DNA of 64,000 nucleotides from Malacoraja senta (lineage: Eukaryota): contig CM075988.1 of assembly GCA_038087875.1 (NCBI GenBank), positions 16,556,001 to 16,620,000 on the forward strand. The letters run 5' to 3'. Made by a program: the position numbers and the translations under genes. Under the pieces are notes generated by a model. It saw nothing but the letters and a program-made list of their open reading frames with translations. It had not been told where the DNA came from and ran no database searches. Of this stretch, positions 1 to 64,000 are shown in pieces. The first letter of the stretch is position 1. Each line of letters starts with the position of its first letter.

Positions 1-435
1 ATAGAAACATAGAAAATAGTTGCAGGCGTAGCCCATTTGGCCCTTCGAGCCAGCACCGCCATTCAATACAATCATGGCTAATCAGAAAAAATCAGTACCC
101 TGTTCCTGCTTTCTCCCCAAATCTCTTGATTCGGTTAGGCCTAAGAGCTATATCTAACTCTCTCTTGAAAACATCCAGTGAATTGGCCTCCACTACCTTC
201 TGTGGTGGAGAATTCCACAGATTCACAACTGTCTGGGTGTAAAGGTTTTTCTTCATCTGAGTCCTAAATAGCCTACCCCTTATTCTTAAACGGTGACCCA
301 TGGTTCTGGACTCCCCCAACATCGGGAACATTTTCCTGCATCTACCCTGTCCAAACTCTGAAGAATTTTGTATGTTTCTACAAGATCCCCTCTCAACTTT
401 CTAAATTCCAGTGAATACAAACCCAGTCGATCCAT
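1..435 (-). mobile_element. CR1 3' fragment
   Basis: Encodes MFPMLGESRT...FGEKAGTGY, homologous to the ORF2 C-terminus at 27870-28107. The microsatellite tail is at the window start. Confidence 0.88.
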
Positions 436-794
436 TCTTTCGATATTCCCTGTGTTCTTCCCATCCTACCTACCTGTCTTTGGTCCACTTGACGGTGGGT
501 CCGGGGTCACCCACAGCTCGACACGGCAGAAACACATCTTTCATCCAAGGCGTCGTCACTGTACCTCCAAACGCAATAATCCTTGCTGGGGCTGCAATTC
601 AAATCAAGGAAGCTTTACCTCTTTGAGTCTTGCTCTATGTTATTTATCACATAAAATAGTCCCACGTCTTGTACAGTATACATCAACTAATAAAGGAGGT
701 ACAATCCAGAGCTCGAAATCTACAATATATTACACAACACATCGGTACCTTGCATCCACTGCAGATTCACCTCCAAGTCACACAACCTCCTTAT

Positions 795-1123
795 AGCCCT
801 GTCCCACGGTACGAGTTCATTCCAAGAGCTCTCCCGAGTTTAAAAAAAAATCAAACTCGTGGTAAGCACGGAGAATGAACATAGCGGGTACGTCGGAGCT
901 CGTTTACGTCTCTTAGCGGCTCGTAACGCTAACGGCAGGTACTCGGGAAGACTCGCTAACGGCAGGTAAGCACAGGAAGACTCGTGAAGATTTTTCAACA
1001 TGTTGAAAAATGTCCACGAGAGCCACGAGTACCGACGAGTGGGCATTACCGTAAATCTCCGAGTTCGAATCAGGGCAAACTCGGGAGAGCTCTTGGAATG
1101 AACTCGTACCGTGGGACAGGGCT
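795..1123. mobile_element. MITE (non-autonomous DNA transposon, PIF/Harbinger-like termini)
   Basis: Perfect 47-bp TIR agccctgtcccacggtacgagttcattccaagagctctcccgagttt at both ends. CpG-rich non-coding interior. TSD is not clean. Confidence 0.85.
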
Positions 1124-3926
1124 TTAACTATATCACAGTTTCTTCATCATTAGTGGATCTGAAATCTGGAACTTGTCCCTGCCCCACAGGTCTGTGGGAC
1201 CATTTCCACCAAAAGGACCACTGTGGTTCAAGTAAATGGTCACCATCACCTTGTCAAGGGTGATTAAGGACAGGCGACAAATGCTGGCTACATTCCATAA
1301 ATACAAAGAATGGATAAATATACAATATACCCTAGTGTAAGGGGTTTAGAGCATTGGATATTTGGGTGTGGTGCAGCGGTAGAGATGCTGCCTCACAGCA
1401 CCAGAGACCCGGGTTCGATCCTGACTGCGATGCTGTCTGTATAGAGTTTGCACGTTCTCCCTGTGACCGTGTTGTTTTTCTCTGGGTGTTCCGGATTCCT
1501 CTCACATTTCAAAGATTTGTCGGTTAATTGGCTTCTGTAAATTGCCCCAAGTGTGTAGGATGAGAAAGTGGGATAACATGGAACTAATGTTCGGGTGATC
1601 GATGGTCGGTGTGGGCTGAAGGGCCTGTTGCCACACTGTATCTCTGAACTAAAGGAAACTATTGACGGTTCACCATCATCGTGCCCAGTACATTGTAACA
1701 GGTACAACACAGTACATGGCACTTTGAGTATTGTGTATTATGCCGTCCACAGTTTGCAATTATCATGCAAAATAATATTGTAACATGCAATGCAGAATAT
1801 TTAAGGACAGTTTAAAGTATGGTGCGTAATGCATTGAACAACCCCAGGCCAATTCGGGGGGAAAAAACTCTCTGACAATGAAGAACAGATTCACGGAAGT
1901 TTTCGTGAACCATAAATCCATGTCCAAGGTGTGTTGTAATATTGACTTCAATGATATCACTCCTCCATGACTAACCTCAATGGATAGCTTAAGCAAAGAG
2001 CCATGGATTTGTGTGCTGGTGATCACCTTACACTTCAAATGATTTGGAATAATTCATTTGTGATTGCAAAAGTACCGACTGAGGTATTGTTCCACTGACA
2101 TCAACAGCAATCCAGTATCCTGTGTTCTGCTTGTGTAATATACATGATAATGAGGAGCCTATTTTACCCACTCACTAGGTCCCACTTTCCCTCAGTCAAT
2201 GTCTACAACTGGAAGCTAGCAACTGGGCTCATGGGAACAGATCCCACCTGTTGATCCTGCATGGTGGGGTGGGATTGGGATCACTCAACTGAACGCTGAA
2301 AGTGGGGTAAATGGGCAATAGAGGAGAACATTAATAGGGGATTGGACTGCTTTGTGAGTCGGCAGAGACTGATTGGGCCAAAATAGCCTTCTTAGGAAAT
2401 AAGAAGATCCCATGGAAAGGCAGAGTTTGGCTTAACTCTAGGGGGGATTTCACAGTATAAAATAGCAGCCTGGGACTTCATGCCCTGGTGTTCATCTGTG
2501 GGGCTATGGTCATGGGTAGGTATGAGGAAGTGTCCAAGAGTTGGCACTTGGTCTCAGCACAGCATTTAAACTCTAAATAAGAGGACACAAAGTATTGGAG
2601 TAACTCAGTGGATCAGGCAGCATCTTTGGAGAACATGGATAGGTGACGTTTCGGGTCGGGATCCTTCTTCAGACTCAGAGATGCTGCCCGACCCGCTGAG
2701 TTCCTCCAGCACCTTCTGTGTCCTTTTGTGTAAACCAGCATCCGAAGTTCCTTGTTTCCATGTTCTCACTCAGCTATGGTCCAAGAGAAGACCTATTAAC
2801 TGGGTCTCCAGTCATTGGGTAACTGTAGAATCTGAGAACAACAATGGTCTACTCTGGCAGGACTATGTAGCCCAGCGCACAATCGCAGTATCACTGGGCC
2901 ATTGATGGCTACTGACTGAGATGTCCAGCGAGCAAGATTGTTTCTTCAGTCGTGCCGTTCTCCGACATTCTTCCTTTCAACTCCCCAATAAAAATGGCAG
3001 AGTCTTGTCAATTAACAGCAACGTCAGTGATGTACGAGGGGCGGGCGAGACTCACACCACCGCTTAAGCGGACAAATCTATTTGCAGGCTGTTTTTGTTC
3101 AGTGAATCTGTTTACCATGCCTCCACACTCCAGGGACAGCTAGGCTGAAGACAGGCTTCAAAAGGGAATCAAATCCCTTTTGCTGTCGAGATGCCAAACT
3201 AACAAGCAACTGCATAAACTCTTAATGAAGCAGTGAGCTCGAGAAGGCAGTAAGAGGGAAACTAAGAGCCTTACTTACCTTGTTATCATTTACCAATGGA
3301 AGGACTTGACCTGTGAGGTTAATAATATCCGTTCAGCACACAAGCTGACAATGAGCATTTACATAAGATCGGCAGAAAGGCTCGCTGATTGAAAGTTCAA
3401 TCAGATATTGAAAAACATTAGGAGAAGCTCACTGTGACAAAACAGAGACGCAGACAGGATACAGCTCACAGCTTAATCAGCACACCTTCACATGCTTCAA
3501 ACAGAGAGGATGAAACAAAATTGCACACCTCAAACAGCAAGGCATTTGTTAGTGGTGCCCACCCTGCTGATGAAATGGCTATGGGTATTACAGCTTTGAA
3601 TATTATATCAGCTTTGTCTGTCAGTTAGCCCATTCTGGTTTGCGAAATCTGCCGGTCATCTATCTGTGATCTAGGCTCTGCTTTCTTCTCTCTTCATTAC
3701 TGCAGTCTTGTTTGGTGGGCATGGGCCACAACCCTGCGGTTAGCGACACTTCACACAGACAGAGAAACACAATCTGCCACGTCAACCTATTTGATCTCAC
3801 CCCATCAGAGATATTCCCATTGTTCTTCCCATCCGAGCCCCACAACCAATTCAACTAAGAACTAACTTGGTTTTTTTCCCCTCCCTGGTTTGTTGAAGAG
3901 TCTAGAGTCAAGGGTGTTTAATTGTT

Positions 3927-4130
3927 AGGAAGGAACCGCAGATGCTGGTTTACATCGACGATGGACACAAAATGTTGGATGGAGTAACTCAGCGGGACAG
4001 GCAGCATCTCTGGAGAGAAGGAATGGGTGACTGAAGGTGGGTCTCGACCTGAAACGTCACCTATCCCTTCTCTCCAGAGATGCTGCCTGTCCCGCTGAGT
4101 TACTCCAGCATTTTGTGTCTATCTTCGGTG
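3927..4130. repeat. Palindromic Penelope-derived terminal repeat
   Basis: Inverted arms gagtaactcagcgggacaggcagcatctctggagagaagg / ccttctctccagagatgctgcctgtcccgctgagttactc. Similar copies lie near 2580-2760, 44645-44840, 50097-50290 and 52365-52530. Confidence 0.8.
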
Positions 4131-4903
4131 TTTAATCATCATATGTACTGACATTGGAACAATTACATTCTTGCAGCAGCATAACAGCCCTGCAAACACA
4201 ACATAGATAATAGTGTATATAATAAACTCAAATTTCAATAAATTTGTAAATTAAATAAATTCAAGTGTCTGGAACCTGGAATATTAATTCTGTTTCTGAT
4301 TCCATAGATGCTGTGGAGTTTTCATAGCATTTTGTATTTTTATTTAGTAAGAATATAGAACCTGGAACATAGAACAGTACAGCACAGGAATAAGCTCTTT
4401 GGCCCACAATGTCTGCGCTGGACATGATGCCACACTAATCTCATCTGCCTGTACATGATCCATATCCCTCTATTCTCTGCATATCCATGTGCCCATCCGA
4501 CAGCCTTGTGACTGTCACTGTTGTATCTGCCTCAACCACCACGCCTGACAGTGTGATTCAGGCACCCACCAATCTCTGCATAAACAACTTGCCCCACAGT
4601 TTCCTTTAAACTTTGCCCCTCTCACCTTAAAGCTGTGCCCTCTGCTCTTTGACATTTCCAATGTTATTCATTTGTGGAGTTGAATGGGACCTGGTGCCAT
4701 TTTGTCCCAGGAAGTACTTGAGGGAGTTTGTCAGTGGGCCAGAGGTGGACTAGTGGCTGAGAGGCTGGGATTAATACTCCACCCCACACAAGGTGAGCTA
4801 CAGGTCACTCCAGGTGCTCCAACACTAACATTTAAATAATGCCCGTTGAACTTTTATGTTTAATGGAATGCACGTTAAAATGGACCTCAGTTTGGCTGTT
4901 TGG

Positions 4904-5073
4904 CCCACCAAGTCTGCACTGAGCAGCAATCACTCCACCCACCAAGTCTGCACTGAGCAGCGATCACTCCACCCACCAAGTCTGCACTGAGCAGCGATCA
5001 CTCCTCCCACCAAGTCTGCACTGAGCAGCGATCACTCCGCCCACCAAGTCTGCACTGAGCAGCAATCACTCCG
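4904..5073. repeat. 34-bp minisatellite, 5 copies, inside a SINE
   Basis: Unit cccaccaagtctgcactgagcagcratcactccn at 4904, 4938, 4972, 5006 and 5040. Confidence 0.92.
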
Positions 5074-7036
5074 CACGCTAACACTCTCCTACACACTGGA
5101 GACAATTTACAATCTTTACCGAGGCCAATTAACCTCCAAACTTGCACGTGTTTGGAGGGTGAGAGGAAACCGGAGCACCCGGGGGAAACCCACACGGTCA
5201 CAGGGAGAACGTGCACACTCCGTACAGACAGCATCCATAGCCAGGATCAAACCTGGGTGGTATTTACTTCAAAATTTGCAGTATTTTGAATTTGGTAATG
5301 AACACCCTCGTCTGTGAGTGATCAGAGACTTGTTCCTCCATCTTTGTTTCCAGAACAAAGGAGTGACATCACTGAACAAAAATAATATCCTGCAGATGAT
5401 AGAAATCTGAAATAAAACTCTCAAGGCTGGAAATACTCGGCAGAACTCTCAGCATCAGGGACGGGTTAAAGATGAATGATTCAGGTCTTTGGCATGTGAC
5501 GAAAGCCATCATTGTTAACTCTGTTTTTCTCTTTCTCACCTGGATGTGCTGTGTCCATCAGACTCTTTTCACTGAACTGGTTAACGCTAGTTAACTGGGA
5601 GTTTGGTGACAAATGCATGGAGAAGGGGTGTGCAGTTTAGCAGAAGAGTGGTTACAATATTGGACTGTAATTCTTAATCTAAATCCCACCATGGCAGCTG
5701 TGGAATTTAAATTTAAAGTAATAATCTGGAATTTAGGGATAAAATCCAACAACAAGTACGTAGTTTTAATACCAATGGCAACCAAAAATTATCGGATTGT
5801 TACAACCCATCTGGGTCACTAATATCCTGCAGGGAAGGAAATCTCCCGTCCTTGTACAGTTTGAACTATATGCAGCTCTAGACTCACTCCACGTGGTTGC
5901 CTCTTAAAAGGTGTCTGAAATGGACAAACAAGTCATTGACCAGTTGAGATATTTCAGCTGAGGTCTTCCAGTTGTGCTGAGATATCTGGAACTATCAGTG
6001 GTTTCTCTGTCACCTACTGCAGCCCTTTTCTAGCAGGGTCCCAGGGCCTCACCCACCTCCTGCCTTCTCCTTTGCCCACACACCCCGCAATAGGCACTGG
6101 CGCAAAGCAGGCACAAGAGAGCAAAATAAAGGATAGGTGCTGGAGGGAAAGGGCCAGTCGATGTGTCACGTCGAGACCCTTCATCTAGAGATAAGAGGCC
6201 CAGTCATGTATCATACAGCACGGAAACTGGCCCTTCGGCCCAACATGTTCCAACCTAAGGTGGCACAGTGGCCCACTGGTAAAGTTGCTGCCTTACAGGG
6301 CCAGGGACCCCGGGTTTGATCCTAACTACGGGTGCTGCATGTACGGAGTTTGTACGTTCTCCCTGTGACCGCACGGGTTTTCTCCGGATGGCCCAGAGAA
6401 AACCCACATTCTTCCCACATTTCTTCCCACATTCAAAAGACGTGCTGGTTTGTAGATAGATTGCCTTCTGTAAATGGCTCCAAGTGTAAAGGATGCAAAA
6501 TTGGAATAAAATAGACCTCGTGTACGGGTGATCGTTGGGCATCGCAGACTTGGTGGGCCGAAGGGCCTGCTTTAACACATTAAACTAAACTAAATTAAAT
6601 TAAACTAAACTAAACTGAAACCAAACTGAACCAAAGGTCCCGACCTGAAGCGTCCTTTTTCCCCAGAGATGCTGCCTGACCTGCTGAGTTGCTCCAATAC
6701 TATCTAACTAAACTGAACTTGTCCGTGCCAAATAAGCTGCCCCATCTGTGCCAGTCCCAACAGCCCACGTTTGGCCCATTTCCTCGTAAACCTTTCCTCC
6801 CCATGTGCCTGTCCAAGTTTCTTTTAAAATGGACAGGTACACAGATAGGAAATGTTTACAGGGAAATGAGGCAAATAGGTTGTGGATAGCCTTGGGGTCC
6901 TGCCTCCCTCCAGGAATGTGCACCCCATTTCATCTCTCAAAGCATTTGCACTGTGTTCCAAAACGCAAGGTGCAGTTGCAATTACAGTTGAACCCCAGAT
7001 TAGTGTCAAGGAGGCGAGTGGTGATTGCTGACGTAC

Positions 7037-7190
7037 CCTTTGCTGCAGGTTCCCCGGTGACCTTGTGGCTGGCGTTGCCTCGACCGGCCGATGTGACGGC
7101 TGCCACCCAGAGCAAGTACTGCTGCTTGCTGTTCAGGTTTGGGATCTGGTAGAACAAAGTCTCCGGCGAAGCCTCGTATTCACTGGGTGC
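7037..7190 (-). CDS. DSCAML1: DSCAML1 coding exon, last in window (154 nt, phase 0 to 1)
   Basis: Acceptor tctcgcgcag|GCA, donor G|gtacgt. Encodes APSEYEASPETLFYQIPNLNSKQQYLLWVAAVTSAGRGNASHKVTGEPAAK. All six exons splice into one open frame. Confidence 0.95.
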
Positions 7191-9161
7191 CTGCGCGAGA
7201 TAAACAGTGTTGGATTAGTCTGTAGCAGCTTCATCTGTCGTGTTGGGCAGTGGGTTACAGTCCAGTCTCAACTGTTCCGTCACTTCAGTCTGAAGATGGG
7301 TCTCGTCTCAAAACGTCACCTATCCATGTTCTCCAGAGATGCTGCCTGACCCACTGAATTACTCCAGCACTTTGTGTCCTTAGAGTCCAACTCTATCCAA
7401 CTGCTCAGCTTCCTACACTTGATATTCAATAGATTGGCTGTATTTAGAGAAGTAGCGGACACCCAGTGGTAGTAGGGGAAGAGAGGATTGTTATTACGTG
7501 GAACGTTTGAGTTTATTTGGGCTGAAGTTTAGAAATACTCCAATCGCTAAAGGTCCATGAAAAGCGAAAACAAAGAACGATAAATGATTTTGAGAGGGGG
7601 AGAATTGCAAAGTTGGCAAGTCATGGTAAACCTGCAACAGGGTGGCACAGTGGCGCAGTTGGTAGAGCTGCTGCCTCACATTGCTGGAGACCCGGAGCAT
7701 TTTACTGAACTCGGTACACGTGACAATAAACTAAACTAACCGTGACTCTATAAAAGGTGAAAATGTCGCTCGTTGCAAACTATACTTGGTCATGTCTCAC
7801 CAAGAGGCACCAGCTTAAAGCAACACATTTACCAACTCATGAGTAGGAGAGAACTGCAGATGCTGGTTTAAATCGAAGATAGACACAAAATGCTGGAGTA
7901 ACTCAACGGGACAGGCAGCATCTCTGGAGAGGAGGAATGGGTGATGTTTCGGGTGAATGTACTCACTTTCTCTTTCATTGGACCGAACTTGGCCTGTTCC
8001 TATTTGCACACCTGTCATTCCATTGATTTTGGTTTCTGGTTTACAAATCATTTTGCTACGAGGAGATCAGGAAAGACACAAACAGAGAAAGGAGGTTGCG
8101 TTCTTTACAAAGCCGGAACGCCGGCACTACGGTGACAAGGTGACAGGAGGTCTGCAAATTGCTACTTATCAAAACCTCTGCTTCAAATTCATTTCACTAT
8201 CCGAGCTGCGTGTTGCCATGGAGTTGTAATCTGTTCATCAAAGCGGCTAGTTAAAACCATGGGGATCTGATACAGTTATTTTGCTGGCATGTTGTCAAAG
8301 TTGCCTTGGAGAAATCTACAATAACACTGGAAACAATACTTCTAATTCAGGCGAGAGTATATTACAACAAAAGAAAAAGAAAATTTCATTTTTGGAGGCC
8401 TGCAATCATAGCAGGATTTTAAATCCAAATGTCCTAGAAAAGAAGATTGACATACAACCCCCCCCCCCCCCCCCTTCCTCCCCCAATTGTCAATTGAATG
8501 TATCAATAGAAACTATTCTCTCTCCACAGGAAATGCTGGCTTGCAGCGTTAAAATATGATGGTTCTTTCTCTGACTGCCTAGCTTCTGAATGGTGTGAAG
8601 CTGGACTTGTCAGCTGCAGGAGGGTTGCATTAAAGGTGCACGAAGACCGTTCTCAGTGCCAAGGATCAACAGGTGATGATTTTAGGCCTGCAATTTTCTA
8701 ATAAGGCGTGGTCCGTGCTGGGGGAGCCAAAATAGGGCTGTCAATCCTTCACCAATGCCCCGGGCATTCAAAAATTAATCTGCAGAATGCAGCTGCAAGC
8801 TGTTCTGGAGAAAAATCACAGCGTTTTAAATGAAATTCATCTCTTTTTCTTTTTCCCAGAAAACTATTGTTTATTCATGATCAAAATTCAGGCGGGAAGG
8901 CATGGGATGATCGCTAATTAAGAAATATCCGATCAGATGAAAGTAAGTTTGTTCTCTTTCCAATTTGCTGTGTGGTGGTGGTATAAGTTCATAAGTCATT
9001 GGAGCAAATTAGGCCATTCAGCCCATCGAATCTATCCTGTCATTCAATCGTGGCTGATCTATCTTTCCCTCTCAACCCCATTCTCCTGCCTTCTCCCTGT
9101 AATCTTTGACAGCCTTACTAATCAAGTACCTGTCAATCTCCGCTTTAAAATACCCAATGAC

Positions 9162-9793
9162 CGGAAGATGGTCCAGAACTAAATGTGTTTCAAAAGAAAC
9201 TAATGGACTATGGGTTAATAACTGGAAAAAAGCTAATTCTAAAATTTTGGAAGAAGGCTCCAATACCAACTATAAATATGTGGATTTCAAATATGTTTGA
9301 AACATTACACCTAGAAGAGATAAGACTCCTCCTAGCAGGTAAACCAGATCATTTCCACCTGACATGGTCTGCATTTATAGAATTATTACAAACATAAGGT
9401 GCAAAAGTACTTTAAAAAAAAAAAAATTGAGGTCAGGTAAGGGGGGATGATAGTTGAAGAGTTGGTATGTCCAATTTGCGTAATGCTCAAAAAAATATTT
9501 GTTTCTCTCTTTTTCCTCTTTCTCTCTTTCTTTTTTTCCTAGGGTCTATTTCTTAACTCTTTTTCTTTTGTTTTTAATTTTGCTCTTATAGGGTCTTTGT
9601 CCTTTTTTGTTGTCACATTTCCTACACTTCCACTTTTTCCTTCACTTTCTTCTTTCTTTCAATCTTTTCCTTTTCTAGTGTAAAAAATAAATGGAGTACA
9701 TTAATTGTAAGAAGATATAAATGACAAGTACTAATGTATGTGGTTGTAATGTAATGTACTTCTAATAAAATACAAATTAAAAAAAAATAAAAA
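9162..9793 (+). mobile_element. L1/Tx1-clade LINE 3' fragment with poly(A) and 15-bp TSD
   Basis: ORF end ...KKLILKFWK...WISNMFETLHLE...W, AATAAA at 9764 and an A-tail. TSD AAAATACCCAATGAC at 9147-9161 and 9794-9808. Inserted in a minus-strand CR1 tail. Confidence 0.82.
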
Positions 9794-12700
9794 AAAATAC
9801 CCAATGACTTGACCTCCACAGCAGTCTGTGGCAATTCATTCCACAGATTCACCACCCACTGGCGAAAGAATCTCCTCCTCATCTCCTTTTTAAAGCAACG
9901 TCCAAGGCATGTTGCAAAGATAGATGTGTCAGGAGATGGACGTTGGCAAAATAGGTGGTGAGGGTTGAACATGTTGACGAAAGATTGGTATTTCCCCAAT
10001 TAATGGTGGCTCTGACTCTTGGTGACCAAATGGACAAACATAGAATGTTACACTCTGTGGCTTAGCTACTCTTGCCTGTATGTCAGATCAATGTGGCGGC
10101 ACAGAGCTGCTGCCTCTCCACGCCAGAGACCCAGGTTCAATCCTGACCTCGGGTGCTGTCTGTGCGAAGTTTGCACGTTCTCCCTGTGACTGCATGTGTT
10201 CACTCCGAGTGCTCTGGTTTCTTCCCATATTCCCAAAAGGTGCGGGTGTGTGAGGTTAATGTGCCTCGGTAAAAAAAATCGGCTGTAATGTGTAGGGAGT
10301 GAACGAGAAATTGGGATATCGAAGAACTGGTGTAAATGGGTGATCGATGATCATTGGGCCTGTTTCCATGCTGTATCACTAAAACTAAAAACTAAAACAA
10401 AACTATGGAGACTAAAGCACAAAATGGTTAGGTTGGTGTTGGCGTTGTGGTATTGAGGGAGTGCTTCAGTGGCTGGCTGTGAAACAAGATGTCTGAGGTC
10501 TCCCGCTCCTAAAGTATTCCACGCTGGTTTTGTGAAGAAGAGATGAACTGCCCCAATCTCCTGCTCAATATTTACCCCGCCTCACAAAAAAGAATTGTCA
10601 TCGATTGCTGTTAGTAAGAACTTGTTGGGAGTAAATTCACTTCTGTGTTTTCTCCATTATAATAAAATCGATACTTAAAAAGTACCTCAGAGCCTTTGAG
10701 GCATCTTGAGTTCATTAAAGCTGCTTTAGCAATGCAATTGATTTTTTTTGCCTATTGAAAGTATCTCCCTATTTGAATTACGGAAGCACTAATAAATGGT
10801 AGAAAGAGACTGACTAAGGAAGAGTAATGTTTGAAAAGCAGGGGAAAATACTCTAACATGGTACTTGGCCTGGACCATTGCTGGAATATGTTGACTTAAC
10901 AGCATTATTCCTCCTTATCAGCATTTCTAAGATCCTATATTGCATCCTCTTACAGGTTTTTGTTTCCATCCTTCCCAGTGCTATCAAATCGTGCTATCCA
11001 GTACCCAATACAATCAACCCATACACAACTACCGCAGAGAGTGCAAAGACAAAAATACCAGAGAGCAGAATGGAGTTTTACAGCATTATTGCATTGCAGT
11101 TACAGAGAAAATGCCCATTGCCGCAATGAGGTAGGTTAGAAGATTGGGACTACACTCCAGCGGATGGGAGAACCTTTCAGATAACAGCGGGGAAGAAGCT
11201 GCTCCTGAGGGACAGGAGAGAAGAGGGAATGACCGGGGTGGAAAATCCTTGATTATGTTGGCTGCTTTCTTGGGGGAATGGAAAGTGCTGATAGAGTGAA
11301 TGGTGCGGAGGATGGTGATATCGACATCCTTTAACATCCATTTATACTGTCTTCTGCTGTAAAACAGGAATGTCGTAGAGAGCATGAGCAATGGTGAGGA
11401 AGGAAAAATGGTCTGGAATTAATTTATTTCCTATGCTGGCTCCAACTCAAAATGTCCAATTCAAAAACATATAGATGCAAATAAATGCCAATCAAAAAAT
11501 CCTGAGAGGAAGCTTTATAATCAAGTTTAGAATGAGTCCAAACCAATCCTACATGTAATTGGTGTAGGGAGGAACTGCAGATTATGGTTATATTTAATAG
11601 GTGCTTTTCTGAATTTTATCTTCCCATGAATTTATTGCCGTTGCAATGCAATTGTCCCAGAGTTTTGGGGAATTCACGGAAGTTTTGGGGATTGATGGGA
11701 GGGGAAAGGGGAGGTGTAAAGCTGGAGATTTCAGGATAACATTCAGAATTAAAGGAATTTTAGGAAGGAGATGAGGGGACATTTCTTTAGTCAAGAGGGT
11801 GGTGAATCAGTGGAATTATTTGCCACAGAAGTCTGCGGAGGTCAAGTCAGCAGATATATTTAATGCATAGATAGACCGATTCTTGATTAGTGGAGGTTCA
11901 GAGGTCATGGGGAGAAGGCAGGACAATGGGGTTCGGAGGGAGAGATGAATCAGCCATGATTGATTGGTGGAGTAGACTTGATGGGTCAAATGACCTAATT
12001 CTACTCCTATCACTTATGACCTTATGTGAGCTTGTGTCACAACGTCTATTCAATTGGAGTCCATGGAGCCCTGGGATCTGAGGTAAACCCTCTGTTAAAC
12101 AATGAATTCCAGGCGGTCAGCCTGTTTGTGACAGATGAGCTGCTCAGGCCCATGTTCTCTGGTCTGGAGCCCACACTGATGCTGGGCAGTTGTGCACTGG
12201 TGAGGATGAACCACACTAGGCAGCTGCATCAACATCAGCATGTTCCGAGGAAGCCTGTCTCTCAATTACTGTGTTTTTGCACGTCGCTGAACGACACCAA
12301 AACGCTTTCAAATTTATACCCAGTTTCTGAATACAATTAAATTGTTTTCAATATTTGCTGAGTGGAAATTGAAGCCCGGTATTTTCTGTATGAGAGTGGG
12401 TGTTATGCTGCTTTTATTCAGATGATATTTGATTGATGCTTGTTAATGTTTGAAAGGAATTTGGCTTTGTAGAGAAAAGAAATCCCCACTTGATATCAGA
12501 GGATTTACATTTGAAAGGATGCATTTTAAAACATGATTAAACCGCTCTCTACATGTGGCAGTTTCATATTATGAGTTTCGTGTGGTATTATGGTTTAATG
12601 GAGGTCTGAGATTATTGATTAGTTTCTGCTGAAGGGGTTTGTGACACTTCCCTCTTTCCATGTGACTGCCTCTGGATGAGGCACCAGATCCCCAGGTCAA

Positions 12701-13017
12701 TGTTATCCCCGGCGGGCTGGTGAGACAATGATACGTGATCTCGACAGTAGAGCAGACTTCTCGGGGAGCTGTCAGTGCCAGGCCTGAAATGCTCTGGGGA
12801 GCCTGAACAATGTTTCCCTGTCCTGCCTCACTGCCCAGAGACATGCGTAAGCATACATAGTGGGAGCGGCGAAACTACCGGATTCTTTGGTAAAATGCTA
12901 CCTGGTTCACGAGTATCCCCTGTGGGGGGAAAGGAAATCTGCTCTCTCTGTGGACACCAACAGCAGACCCATCAACGTGTCTGAATGTCAAGTGCCTCCT
13001 CATTCCAGTCACCACCA

Positions 13018-13380
13018 ATAATGGACAAAATCATGAGAGGAATAGATCGGGAAGACGCACAGAGTCTCTTGCCCAGAGTAGGGGAATCAAGAACTAGAGG
13101 ACATGGGTTTAAGGCGATGGGGGTAAGATTAAATAGGAACCTGAGGGGTAGTTCATTCACACAGAGGGCGGTGGGTGTATGGAACGAGCTGCCGGAGGAG
13201 GTAGTTGAGGCAGGTAGTATTGCAACGTTTAAGAAACATTTGGACAGGCAAGCAGATAGGACGGGTTTAGAGGGATAGGGACCAAAAGCAGGCAGGTGGG
13301 ACTAGTGTCGATGGGACATGTTGTTTGGTGTGGGCGTTGGGTCGAGGGGACTGTTTATATGCTCTATGTCTCTATGACTA
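13018..13380 (+). mobile_element. CR1 3' fragment
   Basis: KIMRGIDREDAQSLLPRVGESRTRGHGFK...WNELPEEVVEA, followed by the tail. Confidence 0.85.
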
Positions 13381-13399
13381 TATCGACAGGTACTTGAAT

Positions 13400-13950
13400 G
13401 ATTAGGTTTAGATTTATTAGTGTCATGTGTACTGAGGTACAGTGAAAAGCTTTGTTTTGCATGCCATCTAATCAGATCAGATAATACTATATATACTGTA
13501 TACTGTATATAATCAAGCCAAACTGAGGTATGAGAGATAAAGCAAAGGGGAAGATGCAGAGTGCAGAATATAGTTCTCAGCATCAGTTAAACATCAGTTC
13601 CATAGACAGAGTCCAATGTCTGCAATGGGGTAGAGGCAAATCGGGTTGTCCCCAGCTTATGGAAGTACAATTCAGAAGCCTGATAACAGATAAGAATAAG
13701 TTATTCCTGAGTCTGGTGGTGTGCGCTTTCAAACCTCTGCATGTTCTGCCTGACGGAAGCCGGGAGAAGAAGGAATGACCGGGGTGGATGAGTATTTGAT
13801 TGTATTGGCTGTTTTTCTGAGGCAGCGTGCAATGTAGATGGAGTCACTGGTGGAATGTCTGGTTCGTATGATGGTCTGGGCTACATCTGCATCTCTCTGT
13901 AGTTTCTTGCAGTCTTGTGCAGAGGTGTTTTTCAAACCAAGCTGTGATGC
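13400..13950 (-). mobile_element. Degenerate Rex1/Babar-like LINE 3' fragment
   Basis: SAQDCKKLQR...AQTI...IYIARCLRKTANTIK, homologous to 29121-29399. Confidence 0.7.
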
Positions 13951-14933
13951 AATCCGGTTTGTGAGAGTCATTAGAGACTTGCCAAATGAGGTTATAGAGC
14001 AATACGGAAATAACGCGGGCAACTGGATTAATAGCGATAGGCTTGATGATCAGCATTGATGCGGTGGGCTGATGGGTCTATATCTATTTGTCACTATGAC
14101 TATAAATGTCAATATCGCCAGATCCACATCCTATGAATAAATACATTATTTAAAAAAACACATTTCATGTTACAACTGTGTGACTATCTATCTGAAACCT
14201 TGTTATCCTGTAGGATACTTGGTTCAGTCAAACAGGTGAGGTACCAGAGGAGTGGACAATAGGTAATGTTATTCCCTCTATCCATCTCTACCCTGTGGTG
14301 GACATTAGACTTTGTCTGTGTAACTGATGTGTTACAATGCTGACAACCACATTCTGCTCCCTTTATCATCCCCTTTGCTCTACCTATTGTACATGGACTT
14401 GATTGTATGAATGTATAGTGTTATCTGATCCTATAGCATGCAAAGTGTAGCTTTTAGCTGTGCCTTGGTACATGTGACAACAATAAACCTAAACCTAACA
14501 TCAGATTTTATTGTATGCGGATGCAGCTCAACTGCGCTCAAGAGAAAGTTAGGTTTAGCTCTTTAGGGATAAAGGAATCAAGGGATATTGGGAAAAAGCA
14601 GGAACGGGGTACTGATTTTGGATGATCAGCTGTGATCATATTGAATGGTGGTGCTGGCTCGAAGGGCCGAATTCTATTGCAACTATTTTCGATGGTTCTA
14701 TGTTTCAAGAGGCAGGTTGGCCTATTCCTGCTCTAATTTGTTACGTTGTCAAGGAGGAGTTCAATAGAATGTTACAAGTTTCCCAGCCAACATTGGATCA
14801 GCAATAAGGGGCTTGGCAGGATCCGACGCTGGAGCTACCTTTCATTTCCCAGAGTTCCTGGGGGAATATTACTGATTATTTAATGTTAATGCAGATTTGG
14901 GAGAGGGGGGGGGCAAGAAGATTTCCAACTTAC

Positions 14934-15073
14934 TGGCTGCCCAGACCCTGGGCTCGAACAGAAGATGGTGTATTTGCGGATGATCCCATTTGGCTTGGTC
15001 GGAGGGAGCCAGGACACGACCACGCTGCTGGCAGAGGAGGGGACGGCTTTGATTCCTGCAGGTGGCCCTGGAA
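14934..15073 (-). CDS. DSCAML1: DSCAML1 coding exon (140 nt, phase 1 to 0)
   Basis: Acceptor cttcag|TT, donor CCA|gtaagt. Encodes (I)[46 protein letters not shown], near-identical to DSCAML1 as recalled. Confidence 0.96.
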
Positions 15074-15739
15074 CTGAAGCAAAGAAGAGGCATAGCGTGA
15101 AATAAAGCAAAGCCGCTTTAACAGCGCTTAGTCAAGCTGGTTGCTAATTCCTAGAACACAGAACAGCATGTGCCACAGACAACCAGCCTTTTCATCTAAC
15201 ACACAAAAAACAAATTGAAAATCTTGCTTGCCAAAGTTCCGATTGATCAGCACTTGTTTTCACAGAGACCGAATTACTCATTTCATGAAGTTAAGATCTG
15301 TAAGAAATATCTGCATTATACAAGTCAACCACTGGTGTTCCGGCAACTGTTAGTCCGGCACCTTCGTTAATCCCCCCCCCCCCCCCCCCCGGAACACCCC
15401 CCGAAAAATGTGGTGCCTTGGCTGGGTGAGGCAGCCGATCTTGATCTCATCGGAACTTCAGCGGCTGATCGGCGGGTCGAATTTGCCCCCTACGGCCGGG
15501 GCTCTGGAACTCCGGCCTGGTCAGATCCGTTCCCATTGCCAGCAGGGAAGAAACTGTCCCTGAATCTGGAGATGTGTGTTTTCAAACGTCTGGTACCTCT
15601 CGTCTGATGGGAGAGGGGGAAAGACCGGGGTGAGACTGGTCCTTGATTATGTTGGTGGCCTTGCCGAGGTAGCGGAATAAACATTCTGTCTACATGGTTT
15701 TTCTTTTCCTGTTCAATGAAATAAAGAACTCCGCCTACT

Positions 15740-15985
15740 AAAGGGCCTGTCCCACTTTTGCGTAGTTTGCACGTCACGTAGATGACGCCTGAAGATCACG
15801 TAGATGACGCCTGAAGATTTGCACGTCACGTAGATGACGCCAAAATCCTGGGGCGCCGCGCGCAACTGCCTACGTCACCACACACCATGCGCGCATCACG
15901 TGCGCGGCATGACGCGTGCGTCGTGACGCGTAAATGATGATGCGTAAATTACGCGCAAATGACGCCCAAGTGGGACAGGCCCTTT
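15740..15985. mobile_element. MITE with related termini
   Basis: 18-bp TIR aaagggcctgtcccactt / aagtgggacaggcccttt. Interior of CpG-rich repeats (cacgtagatgacgcc three times). Confidence 0.8.
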
Positions 15986-16538
15986 TCGCTTACCAAGATG
16001 AATAAGTGGGAATAGTCACCTTCAATGCTTCGAAGAGACAGGAATTCAATTCAATTTGCATATCAATTATCTTAACTGCTGCTTTAAGAGTTAATAATAA
16101 AACACGCAATCCATCTGCTGAGTAAGGTTCATCTTTTAAATCCTTTCCTGTCATGGATGTGTAAAAAAAAAAGATTGTCTTTTAATGGTTAGCGATCGTC
16201 AGGTGCTCACAGCTGGCCCATCCTCTGAATGCCGAGAAATGCCTTGGTGTCTCCTGTTTGGAGCTGCTGCAATCAGCAACAGATGAAGTTGTGGACAGAT
16301 GGGGGAGTTCAGGATCATCCTGACCTCTCCATTGGAGGACGGCCTGAGACATCTTTCAAACTGGGCACCGATCATTCCCTGCTGGCAATCTGTACTGCTA
16401 GCACCGTGACATTGTTCTGTTCTTACATTCTCCACACTAAATGGGTCATTATTACGGACATCTGGGTAAGGGAAAATAATCTCAAACTGTGTTTCTTTTT
16501 TTAAGAGCCATCGGGTTTAGGTGACTGCCTGTCGGTAC

Positions 16539-16574
16539 GAGTCTGACGAAGGGTCTCGACCCGAAACGTCACCC
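16539..16574 (+). ncRNA. Minimal hammerhead-ribozyme-like motif in a Penelope-derived repeat
   Basis: CUGACGA-A-GGGU(CUCG)ACCC-GAAAC-GUC with a weak stem I (gagu/accc). Confidence 0.6.
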
Positions 16575-17120
16575 ATTCCTTCTCTCCAGAGATGCTATCT
16601 GTCCCGCTGAGTTACTCCAGCTTTTTGTGTCTATATTGGGTTAGTAACCTTGCTAAAAGGTCCTAAGAGATGGTGGTCAATATGTGGGCAGTCACTTCTC
16701 AGGACCTGTTTGGGCAGCTGGATATAGGATCCAGAGATATTAATTGGACCTCTGTAAACTGAGGGGCCTTTCCCGGTCGTGGCTCCAAAAACCTGGCCAC
16801 ACAGTTGGAGTCAAGCCTCAGAAAAGTCTTGATCATAATTGAGGCTTGGAATGAGTGGATGTGAAGAGGATGTTTCAGGGACAAATTTACTGTTGTGTTG
16901 TGTCTTTAAAACTTTTTTTTTCCTAAAATGTAAATACTGGTTCTGTTCTATTCTGTTCTGTTGTTCTGTTGCTTTTGCACAATCCGCAGGCATTGCCACT
17001 TTCATTTCACTGCACATCTTGTATGTGTATGTGACAAATAATGTTGACTTCACTTGAAGGTACACAAAAATGCTGGAGAAACTCAGCGGGTGCAGCAGCA
17101 TCTATGGAGCGAAGGAAATA

Positions 17121-17154
17121 GGCAACGTTTCGGGCCGAAACCCTTCTTCAGACT
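17121..17154 (-). ncRNA. Minimal hammerhead-ribozyme-like motif, sense to DSCAML1 pre-mRNA
   Basis: Minus strand reads CUGAAGA-A-GGGU(UUCG)GCCC-GAAAC-GUU. Confidence 0.55.
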
Positions 17155-19315
17155 TTGACTTCACTTGACTTGACTTGAGTAGTGGGAGAGTCTAGACATT
17201 AGGTCATAGCCTCAGAATTAAAGGACGTTCTTTTAAGAAAAGAGAAAAGGGGATATTTCTTTAGTCAGAGGGTGCAAGCAAGAATTTCATTGTCCTATCT
17301 GGGACACATGACAATAAACTCTCTTGACTTGACTTGAAAAGAAAAAGGAGATATTTCTTTAGTCAAAGGGTGCTGAATCTGTGGAATTCTTTGCCACAGA
17401 AGGCTGTGGAGGCCAAGTCAGTAGATTTTTTTAAGGCAGAGATAGAGAGATTCTTGATTAGAACAGGTGTCAGAGGTTATGGGGAGAATGCAGGAGAATG
17501 GGGTTAGGAGGAAGAGACAGATCAGCCATGAATGGCAGAGTAGACGATGGGCCGAACGGCCTAATTCTATTCCTATTCCTTATGACCTTATGAGATCCTT
17601 ATGAGTGCTATATTAAATTGAATTGAAAGATACAGGGTGGAAGGCCCTTCAGCCCACGGAGTCCACTCTGACCATCGATCACCCGTTCACCCTGGTTCTC
17701 TGTTATCCCACGTTCTCATCCATTTACAGAGGCCAACTAACCTACAAACCTGCACGTCTTTGGGAATCGGGAGGAAACCGGAGCACTCTTGGGGGGGGGG
17801 GGGGCGGTGGGGGGGTGAAACCACACGGCCACAGGGAGAACGTGCAAGCTCCACGCAGGCAGTACCTGAGGTCCGGATCATACCTGGGTCTCTGGTGCTG
17901 TAAGGCAGCAACTCTACTGCTGCACCACTGTGCCACCCTATCATACATTTAGGCAGACTCCACCAAACCAATCATGCTGTGGACAGAACTAACCCACTGG
18001 CCGTGAGAGGACTTTGTGGATTATAGGATGAATGGCGTTGCCAACTGTAAACATTGAATGAAGCATTGCAAGATAATGGCACTGACACATCATTAGGTGG
18101 AAGAGATTCTGTTGCAATGATCTAGTCCCCATAGCTGGGAATGTTAAATGCTGCAATTTCTACCGTATTGATTATACTTCAGAAATAACCCATCTGGGAC
18201 ATTAATAAAGATATAAGAGGCATAATATAAATGTGAGTCTTCCTTCCAAATAAAAGATGCACAGGACACAAATGTAAGGTGACTGGATAAGTAATCAGAG
18301 ACAATCTGTAGAAAGATTTTTCTTAAACAGAAAACTGTTGTGATCTGGAAAGGACTGCTGATATTGGATAAATATTTGAAAACTAAGATAACTAAGTCCA
18401 AATAAGCCTACAGTTAACAAAGATGGAACTATTACAGCCTGCAAAAGGGTGCCGGCCCAAAACTTTGTCTGCCCGTATCCTTCAATAAATGCTGTCTTAC
18501 CCGCTGAGTTTGTCCAGAAGCCTGTTGTTTGGGGTCAAGATGGCAGCAACTGCAGTCCCATTTGCCCCCAAGGCCTATGGCTCTTAACAGAGGGTTTCAA
18601 AATCCAAAGGGTGGCACAGATTCCAAGTAATTGGTGGGGTTAGTGGGGAGGGCTAGATTTTTAAGCAGAGGGTTTGGACCTCACACTCAGATGTCTGTTT
18701 AGAGTTTTTTAGACTTTAGAGATACTTTAGAGCCCAACGAGTCCGCGACGCCTAGCGATCTGTACACTAACACTATCCTACACATACTAGCGACAATTCA
18801 CAATGATACCAAGCCAATTAATCTACAAACTTTGGAATGTGGGAGGAAACCGGGTATCCCGGAGAAAACCCACGCAGGCCATGAAGAGAACGTGCAAACT
18901 CTGTATAGGCAGGCACCCGTAGTCAGGATCGAACCGGGGTCCCTGGCGCTGTAAGGCAGCAACTCTACCGCTGTGCCACTGTGCCGCCCCCCCCCCCCCC
19001 AAAAGTGATATTAAGAGGGCTTCCCACTTATTCTACACCTCTCATATGGTAGAGACAGAAATCCTTAACGCACTAAATAAGTGGCTGGATATATACTTGA
19101 ACAGTGGTAACCCCAGCGACTGGGGCTGGAAGATGGAACGTGGGTTAACATTTCCAACTGGCATGGACTCAATGGGCTGAATGATCTCTTACTGTGTTGC
19201 AGATTCTTCATAATACCATGAAACAAAAAACTATCCCCTTTAAGAGTTCCATCGCTCTGAGAATAAATACACTAGTTCCAGAGAGGACTTAATACTGTTG
19301 ACAACTCCATACATA

Positions 19316-19458
19316 AAAGAGAGAGGGAGAGGGAGAGGGAGTGGGAGAGGGAGTGGGAGAGGGAGTGGGGGAGGGAGGGAGAGAGTGAGAGGAAGAGCAG
19401 GAGAGAGGGAAAGGGAGAGAGGGGAAGGGAGTGAGGAAGAGAGAGGGAGAGAGGGAGA
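19316..19458. repeat. GA-rich low-complexity tract
   Basis: (GAGGGA/GTGGGA)n. Confidence 0.85.
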
Positions 19459-20472
19459 ATAGTGTAAGAAACTAGAAGAGATCTTTAATCAGATTGGCCT
19501 TATTCCTACTCTGAGGTTCTTATGCTCAGAGGTATGTATCAGGCAGCTGAAGAAAGATAGACTGGGAAGGGTGACAGGATAGAGAGGGGGGAGGAGTGGT
19601 GGGGGGGGGGGGGGCACAGTCTCTTTAAGTGGTCTGATAATTAATAAGAAAATGCCAGCTGATGAGACAGAAGCGAATGGCATTTTGCGGATTGCTCACC
19701 AAATCCTACCGCACGCCAATTTTGTTAGATATTGGATTTTGAGAAACTTTATAGGTATTAAGCAATGTTTCTTGCTGAGAGAGGGGGAAGGGCTTCAGGG
19801 AGAAGAGAGACATTACAAGCAGCCAAGAGCTTAATCCTCCATTTTTCAGCATTATATGCTTAATGTGAAAGCATTATGATTGGACCGATAAAGATAAATT
19901 CTAATATTTAAGACTTCTGGGGGCTACATCGTCACAATTTAATCCATGTACAAAGTTAATCCACATTCTCTGCACCTGTTTAGAATGGCAGGGTTTGAAT
20001 AAGAACCTATGTATGTAGATTAATCTGTGACAAAGGCCCTGGGCACAAATCCTTTATTTCTTCATAAAAATTGCATCAATGGAGCAGACTTATTTGATTT
20101 CTAACTTCAGGCTATTCTATTTACAGCACAAGCTACAAATTCTGCGCAAAATATTCAAACGGCAAATTACTGAATAATTGAGCCTTCGTTACGGCTGCCA
20201 GGAAATGTGGTTGGAAATCATCGCAGTGGCTATTTCTTAATAACACTAATATATAGTTTTAACATGCTCCAGCCCTGAATGATGCCCTTAATGTTCATAT
20301 TAACAAGCTCCTTCTTCACCCTGTTCACTGGGGCTCATTTAGTGTGGAGTTGTGCGAGTTCTCTAACGCCGCATACCGTGCTTTTTTAAAATCTCTGGCT
20401 GCCCTCTCAGGTGAATAGAAAAAAATGCCAGCTGACTACTCTACTCAAGAGGTTTCTGATGAGTTTTCCCGC

Positions 20473-20750
20473 AGTGGGCACAACCTCAGAATAAAAGGAC
20501 GTACGTTTAGAATGCAGGTGGGGAGGAATTTCTGCAGCCAAAGAATGGCGAATCTGTGCTATTCATTGCTACAGATAGTTGTGGAGATCAATAACTTGGG
20601 TAATTTTTTTAAGCCAAGACTGCCAGGTTCCTGATTAGTAAGGGTGATAAAGGTTATCGGGGGAAAGGAAGGAGAATGGGATTCATAGGGAGATATAGAT
20701 CAGCCGTGATCGAATGGCATAGCAGCCTCAATGGGCCAAATGGCCTAATT
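20473..20750 (+). mobile_element. Old CR1 3' fragment, the DIRS target (continues at 28735-28757)
   Basis: GHNLRIKGRTFR-like coding remnant followed by a 3' UTR cut at tggcctaatt. Confidence 0.8.
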
Positions 20751-20774
20751 TTACTTCGGAGTCACGTGAGTGAC

Positions 20775-20809
20775 TACGTGAAGAACCCCGCCAGTGCGCC
20801 TGCGCGTCA
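20775..20809 (+). repeat. DIRS left inverted terminal repeat core
   Basis: tacgtgaagaaccccgccagtgcgcctgcgcgtca is the exact reverse complement of 28626-28660 (35 bp). Confidence 0.95.
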
Positions 20810-20959
20810 TTACGTCAGACGCCTTGACGCAAACGGATGTGAGGAGCAGAGCTCCTCTATTGGATTTGTAGTTTTTTAACTACAAGGTAAGTAGAAACTG
20901 TTTTCATGTTTTCCATGTCCGTTTACTGTGGGTCTGTGGGAATTTTTTCCACAGACGCC

Positions 20960-22216
20960 ATGGAAAAAACGGGCAGGGAGAAGAGGCAAGCGACTCAGCC
21001 GACAGAAAGTCGGGAGGCTGCGGGTAGCGACCAACCGCCTCTAACCCCGATACAGTCGCCAGCGGTGAGCATAGCGACTGTGGACCTGGGGCTGATTAAA
21101 ACACAGTCAGCGCCTGTCAGGCGAAAGGCGAAGTTTAAATCCCGACAGCCCACGGAGGAGGAGTCCCAGGCCATGGAAGTAGCTCCAGGGCTAGATACTG
21201 CTTTTCAGTGTATTGCCCAAATGGAAAGCCTTTTACATAGGCTGTTGGAGCAAAGTACACTCAGGGAGGAGTGTACTGAAATCCAAGCTGCTGGAAGCAG
21301 CTCAACAGCTCCTGGTACAGGGCTGATGGAATGCACCCTCGGGGATGAGGAGCATGCTATGGGTCATGAGAGTTCTGACCCCGACTCTGACGGTGAGGCT
21401 ATACAAGGTGAAGAACGGCAGCTGGCAGATATTCCACCACTGGCAGTACGATTTGCTGCCCCGTCAGGGTCAGGAGAACCATTAGGAGAAGAACTGGCCT
21501 CCTTAATAAATTACTTGGTTTCCCATCAGCTGGAACAGCAGGAGATGGATGAGACTGCAAGAAAGCATGAGACCCCAAGTAACTGTGTGTTGCTGAAAGC
21601 ACCAGCAGTGAATCAAATCATCTGGAATCAGTTGAGTATGACTATGAGAACTCAAGAATTAAAATTGCAGAGAATATTAAAGCTGCTGGGTTCTGGAATA
21701 ACTGCTTTTGCCAGAATAGTGGATAAAAGCCAAGAGTTGACGGAGTTGCATCAGGAAGCACTGGGATTGCTATGCAGCACCCACTTCGAGATCAATTGTC
21801 TGAGGAAAGGTGCTATACGGCCTACTATGAATCCGAAATTCGCAGCACTCTGCAAACCAAGTAATATACAATTACCCAACTTGCTCTTTGGAGAGGATCT
21901 CGGGAGACGTATTAAAGAGTTGGAAGATGAAGCGAAAACAGGATTGATGAAAACATCAATGGTTGTAAAGTCTGTAAAGAGGAAGTATCCTTTCAGACGT
22001 CATACGGATCCTGGACCAGGACCAAGTCGCTCATCAACGCAGGGACGTAGTTGGCGGCCTGCAGCGGGAGCAAGAACCGGTGGGGGGTGCTTCCGGGAGA
22101 ACCCAGGGATCTCAGGGTACTCAAATGACTCAAGAGGTAGGTGGCCCTGGTTCTCATGGGAACATACTAACCGGATTAAGTCCAAAAGTTGGTGGCAGAT
22201 TACATCTCTTCTATAA
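20960..22216 (+). CDS. DIRS ORF1, gag-like protein (open)
   Basis: Long uninterrupted ORF at the ORF1 position. ATG 20960 has a gccATGg Kozak context. The 3' end overlaps the start of ORF2. Confidence 0.8.
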   Translation: MEKTGREKRQATQPTESREAAGSDQPPLTPIQSPAVSIATVDLGLIKTQSAPVRRKAKFKSRQPTEEESQAMEVAPGLDTAFQCIAQMESLLHRLLEQSTLREECTEIQAAGSSSTAPGTGLMECTLGDEEHAMGHESSDPDSDGEAIQGEERQLADIPPLAVRFAAPSGSGEPLGEELASLINYLVSHQLEQQEMDETARKHETPSNCVLLKAPAVNQIIWNQLSMTMRTQELKLQRILKLLGSGITAFARIVDKSQELTELHQEALGLLCSTHFEINCLRKGAIRPTMNPKFAALCKPSNIQLPNLLFGEDLGRRIKELEDEAKTGLMKTSMVVKSVKRKYPFRRHTDPGPGPSRSSTQGRSWRPAAGARTGGGCFRENPGISGYSNDSRGRWPWFSWEHTNRIKSKSWWQITSLL

Positions 22217-24051
22217 CAATTGGAAGAAGATTACTTCAGATGTGGTAATTCTGAATAGTATACAAGGATTTCGAATTGAATTCAATCCAAATTATGATTT
22301 GCCTGTCCAGCATGTTCCTAGCAGAACTCTCCACTTTGCACAACTGCACAGCTGCACTTGAAACCCTGTATATAAAAGGTGTTATTGAAGAATCAGTCTA
22401 CCAAATTCACCAATTTGTGTCAAATGTATTCCCTCGATCAAAAAAGGATGGAGGATGTAGGATTATTCTAGACTTGACAAGTCTGAATCCTTTTGTTCAA
22501 TTTAGACATTTTAAAATGGAGACATTTGTGACTGCCAAACAACTTATTTCAGAAGCATGTTATATGGCAACTATAGATTTAAAAGATGCATATTATTCAG
22601 TGACTGTTCACTCGGAAGATAGGAAGTATCTTAAATTTAAATGGATGAACCAGTTATGGCAGTTCAAAGCCCTGCCTAATGGGTTAACGTCCGCTCCCAG
22701 AATATTCACAAAATTGTTAAAACCAATTCTGGGGTTGCTGAGAAGACAGGGGCATGTACTAATGGCATACTTGGATGATGTCTTGATTATAGGAAGGACA
22801 AAACAGTCAACAGAAGCATCTGTTGCAGTTGTGAAATCAACTTTTGAAAATTTGGGGGTTCTAATTCATCCACAGAAATCAAGGTTAACACCATGTACCT
22901 CAATTGATTATTTGGGGTTCACAATTGATTCAGTCCAAATGAAAATTACTTTGCCCAGAGAAAAAAGGGTGGAGTTGATTAAAGATTGCAGTAATCTGCT
23001 AAACGAGCAAAAACCCTCAATCAGACAGGTGGCTCGAGTACTGGGAAAATTAGTAGCAGCATTCCCAGCAGTCCAATACGGACCATTACATTATCAACAG
23101 CTGCAGAGAGTTAAAGAACAGGCACTGAGAATGCATGTTGGTCATTTTGATAGAACCATGCAACTAACAACAAATGCTGTTTCTGATCTGCAGTGGTGGA
23201 TTCTACATGTCTCAAGCAGTTCCAGCAAAGTGCTGATTGAACAACCTTCCATGATATTACAAACTGATGCCAGTGCACTAGGATGGGGTGCAACTGACTT
23301 AGCATCTAGCTGCGGAGGCAGATGGAATCAGGAAGAGTCATTGTTACTGCAGACATGGGGAATTAACTATTTGGAGCTTTTAGGATGTTTCTATGGACTC
23401 CAAGCTTACTGTTCTAACAGAACTAATAAGCATGTTCAAGTTCAAATTGATAACACAACAGCAGTTGCCTATATTAATCATATGGGTGGAATCAAGTCGG
23501 TGTCATGTGACAAAATGGCTAATTAAATTTGGTCTTGGTGCATTGAAAAGAACATTTGGATTTCAGCCATCCATCTACCAGGTAGAATGAATACGATAGC
23601 AGACACCAGGTCATGAAAGTTCCATGATAATAAAGAATGGATGTTGAATCGAGAGGTATTCAATGACATAGTAATCAGATTTGGAATACCAGACATCGAC
23701 TTGTTCGCATCTAGACTGAATCATCAGCTATCGAGATATGTCTCATGGGAACCAGATCCAGGAGCAGTGGCGATTGATGCTTTCTCGCTACATTGGGGTG
23801 GTATGTTTTCATATATATTTCCACCTTTCTGCCTCATAAGCCAATGTTTGCTTAAAATCAGGCAAGATGCTGCTTCAGGGGTATTAGTAGTACCAGATTG
23901 GCCTACGCAGCCATGGTATCCGTTGATATTAGAATTAACAACACAAAAGTTCATGAAAGTCCCAAAAATAAATAATCTATTGCTGCACCCTGTAACAGGG
24001 GAACAACATCCATTATATGATTGTTTGGATTTGTTGATTTGCAGGTTTTAA
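22125..24051 (+). pseudogene. DIRS ORF2: reverse transcriptase, RNase H and adenine-methyltransferase-like domain (disrupted)
   Basis: VGGRL..F...W N-terminus; RT motifs KKDGGCRIILDL, IDLKDAY, LPNGLTSAPRIF and YLDD; RNase H motifs TDAS..GWGA, INYLELL and DNTTAVAYIN; MT-like IDLFAS...YIFPPF...PDWPTQPWYP. One frameshift near 22335-22360 and in-frame stops at 23524 (TAA) and 23614 (TGA). Confidence 0.93.
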
Positions 24052-25008
24052 GAAGGCCTTTTCTGGGGTGAGGACTGTCTGAGCGTACTGTGGACATGCT
24101 TACGGCAGCCTGGAGGAAGAGCATTCAAAAACAGTACCTTTCTTATATTAAGAAATGGGAAGCGTTCTGTGTACAAATGAATGTGGAATATAGTACTGCA
24201 GATATTTCAATTGTTTTAGAATTTCTGTCAAAACATTATTATGATGAAGGCTTGAGTTATAGTGCAATTAATTCAGCCAGAAGTGCATTGTCCTCATATT
24301 TGGTTCTGGATTCAGAAAGAAACCCAATTGGGTCACACCCACTTGTTTCCAGACTAATGAAAGGAATCTTTAATTCCAAACCTCCGAAACCTAGGTACAT
24401 GACAATCTGGGATGTAAGTGTGGTACTGAAACTACTTCGTGAATGGTCACCAAGTGTGTCTTTACCTTTGGCCAAGCTCAGTATGAAAGTAGTCATGCTT
24501 ATGGCATTAGTGACAGCACAACGAGTGCAAACACTTGGAAAATTACAAATAGACAGTATGGAAGTAACTGAAGACAAGGTTACATTCTATATCTATGACC
24601 TACTAAAGCAAAGTAGGCCAGGTGTGACAGGATTTAAAATTGTGCTAGCAACATATCCAAATGATCCTTGTCTCTGTGTTAAGACATATTTGTTACAATA
24701 CATTGAGATCACAAAGAATTTGAGAAATACGGAAATTGGGTTGTTGATCACACACAAGAAACCACACAAGAGAGTTTCAGTACAGACCATTTCCTGATGG
24801 ATAAAAGAAGTCTTAACAGCTGCTGGTATTAACACTGATGTTTTTACGTCTCACTCGACTAGGGCAACAGCAATGTCGGTGGCCAGGGCGAAAGACGTCC
24901 CCGTCGACCATATCCTCACAGCTGCCGGGTGGTCCAATGAGTTGATGTTTCAACATTTTTACCATCGGCCTATTGTTAATGCGGGATTGTTTGCAGAAAC
25001 TATTTTAA
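24045..25008 (+). pseudogene. DIRS ORF3: tyrosine recombinase (disrupted)
   Basis: Reading through TGA stops at 24069 and 24795 gives the catalytic set AQRV...SHSTR...AGW...FY. The C-terminus abuts the CR1 insertion. Confidence 0.92.
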
Positions 25009-28000
25009 ACTCAAATAGAGAATGCTATTAGACAGTGTGTGAGGCAGGAGGCAGAGAAGGAAAGCACTCAGACCCAACATGTAGGGGTGAAAGAAGAAAA
25101 CAATAATAAACAGAGAATAAGAGGTGGTGGGGTTCTTAAATGGGTGAGCAGAGAAACAGAGGGGTGTAAAATGCGGGCGGAAGCAATAGGTAGCAAGGTG
25201 AAAGGTAAAAGTGGCAGGCAGACAAATTCAGGGCAAAAATCAAAAAGAGCCACTTTTCAACATAATTGTATAAGGGGTAAGAGCGTTGTAAAAACAAGCC
25301 TGAAGGCTTTGTGTCTCAATGCAAGGAGCATTCGTAATAAGGTGGATGAGTTGAACGTGCAGATAGCAATTAATGATTATGATATAGTTGGGATCACGGA
25401 GACATGGCTCCAAGGTGACCAAGGCTGGGAGCTGAACATCCAGGGATATTCAATATTCAGGAGGGATAGAGAGAAAGGAAAAGGAGGTGGGGTAGCGTTG
25501 CTGGTTAGAGAGGAGATTAACGCAGTGGAAAGGAAGGACATTAGCTTGGAGGATGTGGAATCGGTATGGGTAGAGCTGCGAAACACTAAGGGGCAGAAAA
25601 CGCTGGTGGGCGTTGTGTACAGGCCACCTAGCAGTAGTAGTGAAGTTGGGGATGGCATCAAACAGGAAATTAGAAATGCGTGCAACAAAGGCAAAACAGT
25701 TATAATGGGTGACTTCAATCTACATATAGATTGGGTGAATCAAATTGGCAGGGGTGCTGAGGAAGAGGATTTCTTGGAATGTATGAGGGATAGTTATCTA
25801 AACCAACATGTAGAGGAACCAACGAGAGAGCAGGCTATTCTAGACTGGGTATTGAGTAATGAGGAAGGGTTAGTTAGCAGACTTGTTGTGCGTGCCCCCT
25901 TGGGCAAGAGTGATCATAATATGGTTGAGTTCTTCATTAGGATGGAGAGTGACATTGTTAATTCAGAAACAACAGTTCTGAACTTAAAGAAAGGTAACTT
26001 TGAGGGTATGAGATGTGAATTGGCCAAGATTGACTGGCAATTAGTTCTAAAAGGGTTGACGGTGGATATGCAATGGAAGGCATTTAAAGACTGCATGGAT
26101 GAACTACAAAAATTGTTCATCCCAGTTTGGCAAAAGAATAAATCAAGGAAGGTAGTGCATCCGTGGATAACAAGGGAAATCAGGGATAGTATCAAAGCAA
26201 AAGATGATGCGTACAAATTAGCTAGAAAAAGCAGCATACCAGAGGACTGGGAGAAATTCAGAGACCAGCAGAGGAGGACAAAGGGCTTAATTAGGAAAGG
26301 GAAAATAGATTATGAAAGGAAACTGGCAGGGAACATAAAAACTGACTGCAAAAGTTTTTATAGATATGTGAAGAGAAAGAGATTAGTTAAATCAAATGTA
26401 GGTCCCTTGCAGTCAGAAACAGGTGAATTGATCATGGGGAACAAGGATATGGCAGACCAATTGAATAACTACTTTGGTTCCGTCTTCACTAAGGAAGACA
26501 TAAATAATCTGCCGGAAATAGCAGGGGGCCGCGGGTCAAAGGAGATGGAGGAACTGAGTGAAATCCAGGTTAGTCGGGAAGTGGTGTTGGGTAAATTGAA
26601 TGGATTAAAGGCCGATAAATCACCAGGGCCAGATAGGCTGCATCCCAGAGTACTTAAGGAAGTAGCTCCAGAAATAGTGGATGCATTAGTGATAATTTTT
26701 CAAAACTCTTTAGATTCTGGAGTAGTTCCTGAGGATTGGAGGGTAGCAAACGTAACCCCACTTTTTAAGAAGGGAGGGAGAGAGAAAACGGGGAATTACA
26801 GACCAGTTAGTCTAACATCGGTAGTGGGGAAACTGCTAGAGTCAGTTATTAAAGATGGGATAGCAGCACATTTGGAAAGTGGTGAAATCATTGGACAAAG
26901 TCAGCATGGATTTACGAAAGGTAAATCGTGTCTGACGAATCTTATAGAATTTTTCGAGGATGTAACTAGTAGAGTGGATAGGGGAGAACCAGTGGATGTG
27001 TTGTATCTGGACTTTCAGAAGGCTTTCGACAAGGTACCACATAAGAGATTAGGATACAAACTTAAATCACACGGTATTGGGGGTTCAGTATTGATGTGGA
27101 TAGAGAACTGGCTGGCAAACAGGAAGCAAAGAGTAGGAGTAAACGGGTCCTTTTCACAATGGCAGGCAGTGACTAGTGGGGTACCGCAAGGCTCAGTGCT
27201 GGGACCCCAGCTATTTACAATTTATATTAATGATCTGGACGAGGGAATTGAAAGCAACATCTCCAAGTTTGCGGATGACACTAAGCTGGGGGGCAGTGTT
27301 AGCTGTGAGGAGGATGCTAGGAGACTGCAAGGTGACTTGGATAGGCTGGGTGAGGGGGCAAATGTTTGGCAGATGCAGTATAATGTGGATAAATGTGAGG
27401 TTATCCACTTTGGTAGCAAAAACGGGAAGGCAGACTATTATCTAAATGGTGGCCGATTAGGAAATGGGGAGATGCAGCGAGACCTGGGTGTCATGGTACA
27501 CCAGTCATTGAAAGTAGGCATGCAGGTGCAGCAGGCAGTGAAGAAAGCGAATGGTATGTTGGCCTTCATAGCAAGAGGATTTGAGTATAGGAGCAGCGAG
27601 GTTCTACTGCAGTTGTACAGGGTCTTGGTGAGACCACACCTGGAGTATTGCGTACAGTTTTGGTCTCCAAATCTGAGGAAGGACATTATAGCCATAGAGG
27701 GAGTGCAGAGAAGGTTCACCAGACTGATTCCTGGGATGTCAGGACTTTCATATGAAGAAAGACTGGATAGACTTGGCTTATACTCGCTAGAATTTAGGAG
27801 ATTGAGAGGGGATCTTATAGAAACGTACAAGATTCTTATGGGGTTGGACAGGCTAGATGCAGGAAGATTGTTCCCGATGTTGGGGAAGTCCAGGACAAGG
27901 GGTCACAGCTTAAGGATAAGGGGGAAATCCTTTAGGACCGAGATGAGGAAAAACTTTTTCACACAGAGAGTGGTGAATCTCTGGAACTCTCTGCCACAGC

Positions 28001-28206
28001 GGGTAGTTGAGGCCAGTTCATTGGCTATATTTAAGAAGGAATTAGATGTGGCCCTTGTGGCTAAAGGGATCAGGGGGTATGGAGAGAAGGCAGGTACGGG
28101 ATACTGAGTTGGATGATCAGCCATGATCGTATTGAATGGCGGTGCAGGCTCGAAGGGCCGAATGGCCTACTCCTGCACCTATTTTCTATGTATCTATGTA
28201 TCTATG
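25009..28206 (+). mobile_element. CR1-clade LINE, 5'-truncated, nested in the DIRS element
   Basis: Intact ORF2, short 3' UTR and (TATCTATG)n tail. The 5' boundary is approximate. Confidence 0.92.
25039..28107 (+). CDS. CR1 ORF2: APE endonuclease plus reverse transcriptase (intact frame; first ATG at 25171)
   Basis: APE motifs LNARSIRNK, ITETWL, GGGVAL, YRPP, MGDFN and SDH. RT motifs QHGF, YLDFQKAFD, GVPQGSVLGP and FADD. No stops in 1022 codons. Confidence 0.95.
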   Translation: MRQEAEKESTQTQHVGVKEENNNKQRIRGGGVLKWVSRETEGCKMRAEAIGSKVKGKSGRQTNSGQKSKRATFQHNCIRGKSVVKTSLKALCLNARSIRNKVDELNVQIAINDYDIVGITETWLQGDQGWELNIQGYSIFRRDREKGKGGGVALLVREEINAVERKDISLEDVESVWVELRNTKGQKTLVGVVYRPPSSSSEVGDGIKQEIRNACNKGKTVIMGDFNLHIDWVNQIGRGAEEEDFLECMRDSYLNQHVEEPTREQAILDWVLSNEEGLVSRLVVRAPLGKSDHNMVEFFIRMESDIVNSETTVLNLKKGNFEGMRCELAKIDWQLVLKGLTVDMQWKAFKDCMDELQKLFIPVWQKNKSRKVVHPWITREIRDSIKAKDDAYKLARKSSIPEDWEKFRDQQRRTKGLIRKGKIDYERKLAGNIKTDCKSFYRYVKRKRLVKSNVGPLQSETGELIMGNKDMADQLNNYFGSVFTKEDINNLPEIAGGRGSKEMEELSEIQVSREVVLGKLNGLKADKSPGPDRLHPRVLKEVAPEIVDALVIIFQNSLDSGVVPEDWRVANVTPLFKKGGREKTGNYRPVSLTSVVGKLLESVIKDGIAAHLESGEIIGQSQHGFTKGKSCLTNLIEFFEDVTSRVDRGEPVDVLYLDFQKAFDKVPHKRLGYKLKSHGIGGSVLMWIENWLANRKQRVGVNGSFSQWQAVTSGVPQGSVLGPQLFTIYINDLDEGIESNISKFADDTKLGGSVSCEEDARRLQGDLDRLGEGANVWQMQYNVDKCEVIHFGSKNGKADYYLNGGRLGNGEMQRDLGVMVHQSLKVGMQVQQAVKKANGMLAFIARGFEYRSSEVLLQLYRVLVRPHLEYCVQFWSPNLRKDIIAIEGVQRRFTRLIPGMSGLSYEERLDRLGLYSLEFRRLRGDLIETYKILMGLDRLDAGRLFPMLGKSRTRGHSLRIRGKSFRTEMRKNFFTQRVVNLWNSLPQRVVEASSLAIFKKELDVALVAKGIRGYGEKAGTGY

Positions 28207-28388
28207 TAAGTTCTGTGTAAATTCCTCTGGTTTAAAGGGGATCTGATTAATTTCATTATTAAAATGAATTACTGCATTTGTGGTACAAATGTTATTATGA
28301 ATGCATGATTGATTATTCTCGTTCCGAGTCAATCAATGCAGCGAGAAGCCGGGATTGATCTACGGCATGAAATCACAAAGCTTTAAAA

Positions 28389-28502
28389 TCTTCACATAGT
28401 CACTCACGTGACTCCGAAGTAAAATAGTAAGATTAAACGAGAACTTACCTAAGTTTGAAGTTTGATCTTTATTTTATGAGGAGTTACGTAGGTGATTACG
28501 TG
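28389..28502 (+). repeat. DIRS internal complementary region (ICR)
   Basis: 28389-28422 is the reverse complement of 20751-20784 (one mismatch). 28423-28502 is the exact reverse complement of 28655-28734 (80 bp). Confidence 0.95.
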
Positions 28503-28625
28503 CCCGCCACGACCCTACCCTCTATCATAAAGGTCAGATGGAAGTTCTTGTATTACTCGTTTTAGTATGAGACTATATTACTTCGGTTGTTGTTTTTTGT
28601 GATTTCACACCGCTGCTTTGAAGAT

Positions 28626-28734
28626 TGACGCGCAGGCGCACTGGCGGGGTTCTTCACGTAATCACCTACGTAACTCCTCATAAAATAAAGATCAAACTTC
28701 AAACTTAGGTAAGTTCTCGTTTAATCTTACTATT
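28626..28734 (+). repeat. DIRS right ITR plus right extension
   Basis: 28626-28660 is inverted relative to the left ITR, and 28655-28734 is inverted relative to the ICR. Confidence 0.95.
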
Positions 28735-28759
28735 CTGTTCCTATGTCATGTGGTCTATA

Positions 28760-28920
28760 GTGTCTTGGCCAATATTTGTCCCTAAAGTAAACTATGTGAT
28801 AATAAGCTCATTGCTGTCTGTGGGATCTTGCTGTGCACAGGTTGGCTGATGCATTTTCTACATAGCAACAGTGACTCTCTTCAAAAAGACTTCTTCGGCT
28901 ATATTGTACTTTGGAATGTT
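28760..28920 (+). mobile_element. Old Deu-domain SINE remnant (AmnSINE1/SacSINE1-like)
   Basis: tcttggccaatattt...cattgctgtctgtgggatcttgctgtgcac...tggctgatgcattt...aacagtgact resembles the Deu domain. A related remnant lies near 10440-10740. Confidence 0.55.
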
Positions 28921-28924
28921 TTCA

Positions 28925-29416
28925 TTTAAGATTCAAGAGAGTTTATTGTCATGTGCCCCTGATAGGACAATGAAATTCTTGCTTTGCTTCAGCACAACAG
29001 AACATAGAAGGCATTGACTACAAAACTGATCAGTATGTCCATATACCATTATATAAATATATACACACATGAATAAATAAACTGATAAAGTGCAAATAAC
29101 AGATAATGGGCTATTAATGTTCAGAGTTTTGTCCGAGCCAAGTTTAATAGCCTGATGGCTGTGGGGAAGTAGCTATTCCTGAACCTGGTCGTTGCAGTCT
29201 TCAGGCTCCTGTACCTTCTACCTGAAGGTAGCAGGGAGATGAGTGTGTGGCCAGGATGGTGTGGGTCCTTGATGATACTGCCAGCCTTTTTGAGGCAGCG
29301 ACTGCGATAGATCCCCTCGATGGAAGGGAGGTCAGAGCCGATGATGGACTGGGCAGTGTTTACTACTTTTTGTAGTCTTTTCTTCTCCAGGGGGCTCAAG
29401 TTGCCGAACCAAGCAA
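28925..29416 (-). mobile_element. Rex1/Babar-like LINE 3' fragment
   Basis: LQKVVNTAQSIIG...IIKDPHHPGHTLISLLPSGRRYRSL...FRNSYFPTAIRLLN. Confidence 0.82.
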
Positions 29417-31648
29417 CTTGCTCTTGATGCCCTTGAAATGATAATTCCTTGGACTTTACTTTAGACTTTAGAGATAGAGTGTAGAATCAGGCCCTTTGGT
29501 CCATCAAGACCGTGCTGACCAGCGATTACCCAAGACACTAATAGTATCCTACGCACTTGGGACAATTTACAATAGCTCCTCTATTCTGATCAGTCCCAAG
29601 CCAAGGATTACCATGGGTAGGCACTAAGTGCTCAGCGGGACAGGCAGCATCTCTGGAGAGAAGGAATGGGTGTCATTTCGGGGCCAGACATGGGCCTGTG
29701 AGGATGTTAGAGATACAGCGCAGAAACAGGCCCTTCGGCCCACTGAGTCTGTGCCGACCAACACTAGCACTATCCTACACATGAGGGACAATGTGCAATT
29801 TTTACCAAAGCCAAGTAACCAGCAAACCTGTATGTCTTTGGAATGTGGGAGGAAACAGGAGCACCCGGGCAAAACCCACGTGGTCACGGGGAGAACGTAC
29901 AAACTCCATACAGACATCACCTGTGGTCAGAATTGAACAAAACGAAACTAAACCCAATGACTTGGCCTCCACAGATTCACCACCTTCTGGCTAAAGAAAT
30001 TCCTCTTCATCTCCATTCTAGAACGTGGCTGATCCCTGACCTCAGCACCTTTTCCAGCTCTAACTTCATTACTGAATCGATCTAATTTTTTGTTCCATAT
30101 TTATTTAATTTTGATTCTCCCAGTTCAGCAGTGCCTGGACCAACACTCCAAGGTCCATGGTTGCTGGTCTAGTAACCAAACTACACTTCCACCGTTACTA
30201 AAACTACACCCTCAAGTCTGTGTAACTCGAGCTGTTATCAGGCAACTGAACCATCCTACCACAACTAGAGAGCAGTCCTGAACTGCTATCTAACTTACTG
30301 GTGACCCTCGGGCTATCTTTGATAGAAACATCGAAACATAGAAAATAGATGCAGGATGCCATTCGGCCCTTCGAGCCAGCACCGCCATTCATTGTGATCA
30401 TGGCTGATCGTCCCCAATCAATAACCCGTGCCTGCCTTCTCCCCATATCCCTTGATTCCACTAGCCCCCTAGAGCTCTATCTAACTCTCTCTTAAATCCA
30501 TCCAGTGATTTGGCCTCTACTGCCCTCTGTGGCAGGGAATTCCACAGATCGGACTTTACCTTGCACTAAACGTTATTCCCTTATCATGTACACTGTGAAT
30601 GGCTTGATTGCAATGATGTGTGGTCTTTCCGCTGGCTGGTTAGCATGCAACAAAAGCTTTTCACTGTACCTCGGTACACGTGACAATAAACTAAACTGAA
30701 ACTGAAGTGGTAGAAACCAACCTGCCCCAATACACACCTACAATATTAATCAACCAAAAAAACAGAAAGCCCTGAGGACATCCGGCTGGCCACAAAGGTA
30801 AAGCCTCGTGGAAGTGAGCAAGCCTGGGCTCATTTATTAATATGAATTAATTTCCGCAAAAAAAGGATTATCATATTAAACGTGCCTGAAAACAACATAT
30901 GACAGACTCATCTGCATTCTAGAGGTGCTTAAATATGTAATAATTACCCAGAGAACTTGGATTTCCTTTTGAATTACAATATAAAAACCCTTCTGTTAAC
31001 TCTTATGCAAAACAGGGATTAGTTAATGAAAAAAATATGCAAATACGTGGGGCTCACAGTATTAAAAAAAAATAAAACAGATGCAGATCCTGCTTCGCTG
31101 AAAAAATGGGTCATCCAGTTGATCTGGCAGAATTCCACCAGGATTTACTATCCACTGCAATCAAGGGACAATTAATAACCTTGGAGGTGGCGTGTTATAA
31201 TGGATTTGAACATGATAGGATTAGTTCTGGCATAAACTGAAGCCTTAATTTCAGGCTGCAGTCTGTAATTAGGTACATTTTAATTTTAAATCACTTCACC
31301 GGTCGTAGGCCAAGCTTGCTGGACAAGATGCAACTCCAACCACATTCACTCCCACTCATTCTCAACTCCCAGGTTGTCCAGTGCAATAATAACACCGCCC
31401 CCACTGGGAAAGCTGCAGTGGGCTCTGTTCTCTGCAGGACCCCCTGGGGTTCAGTGTGTACAGGGTCTCTGGGTGGTGCGGAAGGACCACGCCTAGATTA
31501 CAAATTGAGCTCGCATGTCACATCTCTCAAGCACAGCTGCATTTTAAAGAAAGGCCCCGTGATACCACAGAGCATCAGGACCACTCTTCCTCTCCCCCTG
31601 GGGTGGTTGCCCGCCCCTGGAGCTCCCCGCTTTTTGTGGCTGTGGCCG

Positions 31649-31783
31649 CAGACGCAGACCCAGACGCTGACCCAGACACAGACGCAGACCCAGACGCAGT
31701 CGGAGACGCAGACACAGACGCAGACCCAGACGCAGACGCAGACGCAGACGCAGACCCAGACGCAGACGCAGACGCAGACGCAG
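31649..31783. repeat. (CAGACS)n hexamer microsatellite
   Basis: About 22 units of cagacg/cagacc/cagaca. Confidence 0.92.
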
Positions 31784-32035
31784 GCTTGCATCACACCCCA
31801 TTCCCTGCCGCTCAGCAGGTGGGGGGTTGGGGGCATCTCCGGACTGGAGCCGCCTGCACGCATGGTACACCTTCAACAGCCAGCCAAGTCCCCAATCCCC
31901 CCCCCCCCCCCCACTCCGCTCCAAACACCCAACATCTGGTAGGAAACGAAAATGCTGCAAAGATTAAAACGCTGAAAACAAAGGACATATCCGCGGCTTT
32001 TGTTTTCAGCATTTTAATCTATGGAGTATTTTCCT

Positions 32036-32697
32036 ACACACACACACTCACAAATACACAAACACACACACACACTCACAAATACACAAACACACACACA
32101 CTCACAAATACACAAACACACACACACTCACAAATACACAAACACACACACAAGCACACATAAAGACATGCAGATTCAAATACACACCAATAAATATCAT
32201 CTTAAACAGACACAAATTCACACACACACACACACACTTATAGAAACATTCTTTTTATTAACAAATCTCCATCTTACACAAGAGCGCACACACGAAGAAG
32301 CTCACTCATACACAGACATATACACACACCCGTGAAGAAGCACACACACACACATGCACGCAAACATGCACACACACACAAAGAAACACACAAACGTACA
32401 CAAACATCCACACACACATATACAAACATACACACACGCGCGCGTGAAGCACACATATATATATATACAAACAAACACACACGTGCATGAAGCACACATA
32501 TATATATACAAACATACACACACACACGTGTGTGAAGAAGCACACATACAAATACAAACATACACACACGTGCATGAAGCACATATACATATACAAACAT
32601 ACACACACACACACGTGCATGAAGCACACATACATATACAAACATACACACACACACGTGTGTGGAGAAGCACACATACAAATACAAACATACACGC
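32036..32697. repeat. CA-rich compound mini/microsatellite
   Basis: Repeated acacacactcacaaatacacaa units, followed by cacgtgcatgaagcacacata units. Confidence 0.88.
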
Positions 32698-35600
32698 TCA
32701 ACCTCTGCCCAGCATCTGATTCCCTTCATTGTTTTATTCGTCCAGTTGTCACTCACGAGATTGCTGCGGAACTACACCGTGGGATTATTGGGAGTCTCAC
32801 GCCCACAGCACGGCCCCCTTTCCAACTTACCTCTCTATTCCACTAGTTACATCCTCAAAAACCTTCAGTCAGTTTGGCAGAAATAAATTACTTTCATAAA
32901 TCTATTTTAATTTTTGTTCAAATCCTGTTCATATTTTCAAAGTGTCTGTATTCACATTCACAATCACATTCATTTCAATAGATTCAAGGACGAGACGAAA
33001 GCCTCCCGAAAGAAGTGTAACAAAGAGGAGAAGAAGCATTCAGCATGATATTGTGATCCATGCACAAGGAGCAGACAAAAGCCCTGTGTATGGAAAGCAT
33101 CAGCTCATAAACCATCTAACATAAGCAGCCCGTTTAAATGCCTTTTATGTTTTCAATCTCACTCCCATTCCAACCTGTGGCCTCCTCTACTGCAACAGTG
33201 AGGCCCAATGTAAACTAAATGTGTAAGAAGGAACTGCAGATTCCAGTTTAAATCCCGATGTAAACTAGTTTAGTTTTGTTTGGTTTTGTTGAGATACAGC
33301 AAGAAAACAGGCCATTCAGCCCATCTAGTCCACACTGACCAGCAATAGTTCTAGCCTACACACCAGGGAGCACCAGTAGTCAGGATCAAACCCAGGCCTC
33401 TGGCGTTGTAAGGCAGCAACTCCACCCGCTGCGCCACTTATCATGCTGTTGCTTTCTCATCGTGTTTCTATAACATGCCTTGTTAAGTCAGCACTCATGC
33501 TTCTAAGCACCTGATCTATCTTAACCCATCTCCACACAGTTTTTAGTCTTACACTTCACTCCTTGGCCTAGCTCTGCTTTGAAAATTGTGAACCATCCAT
33601 GCCTTCTCTTGTTATAGAGTCACAGAGTCACAGTGGCGCAGCGGTAGAGTTGCTGCATTACAGCAAAATGCAGCGCCGGAGACCCGGGTTCGATCCCGAC
33701 TAATGGCGCTGTCTGTATGGAGTTTGTACGTTCTCCCCGTGGCCTGCGAGGATTTTCACTGAGATCTTCGGATTCCTCCCACATTCCAAAGACGTACAGG
33801 TTTGTAGGTTAATTGCCTTGATAAATGTAAAAATTGTCTCGTATAAATTGTCTAACTTCCAGTATAGTCCCTGGTGGACTCTTCGGAAGTAATGACCACA
33901 GCAGGTACAAGGTACATGGTACAGAGCCATACAGCATGGAAAAAGTTCCTACAACCCAAGTTGTCCAAGTCGAGCTAAATGCCACGTCCAGAAAAAGACA
34001 CAAAGTAATGGAGTAACCCAGTGGGTTAGGCAACATCTCTGGAGGACGTGGATAGGTGACGTTTCGAATGGGACCCTTCTTCAGACTGATTGGGGGGGAG
34101 GGGTTGAAGGCTGGAAGAGAGGTTGGACTGGAGAAAAGCCTGGCAGGTAATGGGTAGATACAGCTGAGGCGTTTTTTTGATTGACAGATGGTTAGTCAAC
34201 ATGATCTCCAGAGATGCTGCCTGATCCGCTGAGTTACTCCAGCACTTTGCGTCCCTTTTTGTAAACCAGCATCTGCAGTTCCTTACTTCTACATGCCCCA
34301 TCCAAGCCTGGCTCATATCACTCTAAACCCTTCCCAACCATGTACCTCTATAAATGCCTTGAATGTTGTTATTACATCTGCCTCAATCGTTCTGTAGAAA
34401 GATCCTTGACCTGAAATGTTGACTGTTTCTCTTCCCACAGATGCTGCTTGACTGACTGAGTTCTTCCAACACTTTCTGTGTTTGTTTCAGATTCCCAGCA
34501 TCTTTTTATTTATTTGCTGTGTTGGTTTTCCACCCACTCGCCTCCCCCATCAGGCACTTCATGCTTGAATGTAGAAGATAATAGAGTCATAGAGTCATAC
34601 AGGGTACAAACAGACACTCTGGCCCAACCTGCTCACACCGGCCAACATGACCCATCTACACTAGTCCCAACGGCCTGCGTTTGGCCCATATCCCTCTAAA
34701 TCTGTCCTCATACGTGGTAAGAGCAGAATTAGGATAATCGGCCCATTAAGTCTACCCCGCCATTCAATCATGGCTGATCTATCTTTCCCTCTTAACCCCA
34801 TTCTCCTGCCTACTCCCTATAAACCCTGATACCCATCTGTCCTATCCATGTCCATTTCCTAAACATTTCATTCTGTTATATTTCTCATACTGTTCCCATA
34901 ATAAGCCCCATGAGATGCTAGATAACTGGGTGGAAGCAAATCATCCTTAATCCCGAAGGGTTTCCTGAGAAGAGGAATACGATTTAGTATTTTACCCACT
35001 ATTCATGTTAGGCTACATGCTCCAAACTTCAACGTAAAGTGCTGGAGTAACTCAGTGTGTCAGGCAGTATGTGTGGTGGGAATGGACAGGCAATGTTTCA
35101 GGTCGGGATCCATCTTCAGATTCCATTCTTGTGTCTCCATTTTGCTTGTGCTCCAAAGTTCCTTGTTTAAATAATGGGATTATATTTTACCATTTTACAA
35201 CCTGCAGAATCTGTTCCATAATTTATAGAATTTTGCAAGATGGAACTCATACATCCACTGTGTCTAAGGTTCCCTTTTATGTACTCAGGAATGCAAATTT
35301 TCAGCCTGTGATTTATTGGCCTTCATTTGTTCAGTATTATATCTTTAATAACACTAATTTCCTTTAACTACTAATTTTCTTGAGACCTTTGGTTCCCTTC
35401 CATTATTGGGATGTTACTTGTTCCTTCTGCCTTCAGTCAGGAACCAAAATCTTTCTTTAATTTTGCTGCCATTTCTTTGCTCCTCAAAAATGTACCTTTT
35501 TCTAACTGGGAAAGAGCTTCATATTTGTAGAAGCTTTTACAGTCCACTTTCATATTCTTTGCACATTATTCTCTCTCTCCAAATCAAAATCTCAATCTAT

Positions 35601-36463
35601 TTTGTATTGAATTCTATCCTGTTCCCAATCCTCAGGCCTGATGCTTGTAACTTTTTATGCCTCCTCTTTACATCCAATATGGTTCTTATCTTCTTTTGTA
35701 AGCCATGGCTTTGGCACTTTTTCTTCTGTAATTTTGAAGGGGAAAGATCTAAAAGAGACCCAAGGGCACACTCGGGCGGTGAGTACATGGAACAAACTGC
35801 CAGAGGAAGCTAGAGAGGAAGTTGCGATGAAAGTTATGATGACTGTTCAAAGACAATTGGACAGGTACACAGATAGACAAGGTTGAGAGGGAGATGGGCC
35901 AAATGCAGCCTAATGAGTCCAGCTTAGTTCGTAAATTCTAGAAGAAGAATTAGGCCCTTCGACCCATCAAGTCATCTCCGCCATTCAATCATGACCCATC
36001 TGCACTAGTCCCACCTGCCTGCGTTTGCCCATATCCCTCTAAACCTGTCCTCATAAGTGATAGGAGTTGAAATAGGATATTCGGCCCATCAAGTCTACCC
36101 TGCCATTCAATCATGGCTGATCTATCTTTTCATCTCACCCCATTCTCCTGCCTTCGCCCCATAACCTTAGACAGCTTAGGTAGACATCTTGGTCAGGATG
36201 GATGAGTTAGGTCGAAAGACCAGTTTCTATTTTATATGATTCAATTAGTCCACGACTCCCAAAAGGAATGTATAACTCGTGCAGTTCTGGCATTCACTCC
36301 TTAAATGCCATCACCTATCCACCACCATGCTTTAAATGAAGCTCTCCAATCTACAACTGAAGTTGGCCTGGTTGGAGCGCTTGAAACCTTATAGTCCTAC
36401 TCCCTGCTGCTATGGTAGGAAAAGATTAGCCAGCCAAGACTAGCAATTGAGGAGGTAATAATA

Positions 36464-36812
36464 ACATAGAAACATAGAAAATAGGTGTAGGAGTAGGCCA
36501 GCACCACCATTCAATATGATCATGGCTGACCATCCAAAATCAGTACCCCGTTCCTGCTTTTTTCCTAATCCCTTAATTCCATTAGCCTTAAGAGCTAAAT
36601 CTAACTATCTTGAAAACATCCAGTGAATTGATTTCCACTGCCTTCTGTGGGAGAGAATTCCACAGATTCATAACTCTCTGGGTGAAAAAGTCTTTCCTCA
36701 TCTCAGTCCTAAATGGCCTACCTCCTATTCTTAAACTGTGACCCCTGGTTCTGGACTCCCCCAACATGCGGAACATTTTTTCCTGCATCTAGTCTGTCCA
36801 ATCCCTTAAGAT
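36464..36812 (-). mobile_element. CR1 3' fragment
   Basis: MLGESRTRGHSLRIGGRPFRTEMRK..., followed by the tail. Confidence 0.85.
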
Positions 36813-39437
36813 TAACAATGGCTGGGCTGCCCCTGCACCTCTCCAGATCAAGATCTTACATCGAATCTACAGCAGAGAAAATGATTGTTGGTCTATTCTA
36901 CAATTTCATGCTCCCAACAAACTTTCACCCTACTGACCATCAATGAAACATGAAATACCCTTCCACTTCTTTCTCATTCATGCATTTTTAAACTTCCTCT
37001 TAAATGATCAATGCAATGTTTCTGAGCCACTGCTTGGCAGCGGCTCAGCACCGCCTGTCAACTGACTTCACTGCACCAGGACGATGCCTTGTATAATGCC
37101 ATGTATATGGAGGGTCCCGACTTAAATGTGTACATAAAGAATTCGATTGTGTTTAATGGGCCGGATCATGCTGCTGGCCATCAAGTGGTTTTCATTAAAA
37201 AGCGCTGGCAAACTGGTGCATGCATGCACGCCAACGCATAGTGTGGGCAAGCAACTGTGCATTGAAGTGTGGAAGCACAGAAAGTGCTGAAGCTCAGATG
37301 TAGACAGATCAGATCATTCACTCCCTCGAACTCATTGCTGAGCCCAGAAACTTTCCATAACTTCTTGAGCTCAGCATCTTGGTGCCATAGCCCCCACAAG
37401 ATCCATCTTGGTGTAACTGAGGTAACCCCATTCAGCTCAGTTTAGTTTATTGTCACGTGTACCGAGGTACAGTGAAACGCTTTTGTTGCATGCTAATCCA
37501 GCCAGTGGAAGGACAATACATGATTACAATCGAGCCGTTCACAGTGTACAGATACATGATAAGGGAATAACGTTTAGTGCAAGGTAAAGCCAGTAAAGTC
37601 CGATCAAAGATAGTCAGAGGGTCCCTGATGAGGTAGATAGTAGTTCAGGACTGCTCTTGGTTGCGGTAGGGTGGTTCAGTTGCCTGATAAGAGATCACAT
37701 TCTTGAAATGTGGTCGCTTACATTCATCAACGGGTAAGTGGGCTGTTATTCTTTGTTTTTGCTTAATTTAGATGTTTGTAAATTAATTTCGATGTTTGTA
37801 AATTAATTATTTGGATTCTTATTCATAGGTATTTTAACTTTTAAATGTTTTTAACTTTCCGTGTCTTTTGGAGGGCACAGGTTTAAGCTGAGAGTATCTG
37901 CAATGGCGAGGTCCAAGTATCAGAGGAAAGTTCATTGACTTGAAACGTTTTATTCTCCACAGCTGCTGCCTGACATCTCACGTGTGAAGAGTCCCGACCC
38001 GAGACGTCACCTATCCTTTTTCTCCAGAGATGCTGCCTGACCCGCTGAGTTACTCCAGCACTTTGTGTCTATCTTTGGTATACACCAACATCTACAGTTC
38101 CTTCCTACACAGCTTGACATCTGAAGATTGATGTGCTATTCCAGAGGATAGAAGGTTTATTGGGGTTTAAAGAAATGGTGATAAAAAACAAGCAGAATCT
38201 AAGGTGAATGAGTAGCTGATGGTGAGCATCAAAGCTTAAGGACTTGCTGAGTTTTCTCACTTGGACACTGCAACCCTGAAACCATTGAGGGTATTTTGGT
38301 GCTGACAGAAAAAATAGTTACAAGTGCATCCGTTTGTCAACCACCACTGGAATAACACCAACAAGATCCACATTAAACATTCCCAACAAACAAGAAGCAT
38401 TTTAATACAATATAAAAGAAAAACATAACAGTGGATATTGGAAATCTTAATATTACATTGGGAGAACTTAAATAATGGACAATCCACGTTGAAGCTGAGA
38501 TACGGGAGCATTAATAAACATTACGATCATTAGCGGACATTTAATGTTTGGACAAAGACAGCTGGAAACCAAGGATAAATCTTTGGTTGCTATGGAGAGA
38601 GCTAAAAGAAGCGGTCCCACGGCAGTGATAACATACCATTAAATTGTCACAGTGACAAACATGATGATGTAAGCCCATTAAACTCTGAACCAACCATGAA
38701 CAACCATGACAGACAGTGCTCCTGCAGGAGGCAATGGTTGAGATAAGGATGTCACAAACAAACACAAATACTATTAAGATTAATTAATATCAAACTTTTT
38801 TTACTGCCATTGTGCTGGCTGAGAGCGGTCCTGGTCTAATGGAAAAACAATCAAAGGATGTAGACTTTGAGTAATTGTGCGTTTGGTCAACTGGGTGGTG
38901 AAAAAGATAGTTAAATAAGTAATCTGTGGGCGTGAAAGTGTATGTGTGTAGATGGTGAGTGCATTCAGGTGAATGGATCCTCAATCTGTGCACAATGTCG
39001 GAGATGGGAAAGTCTTACATCATTTCCCCATCACATTCCAACATGATGTAACATTATCGAGTTCCATCTATAATTCCTACATCCTACACCATTGCACGGT
39101 GGCGCAGTGGTAGAGCTGCTGCCTTACGGCGCCAGAGACCCAGGTTCGATCCTGACTATGGGTGCTGTCCCTGTGACCTGCGTGGGCTTTCCCCGGGTGC
39201 TGCGGGCTCCTCCCACATTCCAAAGATGTGCAGGTTTGTAGGTTAATTGGCTTTGGTAAAAATGGCCTGTTTCCACGCTGTATCTCTAAAGTCTAAAGTA
39301 AAGTCTGAATGTTGTTTTAGGTTCGTTGTCCTGGAAGTGCTGCTCAATACTGGGTCAGCACCAGCATGCCACATCACTCAGAACCGTGAAAGAGGACACT
39401 AGCTGGGTTCTACAGAGAGGAGAGAAAAGCTTCTTAC

Positions 39438-39593
39438 TGTCTTCTTTCGTCTGCGCGTACATCACCAGACTGCGCACGCCATCCCCCGCCTGAGTGAACG
39501 CCAGCACTTGGACGGTGTAGTTGGTGAACTTCTCCAGACCGTGTAGCTCCACCCGTGAGTCCAACGTGGTGACATTCTGCAGCTCACCCCAGT
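39438..39593 (-). CDS. DSCAML1: DSCAML1 coding exon (156 nt, phase 1 to 1)
   Basis: Acceptor gcaccag|AC, donor A|gtaag. Encodes (D)[51 protein letters not shown]. Confidence 0.95.
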
Positions 39594-41805
39594 CTGGTGC
39601 AGGGCACAAAGAGGAAAGGTCACTCCTACCTTCATCAATTCATTAGTGATAGGAGCAGAATCTGGCCATTCAGCTCATCACGTTTACTCCGCCATTCAAT
39701 CATGGCTGATCTATCTTTCCTTCTTAACCCCATTCTCCTGCCTTCCCCCTATAACCCCTGACACCAGTACTAATCAAGAATCTGTCAATCTCCGCCGTAA
39801 AAATATCCCTAGACTTGGCCTCCACAGCTTTCTGTGGCAATGAATTCCACATAGTGTTATCAAATCGAAACATTCATTTTACAAAGCATCAATGATACTG
39901 TTAGAGTAGAACAAGTACAACATGGAAATAGTCCCTTTGGCCCACAGTCCATCTGAACATGATGCCACGTTAAACCAATCTCCTCTACCTGCAGGTGATG
40001 CATACCTCCCAGTTCTTTGCATATCCATGTGCCTATCTAAACGACTTTGAAATGCCACTCTTGTATCTGTCTCAGCCACCACCCCTGGCAGCCCATTCCA
40101 AGCACCTACCACACGCTGTATAAACAACTCACCCTGCACGTCTCCTTTACACCTAGCCCCTCTCCCTTTACAGCTATGCCCTCTATTTCCTTCCTGGGGA
40201 AAAAAGGTTCTGGCTGTTCACCCGATCAATGCCTCCCATAATTTTATACACCTCTATCAATTCTTCCCTCAACCTCCGTCATTCCAGGGAAACAAGCTAA
40301 TGCCATTCATGAACCATTTTTGAACAATGCAGCCATTGAGTGTTTTTTTTTTGCGAAGCCGTTCCACAGGACCCAGTCCCTCAGTGTCTCGAGGTGACAG
40401 ACATCAGGTTGCCCCCCTTCCTTGCAAGGCCTTTGCATTGACATCCCTCAATACGTAGACGCATGTGCCATTTAGACATCTCACTGCATAGTCATAGAGT
40501 CAAACAGCATGGAAACAGACCCTTCGGCCCAACTCACCCATGCCAACTAAGATGCTCCATCTACTCCAGTCCCACCTGCCCATATCCCTCTACACTTTTC
40601 CTATCCATGTACCTGTCCAAATGCCTATTAAATATTGTTATAGTACCTGCCTCAACTACCTCCTCTGGCAGCTCATTCCATATACTCACCCTATGCAAAA
40701 ATGTTCCCCCTCAGGTTCCTATTAAATCTTTTCCTTCTCACCTTGTCCTCTGGTTCATAATTCCCCAACTCTGGGTAATAGACTCTGTGCATTCACCCTA
40801 ACTCTTCCTCTCATGATCTTATACACTGTAACATCACCACTAATCCTCCTGCATTCCAAGGAATAAAGTCCGAGTCTGCCCTACCACTCCCTATAACTCA
40901 GGCCCTCGAGTCCTGTCAACTTCCTCTTAAGTTTTCTCTGTGCTATTTTCAGCTTAACAACAACCTTTCTCTAGGAGGGTGATATGATCCCTAATACTTG
41001 TCTCCAGCTCTGGATTCCTCCACTTTGTGTGCAGAGAATGAAAGAAAGTTCTGAGAGGGTTATGCAAAGAACAGGCTGTGGTTTTTTTTACACCGAGGGG
41101 ACAGAAAAAAACAATGCAAACCATAGAAAATGTACGCTCCCTGCTAGTGAAGTTGTCTTTCATATTGTGGCACCTTTTTGTGTATAGTTTCACAGAGATT
41201 ACTTTTGTATACCAGTAATCCTTAGGTTTGGGCTGATGAAACAGAGACAGGAACTCCAATCCTGCCACAGCAGTTGGGGATTCAATTTCAGCCAACTAAT
41301 CAAACTCTACAAATAAGAAAGACGGACACAAAGTGCTGGAGTAACTCAGCGGGTCAGGCAGCATCTCTGGAGAAAAGGGATGGGTGACGTTTGCCATTTA
41401 TTATGTTATTTCCCTTGAGTTTGACCTCTCAACATGTGACACCTCAGAATAGCCCATCTGCCACCTCTCTGCCCAAGAATTTGTTTATTCCCAGCTCATC
41501 CCTTTCTTACCAGAGTGCTACGAGATAGACACAGTGGTGGTAAACATGGTGTGTCCTGTATAGCAAGCAAATCATCACGTTTGAAGTCTTTCTGCAAAGA
41601 ATGTCTCCAGTTCTTGACGTTTACACTGGGTGATGAATGGAGCACTTTGCAAAGCAAAGAGCCACGTTTTGGGGTGGAAAATTGCAGCCGGTCTATTACC
41701 TTTGGTGCAACCATGGTTCTTACAGCTTTGAAAGGGAGAGAAAGCTTTGCAGAGAGACTGAAAAGTGTTCAATGTTCAGCTGAGGAACAGGAGCCAGTAG
41801 CTCAC

Positions 41806-41952
41806 CTCCATCTTGATGTAAGGACCAGTAGATGACACGGAAACCCTTCAGTACTCCGTTCAAAGTATTGCGAGGAGGTGGTGACCAAACAATGGTGATG
41901 ACATCTGATGAGATTGATACAGCCTTCACGTTGTCCGGAGGTTGGCTGGGAA
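41806..41952 (-). CDS. DSCAML1: DSCAML1 coding exon (147 nt, phase 1 to 1)
   Basis: Acceptor ttttctcag|TT, donor G|gtgag. Encodes (V)PSQPPDNVKAVSISSDVITIVWSPPPRNTLNGVLKGFRVIYWSLHQDG. Confidence 0.95.
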
Positions 41953-42354
41953 CTGAGAAAACACGCAACAAAAATGGAACAAATTAAAAGACAAAGCAAA
42001 CCTCAATCAATGCACAAACTAAACTGACCCTCACCAAACAATGTGAAGATAATTTAAGGATGACCAATCTCCCAGATGTACACCATCCTTTCATTAAAAG
42101 CATATCAGAGGAACAACTTACTAACGTATACGATTCTGGTTACTATATGCATCTCACTGAAACACGTTCCCAATGTTATCCTGTCTATAGGAACAATAAT
42201 GGTAACCTGTGGACATTAGTGCTGATGATACCAGGTGTGGCCGACTCTCTAAGAGTCATGACCTGCTTGGAAAAAGTTGGGTACCTTGGGTTTCCTGATG
42301 CTTCCTGTGTACTATGTAATATTGCTCACGAGATGTCAGTGTATATGCAAAGTA

Positions 42355-42402
<48 letters not shown>

Positions 42403-45364
42403 GTGTGTAGTAAGAAGCATTCAGATAAGCACTTGAATGAACGACATAGGTGGCTACAGACTAAATGTAGGTAAATGGGAGCAGTGTAGAAATGTATAAT
42501 GGTTGGTTTGGGAAGAGTGGGCTAAAGGTACTGTTTTTGTGCTGTTTGACTTTATGAGTCTATGCTCTACGAGGTATGTATCTGCTGCTGCAGGTAAATG
42601 ATGTTTGACAAAATTCCATTATATGAATTCACAAAACACTGCGCAGCTCCACAGAACCTCTCGACTGGAGTCTGATGAACAACGTCTCTCGGTCTCATTT
42701 TCAGATTGCATGGAAACCTCTTGTTTTTACTTATCTATCTCTTTCTAATGGTGATTTCCTGCTGAGAAACACAGCATATGTGCATCTTTACATCCACCAT
42801 TTCTCCCTGCTGGAGGCATTGAAGAACTGTCCAGTTGCACACCATCAACTTAAAAGACAGATGGTCACCTATATCGACACAGATGGTTTAATACAGGTTA
42901 TCAACAGGTCCATGTACACGGTTGAATCAATTAATAAATGTAGCCTGGCTGCAGGATATGGAGCTGAAGCAGTTTGAATTGTTCGTCACATTTAAGGCAT
43001 CCTGATACAAAGCTCTCACAGCTTGCTTTTGTCCGGCAAACAGAGATGAAAGATGTGACAGATTTCTAAGGAGATCTCGATTTTTGGCAGACAGCTGAGG
43101 CCAGTTCTAAGGATAACGTGTGCAGCCTTCTCCTCCTTTCACCTGGAACCAGTGAGACCACAGCCAGTATACCACAGGCTGAGCATGTCTAAACTATCCG
43201 GCAGATCCAACCACATACAGCACTGATAGGATCAGAAGAAACAGAAGCAAGACTAGGCGGCACAGTGGCGCAGCGGTAGAGTTGCTGCCTAACAGCGCCA
43301 GAGACCCGGGTTCGATTCTGACTACGAGTGCATGTCTATACCGAGTTCTCCCCGCGACCTGCGTAGGTTTTCTCCGGTTTCCTCCCACACTCCAAAGGTA
43401 TACAGGTTTGTAGGTTAATTGACTTGGTATAATTGTAAAATTGTCCCTAGTGCGTGTAGGATAATATGCAGGTATCGCTGGTTGGCGCGGACTCAGTGGG
43501 CCGAAAGTCCTGTTTCCATGCTGTATCTCTGAAACTAAAAGTTGGCCATTCAGTCCTTCAATCCTGCACTAACTTTGTATCCCTTGATTCCTTTAACATA
43601 TACAAATCTATTGACCATATTCAGCTTCCACAAACCTCCAGGGTAGACAATTCCAAAAGTCCACCTCCTTCTGGGTGAAGAAATCTCTTCCAATCTCAAG
43701 TGCTGAAAGTCTGACACCTTACGTTCAGTAATTAAATAAAATCACATCCCAACCTTCTGCACTGATCTATATTTTACTTTTAAGAAACCCTTGAAGTTCT
43801 TACAGTTAATATCTGAGTACCATTTTAGTCTTTCTTAAGACCGGGAGCTTGACAGAGAGTTTCATATAGACAAGGGTGAGCTGGGTGCGGAGCTGAGGAA
43901 TTCCAGTAAACATTTGGGTGATGCCCTCTACAAGAGATTGCATGGTCAGATTCTTTTATGATAGTGTAGGAAATTAATGGCCCATTCAGCCCCAAGCCAG
44001 TTCTATTATAGAGTCACACAGCGTGGAAACAGGCCCCTCGGCCCAACATGCCCACACCGACTAACATGTCCCATCTACGCTAGTCCCACCTGCCTGCGTT
44101 TGGCCCACATCCCTCTAAACCTGTCCTATCCATGAAACTGTCTCAATGTTTCTTAAACTTTGCAATAGCACGTGCCTCAACTATCTCCTCCGGCAGCTCG
44201 TTCCATACACCCACCACCCTTTGTGCAAAAAGTTACCCCTCAGGTACCTATTATATACTCCCCCCCTCACTTTAAACCAATGTTCTCGATCCCCTACTCT
44301 GGGCAAGAGACTGTGCGTTCACCCGATCTATTCCTCTCATGATCCCCCCTGATCTTCCAGATTATATTGATCTGTACTTCATCTTCATGCATCTCATTTC
44401 ATCCATAAAACTCTTCGTAAAATAATTTGTTAATCAGGCTTGAAAATTAGATTGGCCTCCAACATCCAGACTTTAGGAGTTCCAGCATTCATACTGAGTG
44501 CAACACATATTTATCCTGATTTAACTGGACATTTGGCCCAAATGAGTCTGTACATGCTCTTTGTAAGAGCAACCCAGCTAGTTCCTCTTCCCCTGCCTCT
44601 CCACAGAGCCCTGTGAATTATTTTCATTCAGATAGTATGGAGTAAATAGACACAAAACTCAACAGATCAGGCAGCATCTCTGGAGAAAAGGAATTGGTGA
44701 ACTGTCCGAACCTTTCTCCAATCTGCAGAAGATCCGACCCAATAAATCAACTATTCCTTTTTTCCAGAGATGCTGCCTGACCCGCTGAGTTGCTCCAACA
44801 TTTTGTGTCTATCTTTGGAATAAACCAGCATCTGTAGTTCTTTCCTTCACAGGTAGTTATGGAGGCTTGTTTTGAATCTGCCTTCCCTATGACTCCTGGC
44901 AGTATCTGCCTGGTGCCATACACTCTCTGTGAAAAGTATTTCCATATGTTCTCTCTGAATCAACTATCTCAACTGGATCTGCAGTTCCTTCCCACACAGC
45001 TCTAACGATGTCCCTGAACTGGTTTGTTCCACCAGAGAAAATAGCTTCTCTGTAAAAAGCTTAACTAACTTTTTCCAATAATATTAAACACCAGTGTTAG
45101 ATCACCCCTCAGCTCCAAAATTCAATGGGAACAAAACCCAATGTTAATGCAACTTATAATTACAACTGTTTCCACTCTTGAAAGCACATAGGTTGTGGGG
45201 GAAAGGCAGGAGAATGGGGTTGAGAGGGAAAGATAGATTAGCCATGATTGAATGGCGGAGTAGACCTGATGGGCCAAGTGGCCTAATTCTGCTCCAATAA
45301 CTTATGAACTTATAACCTCTCGAACTGTGAGGTTTTTTTTAAACACAGATCTTTTTGTGTTTTG

Positions 45365-45888
45365 TGTAGAAATAAGTTTTGAGTCTAGACTTAAGAGTTG
45401 ATGGAGGGGACAGTTCTGATGGGAAGAGGGATGCTGTTCCATAGTCTAGGTGCTGCAACCGCAAAAGCGCGGTTGCCCCTGAGCTTATGCCTAGACTGCG
45501 GGATGGTCAGTAACCCCAAGTCGGCCGATCTGAGGGACCTGGAGGTGGTATGGTGGGTAAGCAGATGTTTGATGTAGGTGGGGGCAAGCCCGTTAAGGGC
45601 TTTGTAAACATAAAGAAGGAGCTTGAAATTGATTCGGAACGGCACTGGGAGCCAGTGGAGAGAGGTCAGAATCGGGGTGATGTGGTCCCTTTTTCGGGTG
45701 CCCGTCAGGAGTCTCGCTGCGGCGTTTTGGACCAATTGCAGGCGGGACAGGGATGATTGGCTGATGCCAGTGTATAGGGAGTTGCACTAATCAAGGCGGG
45801 AGGAGGTAAATGAGTGGACGATCTTTTCGAGGTCATCAAATTGGAGGAAAGGTTTTATTTTAGCTATCGTCCAAAGCTGGAAGAAGCT
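45365..45888 (-). mobile_element. L2-clade LINE 3' fragment
   Basis: VQNAAARLLTGTRKRDHITPILTSLHWLPVPFRINFK...RAFAVAAPRLWNSIP. Confidence 0.88.
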
Positions 45889-47039
45889 TTAGGGAGTGCA
45901 TACTCAATTGTAGGAGCAACCTTTCCCTGAGCATGAAGGCCGACAGATGTGAAGGTGGCTGATCTGAGGGAGAGTAATTCTCAACTGGTGTAAGGTCGTC
46001 CCCTCTCTCTCTCACTCACCAGTCCATCATTTTGTTCACACTTCTCTGCTCTTCTACTACTTCTGTGCATCAATCGCGGCAGGTGTCAACACTTTGAACC
46101 GTCTCAATTGATTTAAAAAAAAAAAATCAATAACCACATTTGTAGAACAGAAATAAAACGAATCAGGTGCTGGGACGTCTATACTCTTGATAGCTGCGAA
46201 AAATGACATGGGTCAAGGAAAGTGCTGTTGGATGATAATATTCAGTCTATTATTGTCACCTTTGCCCTCTAACCCCACCAGGTCTAGGCAGCAGTTCACA
46301 GTCAATCTCCAGCACCTCAGAATCTCAAAATAATCCAATTGTTTTGTCAGCCGCACTCATAACACTTCCCCTCATTACAATAAAGGTTCAGATCACATTC
46401 TGCCTTCTCAGGTGTATTAACAACAAATTAAATAGTCACAGCTACAATATGGGAAATTTGGCCAACAATTTGCCCCCACAGACAGCAGTGATCGTGACAA
46501 GATAATTCGTTTTTTCGTTTAGTGTAGGCACAAGTCAAATCTACTCCGCCATTCAATCATGGCTGATCTATTTTTTTCCTCCCAACCCGATTCTCCGGCC
46601 TTCTCCCCATAACCCCGGTCACCCGTACTGATCTAAAATCTATCAATCGCCGACTTAAAAATATCCACCCGATTAGAATTAGACTCTCTCTTCTAATTTC
46701 CCTGCCTCCTCCCTTCCTCTCACATAACTGGACTTACCTTCACCCAATTGGCAACCACTGAAACTACAGAATAGCCAGGTAGGAGGATGTTGGTCAAGAC
46801 AGGGTTAATAGTCATCATTACAGTGGTGAGTGTGTTCATCCTGTTCCTTAGAACAATGAATAATCTTACCAACTACACTTAAAATGTGACACCCTGAGAG
46901 GATGCTTTAATTACTTCAATTTGCATACAGTTAAATTATCACCTAAAGCAGATTATTAACCAATTAAATAGTCTGTTTAATGTTTAGTTGAAACAGGATG
47001 AGCTATCGAGCGGCAAGATTCTTCCCCACTCTTTCATAC

Positions 47040-47440
47040 CTCTTCTCTCCCCCTTCTCTACTCCCCCCTTCTCTCCTCCCCCCCTTCTCTCCTCCCCCCC
47101 TTCTCTCCTCCCCCCTTCTCTCCTCCCCTCTATCCACCCCCTCTCGCCACCCCCTCTCTCCCTCCCCTCTCTCCCCCTCTCTCTCTCCCCCTCTCTCAAC
47201 CCCCTCTCTCCTCCCCCTCTCCCCTCGCCCCCATCTCCCCCGCTCTCCTCACCCCCTCTCCCCCTCTCTCCTCTCAAACCCTCCCCTCCTCCCCCTCTCT
47301 CCTCCTCCCTTCTCCTCCCACCCTCTCCTCCCACCCTCTCCTCCCCCGCTCTCTCCTCCCCCTCTCTCCCCCCGCTCTCTCCTCCCCCCTCCCCCCCCTC
47401 TCTCCCCCTCCTCTCTCCTCCCCTCATTCCCCCCCTCCCA
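47040..47440. repeat. Polypyrimidine/polypurine low-complexity tract
   Basis: About 400 bp almost entirely C/T on the plus strand. Confidence 0.9.
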
Positions 47441-47499
47441 CTACCTAACAGGATACAGAATTAGCTTAATGGTAGGAAACGAAGGGAGGTGGTGGAAGT

Positions 47500-48660
47500 G
47501 TGTAGGAAGGAACTGCAGATGCTGGTTTCCCCTGAAGACAGACACAAAATGCTGGAGTAACTCAGCGGCACATGGAGCATCTCTGGATAGAAGGAATGGG
47601 TGACGTTTTGGGTCGAGACCCTTCTTCACACTGAGAGTCGGGGGAACGGGAGACAGAGATATAGAAAGGTAAAGAGTGTAAACAAGAGATCAAAGTGGAT
47701 GAAGATTAAGGAGAATGTAGAATAGATCATTGTTAGCTCGGGGAAGGTGACAACAAAACATACAAAGATAAAATTTAATCCAGAGGACAGTCAGACTTGT
47801 CAGAAAACTAGGATAGGGAAGGAATGGAGATAGAGGAAAAGGAAGGGTTACTTAAAGATAGAGAAGTCGATATTCATACTGCTGGGTTGTAAGCTGCCCA
47901 AGCGAAATATGCAGTGCAGTTGCTCCAATTTGTGTTGGGCTTCACTCTGATAGTGGAGGAGGCCCAGGACAGAAAGGTCAGTATAGGAATGGGAGGGGGA
48001 TTTAAAGTGTTTAGCACGTTGGTTTAGGCAGACTGAGGGAGGTGTTCAACGAAACGATCGCTGAGCCTGCTTTTGGTCTCGCCGATATATAGAAGTCCAC
48101 TCCTGGAACAGCTGATAGAATAGATGAGGTTGGAGGAGGTGCAAATGAACCTCTGCCCCACCTGAAAGGACAGTCAGGGTCCTTGGATGTAGTCGAGGGA
48201 GGAGGTATAGGGGCAGGTGTTGCATCTCCTGTGGTTGCAGGAGAAGGCACCTGGGGAGGGGGTGGTTTGGGTGGGAAGGGATGAGTTAACCAGGGAGTTG
48301 CAGAGGGAACGGTATCTGCAGAAAGCGGAAAGGGATTGTGATGGGAAGATGTGACTAGTGGTGGGATCCTGTTGGAGGTGGAAGAAAATGCCAGAGTATT
48401 AAGTGCCCTATGCGATGGCTGATGGGGTGAAAGGTGAGAACTAGGGGGACTCTGTCCCTGTTGCGACTGGTGGGATGGGGAGCAAGAGTGGAGCATAGAA
48501 GGGGGGGGGGGCTAGTGAGGGCCTCATCTATGATGGAAGAGTGGAACCCCCATTCCCTAAAGAATGAGGACATCTCAGATGTCCTGGTATGGAACACCTC
48601 ATCTTGGGAGTAGATGTGGTGTAGACAGAGGAATGTTCAGAGCAGGGGATAGAGCCTTTG
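47500..48660 (-). mobile_element. Penelope-like element 3' fragment (RT end, GIY-YIG endonuclease, terminal repeat)
   Basis: Minus-strand translations RDRVPLVLTFHP, NLIYSISCSRSGLLYIGETKSRLSDRFVEH and KLEQLHCIFRLGSLQPSSMNIDFS, frameshifted. Confidence 0.88.
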
Positions 48661-50530
48661 CAGGAGACAGGGTGGGAAGAATACGCCAGCAGCAGGCGGG
48701 GCTCACCCGCAGTGGAACCGGGAACACGCCTGGAGTCCGAGGCTTGTCTCCTGCTGAAGACCGGGTACCGGAGAGGTGGAGGGATTCAGAAACAGCAGCA
48801 GGCGCTGGATAAAGGGATAAGGGCCAGGGCGAGAAGAGGGACGACGGTTTGCCAGACAAACTAGATGGAGGCGACAGCTGCAATGGGCATTTATGCCAGC
48901 TGCAGCTGGGAGTTTGGAAATGGCGCCAAAACCTGTCGACTCTTGCGTATGGACTCTGTGGGCTGTTTCTATGCATTCTGTACTTAATGGGGGAAGAAAG
49001 AGTGAGAGGCAGTGAGGTGGGCCGGAGATGGGAAGTGGAGGATCAGGGGTACGGGAGAAAAGGGGGAGAGCGGTGAGGTTGGAGGGGGAGAGGGACAACA
49101 GGATAGAGGGGGTCAGGTGTAGTGAGGGGGAGAGCAGGGGAATGGGACAAGAGGGAGGAAGGGCAGTGGGGAAAATGGGGAGAGGGAGGGGGAATGGAAG
49201 AGGAGGATCAACACATTAAGGGCAGCACAGTGGCGCAGTGATAAGGTTTCTGCCTTACAGCGCCAGAGACCTGGGTTCGATCCTGACTACGGGTGCTACC
49301 TGTACGGAGTTTGTACGTTCTCCCCGTGACCATGTGGGGGGGTTTTACCTCCCACATTCCAAAAACGTACAGGTTTGTTGGTCAATTGACTTTGATTAAA
49401 ATGTGCGTCGGACAGTGCTCGTGTACGGGGATCGCTGGCCAGCAAGGTGGGCCGAAGGGCCTGTTTCCGCACTGAACCTCTAAACTAAACTAAAGACACA
49501 AGAGATGATGCTGAAACAAGACAGACTTCTGAGTTATTGGCTGGCATTTCAACATACACCTACACGGAAAATCCCACTCAACTGGACCCGTGCCAACAGT
49601 GCGTTGACTCTTTGCAAAAATCAAACTACCAGTCAGTCATTGAGCTGTAATTTATGTAACTCTGTCATGAGAATCCAGAACTCTTTCTTCTGCAGTTGCA
49701 AGTGTTAGTAGCAGAGCAATCTTCCTTCTCTTTATGCCTTAGAATAGTGTGACATCAATTATACCATACTGAATTGTGGTGATAACAGGCTTAAGAGATA
49801 GTGTGCCTGCTGCCGGTGTTAGGTGATTACATGGTACTACACTCATTAAAAACTGATCATTGATTTGTAAATCCAAGCTGACATCACTCTAATTAGACCG
49901 CAGATCCACTGTAATTTGGATTTTGAGATCCTATAAGTGCTGATTGGTATTTCTTTGTTGCAAAACAATTATGATAAGGAAAGAGACAAATATCAGATGG
50001 GCCTCGCTCTCCTGCATCCGGCAGAGTCAAAATTATAGCTTATCATAAATTGTCACCGATCACGAAAAAGAAGCCCGCCAGTGTTTACTCGATGGGAAGA
50101 CACAAAATGCTGGAGTAACTCAGCGGGACAGGCAGCAACTCTGGAGAGAAGGAATGGGTGATGTTTCAGTCTGAAGAAGGGTCTCGACCCGAGACGTCAC
50201 CCATTCCTTCCCTCCAGAGATGCTGCCTGTCCTGCTGAGTTACTCCAGTATTTTGTGTCTACCTTTGATTTAAACCCACATCTGCAGTTCTTTCATACAC
50301 ACAGTGTTTACTCATTGCTACATTTCCTCATCGAGACGTGAAGGGGGCCCTTCTCCAGAGGATGGCAATGCCCAGCTAATGTTCTTTCACGTGTGCAATG
50401 AATAGGTGAGACTCTCACATAGAGCTCGGCAGCAGGGATACAGGCCCTTCAGCCCATCTTGTCCATGTCAACCAAGTGGTCCATCCGAGTTAGTCCCATC
50501 TGTCTGTTCCTGGCCCATTATCCTCCAAAT

Positions 50531-51406
50531 AACCATATAACCATTAACCATATAACCATTACAGCACGGAAACAGGCCATCTCGGCCCTTCAAGTCCGTG
50601 CCGAACACTTTTTTTTCTTCTTTTTTTCCCCCTTCTTTCTTCTTACTGCCCCCTAGTCCCATCTACCTGCACTCAGACCATAACCCTCCATTCCTTTCCC
50701 GTCCATATACCCATCCAATCTATTTTTAAAGGATAAAATTGAACCTGCCTCCACCACTTCCACTGGAAGCTCATTCCACACAGCCACCACTCTCTGAGTA
50801 AAGAAGTTCTCCCTAATGTTACCCCTAAACTTCTGTCCCTTAATTCTCAAGTCCCCTTGTTTGAATCTTCCCTACTCTCAATGGGAAAAGCTTATCCATG
50901 TCAACTCTGTCTAACCCGCTCATCATTTTAAAGACCTCTATCAAGTCCCCCCTTAACCATCTGCGCTCCAAAGAATAAAGACCTAACTTGTTCAACCTTT
51001 CTCAGTAACTTAGTTGCTGAAACCCAGGCAACATTCTAGTAAATCTCCTCTGTACTCTCTCTATTTTGTTGATATCCTTCCTATAATTAGGCGACCAAAA
51101 TTGTGCTCCATACTCCAGAATTGGCCTCACCAATGCCTTGTACAATTTTAACATTACATCCCAACTTCTATATTCAATGCTCTGATTTATAAAGGCCAGC
51201 ACACCAAAAGCTTTCTTTACCACCCTATCTACATGAGATTCCACCTTCAGGGAACTATGCACAGTTATTCCTAGATCCCTCTGTTCAACTGCATTCCTCA
51301 ATTCGCTACCATTTACCATGTACGTCCTATTTTGATTTGTCCTGCCGAGATGTAGCACCTCACATTTATCAGCATTAAACTCCATCTGCCATCTTTCAGC
51401 CCACTT
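50531..51406 (-). mobile_element. CR1 3' fragment (RT C-terminal part)
   Basis: MEFNADKCEVLHLG...RPILEYGAQFWSP...WNELPVEVVEA. Confidence 0.88.
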
Positions 51407-53665
51407 TCCTATCTTTCCTATCCATGAACCTGAACTAATGTCTCTTACATATCATAATTATCCTGCCTCTGCAGTTCCTCTGGCAGCCCGTTCCATATAC
51501 CCACCACCTTCAGTGTGCAAAGGTTGCCTCTCTGGCCCCTTTTAAATCTTTCTCCTCTCATCTTAAAACCTTAACCCCCATCTTAAACATATGCCCTCAA
51601 GTTTTAAACTCCCTTACCCTGGGGAAATAGACTGTGGCTATTTCAACTTATCTGTGTCCCTCATTATTTCATATACATCAATATGCTCTCCATTTTGGGA
51701 ATCATGAGCTCAACACAATCTAGGGCCTCTTTAGATCCAATCAGCCCATCCACTTGCCTGCTACCCCAACGTTGCTCATGAGTGCCTATGTGGCAAGGCA
51801 GCAGCAGAGGGGATGAGAGTGTGGGCGGCCTGTTTACATGTAGACTCCGACTGCAACCAATAGATCTACCACAGGGCAGCAGAGTGGTGCAGTAGTAAAG
51901 TTCAGTCTCACAGCATCATGGAACACAGAAACAGGCCCTTCAGCCCAACTCGTCCATGCTAACCATGATGCCCATCAATGCTAATCCCATTTGCCTGCAT
52001 TTAATCCATATCCTTTAAATTCAATGATACTTTATTGTTACATATACCTATGCACAGTGAAATCCTGTTTATGCATACCCACGATTGATCCTGACCTAGG
52101 GTGCTGTTGGTGTGGAGTTAGCACGTTCTCCCTATAACCGCATGGGTTTTGTCCGGGTGTTCCCGTTTCCTCCCACTTTCCAAAGACATGCAGGTTGGTA
52201 GGTTAATTGGGGACCCTAAAGTGCCCCGAGTGTATAGGATGTCGTAAATGGGATAATATGGACAATGTACAGATATACGGGTGATCACCGGTCGACATCC
52301 CTGTTTCCATGCTGTATCCCTAAACTAAACTAACAGAGGTCAAATGAAGCTGCACCATTATCCCAACATAGACACAAAAAGCTGGAGTAACTCAGCGGAC
52401 AGGCATCATCTCTAGAGAGATGGAAAGGGTGACGTTTCAGGTCGAGACCCTTCTTCAACCTGTCCCGCTGAGTTACTCCAGCTTTTTGTGTCTATCTTCG
52501 GTTTAAACCAGCATCTGCAGTTCCTTCCTACCATTATCCTAACATTTTTCATTCAAGAAGTAGAGCAGTAGGACTCTCTCCTCTGCAAACGGTGTTTACT
52601 TTAGATTTTAGACTTTGGAAATGCAGCGTGCAGACAGGCCATTCGGTTCACCGAATCTGCGCCGACCAGTGATCACCCCATACAACAGTATTATCTTACA
52701 CACTAAGGACAATTTACAATTTTACACAAGCTAATTAACCCACAAATATTTACATCTTTGGAGTGTGGGAGGAAACCAGAGCACCCGGAGAAAACCCATG
52801 CGGTCACGGGGAGAACGGACAAACTCCATACAGGCATCACCCGTAGTCAGGATCAAACCCAGGTCTCCAACGCTCTAAGGCAGCATATCTGGATCTTGTT
52901 GAATTAATGCTGGGTATCCTGACACCAGTGATGTTTTACTCAGGGATTTGCCTGACCTTGGAGCGCTGGACACAGATGCCTCAAAGCGAAGATAAGAAGG
53001 GTCTTGCCCTGAAACGTCACCCATTCCTTCTCTCCGGAGATGCTGCCTGAGTTACTCCAGCATTTTTGTCTATTTCCAATTCCAACCAATGGGTTGAACG
53101 GTGACCTTTTCCCACGGGTTGTAATTGGGGGTCGGTGACTGAGATCCTCAGTTGGGATCAAGATTCTCTCTGTGCTCAACTCTACCCACATTAACCACAA
53201 GTGATCGATGTCCAGATCTCAGTGATAAGTTCCACCCACAATGTCATGGAGAGACACAGCATAGAAACAGGCCCTTCTGCCCACTGAGTCCATACTGACC
53301 ATCACTCATCCATTTACACCAATCCTACATTTGTTGAATTTTTCATTCCTCCCACATTCTCATCAACTCCCCCTAGATTCCTCCACTCACCGACCCACTT
53401 GAGCCAATTTATAATGGCCAGTTAATCTATCAACCCGCACGTCTTTGGGATGTGTGAGAAATCTGGAGCACCTGGAGGAAACCCACGCGATCACAGGCAA
53501 ACATGCAAGCTCCATGCAGACAGCGCCTGATTCTAGATTGGACCTGGGTCTCTAGCACTGTGAGGCAGTGGCTCTCCTCGCTCTGGGCCTCTGTGCTTGG
53601 CATCTCCCAACGAGCACAAAAAGTATGAATGATAGCAGCCGCACAAAGATCATTTTGTATCTTAC

Positions 53666-53906
53666 CATCCTCGAGCGTTGTCGCGTTGATCTCGGAGGAA
53701 CTTGGACCGGTGCCAGCCCGGTTGAATGCCTGCACGACCACCCCATACTGAGCAAACTTCTTCAGGTTGTCCAGCGTGTATACCTCGCTGTACCCCGTGG
53801 CTTTCATCTCCACAATACTGTACTGCCCATTGCTTCCAGGGCCATTTTCCCGGTAGCCGATCTGGTAGCCTCGGATCACTCCATTCTGAAGCTCCTTCCT
53901 GGGTGC
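53666..53906 (-). CDS. DSCAML1: DSCAML1 coding exon (241 nt, phase 0 to 1)
   Basis: Acceptor tcttcag|GCA, donor G|gtaag. Encodes [80 protein letters not shown]. The [14 protein letters not shown] segment matches DSCAML1 rather than DSCAM as I recall them. Confidence 0.96.
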
Positions 53907-53982
53907 CTGAAGATCAAAACACAAGGCTTTTGGTTGTGCAGTGTAGTCCGAGGTCTCCATTATGAGACAGGGAAGGTAGTCA

Positions 53983-55075
53983 GAGCCACAGAGTCATGGA
54001 ACACAGAAACAGGCCCTTCAGCCCAACTTGTCCATGCTAACCATGATGCCCATCAATGCTAATCCCATTTGCCTGCATTGAATCCATATCCTTTCAATTC
54101 AATGATTCAATGATTCAATGATACTTTATTGTTACATATGCCTAGGTACAGTGAAAGCCTGTTTTTGCATACCATACAGAACGTACGCAAAGTGTCGCCA
54201 CGTATCTGGCGCTGACAAAGTTACTCGTTAGAGTCCCGATAGTCCCTCTTTGATCTCGCCCCCCCCCCCCCCCTCACTGGTTCCATCCCTGTTCTAGGCG
54301 GCCCGACTGCCTCTTCCCGTAAATCCTTTTCTGTCCATGTATCTATCCAAATGTTTTTTTAAATGTTGTTATCATACCAGCCCCAACCACTTCCTCTGGC
54401 AGCTTGCTTCATGTACATACTACCCTCTGTGCAAACAATGTGTGCCTCTGGACTCTTTTAAATCTCTCCCCTCTCACCTTAAACTTATACCCTCTAGTTT
54501 TAGACTCCTCTATCCTGGGAAAAAGATTGTAACCATCCACTTTGTCTACGCCCCTCATGATTTTATACAGCTCTATAAGGTCAACCTTCAACCTGCTGCA
54601 TACCAGGGGAAACAGTCCCACCTATCCATCTTCTCCCCATAACTCAGACTCTCCGTTCCCAGTAAAGGGCTTTTGAATCTATACTGCATTCCTACCAGCT
54701 CTGTGATATTCTTCCCACAGCTGAGTAACTGGATCTTCACATAATGCTCCAAGTGTGGTCTCACCATCGACTTGCTCAGTTGTGACATGACACCCCAACT
54801 CAAGGACTCAGTTCTCTGACCAATGAGGCCAAGCATGTAAGATGCCTCCTTCACCATCTTGTCTACCTGTGTAGCCACTTTCAGAGATCTGTGTACCTGC
54901 GCCCCGAGCTCACTCTGTTGTGTCATTATCTCCTGGGACACACCGTACCATTTACTGTGCAAGTCCCACCTTGGTTTACCTTACCAAAGTGCAACACCTA
55001 CCACTCCTACGATTTAAATCCTATCTTCCATTTCTTGGCCCATTTCTCCAGTTTATTTAGTTCCTGTTGTAATCT
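53983..55075 (-). mobile_element. Degenerate CR1 3' fragment with a secondary insertion at about 54095-54320
   Basis: VHRSLKVATQVDKMVK...VRPHLEH and LIELYKIMRGVDKVD remnants. Confidence 0.8.
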
Positions 55076-57079
55076 TTGATAAACTTCTCTGTATGTGTGT
55101 GCGACTGTGTGTTTGTGTGTACAGGGTGTGTTTGTGTGTGTGTATGTATTTCTGTGTGTGTACGTGTGTGCTTTTGTGTGTGTGTGTGTGTGTGTGTAAT
55201 AGAGGGGAATAATTTTATGCCCAGCAAGATCTTATTCAAAATCTCCCACTGAAAATTCCTGAAAACGAAAGCCATAAATCAGTGGGGACTGAGAAAAGAT
55301 GAAGAATTGGGTCGTGATTCTAACGTTCCACGGTGTGGGGGCAGAATTAATCCTATAAAGATTGAGAGAAGAGCAGGCAGTGTGATCCGATGTTCAATTT
55401 TACAATGCTTAATAAATTATTTTCCATTTACCTGCAAAAAATGGACATAAAACCTAAAAGAAACAATATCTTCTCACATAGAACAAATTGGGAAGTCAAT
55501 CTAATTGATAATGATGCTTTGTTTTAATGTATTGTAAAGCTGAATGCCACAGGCAACAGTGTTTGATGATAAATTCTTCTGTCCATGTTCATAATAGAAA
55601 CTTACTATGTGAAATTGTCACACGACAGTTAGATTCTCTTGCTATTATGGATTAGGCCCACACCTTTCCGGGTCAGTGGAGTACCTGTATCAGTTAGATG
55701 AAATCAAGAGGGATCTGCGTGAACCTAGTTTGAGTACTTTATGAAATCAGTTTAGTTTAGTTCAGAGAGACAGGGCAGAAACAGGCCCTTCGGCCCACTG
55801 ATTCCGCACCGACCAGTGATCCCTGTTCACCAGCACTATCCTACAATTTTTACTGAAGCCAATTAACCTACAAATGTGGGAGGAAATGTTGAAGCACCCG
55901 GGCAAAACCTACGCGGTCATGGGGAGAACTTACAAACTCCGTACAGACAAGCACGTGTGGTCGGGATTGCACCCGGGTTTCTGGCGTTGTTAGGCACTAA
56001 CCACTGCGCCTCCATGCCGTCAGTTGAAGAGATTTTTTTTCTTTGCTATTTAAATCACGGATACAAAACCTCCTCGTGGCTTCAATTGTCCAGTGGAATA
56101 TATGTAAATCTTTTCTGAACTGAGATGCTTTTCTTGAATGATCCATAGCCTCATAAGGAAGTTATATGTCCTCTGTATCCATTGGAATTCTATTAACAAT
56201 ATTTATTTTAGTTCAACTTTAAATTAAGAGGTACATATTATCCAGCGGGCACTCTCAAATAGCTACAGTTCCACATTTCTCTATTGATTTACCTTTATTT
56301 ATATGATCAAAATCTTACTAAAACACGCTTTGAGTTAATTATTAAGAGTTCTAAGGATTTCCTTTTATTGCCTCATTCTTTTTGGGAACAGCAATTCACT
56401 TTGTCATTCCTGCTTGCATTTTTTTTCCTGCTCTGGTTCCTTCCCCGACTTCCCCTGGCGTCCAAGAAAAACCATTGAAATGACTGCAGGCCCACTCTAG
56501 ACCTGACGCACTTCAGGCAAGGACTGTCTGGTTTTGCTCCCCAATGTATGCTGCCATCTCACTTTGGGCAAGAGTGCATCAGTATTGATGAGCCAAGAAT
56601 GTGAAAGCTCAGCGATTTGTCAACAGAGACTTGGTGGACGTCTCACTCCCGACTGAACCAAAGACTGAAGTCCTGCAGTTCATAGAGTCATGAAAGGTTA
56701 CGGCCTTGAAAACTGGTCTTTTGGCTCATTATGCTCATTATCCCCACCAAATAGAACAGATAAGGAGATTTTTGGATAGAAATGGACGTTAACCTTGTAA
56801 CTCCAAGCACCAAAAGGAGATTTTGAGGACTATTTCCAGTTCTTGGTCTGCAACCTTAATGGTTATCACAGTTCAATTTGTCTTCCAAAGATCTTCTTCA
56901 TGTTCTGGTGATTTCTGCCCAACAGCCTGCCAGGCAGTGACAATAACACCAACGCTTTCCTCCCCAATCTTCCCTCAGTTAGCTTAAATCCATTAGTTAT
57001 TGACCTCTCTGACAAAGAAAATAGGTCCTTCCAAAGATTTTCAAAATGTTATGCATCTCAATTAACTATCCTCTACTCT

Positions 57080-57335
57080 AAGGTAGACAAAAGTGCTGGG
57101 GAAACTCAGCGGGTGAGGCAGCATCTATGGAGCGAAGGAAATAGGCAACGTTTCGGCCCGAAACGTTGCCTATTTCCTTCAGTGTTTCGGCCCGAAACGT
57201 TGCCTATTTCCTTCAGTGTTTCGGCCCGAAACGTTGCCTATTTCCTTCGCTCCATAGATGCTGCCTCACCCGCTGAGTTTCTCCAGCATTTTAGTCTACC
57301 TTCGATTTTCCAGCATCTGCAGTTCCTTCTTGAAC
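57080..57335. repeat. Palindromic Penelope-derived repeat, second subfamily, with an internal 34-bp tandem triplication
   Basis: Inverted arms. Unit gtttcggcccgaaacgttgcctatttccttcagt starts at 57150, 57184 and 57218. Confidence 0.82.
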
Positions 57336-57410
57336 ATCCTCTACTCTAAACAACATAGCCTAGCCTCGATATTCTTATCCCACAACTAGTATTTTCCGCC
57401 TATGAGAACA

Positions 57411-57952
57411 TCCAAATCTGAGGAAGGACATTATAGCCATAGAGGGAGTGCAGAGAAGGTTCACCAGACTGATTCCTGGGATGTCAGGACTTTCATATGA
57501 AGAAAGACTGGATAGACTTGGCTTATACTCGCTAGAATTTAGGAGATTGAGAGGGGATCTTATAGAAACGTACAAAATTCTTATGGGGTTGGACAGGCTA
57601 GATGCAGGAAGATTGTTCCCGATGTTGGGGAAGTCCAGGACAAGGGGTCACAGCTTAAGGATAAGGGGGAAATCCTTTAGGACCGAGATGAGGAAAAACT
57701 TTTTCACACAGAGAGTGGTGAATCTCTGGAACTCTCTGCCACAGAGGGTAGTTGAGGCCAGTTCATTGGCTATATTTAAGAGGGAGTTAGATGTGGCCCT
57801 TGTGGCTAAGGGGATCAGGGGTATGGAGAGAAGGCAGGTACGGGATACTGAGTTGGATGATCAGCCATGATCATATTGAATGGCGGTGCAGGCTCGAAGG
57901 GCCGAATGGCCTACTCCTGCACCTATTTTCTATGTTTCTATGTATCTATGTA
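57411..57952 (+). mobile_element. CR1 3' fragment of the same subfamily as 25009-28206
   Basis: Aligns by eye with 27666-28206 with only a handful of substitutions and one 1-bp indel. Confidence 0.92.
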
Positions 57953-58929
57953 TCCACATGAAGACCATAAAAACATAAGATATGGAAACAGAAGTAGCCC
58001 GTTTAGCCTTGAGCTCCTGCTCTGCCATTTAATACTATTAAGTTGTCACTTTCCTCCGCTAGTTTCAAGTTTACGTCTATATTTATTGTAATCACAATAA
58101 TCACAATATGTTAACATTTAAATATATATCAACTGCTGAAAACTACATGGCCCTCTTGGGTACAGTTTTTCAAAAATGCATCGTCTATTTAAACACATTT
58201 CCTTTCATTTCGGTCCTGAATGGCCATTTTTTTTCTTCAAATTTCCATCATTTGAGAATTGCTTTAAACTTAAATTTAATTGTTGCGGCTTTTACCAATG
58301 TAAAACGCTGAAGATGCTTCCAAGAATAACATTACTGATGCTGGCCCTTCGGCCCAACTTGCCCATGCTGACCAGAATACCTAATCTACGCTAGTCCCAC
58401 CTGCCTGCATTTGGCCCATATCCCTCTAAACCTATCCTATCCATGTACCTGTCCAAATGTTTATTTTAATGTTGTGATGGTACCTGCCACAACTATGTCC
58501 TCTGGCAGCTCGTTCCATAAACCTACTACCCTTTGTGTAAAAAAACGTTGCCCCTCAGGTTCATATTAAATCTTTCTCCCCTCTCCTTAAACCTATGTCC
58601 TCTGGTCCTTGATTCCTCTACTCTGGGTAAAAGTCTGTGCATTTACCCAATCTATTCCCCTCATTAGAGGACTTGTGACTGGAAGGAACTTTGGTGCTTT
58701 CCCAGCTTTGACAGGATTTGAAACCACTGTTGGGGAAGTGCTCGGGCTTGCCTCCGATGCTTCACCTCTCCGCGGACCTGCCTCAAATTCTGTTTCTGGG
58801 TGATACAGACTCGCACCAGGGGAACACAAAAGAGGCAGGAAAGCATAGGAACTTGAGCTTACGTAGATGGAGAGAAATTGGCTGAAACCTTGTCACCAAG
58901 CACCAGCAATAGGTCGAGAATAAAATTAC

Positions 58930-59000
58930 CTTCCAGGTCACTCTAATGCTCTGAGATGTGATGGGCTCCAATATGACTTCCATGGGTGGGCCATCTGGAG
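58930..59000 (-). CDS. DSCAML1: DSCAML1 coding exon, first in window (71 nt, phase 1 to 0)
   Basis: Acceptor ctttcag|CT, donor AAG|gtaatt. Encodes (A)[23 protein letters not shown], an FN3 start as recalled from vertebrate DSCAML1 (APDGPPMDVTLQPVTSQSIQVTWK). Confidence 0.93.
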
Positions 59001-59429
59001 CTGAAAGAGAGGAAATGCAGATCCAATGTTAGATATATATGGATGGGACATTTCCATAGGGTCACTTGCCACCACTTCTTAAGCTTAAATAATTACTTGA
59101 TTTTTTCCATGGTAGATACATCCATGTTTTCAACTCACTGGAAAAATCACGTTGTCTATTAAATACAGGAGACGCATGAAGTGTACATGAGTCAAGAACA
59201 GCAGCAGCAGTGCCTCCACCTGGAAAACCAGAGGAAGTGGGTTCAAGTCCCAGCCAGGGTTTGCACTTCAATGTGGGACTCAAGGAACACTGCACTGTTG
59301 GAGATGCTGGGTTTCAAATGAGATGTGAAACCAAGGTGCCATCTGTTTGCTCAGGCGAATGGTGAAGAACATGGCTGTTTGTGGACATGCATAGTGTTCT
59401 CCTGGTGTACTCATTCCTTAACCTGCACC

Positions 59430-59752
59430 CACCGGTCACAGAGCAATAGAGTTGCTACCTTACAGTGCTTACAGCACCAGAGATCCGGGTTCGATCCTGA
59501 CTATGGGTGTTGTCTGTACGGAGTTTGTACATTCTCCCCGTAATCGCATGGGTTTTCTCCGAGAACTTCAGTTTCCTTCCATACTCCAAAGACGTACAGG
59601 TTTGTAAGTTAATTGTCTTGGTATAAATGTAAATTGTCCCTAGTGTGTGTAGGATAGTGTTAATGTGCGGGGATCGCTGGTCGGTGCGGACTCGGTGGGC
59701 CGAAGGGCCTGTTTCTGCGCTGTATCTCTAAACTAAACTAAACTAAACTAAA
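59430..59752 (+). mobile_element. tRNA-derived V-SINE (HE1-like); representative of about 20 copies
   Basis: tRNA-like head with B box gggttcgatcc, central ggagtttgtacattctcccc...tccaaagac domain and (CTAAA)n tail. Other copies start near 1365, 4897, 6259, 10095, 17620, 18700, 29705, 33628, 39095, 43256, 49220, 51875, 52600, 53255, 55750, 60445 and 63196. Confidence 0.8.
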
Positions 59753-62439
59753 CCCACAAAAACAAATGCTAGGTTATTTACCGCAACCTGGTGATTGAAT
59801 TTGCTTGTGTTAGGAGAGAGACTGAGTTTCAGGAGTGCACTAATGGTTGTGAAGTCCCCTGTGATACTCTGACAATATGAAATGTTCTTTAGATATGCAA
59901 GCCCTTTGCTTCTTAGTCTCAAACACAGCTCTAGAGTCTTATGGATAAAAATAAATCCAAATGGCATAAATCCAATGGTATTTGCCACTATTTTGTTCCC
60001 AAATTTTAAATTATGGTGAATAAATGTTCTTTCATTTTTGCATATCTCAACTATTGTCTTAGTTAATAAGAAGATTGTACAATAAGAGTAGAAATGTCGA
60101 GTAGTAGAGACATAGCTATAAGATCAGAGGAAGAGAGTTTAAAGGAGATGTGTGGTGCAAGTTATTTTATACACAGAGAATGGTTTAGATTAGAGATACA
60201 ACGCAGAAACAGGCCCTTCGGCCCACCGCGTCCGCGCTGACCAGCGATCCCCGCACATTAATGGTGGATTCCTGAAATGCGCTGTCACGGTGTGGTGGTG
60301 AAAGCAAATAGTGGTGTTTAAGAGGGATTTAGATAGACACATGAATATGCAGGGCAAGAGGGATATGGATCATGTGCAAGCATATGACATTTATTTTGGT
60401 ATCATGTTCAGCACAGACAATGTGGGCCAAAGGGCCTGCTTACTTGTTTAGTTTCGTTTTTTTTAGTTTAGAGATACAGCACGGAGACAGGCCCTTCGGC
60501 CCACTGAGTTCGCACCAACCAACTATCCCCGCACACTAACACATTCCTACACACACTGGGGACAATTTACATTTATACCAAGCCAATTAACCTACAAACC
60601 TGTACGTCTTTGGAGTGTGGGAGGAAACCGAAGATCTTGGAGGAAACCCACGCAGGTCATGGGGAGGATGTACAAACTCTGTACAGACAAGCGCTTGTGG
60701 ACAGGATCGAACCAGGGTCTCTGGCGCTGTCAGGCAGTAGCTCTACCGCTATACCACTGTGCTGCCCTGTGGTGTACGTTTCTATGTCCTATGTTCTATG
60801 ATGTTGCCCAAAGGTACACATGTTAATGAAGAACCTGTCTGCGGGTCGATAACCAGAGGGGCATCTACATCCACAGAACCAGTCTAAAGAGAAAGTCAGC
60901 CTCTTTGATAGAGTAGTCGGGGGAGAGTTAACAAAACTAAAGTGATTTAAAAGCGTTCAAATAATATAGTTAAACATATTTAAAATGATTGCCTTAATTT
61001 TATAGAACAATACAAAGGCAATTAGGGCGTTTAAACTATGTGAATAAAGGACAAAAGACGTGCTTTTTCATAGCTTGGACTGTCATTTGCCCTAGAGATC
61101 CAATTAACACAGTAATTCGGTTGCTCCATATTTTAGTGAAAGGAACGTTACGGGTTATTTACAGTTTAGCACTTACTGTCTTCGAGTGCTCACTTGGGGG
61201 ACTTCTGTATCAAACAACAAAGGTTCCCCCAGCAACCAAACTGTTGCCAATCAACAGAAGTGCCAAACAACCAATTGACGAAACCGCTTGTGACCATCAA
61301 AACAGAAACAAAGAATCAAGGCACCACAAGGTCACACGCAGTTGTATAACGCACATGGGCAAGTAATGGCGACCAATTTGGTCACCCTCTTATCCCAGGT
61401 TACGGTTTGAAGCCTACTTCAGGACCGGAATATTGTTGCACTGTCAATTAAAACTGCAGTGGCAATGTTCTCAATTACGAGTTTCAAAAGATATTCGGAC
61501 AGATATATGGACAGGAAGAGTTTAAAGGGATATGGGCCAAATACAGGCAAATGGGAGTAGCGCAGAATGCCAATTTGGTCGGCATGGATGTTTAGCCGAA
61601 GGGCCTGTTTCATGCTGTATAGCTCTATACCTCATTAACAATCATCTCTGCAGCTTTACCACAGATGAGACACTGTATTTGGCACCAGTGAATGGAGTTT
61701 TGCCTTAGAGTCAAGTAATTATGGGTTCCAGCAAATTCAGCATGAAGGTGTGAGCTGACACCTGGGAAGGACAGTGCGTGTGCTGTAATGCCAGAGGTGC
61801 CATCTTGGGACTACCTCAGGGGTGAAGGTGGCGAGAATTTCTTATTGGTAAGGCTGTAGATTTAGCATTGTCAACTTGAACCATTGGTTTTGATTGTCTT
61901 AGCCATTTTCTTACTGATACGCATTGCACCATCTTATTCTGACTTCCATTCACCCGAAGAAGGTCTGAAGAAGGGTCCCGACCCAAAACAGCATCTATCC
62001 ATGTCCTTCAGAGATGCTACCTGACCTGCTGAGTTACACCAGCACTTTGTGGGGTTTTTCTTTCGCTTTCATCTCTGCATTACTTCACAGTAGAACAGAT
62101 AAATGATCCCCAGTGACCTAGCCCATAATAATCCATCAAGCAACATTACTAAAAAAAATGATCATCTGGTTTTTATTCTTCAGCTTCTGGTCAGAACTTA
62201 CTGCACCCAAATTGGCTGATATATTTACTACATTCCAACTGTGACCGCACTTCAATGGCTGCAGAGAGCTTTGGTGCTAATAAAAAGCCCTGTCCTTCTC
62301 ACTCTCTGATCATTCCACTTCATTCTCAGTCCCACTTTCTAGCTTACTCCAAAACCTTTTATTAAAAAGATTTATTTCTTCTTCAATGCTTTATAGTCAT
62401 GAATTGCTTTTGAAATACCAAACAGAAACCCAGGAAACT

Positions 62440-62628
62440 GCAGTTGCTGGAAAATCGAAGGTACACAAAAATGCTGGAGAAACTCAGCGGGTGCAGCAGC
62501 ATCTATGGAGCGAAGGAAATAGGCAACGTTTCGGGCCGAAGAAGGGTTTCGGCCCGAAACGTTGCCCATTTCCTTCGCTCCATAGATGCTGCTGCACCCG
62601 CTGAGTTTCTCCAGCATTTTTGTGTACC
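62440..62628. repeat. Palindromic Penelope-derived repeat, second subfamily
   Basis: ggtacacaaaaatgctggagaaactcagcgggtgcagcagcatctatggagcgaaggaaat and its inverse. Single arms also occur at 17057-17154 and 63913-64000. Confidence 0.82.
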
Positions 62629-64000
62629 CAGGAAACATGTAACAGGTCAGTCAGCATCTGTGGATATTATTGATTATTAGTTATTTATCTGTGTGATATT
62701 ACATTTATGGGCCAGTTAAGATGCAGCTAGTCAGAATTTCATATTCTATTGCTAGTATATATGACAATTATGATCCTTGATTCTTGACTCAATCATCTTT
62801 CCTCGTGTGAAGTGGAATTTAATCCTTTTTAATGGAATACTAGTCCAAATGGGACCCGTTGGCTCCTGTTCCCTCAACGCGCAGTTGCAGGGTGGGGGGT
62901 GGGGGGGGTGGGGTGGGTGGCCTGCGGCGTCAAACACACACACACACACTAACCCCTCCCCCTTGATATTATATTAATATTACTCATTCGCTCCTTTTCC
63001 CCCATCCCCCGCCCTATCCACTCACGCATAGCCCCCAACTGCACAGCCGCAGCTGGAGAGGGAGGGGGGTAGAGAGGGAGGGCGAGTGGGTAGAGAGGGA
63101 GAGGGTGAGGGGGGTAGAGATTCTGCAAAATTATTAGCTCAAGCCTGTATCCTACCTCTGTCACATACATCCTGAAAGTTCAAATCTAAAACCAAGGCGG
63201 CATGGTGACGTAGGGGTAGAGCTACTGCCTTACAGCGCCAGAGACCTGGATTTGATCCTGACTATGGGTGCTTGTCTGTACGGAGTTTGTACATTCTCCC
63301 TGTGACCTGCAGAGGTTTTCTCCGAGATCCAAAGACGTTCAGGTTTGCAGGTTAATTGCTTGGTATAAATGTAAAATTGTCTCTCGTATGTGTAGGGTAG
63401 TGTTAATGTGCAGGAATTGCTGTTCGTTGCGGACTCAGTGGGAAAAAAACTGTTTCCGTGCTTAATCTCTAAACTAAGCTAAACTAAACTAAAAGTGGAA
63501 TATATGTGTCATGGCCCACGGATTCTGCTGCACTATTTGCTGTAGCCTATATCCTATCTCAGTCACATGCATCCTGAAAGTTAAACCATCAAGGAGTATA
63601 TTATAGTTGATATGACTTTCAATTCAAAATAGTCATTCCTATCACCTAGGATGATGGATTTAAGACAGTGGTTTACTAAGTCAAACACAGGAACTGGTTT
63701 ACAAGGAATAAGAAACTGGTTTACAGAGAAAGGCACAAAGCATTGGAGTAACCCAGCGGGTCGGGCAGCACCTCTGGACAACATGGATAGGTGACATTTC
63801 AGGTCAGGACTCAAGATGTCACCTATCTATGTTTAGCAGAGATGCTGCTGACCCAATATGTTACTCTCGCACTTTTTTTGGGGTTTAATAAGTCAATACA
63901 CTTTGGAAAGACGAAGGTAGACAAAAGTGCTGGAGAAACTCAGCGGGTGCGGCAGCATCTATGGAGCGAAGGAAATAGGCAACGTTTCGGGCCGAAGCCC

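Follow-up and report, generated by a model that had tools for sequence, protein, structure and literature searches.

From the comparison of a broken retrotransposon in Malacoraja senta with its relatives, we conclude that active ancestors of this DIRS family likely made their tyrosine recombinase (YR) by splicing out the pol region. We lean slightly towards a more specific model, in which the pol region at 22137-24044 was spliced out for YR in these ancestors and in which the linker upstream of the splice donor was reached from Gag by a -1 frameshift and not from ATG 22125. All coordinates refer to the window, i.e. the whole stretch of 64,000 nt that was analysed (GCA_038087875.1, CM075988.1:16,556,001-16,620,000, forward strand), and are collected in Table 1.

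The Malacoraja senta copy and its predicted intron

Positions 20748-28734 hold a broken DIRS1-like retrotransposon with a LINE insertion, which we take to be of the CR1 type; DIRS sequence picks up again near 28209, where it matches a loose end of run X3. The copy is dead. Its 5' boundary is given by loose contig ends, at which other copies diverge before 20748, and the family is a high-copy one, with 25,762, 22,408 and 109 matching contigs in three runs of unrecorded kind. The termini are inverted repeats, and the internal complementary region (ICR) pairs with both ends, one half (28389-28425) with 20748-20784 at 97% and the other (28423-28502) with 28655-28734 at 100%, the two meeting at a 3-bp AAT junction. 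Split direct repeats, as expected of Ngaro/PAT elements, were not found; the terminal matches detected here are inverted. According to Piednoel et al. 2011 (PMC3266345), DIRS1-like elements are laid out with inverted termini, an ICR and overlapping frames for gag, RT-RH-MT and YR; the element shares with them the termini, the two-part ICR on a 3-bp junction, the ATT ends with the AAT junction, the gene order and the overlapping frames.

Table 1 Features of the DIRS element in the window. Positions are those of the window.
Feature	Position	Strand	Remarks
Left inverted terminal repeat	20748..20809	+	Begins ATT; 88.7% complementary to 28626-28686
Predicted leader intron, 68 nt	20887..20954	+	Just 5' of gag ATG; two upstream ATGs would be lost with it
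gag ORF as read	20960..22216	+	1746 homologues; 3' end probably damaged near 22071
ATG and three codons 5' of donor	22125..22136	+	More likely end of pol-frame linker than conserved start
Predicted splice donor GAG/GTAGGT	22137..22142	+	Phase 0 in pol frame; rank 2/234
Predicted intron, 1908 nt	22137..24044	+	Spans the coding sequence, here broken, for RT, RNase H and methyltransferase
Predicted acceptor, pyrimidine-rich tract and CAG	24025..24044	+	Overlies pol Cys-Arg; phase 0 in YR frame
YR coding region	24045..25008	+	Interrupted here by stops at 24069 and 24795; 230 homologues
Endonuclease-RT LINE	25009..28208	+	Inserted just 5' of YR stop; open 1032-codon frame, EN and RT
ICR	28389..28502	+	Two halves overlapping at AAT 28423-28425
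Right inverted terminal repeat and extension	28626..28734	+	Element ends ATT

A reverse transcriptase was identified in ORF2 (Pfam RVT_1, E 2e-23; 1915 homologues). The RNase H region had no Pfam match in the window and is conserved in the alignment of homologues, and the methyltransferase (MT) region matched Dam (E 0.009) and PCIF1_WW (E 0.001), both below the Pfam cut-off. The window's own pieces of YR also scored below the cut-off; many of their homologues carry PF00589, and in an intact relative the fold of YR resembles that of Cre (Z 22.0, rmsd 3.5, 295 aligned). Pol is interrupted by a frameshift or deletion near 22340-22360 and has stop codons at positions 23524 and 23614. Both stops in the YR frame are TGA codons, and because of the first of them translation of a spliced RNA from this copy would end after 12 codons. 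The first reading of the sequence had passed over these lesions and had written the TGA at 24069 as "(R)".

An earlier note had proposed that an intron fuses the pol start codon to YR, and the positions on which it built (ATG 22125, GT 22137, AG 24043-24044), the 1908-nt span and the phase match are all correct. The sites represent a consensus GT-AG pair in matching phase: the acceptor reads TTTGCAG/GTT and lies two codons before the pol stop, and 22125, 24045 and 24096 share one common frame. Among the 234 GT and 322 AG between 20749 and 25008, the donor ranked second and the acceptor first according to a rough, untrained matrix. Equally accurate were the YR-frame stop at 24018, the first ATG at 24096 and the presence of recombinase sequence 5' of that ATG. 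In the intact relative compared with Cre, the corresponding stretch forms two predicted helices and lies inside the Cre-aligned range, which begins at about residue 20. The best of the 234 GT is the donor of the predicted leader intron (20887), whose acceptor ranks 7/322 and which contains ATGs at 20906 and 20915; this intron is not general among nine invertebrate-type loci. None of the 40 difference rows listed out of 557 falls at 22125-22142, 24039-24045 or 24069, and none of the 15 contig joints listed out of 62 equals the predicted junction, both of which are uninformative either way.

Donor and acceptor positions in related elements

A donor-like GT in pol-frame phase 0 follows the gag stop in 12/12 intact closer relatives. 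In the 45 nt that follow the gag stop, a span chosen after the data had been seen, the best GT was in pol phase 0 in 10/10 intact loci (p=0.003 in seven, 0.05, 0.13 and 0.21 in the others; Fisher 8e-12), and the two loci fetched later, L016 and L017, repeated this phase (p=0.003). Nine of the 12 loci belong to two bins that carry one and the same sample label, and thus probably to a single host. Outside this count stand L011, in which the junction was not located, five loci in which it is absent (L001, L014, L015, L018, L021) and the distant L002, which has another layout. V[SG] occurs in 16 of 49 pol N-termini, and 16 begin with M[SG]; this is compatible with GTRRGT. The distant element L019 was tested as well; it has no donor and a long open YR frame. 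Further counter-cases are L018, whose YR frame is likewise open over a long stretch, and L021, which encodes Cys-His and has its own YR ATG. Further searches yielded two loci in a metagenome scan (one degraded, one distant), one and zero loci in viral scans, and eight loci, three of them DIRS and none close, in a pattern scan aimed at the clade of the window.

The acceptor differs between the sister group and the clade of the window. In the sister group, a phase-0 acceptor lies about 265 nt further upstream, at pol FPPF-S, and the YR frame is open from there. The Ser is encoded by AGY in 14/14 loci with Ser at this position (background 24-39%), counts that are not independent because the codon class is inherited. 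Past the AG, the YR frame contains no stop over 88-90 codons in 10/10 loci, compared with 7-12% stops upstream. Four database gene models (P0246, P0251, P0252, P0253) are annotated as joined to YR at the FPPF-S site; a search for longer proteins (33 matches, 8000 candidates scored) revealed no Gag-YR protein demonstrably derived from a transcript.

The clade of the window comprises 65 rows (SH-aLRT 98) in a tree built from the window, 15 loci and 73 of 75 proteins. In this clade, Arg is invariant over the downstream AG at 24043-24044 (65/65), which supports the AG at the protein level, although Arg can also be encoded by CGN. The FPPF-S site is mostly lost there (C 53, S 8, N 4); outside it, S occupies FPPF-x in 20/21 and Arg is present in 6/20. 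This pattern reflects one clade-level shift and not independent events. An association of FPPF-x with Cys-Arg (58/59 vs 10/16, Fisher p 2e-4; from 120 proteins, reduced to 102 and with 27 dropped) is not used here to measure significance, since the tree shows a single shift.

It is unlikely, in our assessment, that YR had its own start, either at ATG 24096 or at an ATG present in other copies at the position of 24039, on an RNA spliced from the leader donor 20887 or transcribed from an internal promoter, with the donor at 22137 then serving e.g. a short Gag mRNA. Such a start would fit the leader donor being the strongest in the element, the Met that many invertebrate YRs have at the equivalent of 24039 and many also near 24096, the YR ATG of L021, and the 8/10 sister-group loci with a Met 23-70 codons past the acceptor that could start YR alone. 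However, a YR translated from 24096 would lack residues whose conservation extends beyond the pol stop and for which helices are predicted, and L006 has no usable Met, its first Met being located 175 codons past the AG, inside YR. Seven related YRs have LQ or FQ at the acceptor (P0004, P0011, P0014, P0019, P0118, P0070, P0085), compatible with CAG; P0011, which reads LQV, has no Met at this spot, and called starts lie only downstream in 10/12 of the closest YR matches. An own start would also leave the phase match of the post-gag donor unexplained.

We regard it as very unlikely that the motifs are by-products of protein constraint (Val-Gly/Ser, Cys-Arg, Phe-Ser) and that YR was reached without splicing, e.g. 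by a pol-to-YR frameshift. Frameshifting has been proposed for the YR of Ngaro (Poulter and Butler 2015, as quoted in PMC13003380), and inherited codon classes such as Ser AGY indeed make the counts non-independent. Constraint does not readily account for a donor within a linker of variable length that cannot otherwise be aligned, for a pol stop so close behind the acceptor or for an open YR frame that begins exactly at the AG (L004, L008) or within 7-39 codons of it.

The gag end and the frame upstream of the donor

In the closer relatives, pol is in the -1 frame relative to gag and the gag/pol overlap contains a slippery heptamer (12/12); the distant L019 has no heptamer. In the first ten loci, we counted 11 slippery heptamers in 417 overlap codons vs 16 in 3811 codons elsewhere. 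An xFL motif lies within the last 70 residues of 76/82 gags, where about 10% would be expected. Folding energies 3' of the slippery sites ranged from -3.8 to -24.6, calculated without shuffled controls. In the window copy, pol is +1 relative to gag, no slippery heptamer is present in the gag frame within 21801-22300, the xFL motif is absent from gag, and the gag-tail profile match reaches only about 22065. Nevertheless, the gag ORF ends 110 codons past the LFG motif, exactly the median of the relatives, and therefore damage to the gag 3' end near 22071 is unproven.

That ORF2 begins at ATG 22125 was an interpretation of the earlier note and not an observation. Conservation in the relatives supports its intron joining the pol frame to YR, and only weakly the shared start, which we consider doubtful. 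We rate as rather unlikely the corresponding model, in which the intron is the same and both RT and YR start at this ATG, which would be reached either on a separate mRNA or through stop-restart at an ATGA overlap. The ATG stands in frame, three codons 5' of the donor, at a site where the frame used by gag in relatives reads AAA-TGA (Lys-stop). Called starts in P0122, P0145, P0203 and P0232 lie one to four codons before the V[SG] motif, in P0122, the closest relative, one codon before the same E-V-G-G motif; the missing slippery site of the window copy also fits a start here. On the other hand, no pol-frame Met precedes the donor in 10/10 intact relatives; over all 12 loci this holds for ten, and in the other two Mets occur only upstream of the heptamer. 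The called start of the close relative P0121 is the donor codon itself, ATG 22125 stands behind 19 gag ATGs in a weak context, and none of the top 25 acceptors is a strong one just 5' of 22125. The likely products, judging from the sequences, would be Gag, Gag-Pol from unspliced RNA and Gag-recombinase from spliced RNA.

Proposed mechanism and relation to other retroelements

The scheme we propose combines the -1 frameshift with the pol-spanning intron; we infer the fates of the ribosomes, and we observed the anatomy, the two splice-like sites with their phase and the like layout in relatives. Most ribosomes would make Gag and then stop, and a minority would shift by -1 close to the end of gag and enter a short linker in the pol frame. 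Unspliced RNA would lead these ribosomes on into RT, RNase H and MT, giving Gag-Pol, and spliced RNA into YR, giving Gag-YR. Splicing would thus set the choice of enzyme, the Gag part would tether either enzyme to the particle, and copying of the full element would be possible from unspliced RNA only. The two switches would explain the otherwise puzzling open overlap of about 90 codons between YR and MT. We see an even chance that this scheme, giving Gag, Gag-Pol and Gag-recombinase from one RNA, applies to a broad DIRS1-like group, animals included, and that one large clade, to which this vertebrate family belongs, shifted the acceptor downstream by about 240 nt, onto the pol Cys-Arg, and lost the extension.

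Retroviruses combine a gag-pol -1 frameshift with a spliced env, which has its own start and a donor located before gag. The element resembles them in the slippery heptamer at a Phe-Leu-Gly-type motif and in a pol-spanning intron that opens a third ORF; it differs in that the donor follows gag, the third ORF is the integrating enzyme and a fusion to Gag is predicted. In plant Ty1/Copia elements, a conserved splice likewise determines retroelement protein output (Oberlin et al. 2017, PMC5580714), but there splicing gives a Gag-only RNA, whereas here one enzyme set would be swapped for another. As in the DIRS copy, the YR ORF of Ngaro has no obvious start and overlaps the pol end; in contrast, Ngaro has split direct repeats and no MT, and the route proposed for it is a pol-to-YR frameshift (Poulter and Butler 2015, as quoted in PMC13003380), whereas here YR would replace pol by splicing. 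For DIRS1-like elements, the papers searched give no route to YR translation, whereas the conserved donor and acceptor and the gag slippery site suggest one. The strings "splic" and "intron" do not occur in PMC3266345, PMC3783388 and PMC9210276, and no description of a spliced DIRS recombinase was found in the literature searched, a set outside which key reviews lie.

The papers searched thus leave unexplained how DIRS elements translate a recombinase for which a usable start codon is often missing. The copy being dead, the value of the finding lies in a family-wide mechanism, for which the conserved post-gag donor, the defined acceptor and the slippery site give exact predictions for existing RNA-seq data. 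If true, the mechanism would account for the overlapping frames that typify the group, imply a recombinase tethered to Gag and correct annotations that split or misjoin these ORFs.

Structure of the window copy

In its termini and the overlap of its ICR halves, the element resembles the DIRS1-like elements described in excerpts of PMC3266345. Its RT exceeds the Pfam cut-off, its methyltransferase and recombinase pieces fall below it, and homologues of its tyrosine recombinase (YR) carry PF00589. Two runs from one study contain the family at high copy number. The skate Leucoraja erinacea is the only vertebrate named among the near-length YR matches listed and for the closest gag match, which makes a host among the cartilaginous fishes likely. 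A related DIRS gag underlies the skate RefSeq gene LOC129705380; the C-terminus of its two isoforms (P0274 and P0428) is unlike other gags, and it may represent an exonised gag.

Features of the DIRS copy in the window
Feature	Position	Remarks
DIRS element	20748-28734	inverted termini; two-part ICR, halves overlapping at AAT
Predicted leader intron	20887-20954	68 nt; donor the best of the element; ends five bases 5' of the gag ATG
LINE insertion	25009-28208	inside the DIRS copy
LINE part	27666-27965	100% identical to 57411-57710

The copy is dead: stops interrupt YR at 24069 and 24795, and pol is broken by a frameshift or deletion near 22340-22360 as well as by stops at 23524 and 23614. The inserted LINE is probably young, since its endonuclease-RT frame is still open over 1032 codons. 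Removal of the predicted leader intron would eliminate two upstream ATGs; this intron agrees with the acceptor inferred to be carried by DIRS gag in excerpts of PMC4495291.

The earlier note had proposed that an intron removing pol fuses the pol start codon to YR. ATG 22125, a donor-like GAG/GTAGGT at 22137 and an acceptor-like TTTGCAG/GTT at 24044 share a single frame, and the YR frame has a stop at 24018 and its first ATG only at 24096, all as claimed. Within 20749-25008, a rough, untrained splice-site matrix ranked the donor second of 234 GTs and the acceptor first of 322 AGs.

A predicted donor after gag and a proposed entry into the linker

Genome and viral contig scans yielded 15 DIRS loci, whose DNA is apparently of eukaryotic origin although it sits in bins assigned to bacteria. 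Near-intact copies lie on 4-7 kb contigs of Sedimenticola-labelled bins (L005-L007, L009, L010, L012, L013, L016, L017), likely contamination by the eukaryote host. Ten of these loci keep the gag-pol junction intact, and in every one the top-scoring GT of the 45 nt past the gag stop, a search size chosen post hoc after data inspection, is in pol phase 0. This candidate beats every control window in seven of them (p 0.003; the other three p 0.05, 0.13 and 0.21). The later additions L016 and L017 show the same pattern, which was not found in the distant L019. Nine of 12 donor loci have a common sample label, probably one host, their families nonetheless being far apart on the tree. The linker flanking the donor differs in both length and sequence, and 33 of 49 pol N-termini are donor-compatible (V[SG] 16, M[SG] start 16, QVN 1), a count on proteins, with M taken as possibly GTG.

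The fusion of the pol frame to YR is supported by the relatives; ATG 22125 as the start common to RT and recombinase is doubtful, since none of 10 relatives has a pol-frame Met 5' of the donor. Use of the same intron with translation from its own ATG seems rather improbable, although P0122, the closest relative, has a called start just 5' of the donor, which speaks in favour of that ATG. All 10 have pol in the -1 frame of gag and a slippery heptamer in the overlap (relaxed pattern: 11 matches in 417 overlap codons vs 16 in 3811 elsewhere), with the pol frame opening within 6 nt of it in five. L016 and L017 carry A-AAA-AAC, and their Mets lie upstream of the heptamer only. An xFL motif stands near the end of 76 of 82 gag relatives (PFLG in 52), coded by T-TTT-TTG in four loci.

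No slippery motif was found in the window copy, where pol is +1 to gag; the match to the gag-tail profile ends near 22065, roughly the point at which the motif should come next. Read in the frame used by the relatives, the window gag ends Lys-stop, and so ATG 22125 arises. The simplest, if unproven, explanation would be a lesion near 22071; however, the gag ORF as read has typical length, and the called start of P0122 also argues against it.

Two candidate acceptor positions and the recombinase N-terminus

The candidate acceptor occurs at two positions, which share one pol codon phase. In the relative loci, a candidate lies at pol FPPF-S, about 265 nt 5' of the YR GLS motif and in YR phase 0; its Ser is coded AGY in all 14 loci having Ser. 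Past this AG no stop interrupts the next 88-90 codons of the YR frame in any of the 10 loci (7-12% stops upstream); L016, added afterwards, has a later lesion. In L004 and L008, where the last YR-frame stop contains the AG, the frame begins to be open at precisely this point. The same site is where, at annotation level, four database gene models connect upstream sequence with YR; in one, P0246, that sequence is a full Gag.

The window falls in a 65-row clade (SH-aLRT 98, quick tree, both acceptor motifs trimmed off beforehand). In most of its members FPPF-S has been replaced, and in none does the Arg of pol Cys-Arg above the window's AG vary; outside, S is nearly fixed (20/21) and the Arg position varies (6/20). 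This is the pattern that a moved acceptor would predict, seen as one event and in proteins only. Seven related YRs have LQ or FQ at the site of the window's AG. In the closest relatives (P0121, P0122, P0132, P0177) pol ends R-F-stop at the position of 24045-24051. L021 (Cys-His and its own ATG) does not fit, and neither do L018 and L019, whose YR frame is open over a long stretch. That there is no splicing at all appears very unlikely.

Translation of YR from its own start codon is unlikely too, if less so. After the FPPF-S AG no Met follows for 175 codons in L006 and 92 in L010; the eight other loci have one 23-70 codons on. The AlphaFold model of the intact relative P0004 (pLDDT 93) has helices at residues 3-11 and 16-23, and aligns with Cre (Z 22.0, rmsd 3.5, 295 aligned), the match starting near residue 7 of the model and at residue 22 of Cre. 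Met 24096 is equivalent to residue 21, so a start there would, on this model, lose most of what we take to be the first Cre-like helix.

A proposed joint expression scheme

In excerpts of the literature searched (PMC7192593, PMC9341512, bioRxiv 2026.05.21.726589, PMC3266345, PMC3783388, PMC9210276, PMC8547959, PMC13003380, PMC9940879, PMC6681497, PMC5633606, PMC4495291, PMC5580714) we found neither a spliced YR nor a slippery site described for DIRS; an earlier mention, for instance in key DIRS/Ngaro reviews, is possible. For Ngaro YR a frameshift proposal is quoted in PMC13003380, as seen in excerpt, whereas we propose splicing for the DIRS YR of the window.

The sites, their phase and their conservation are observations; splicing, frameshifting and their products we infer as a joint scheme, which is likely, if by a modest degree: most ribosomes would make Gag, those frameshifting on unspliced RNA would make Gag-Pol, and those frameshifting on spliced RNA would make Gag-YR. 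Judged from sequence comparison, whose support is good, we consider the putative spliced-YR layout genuine and the element that carries it one of a known type.
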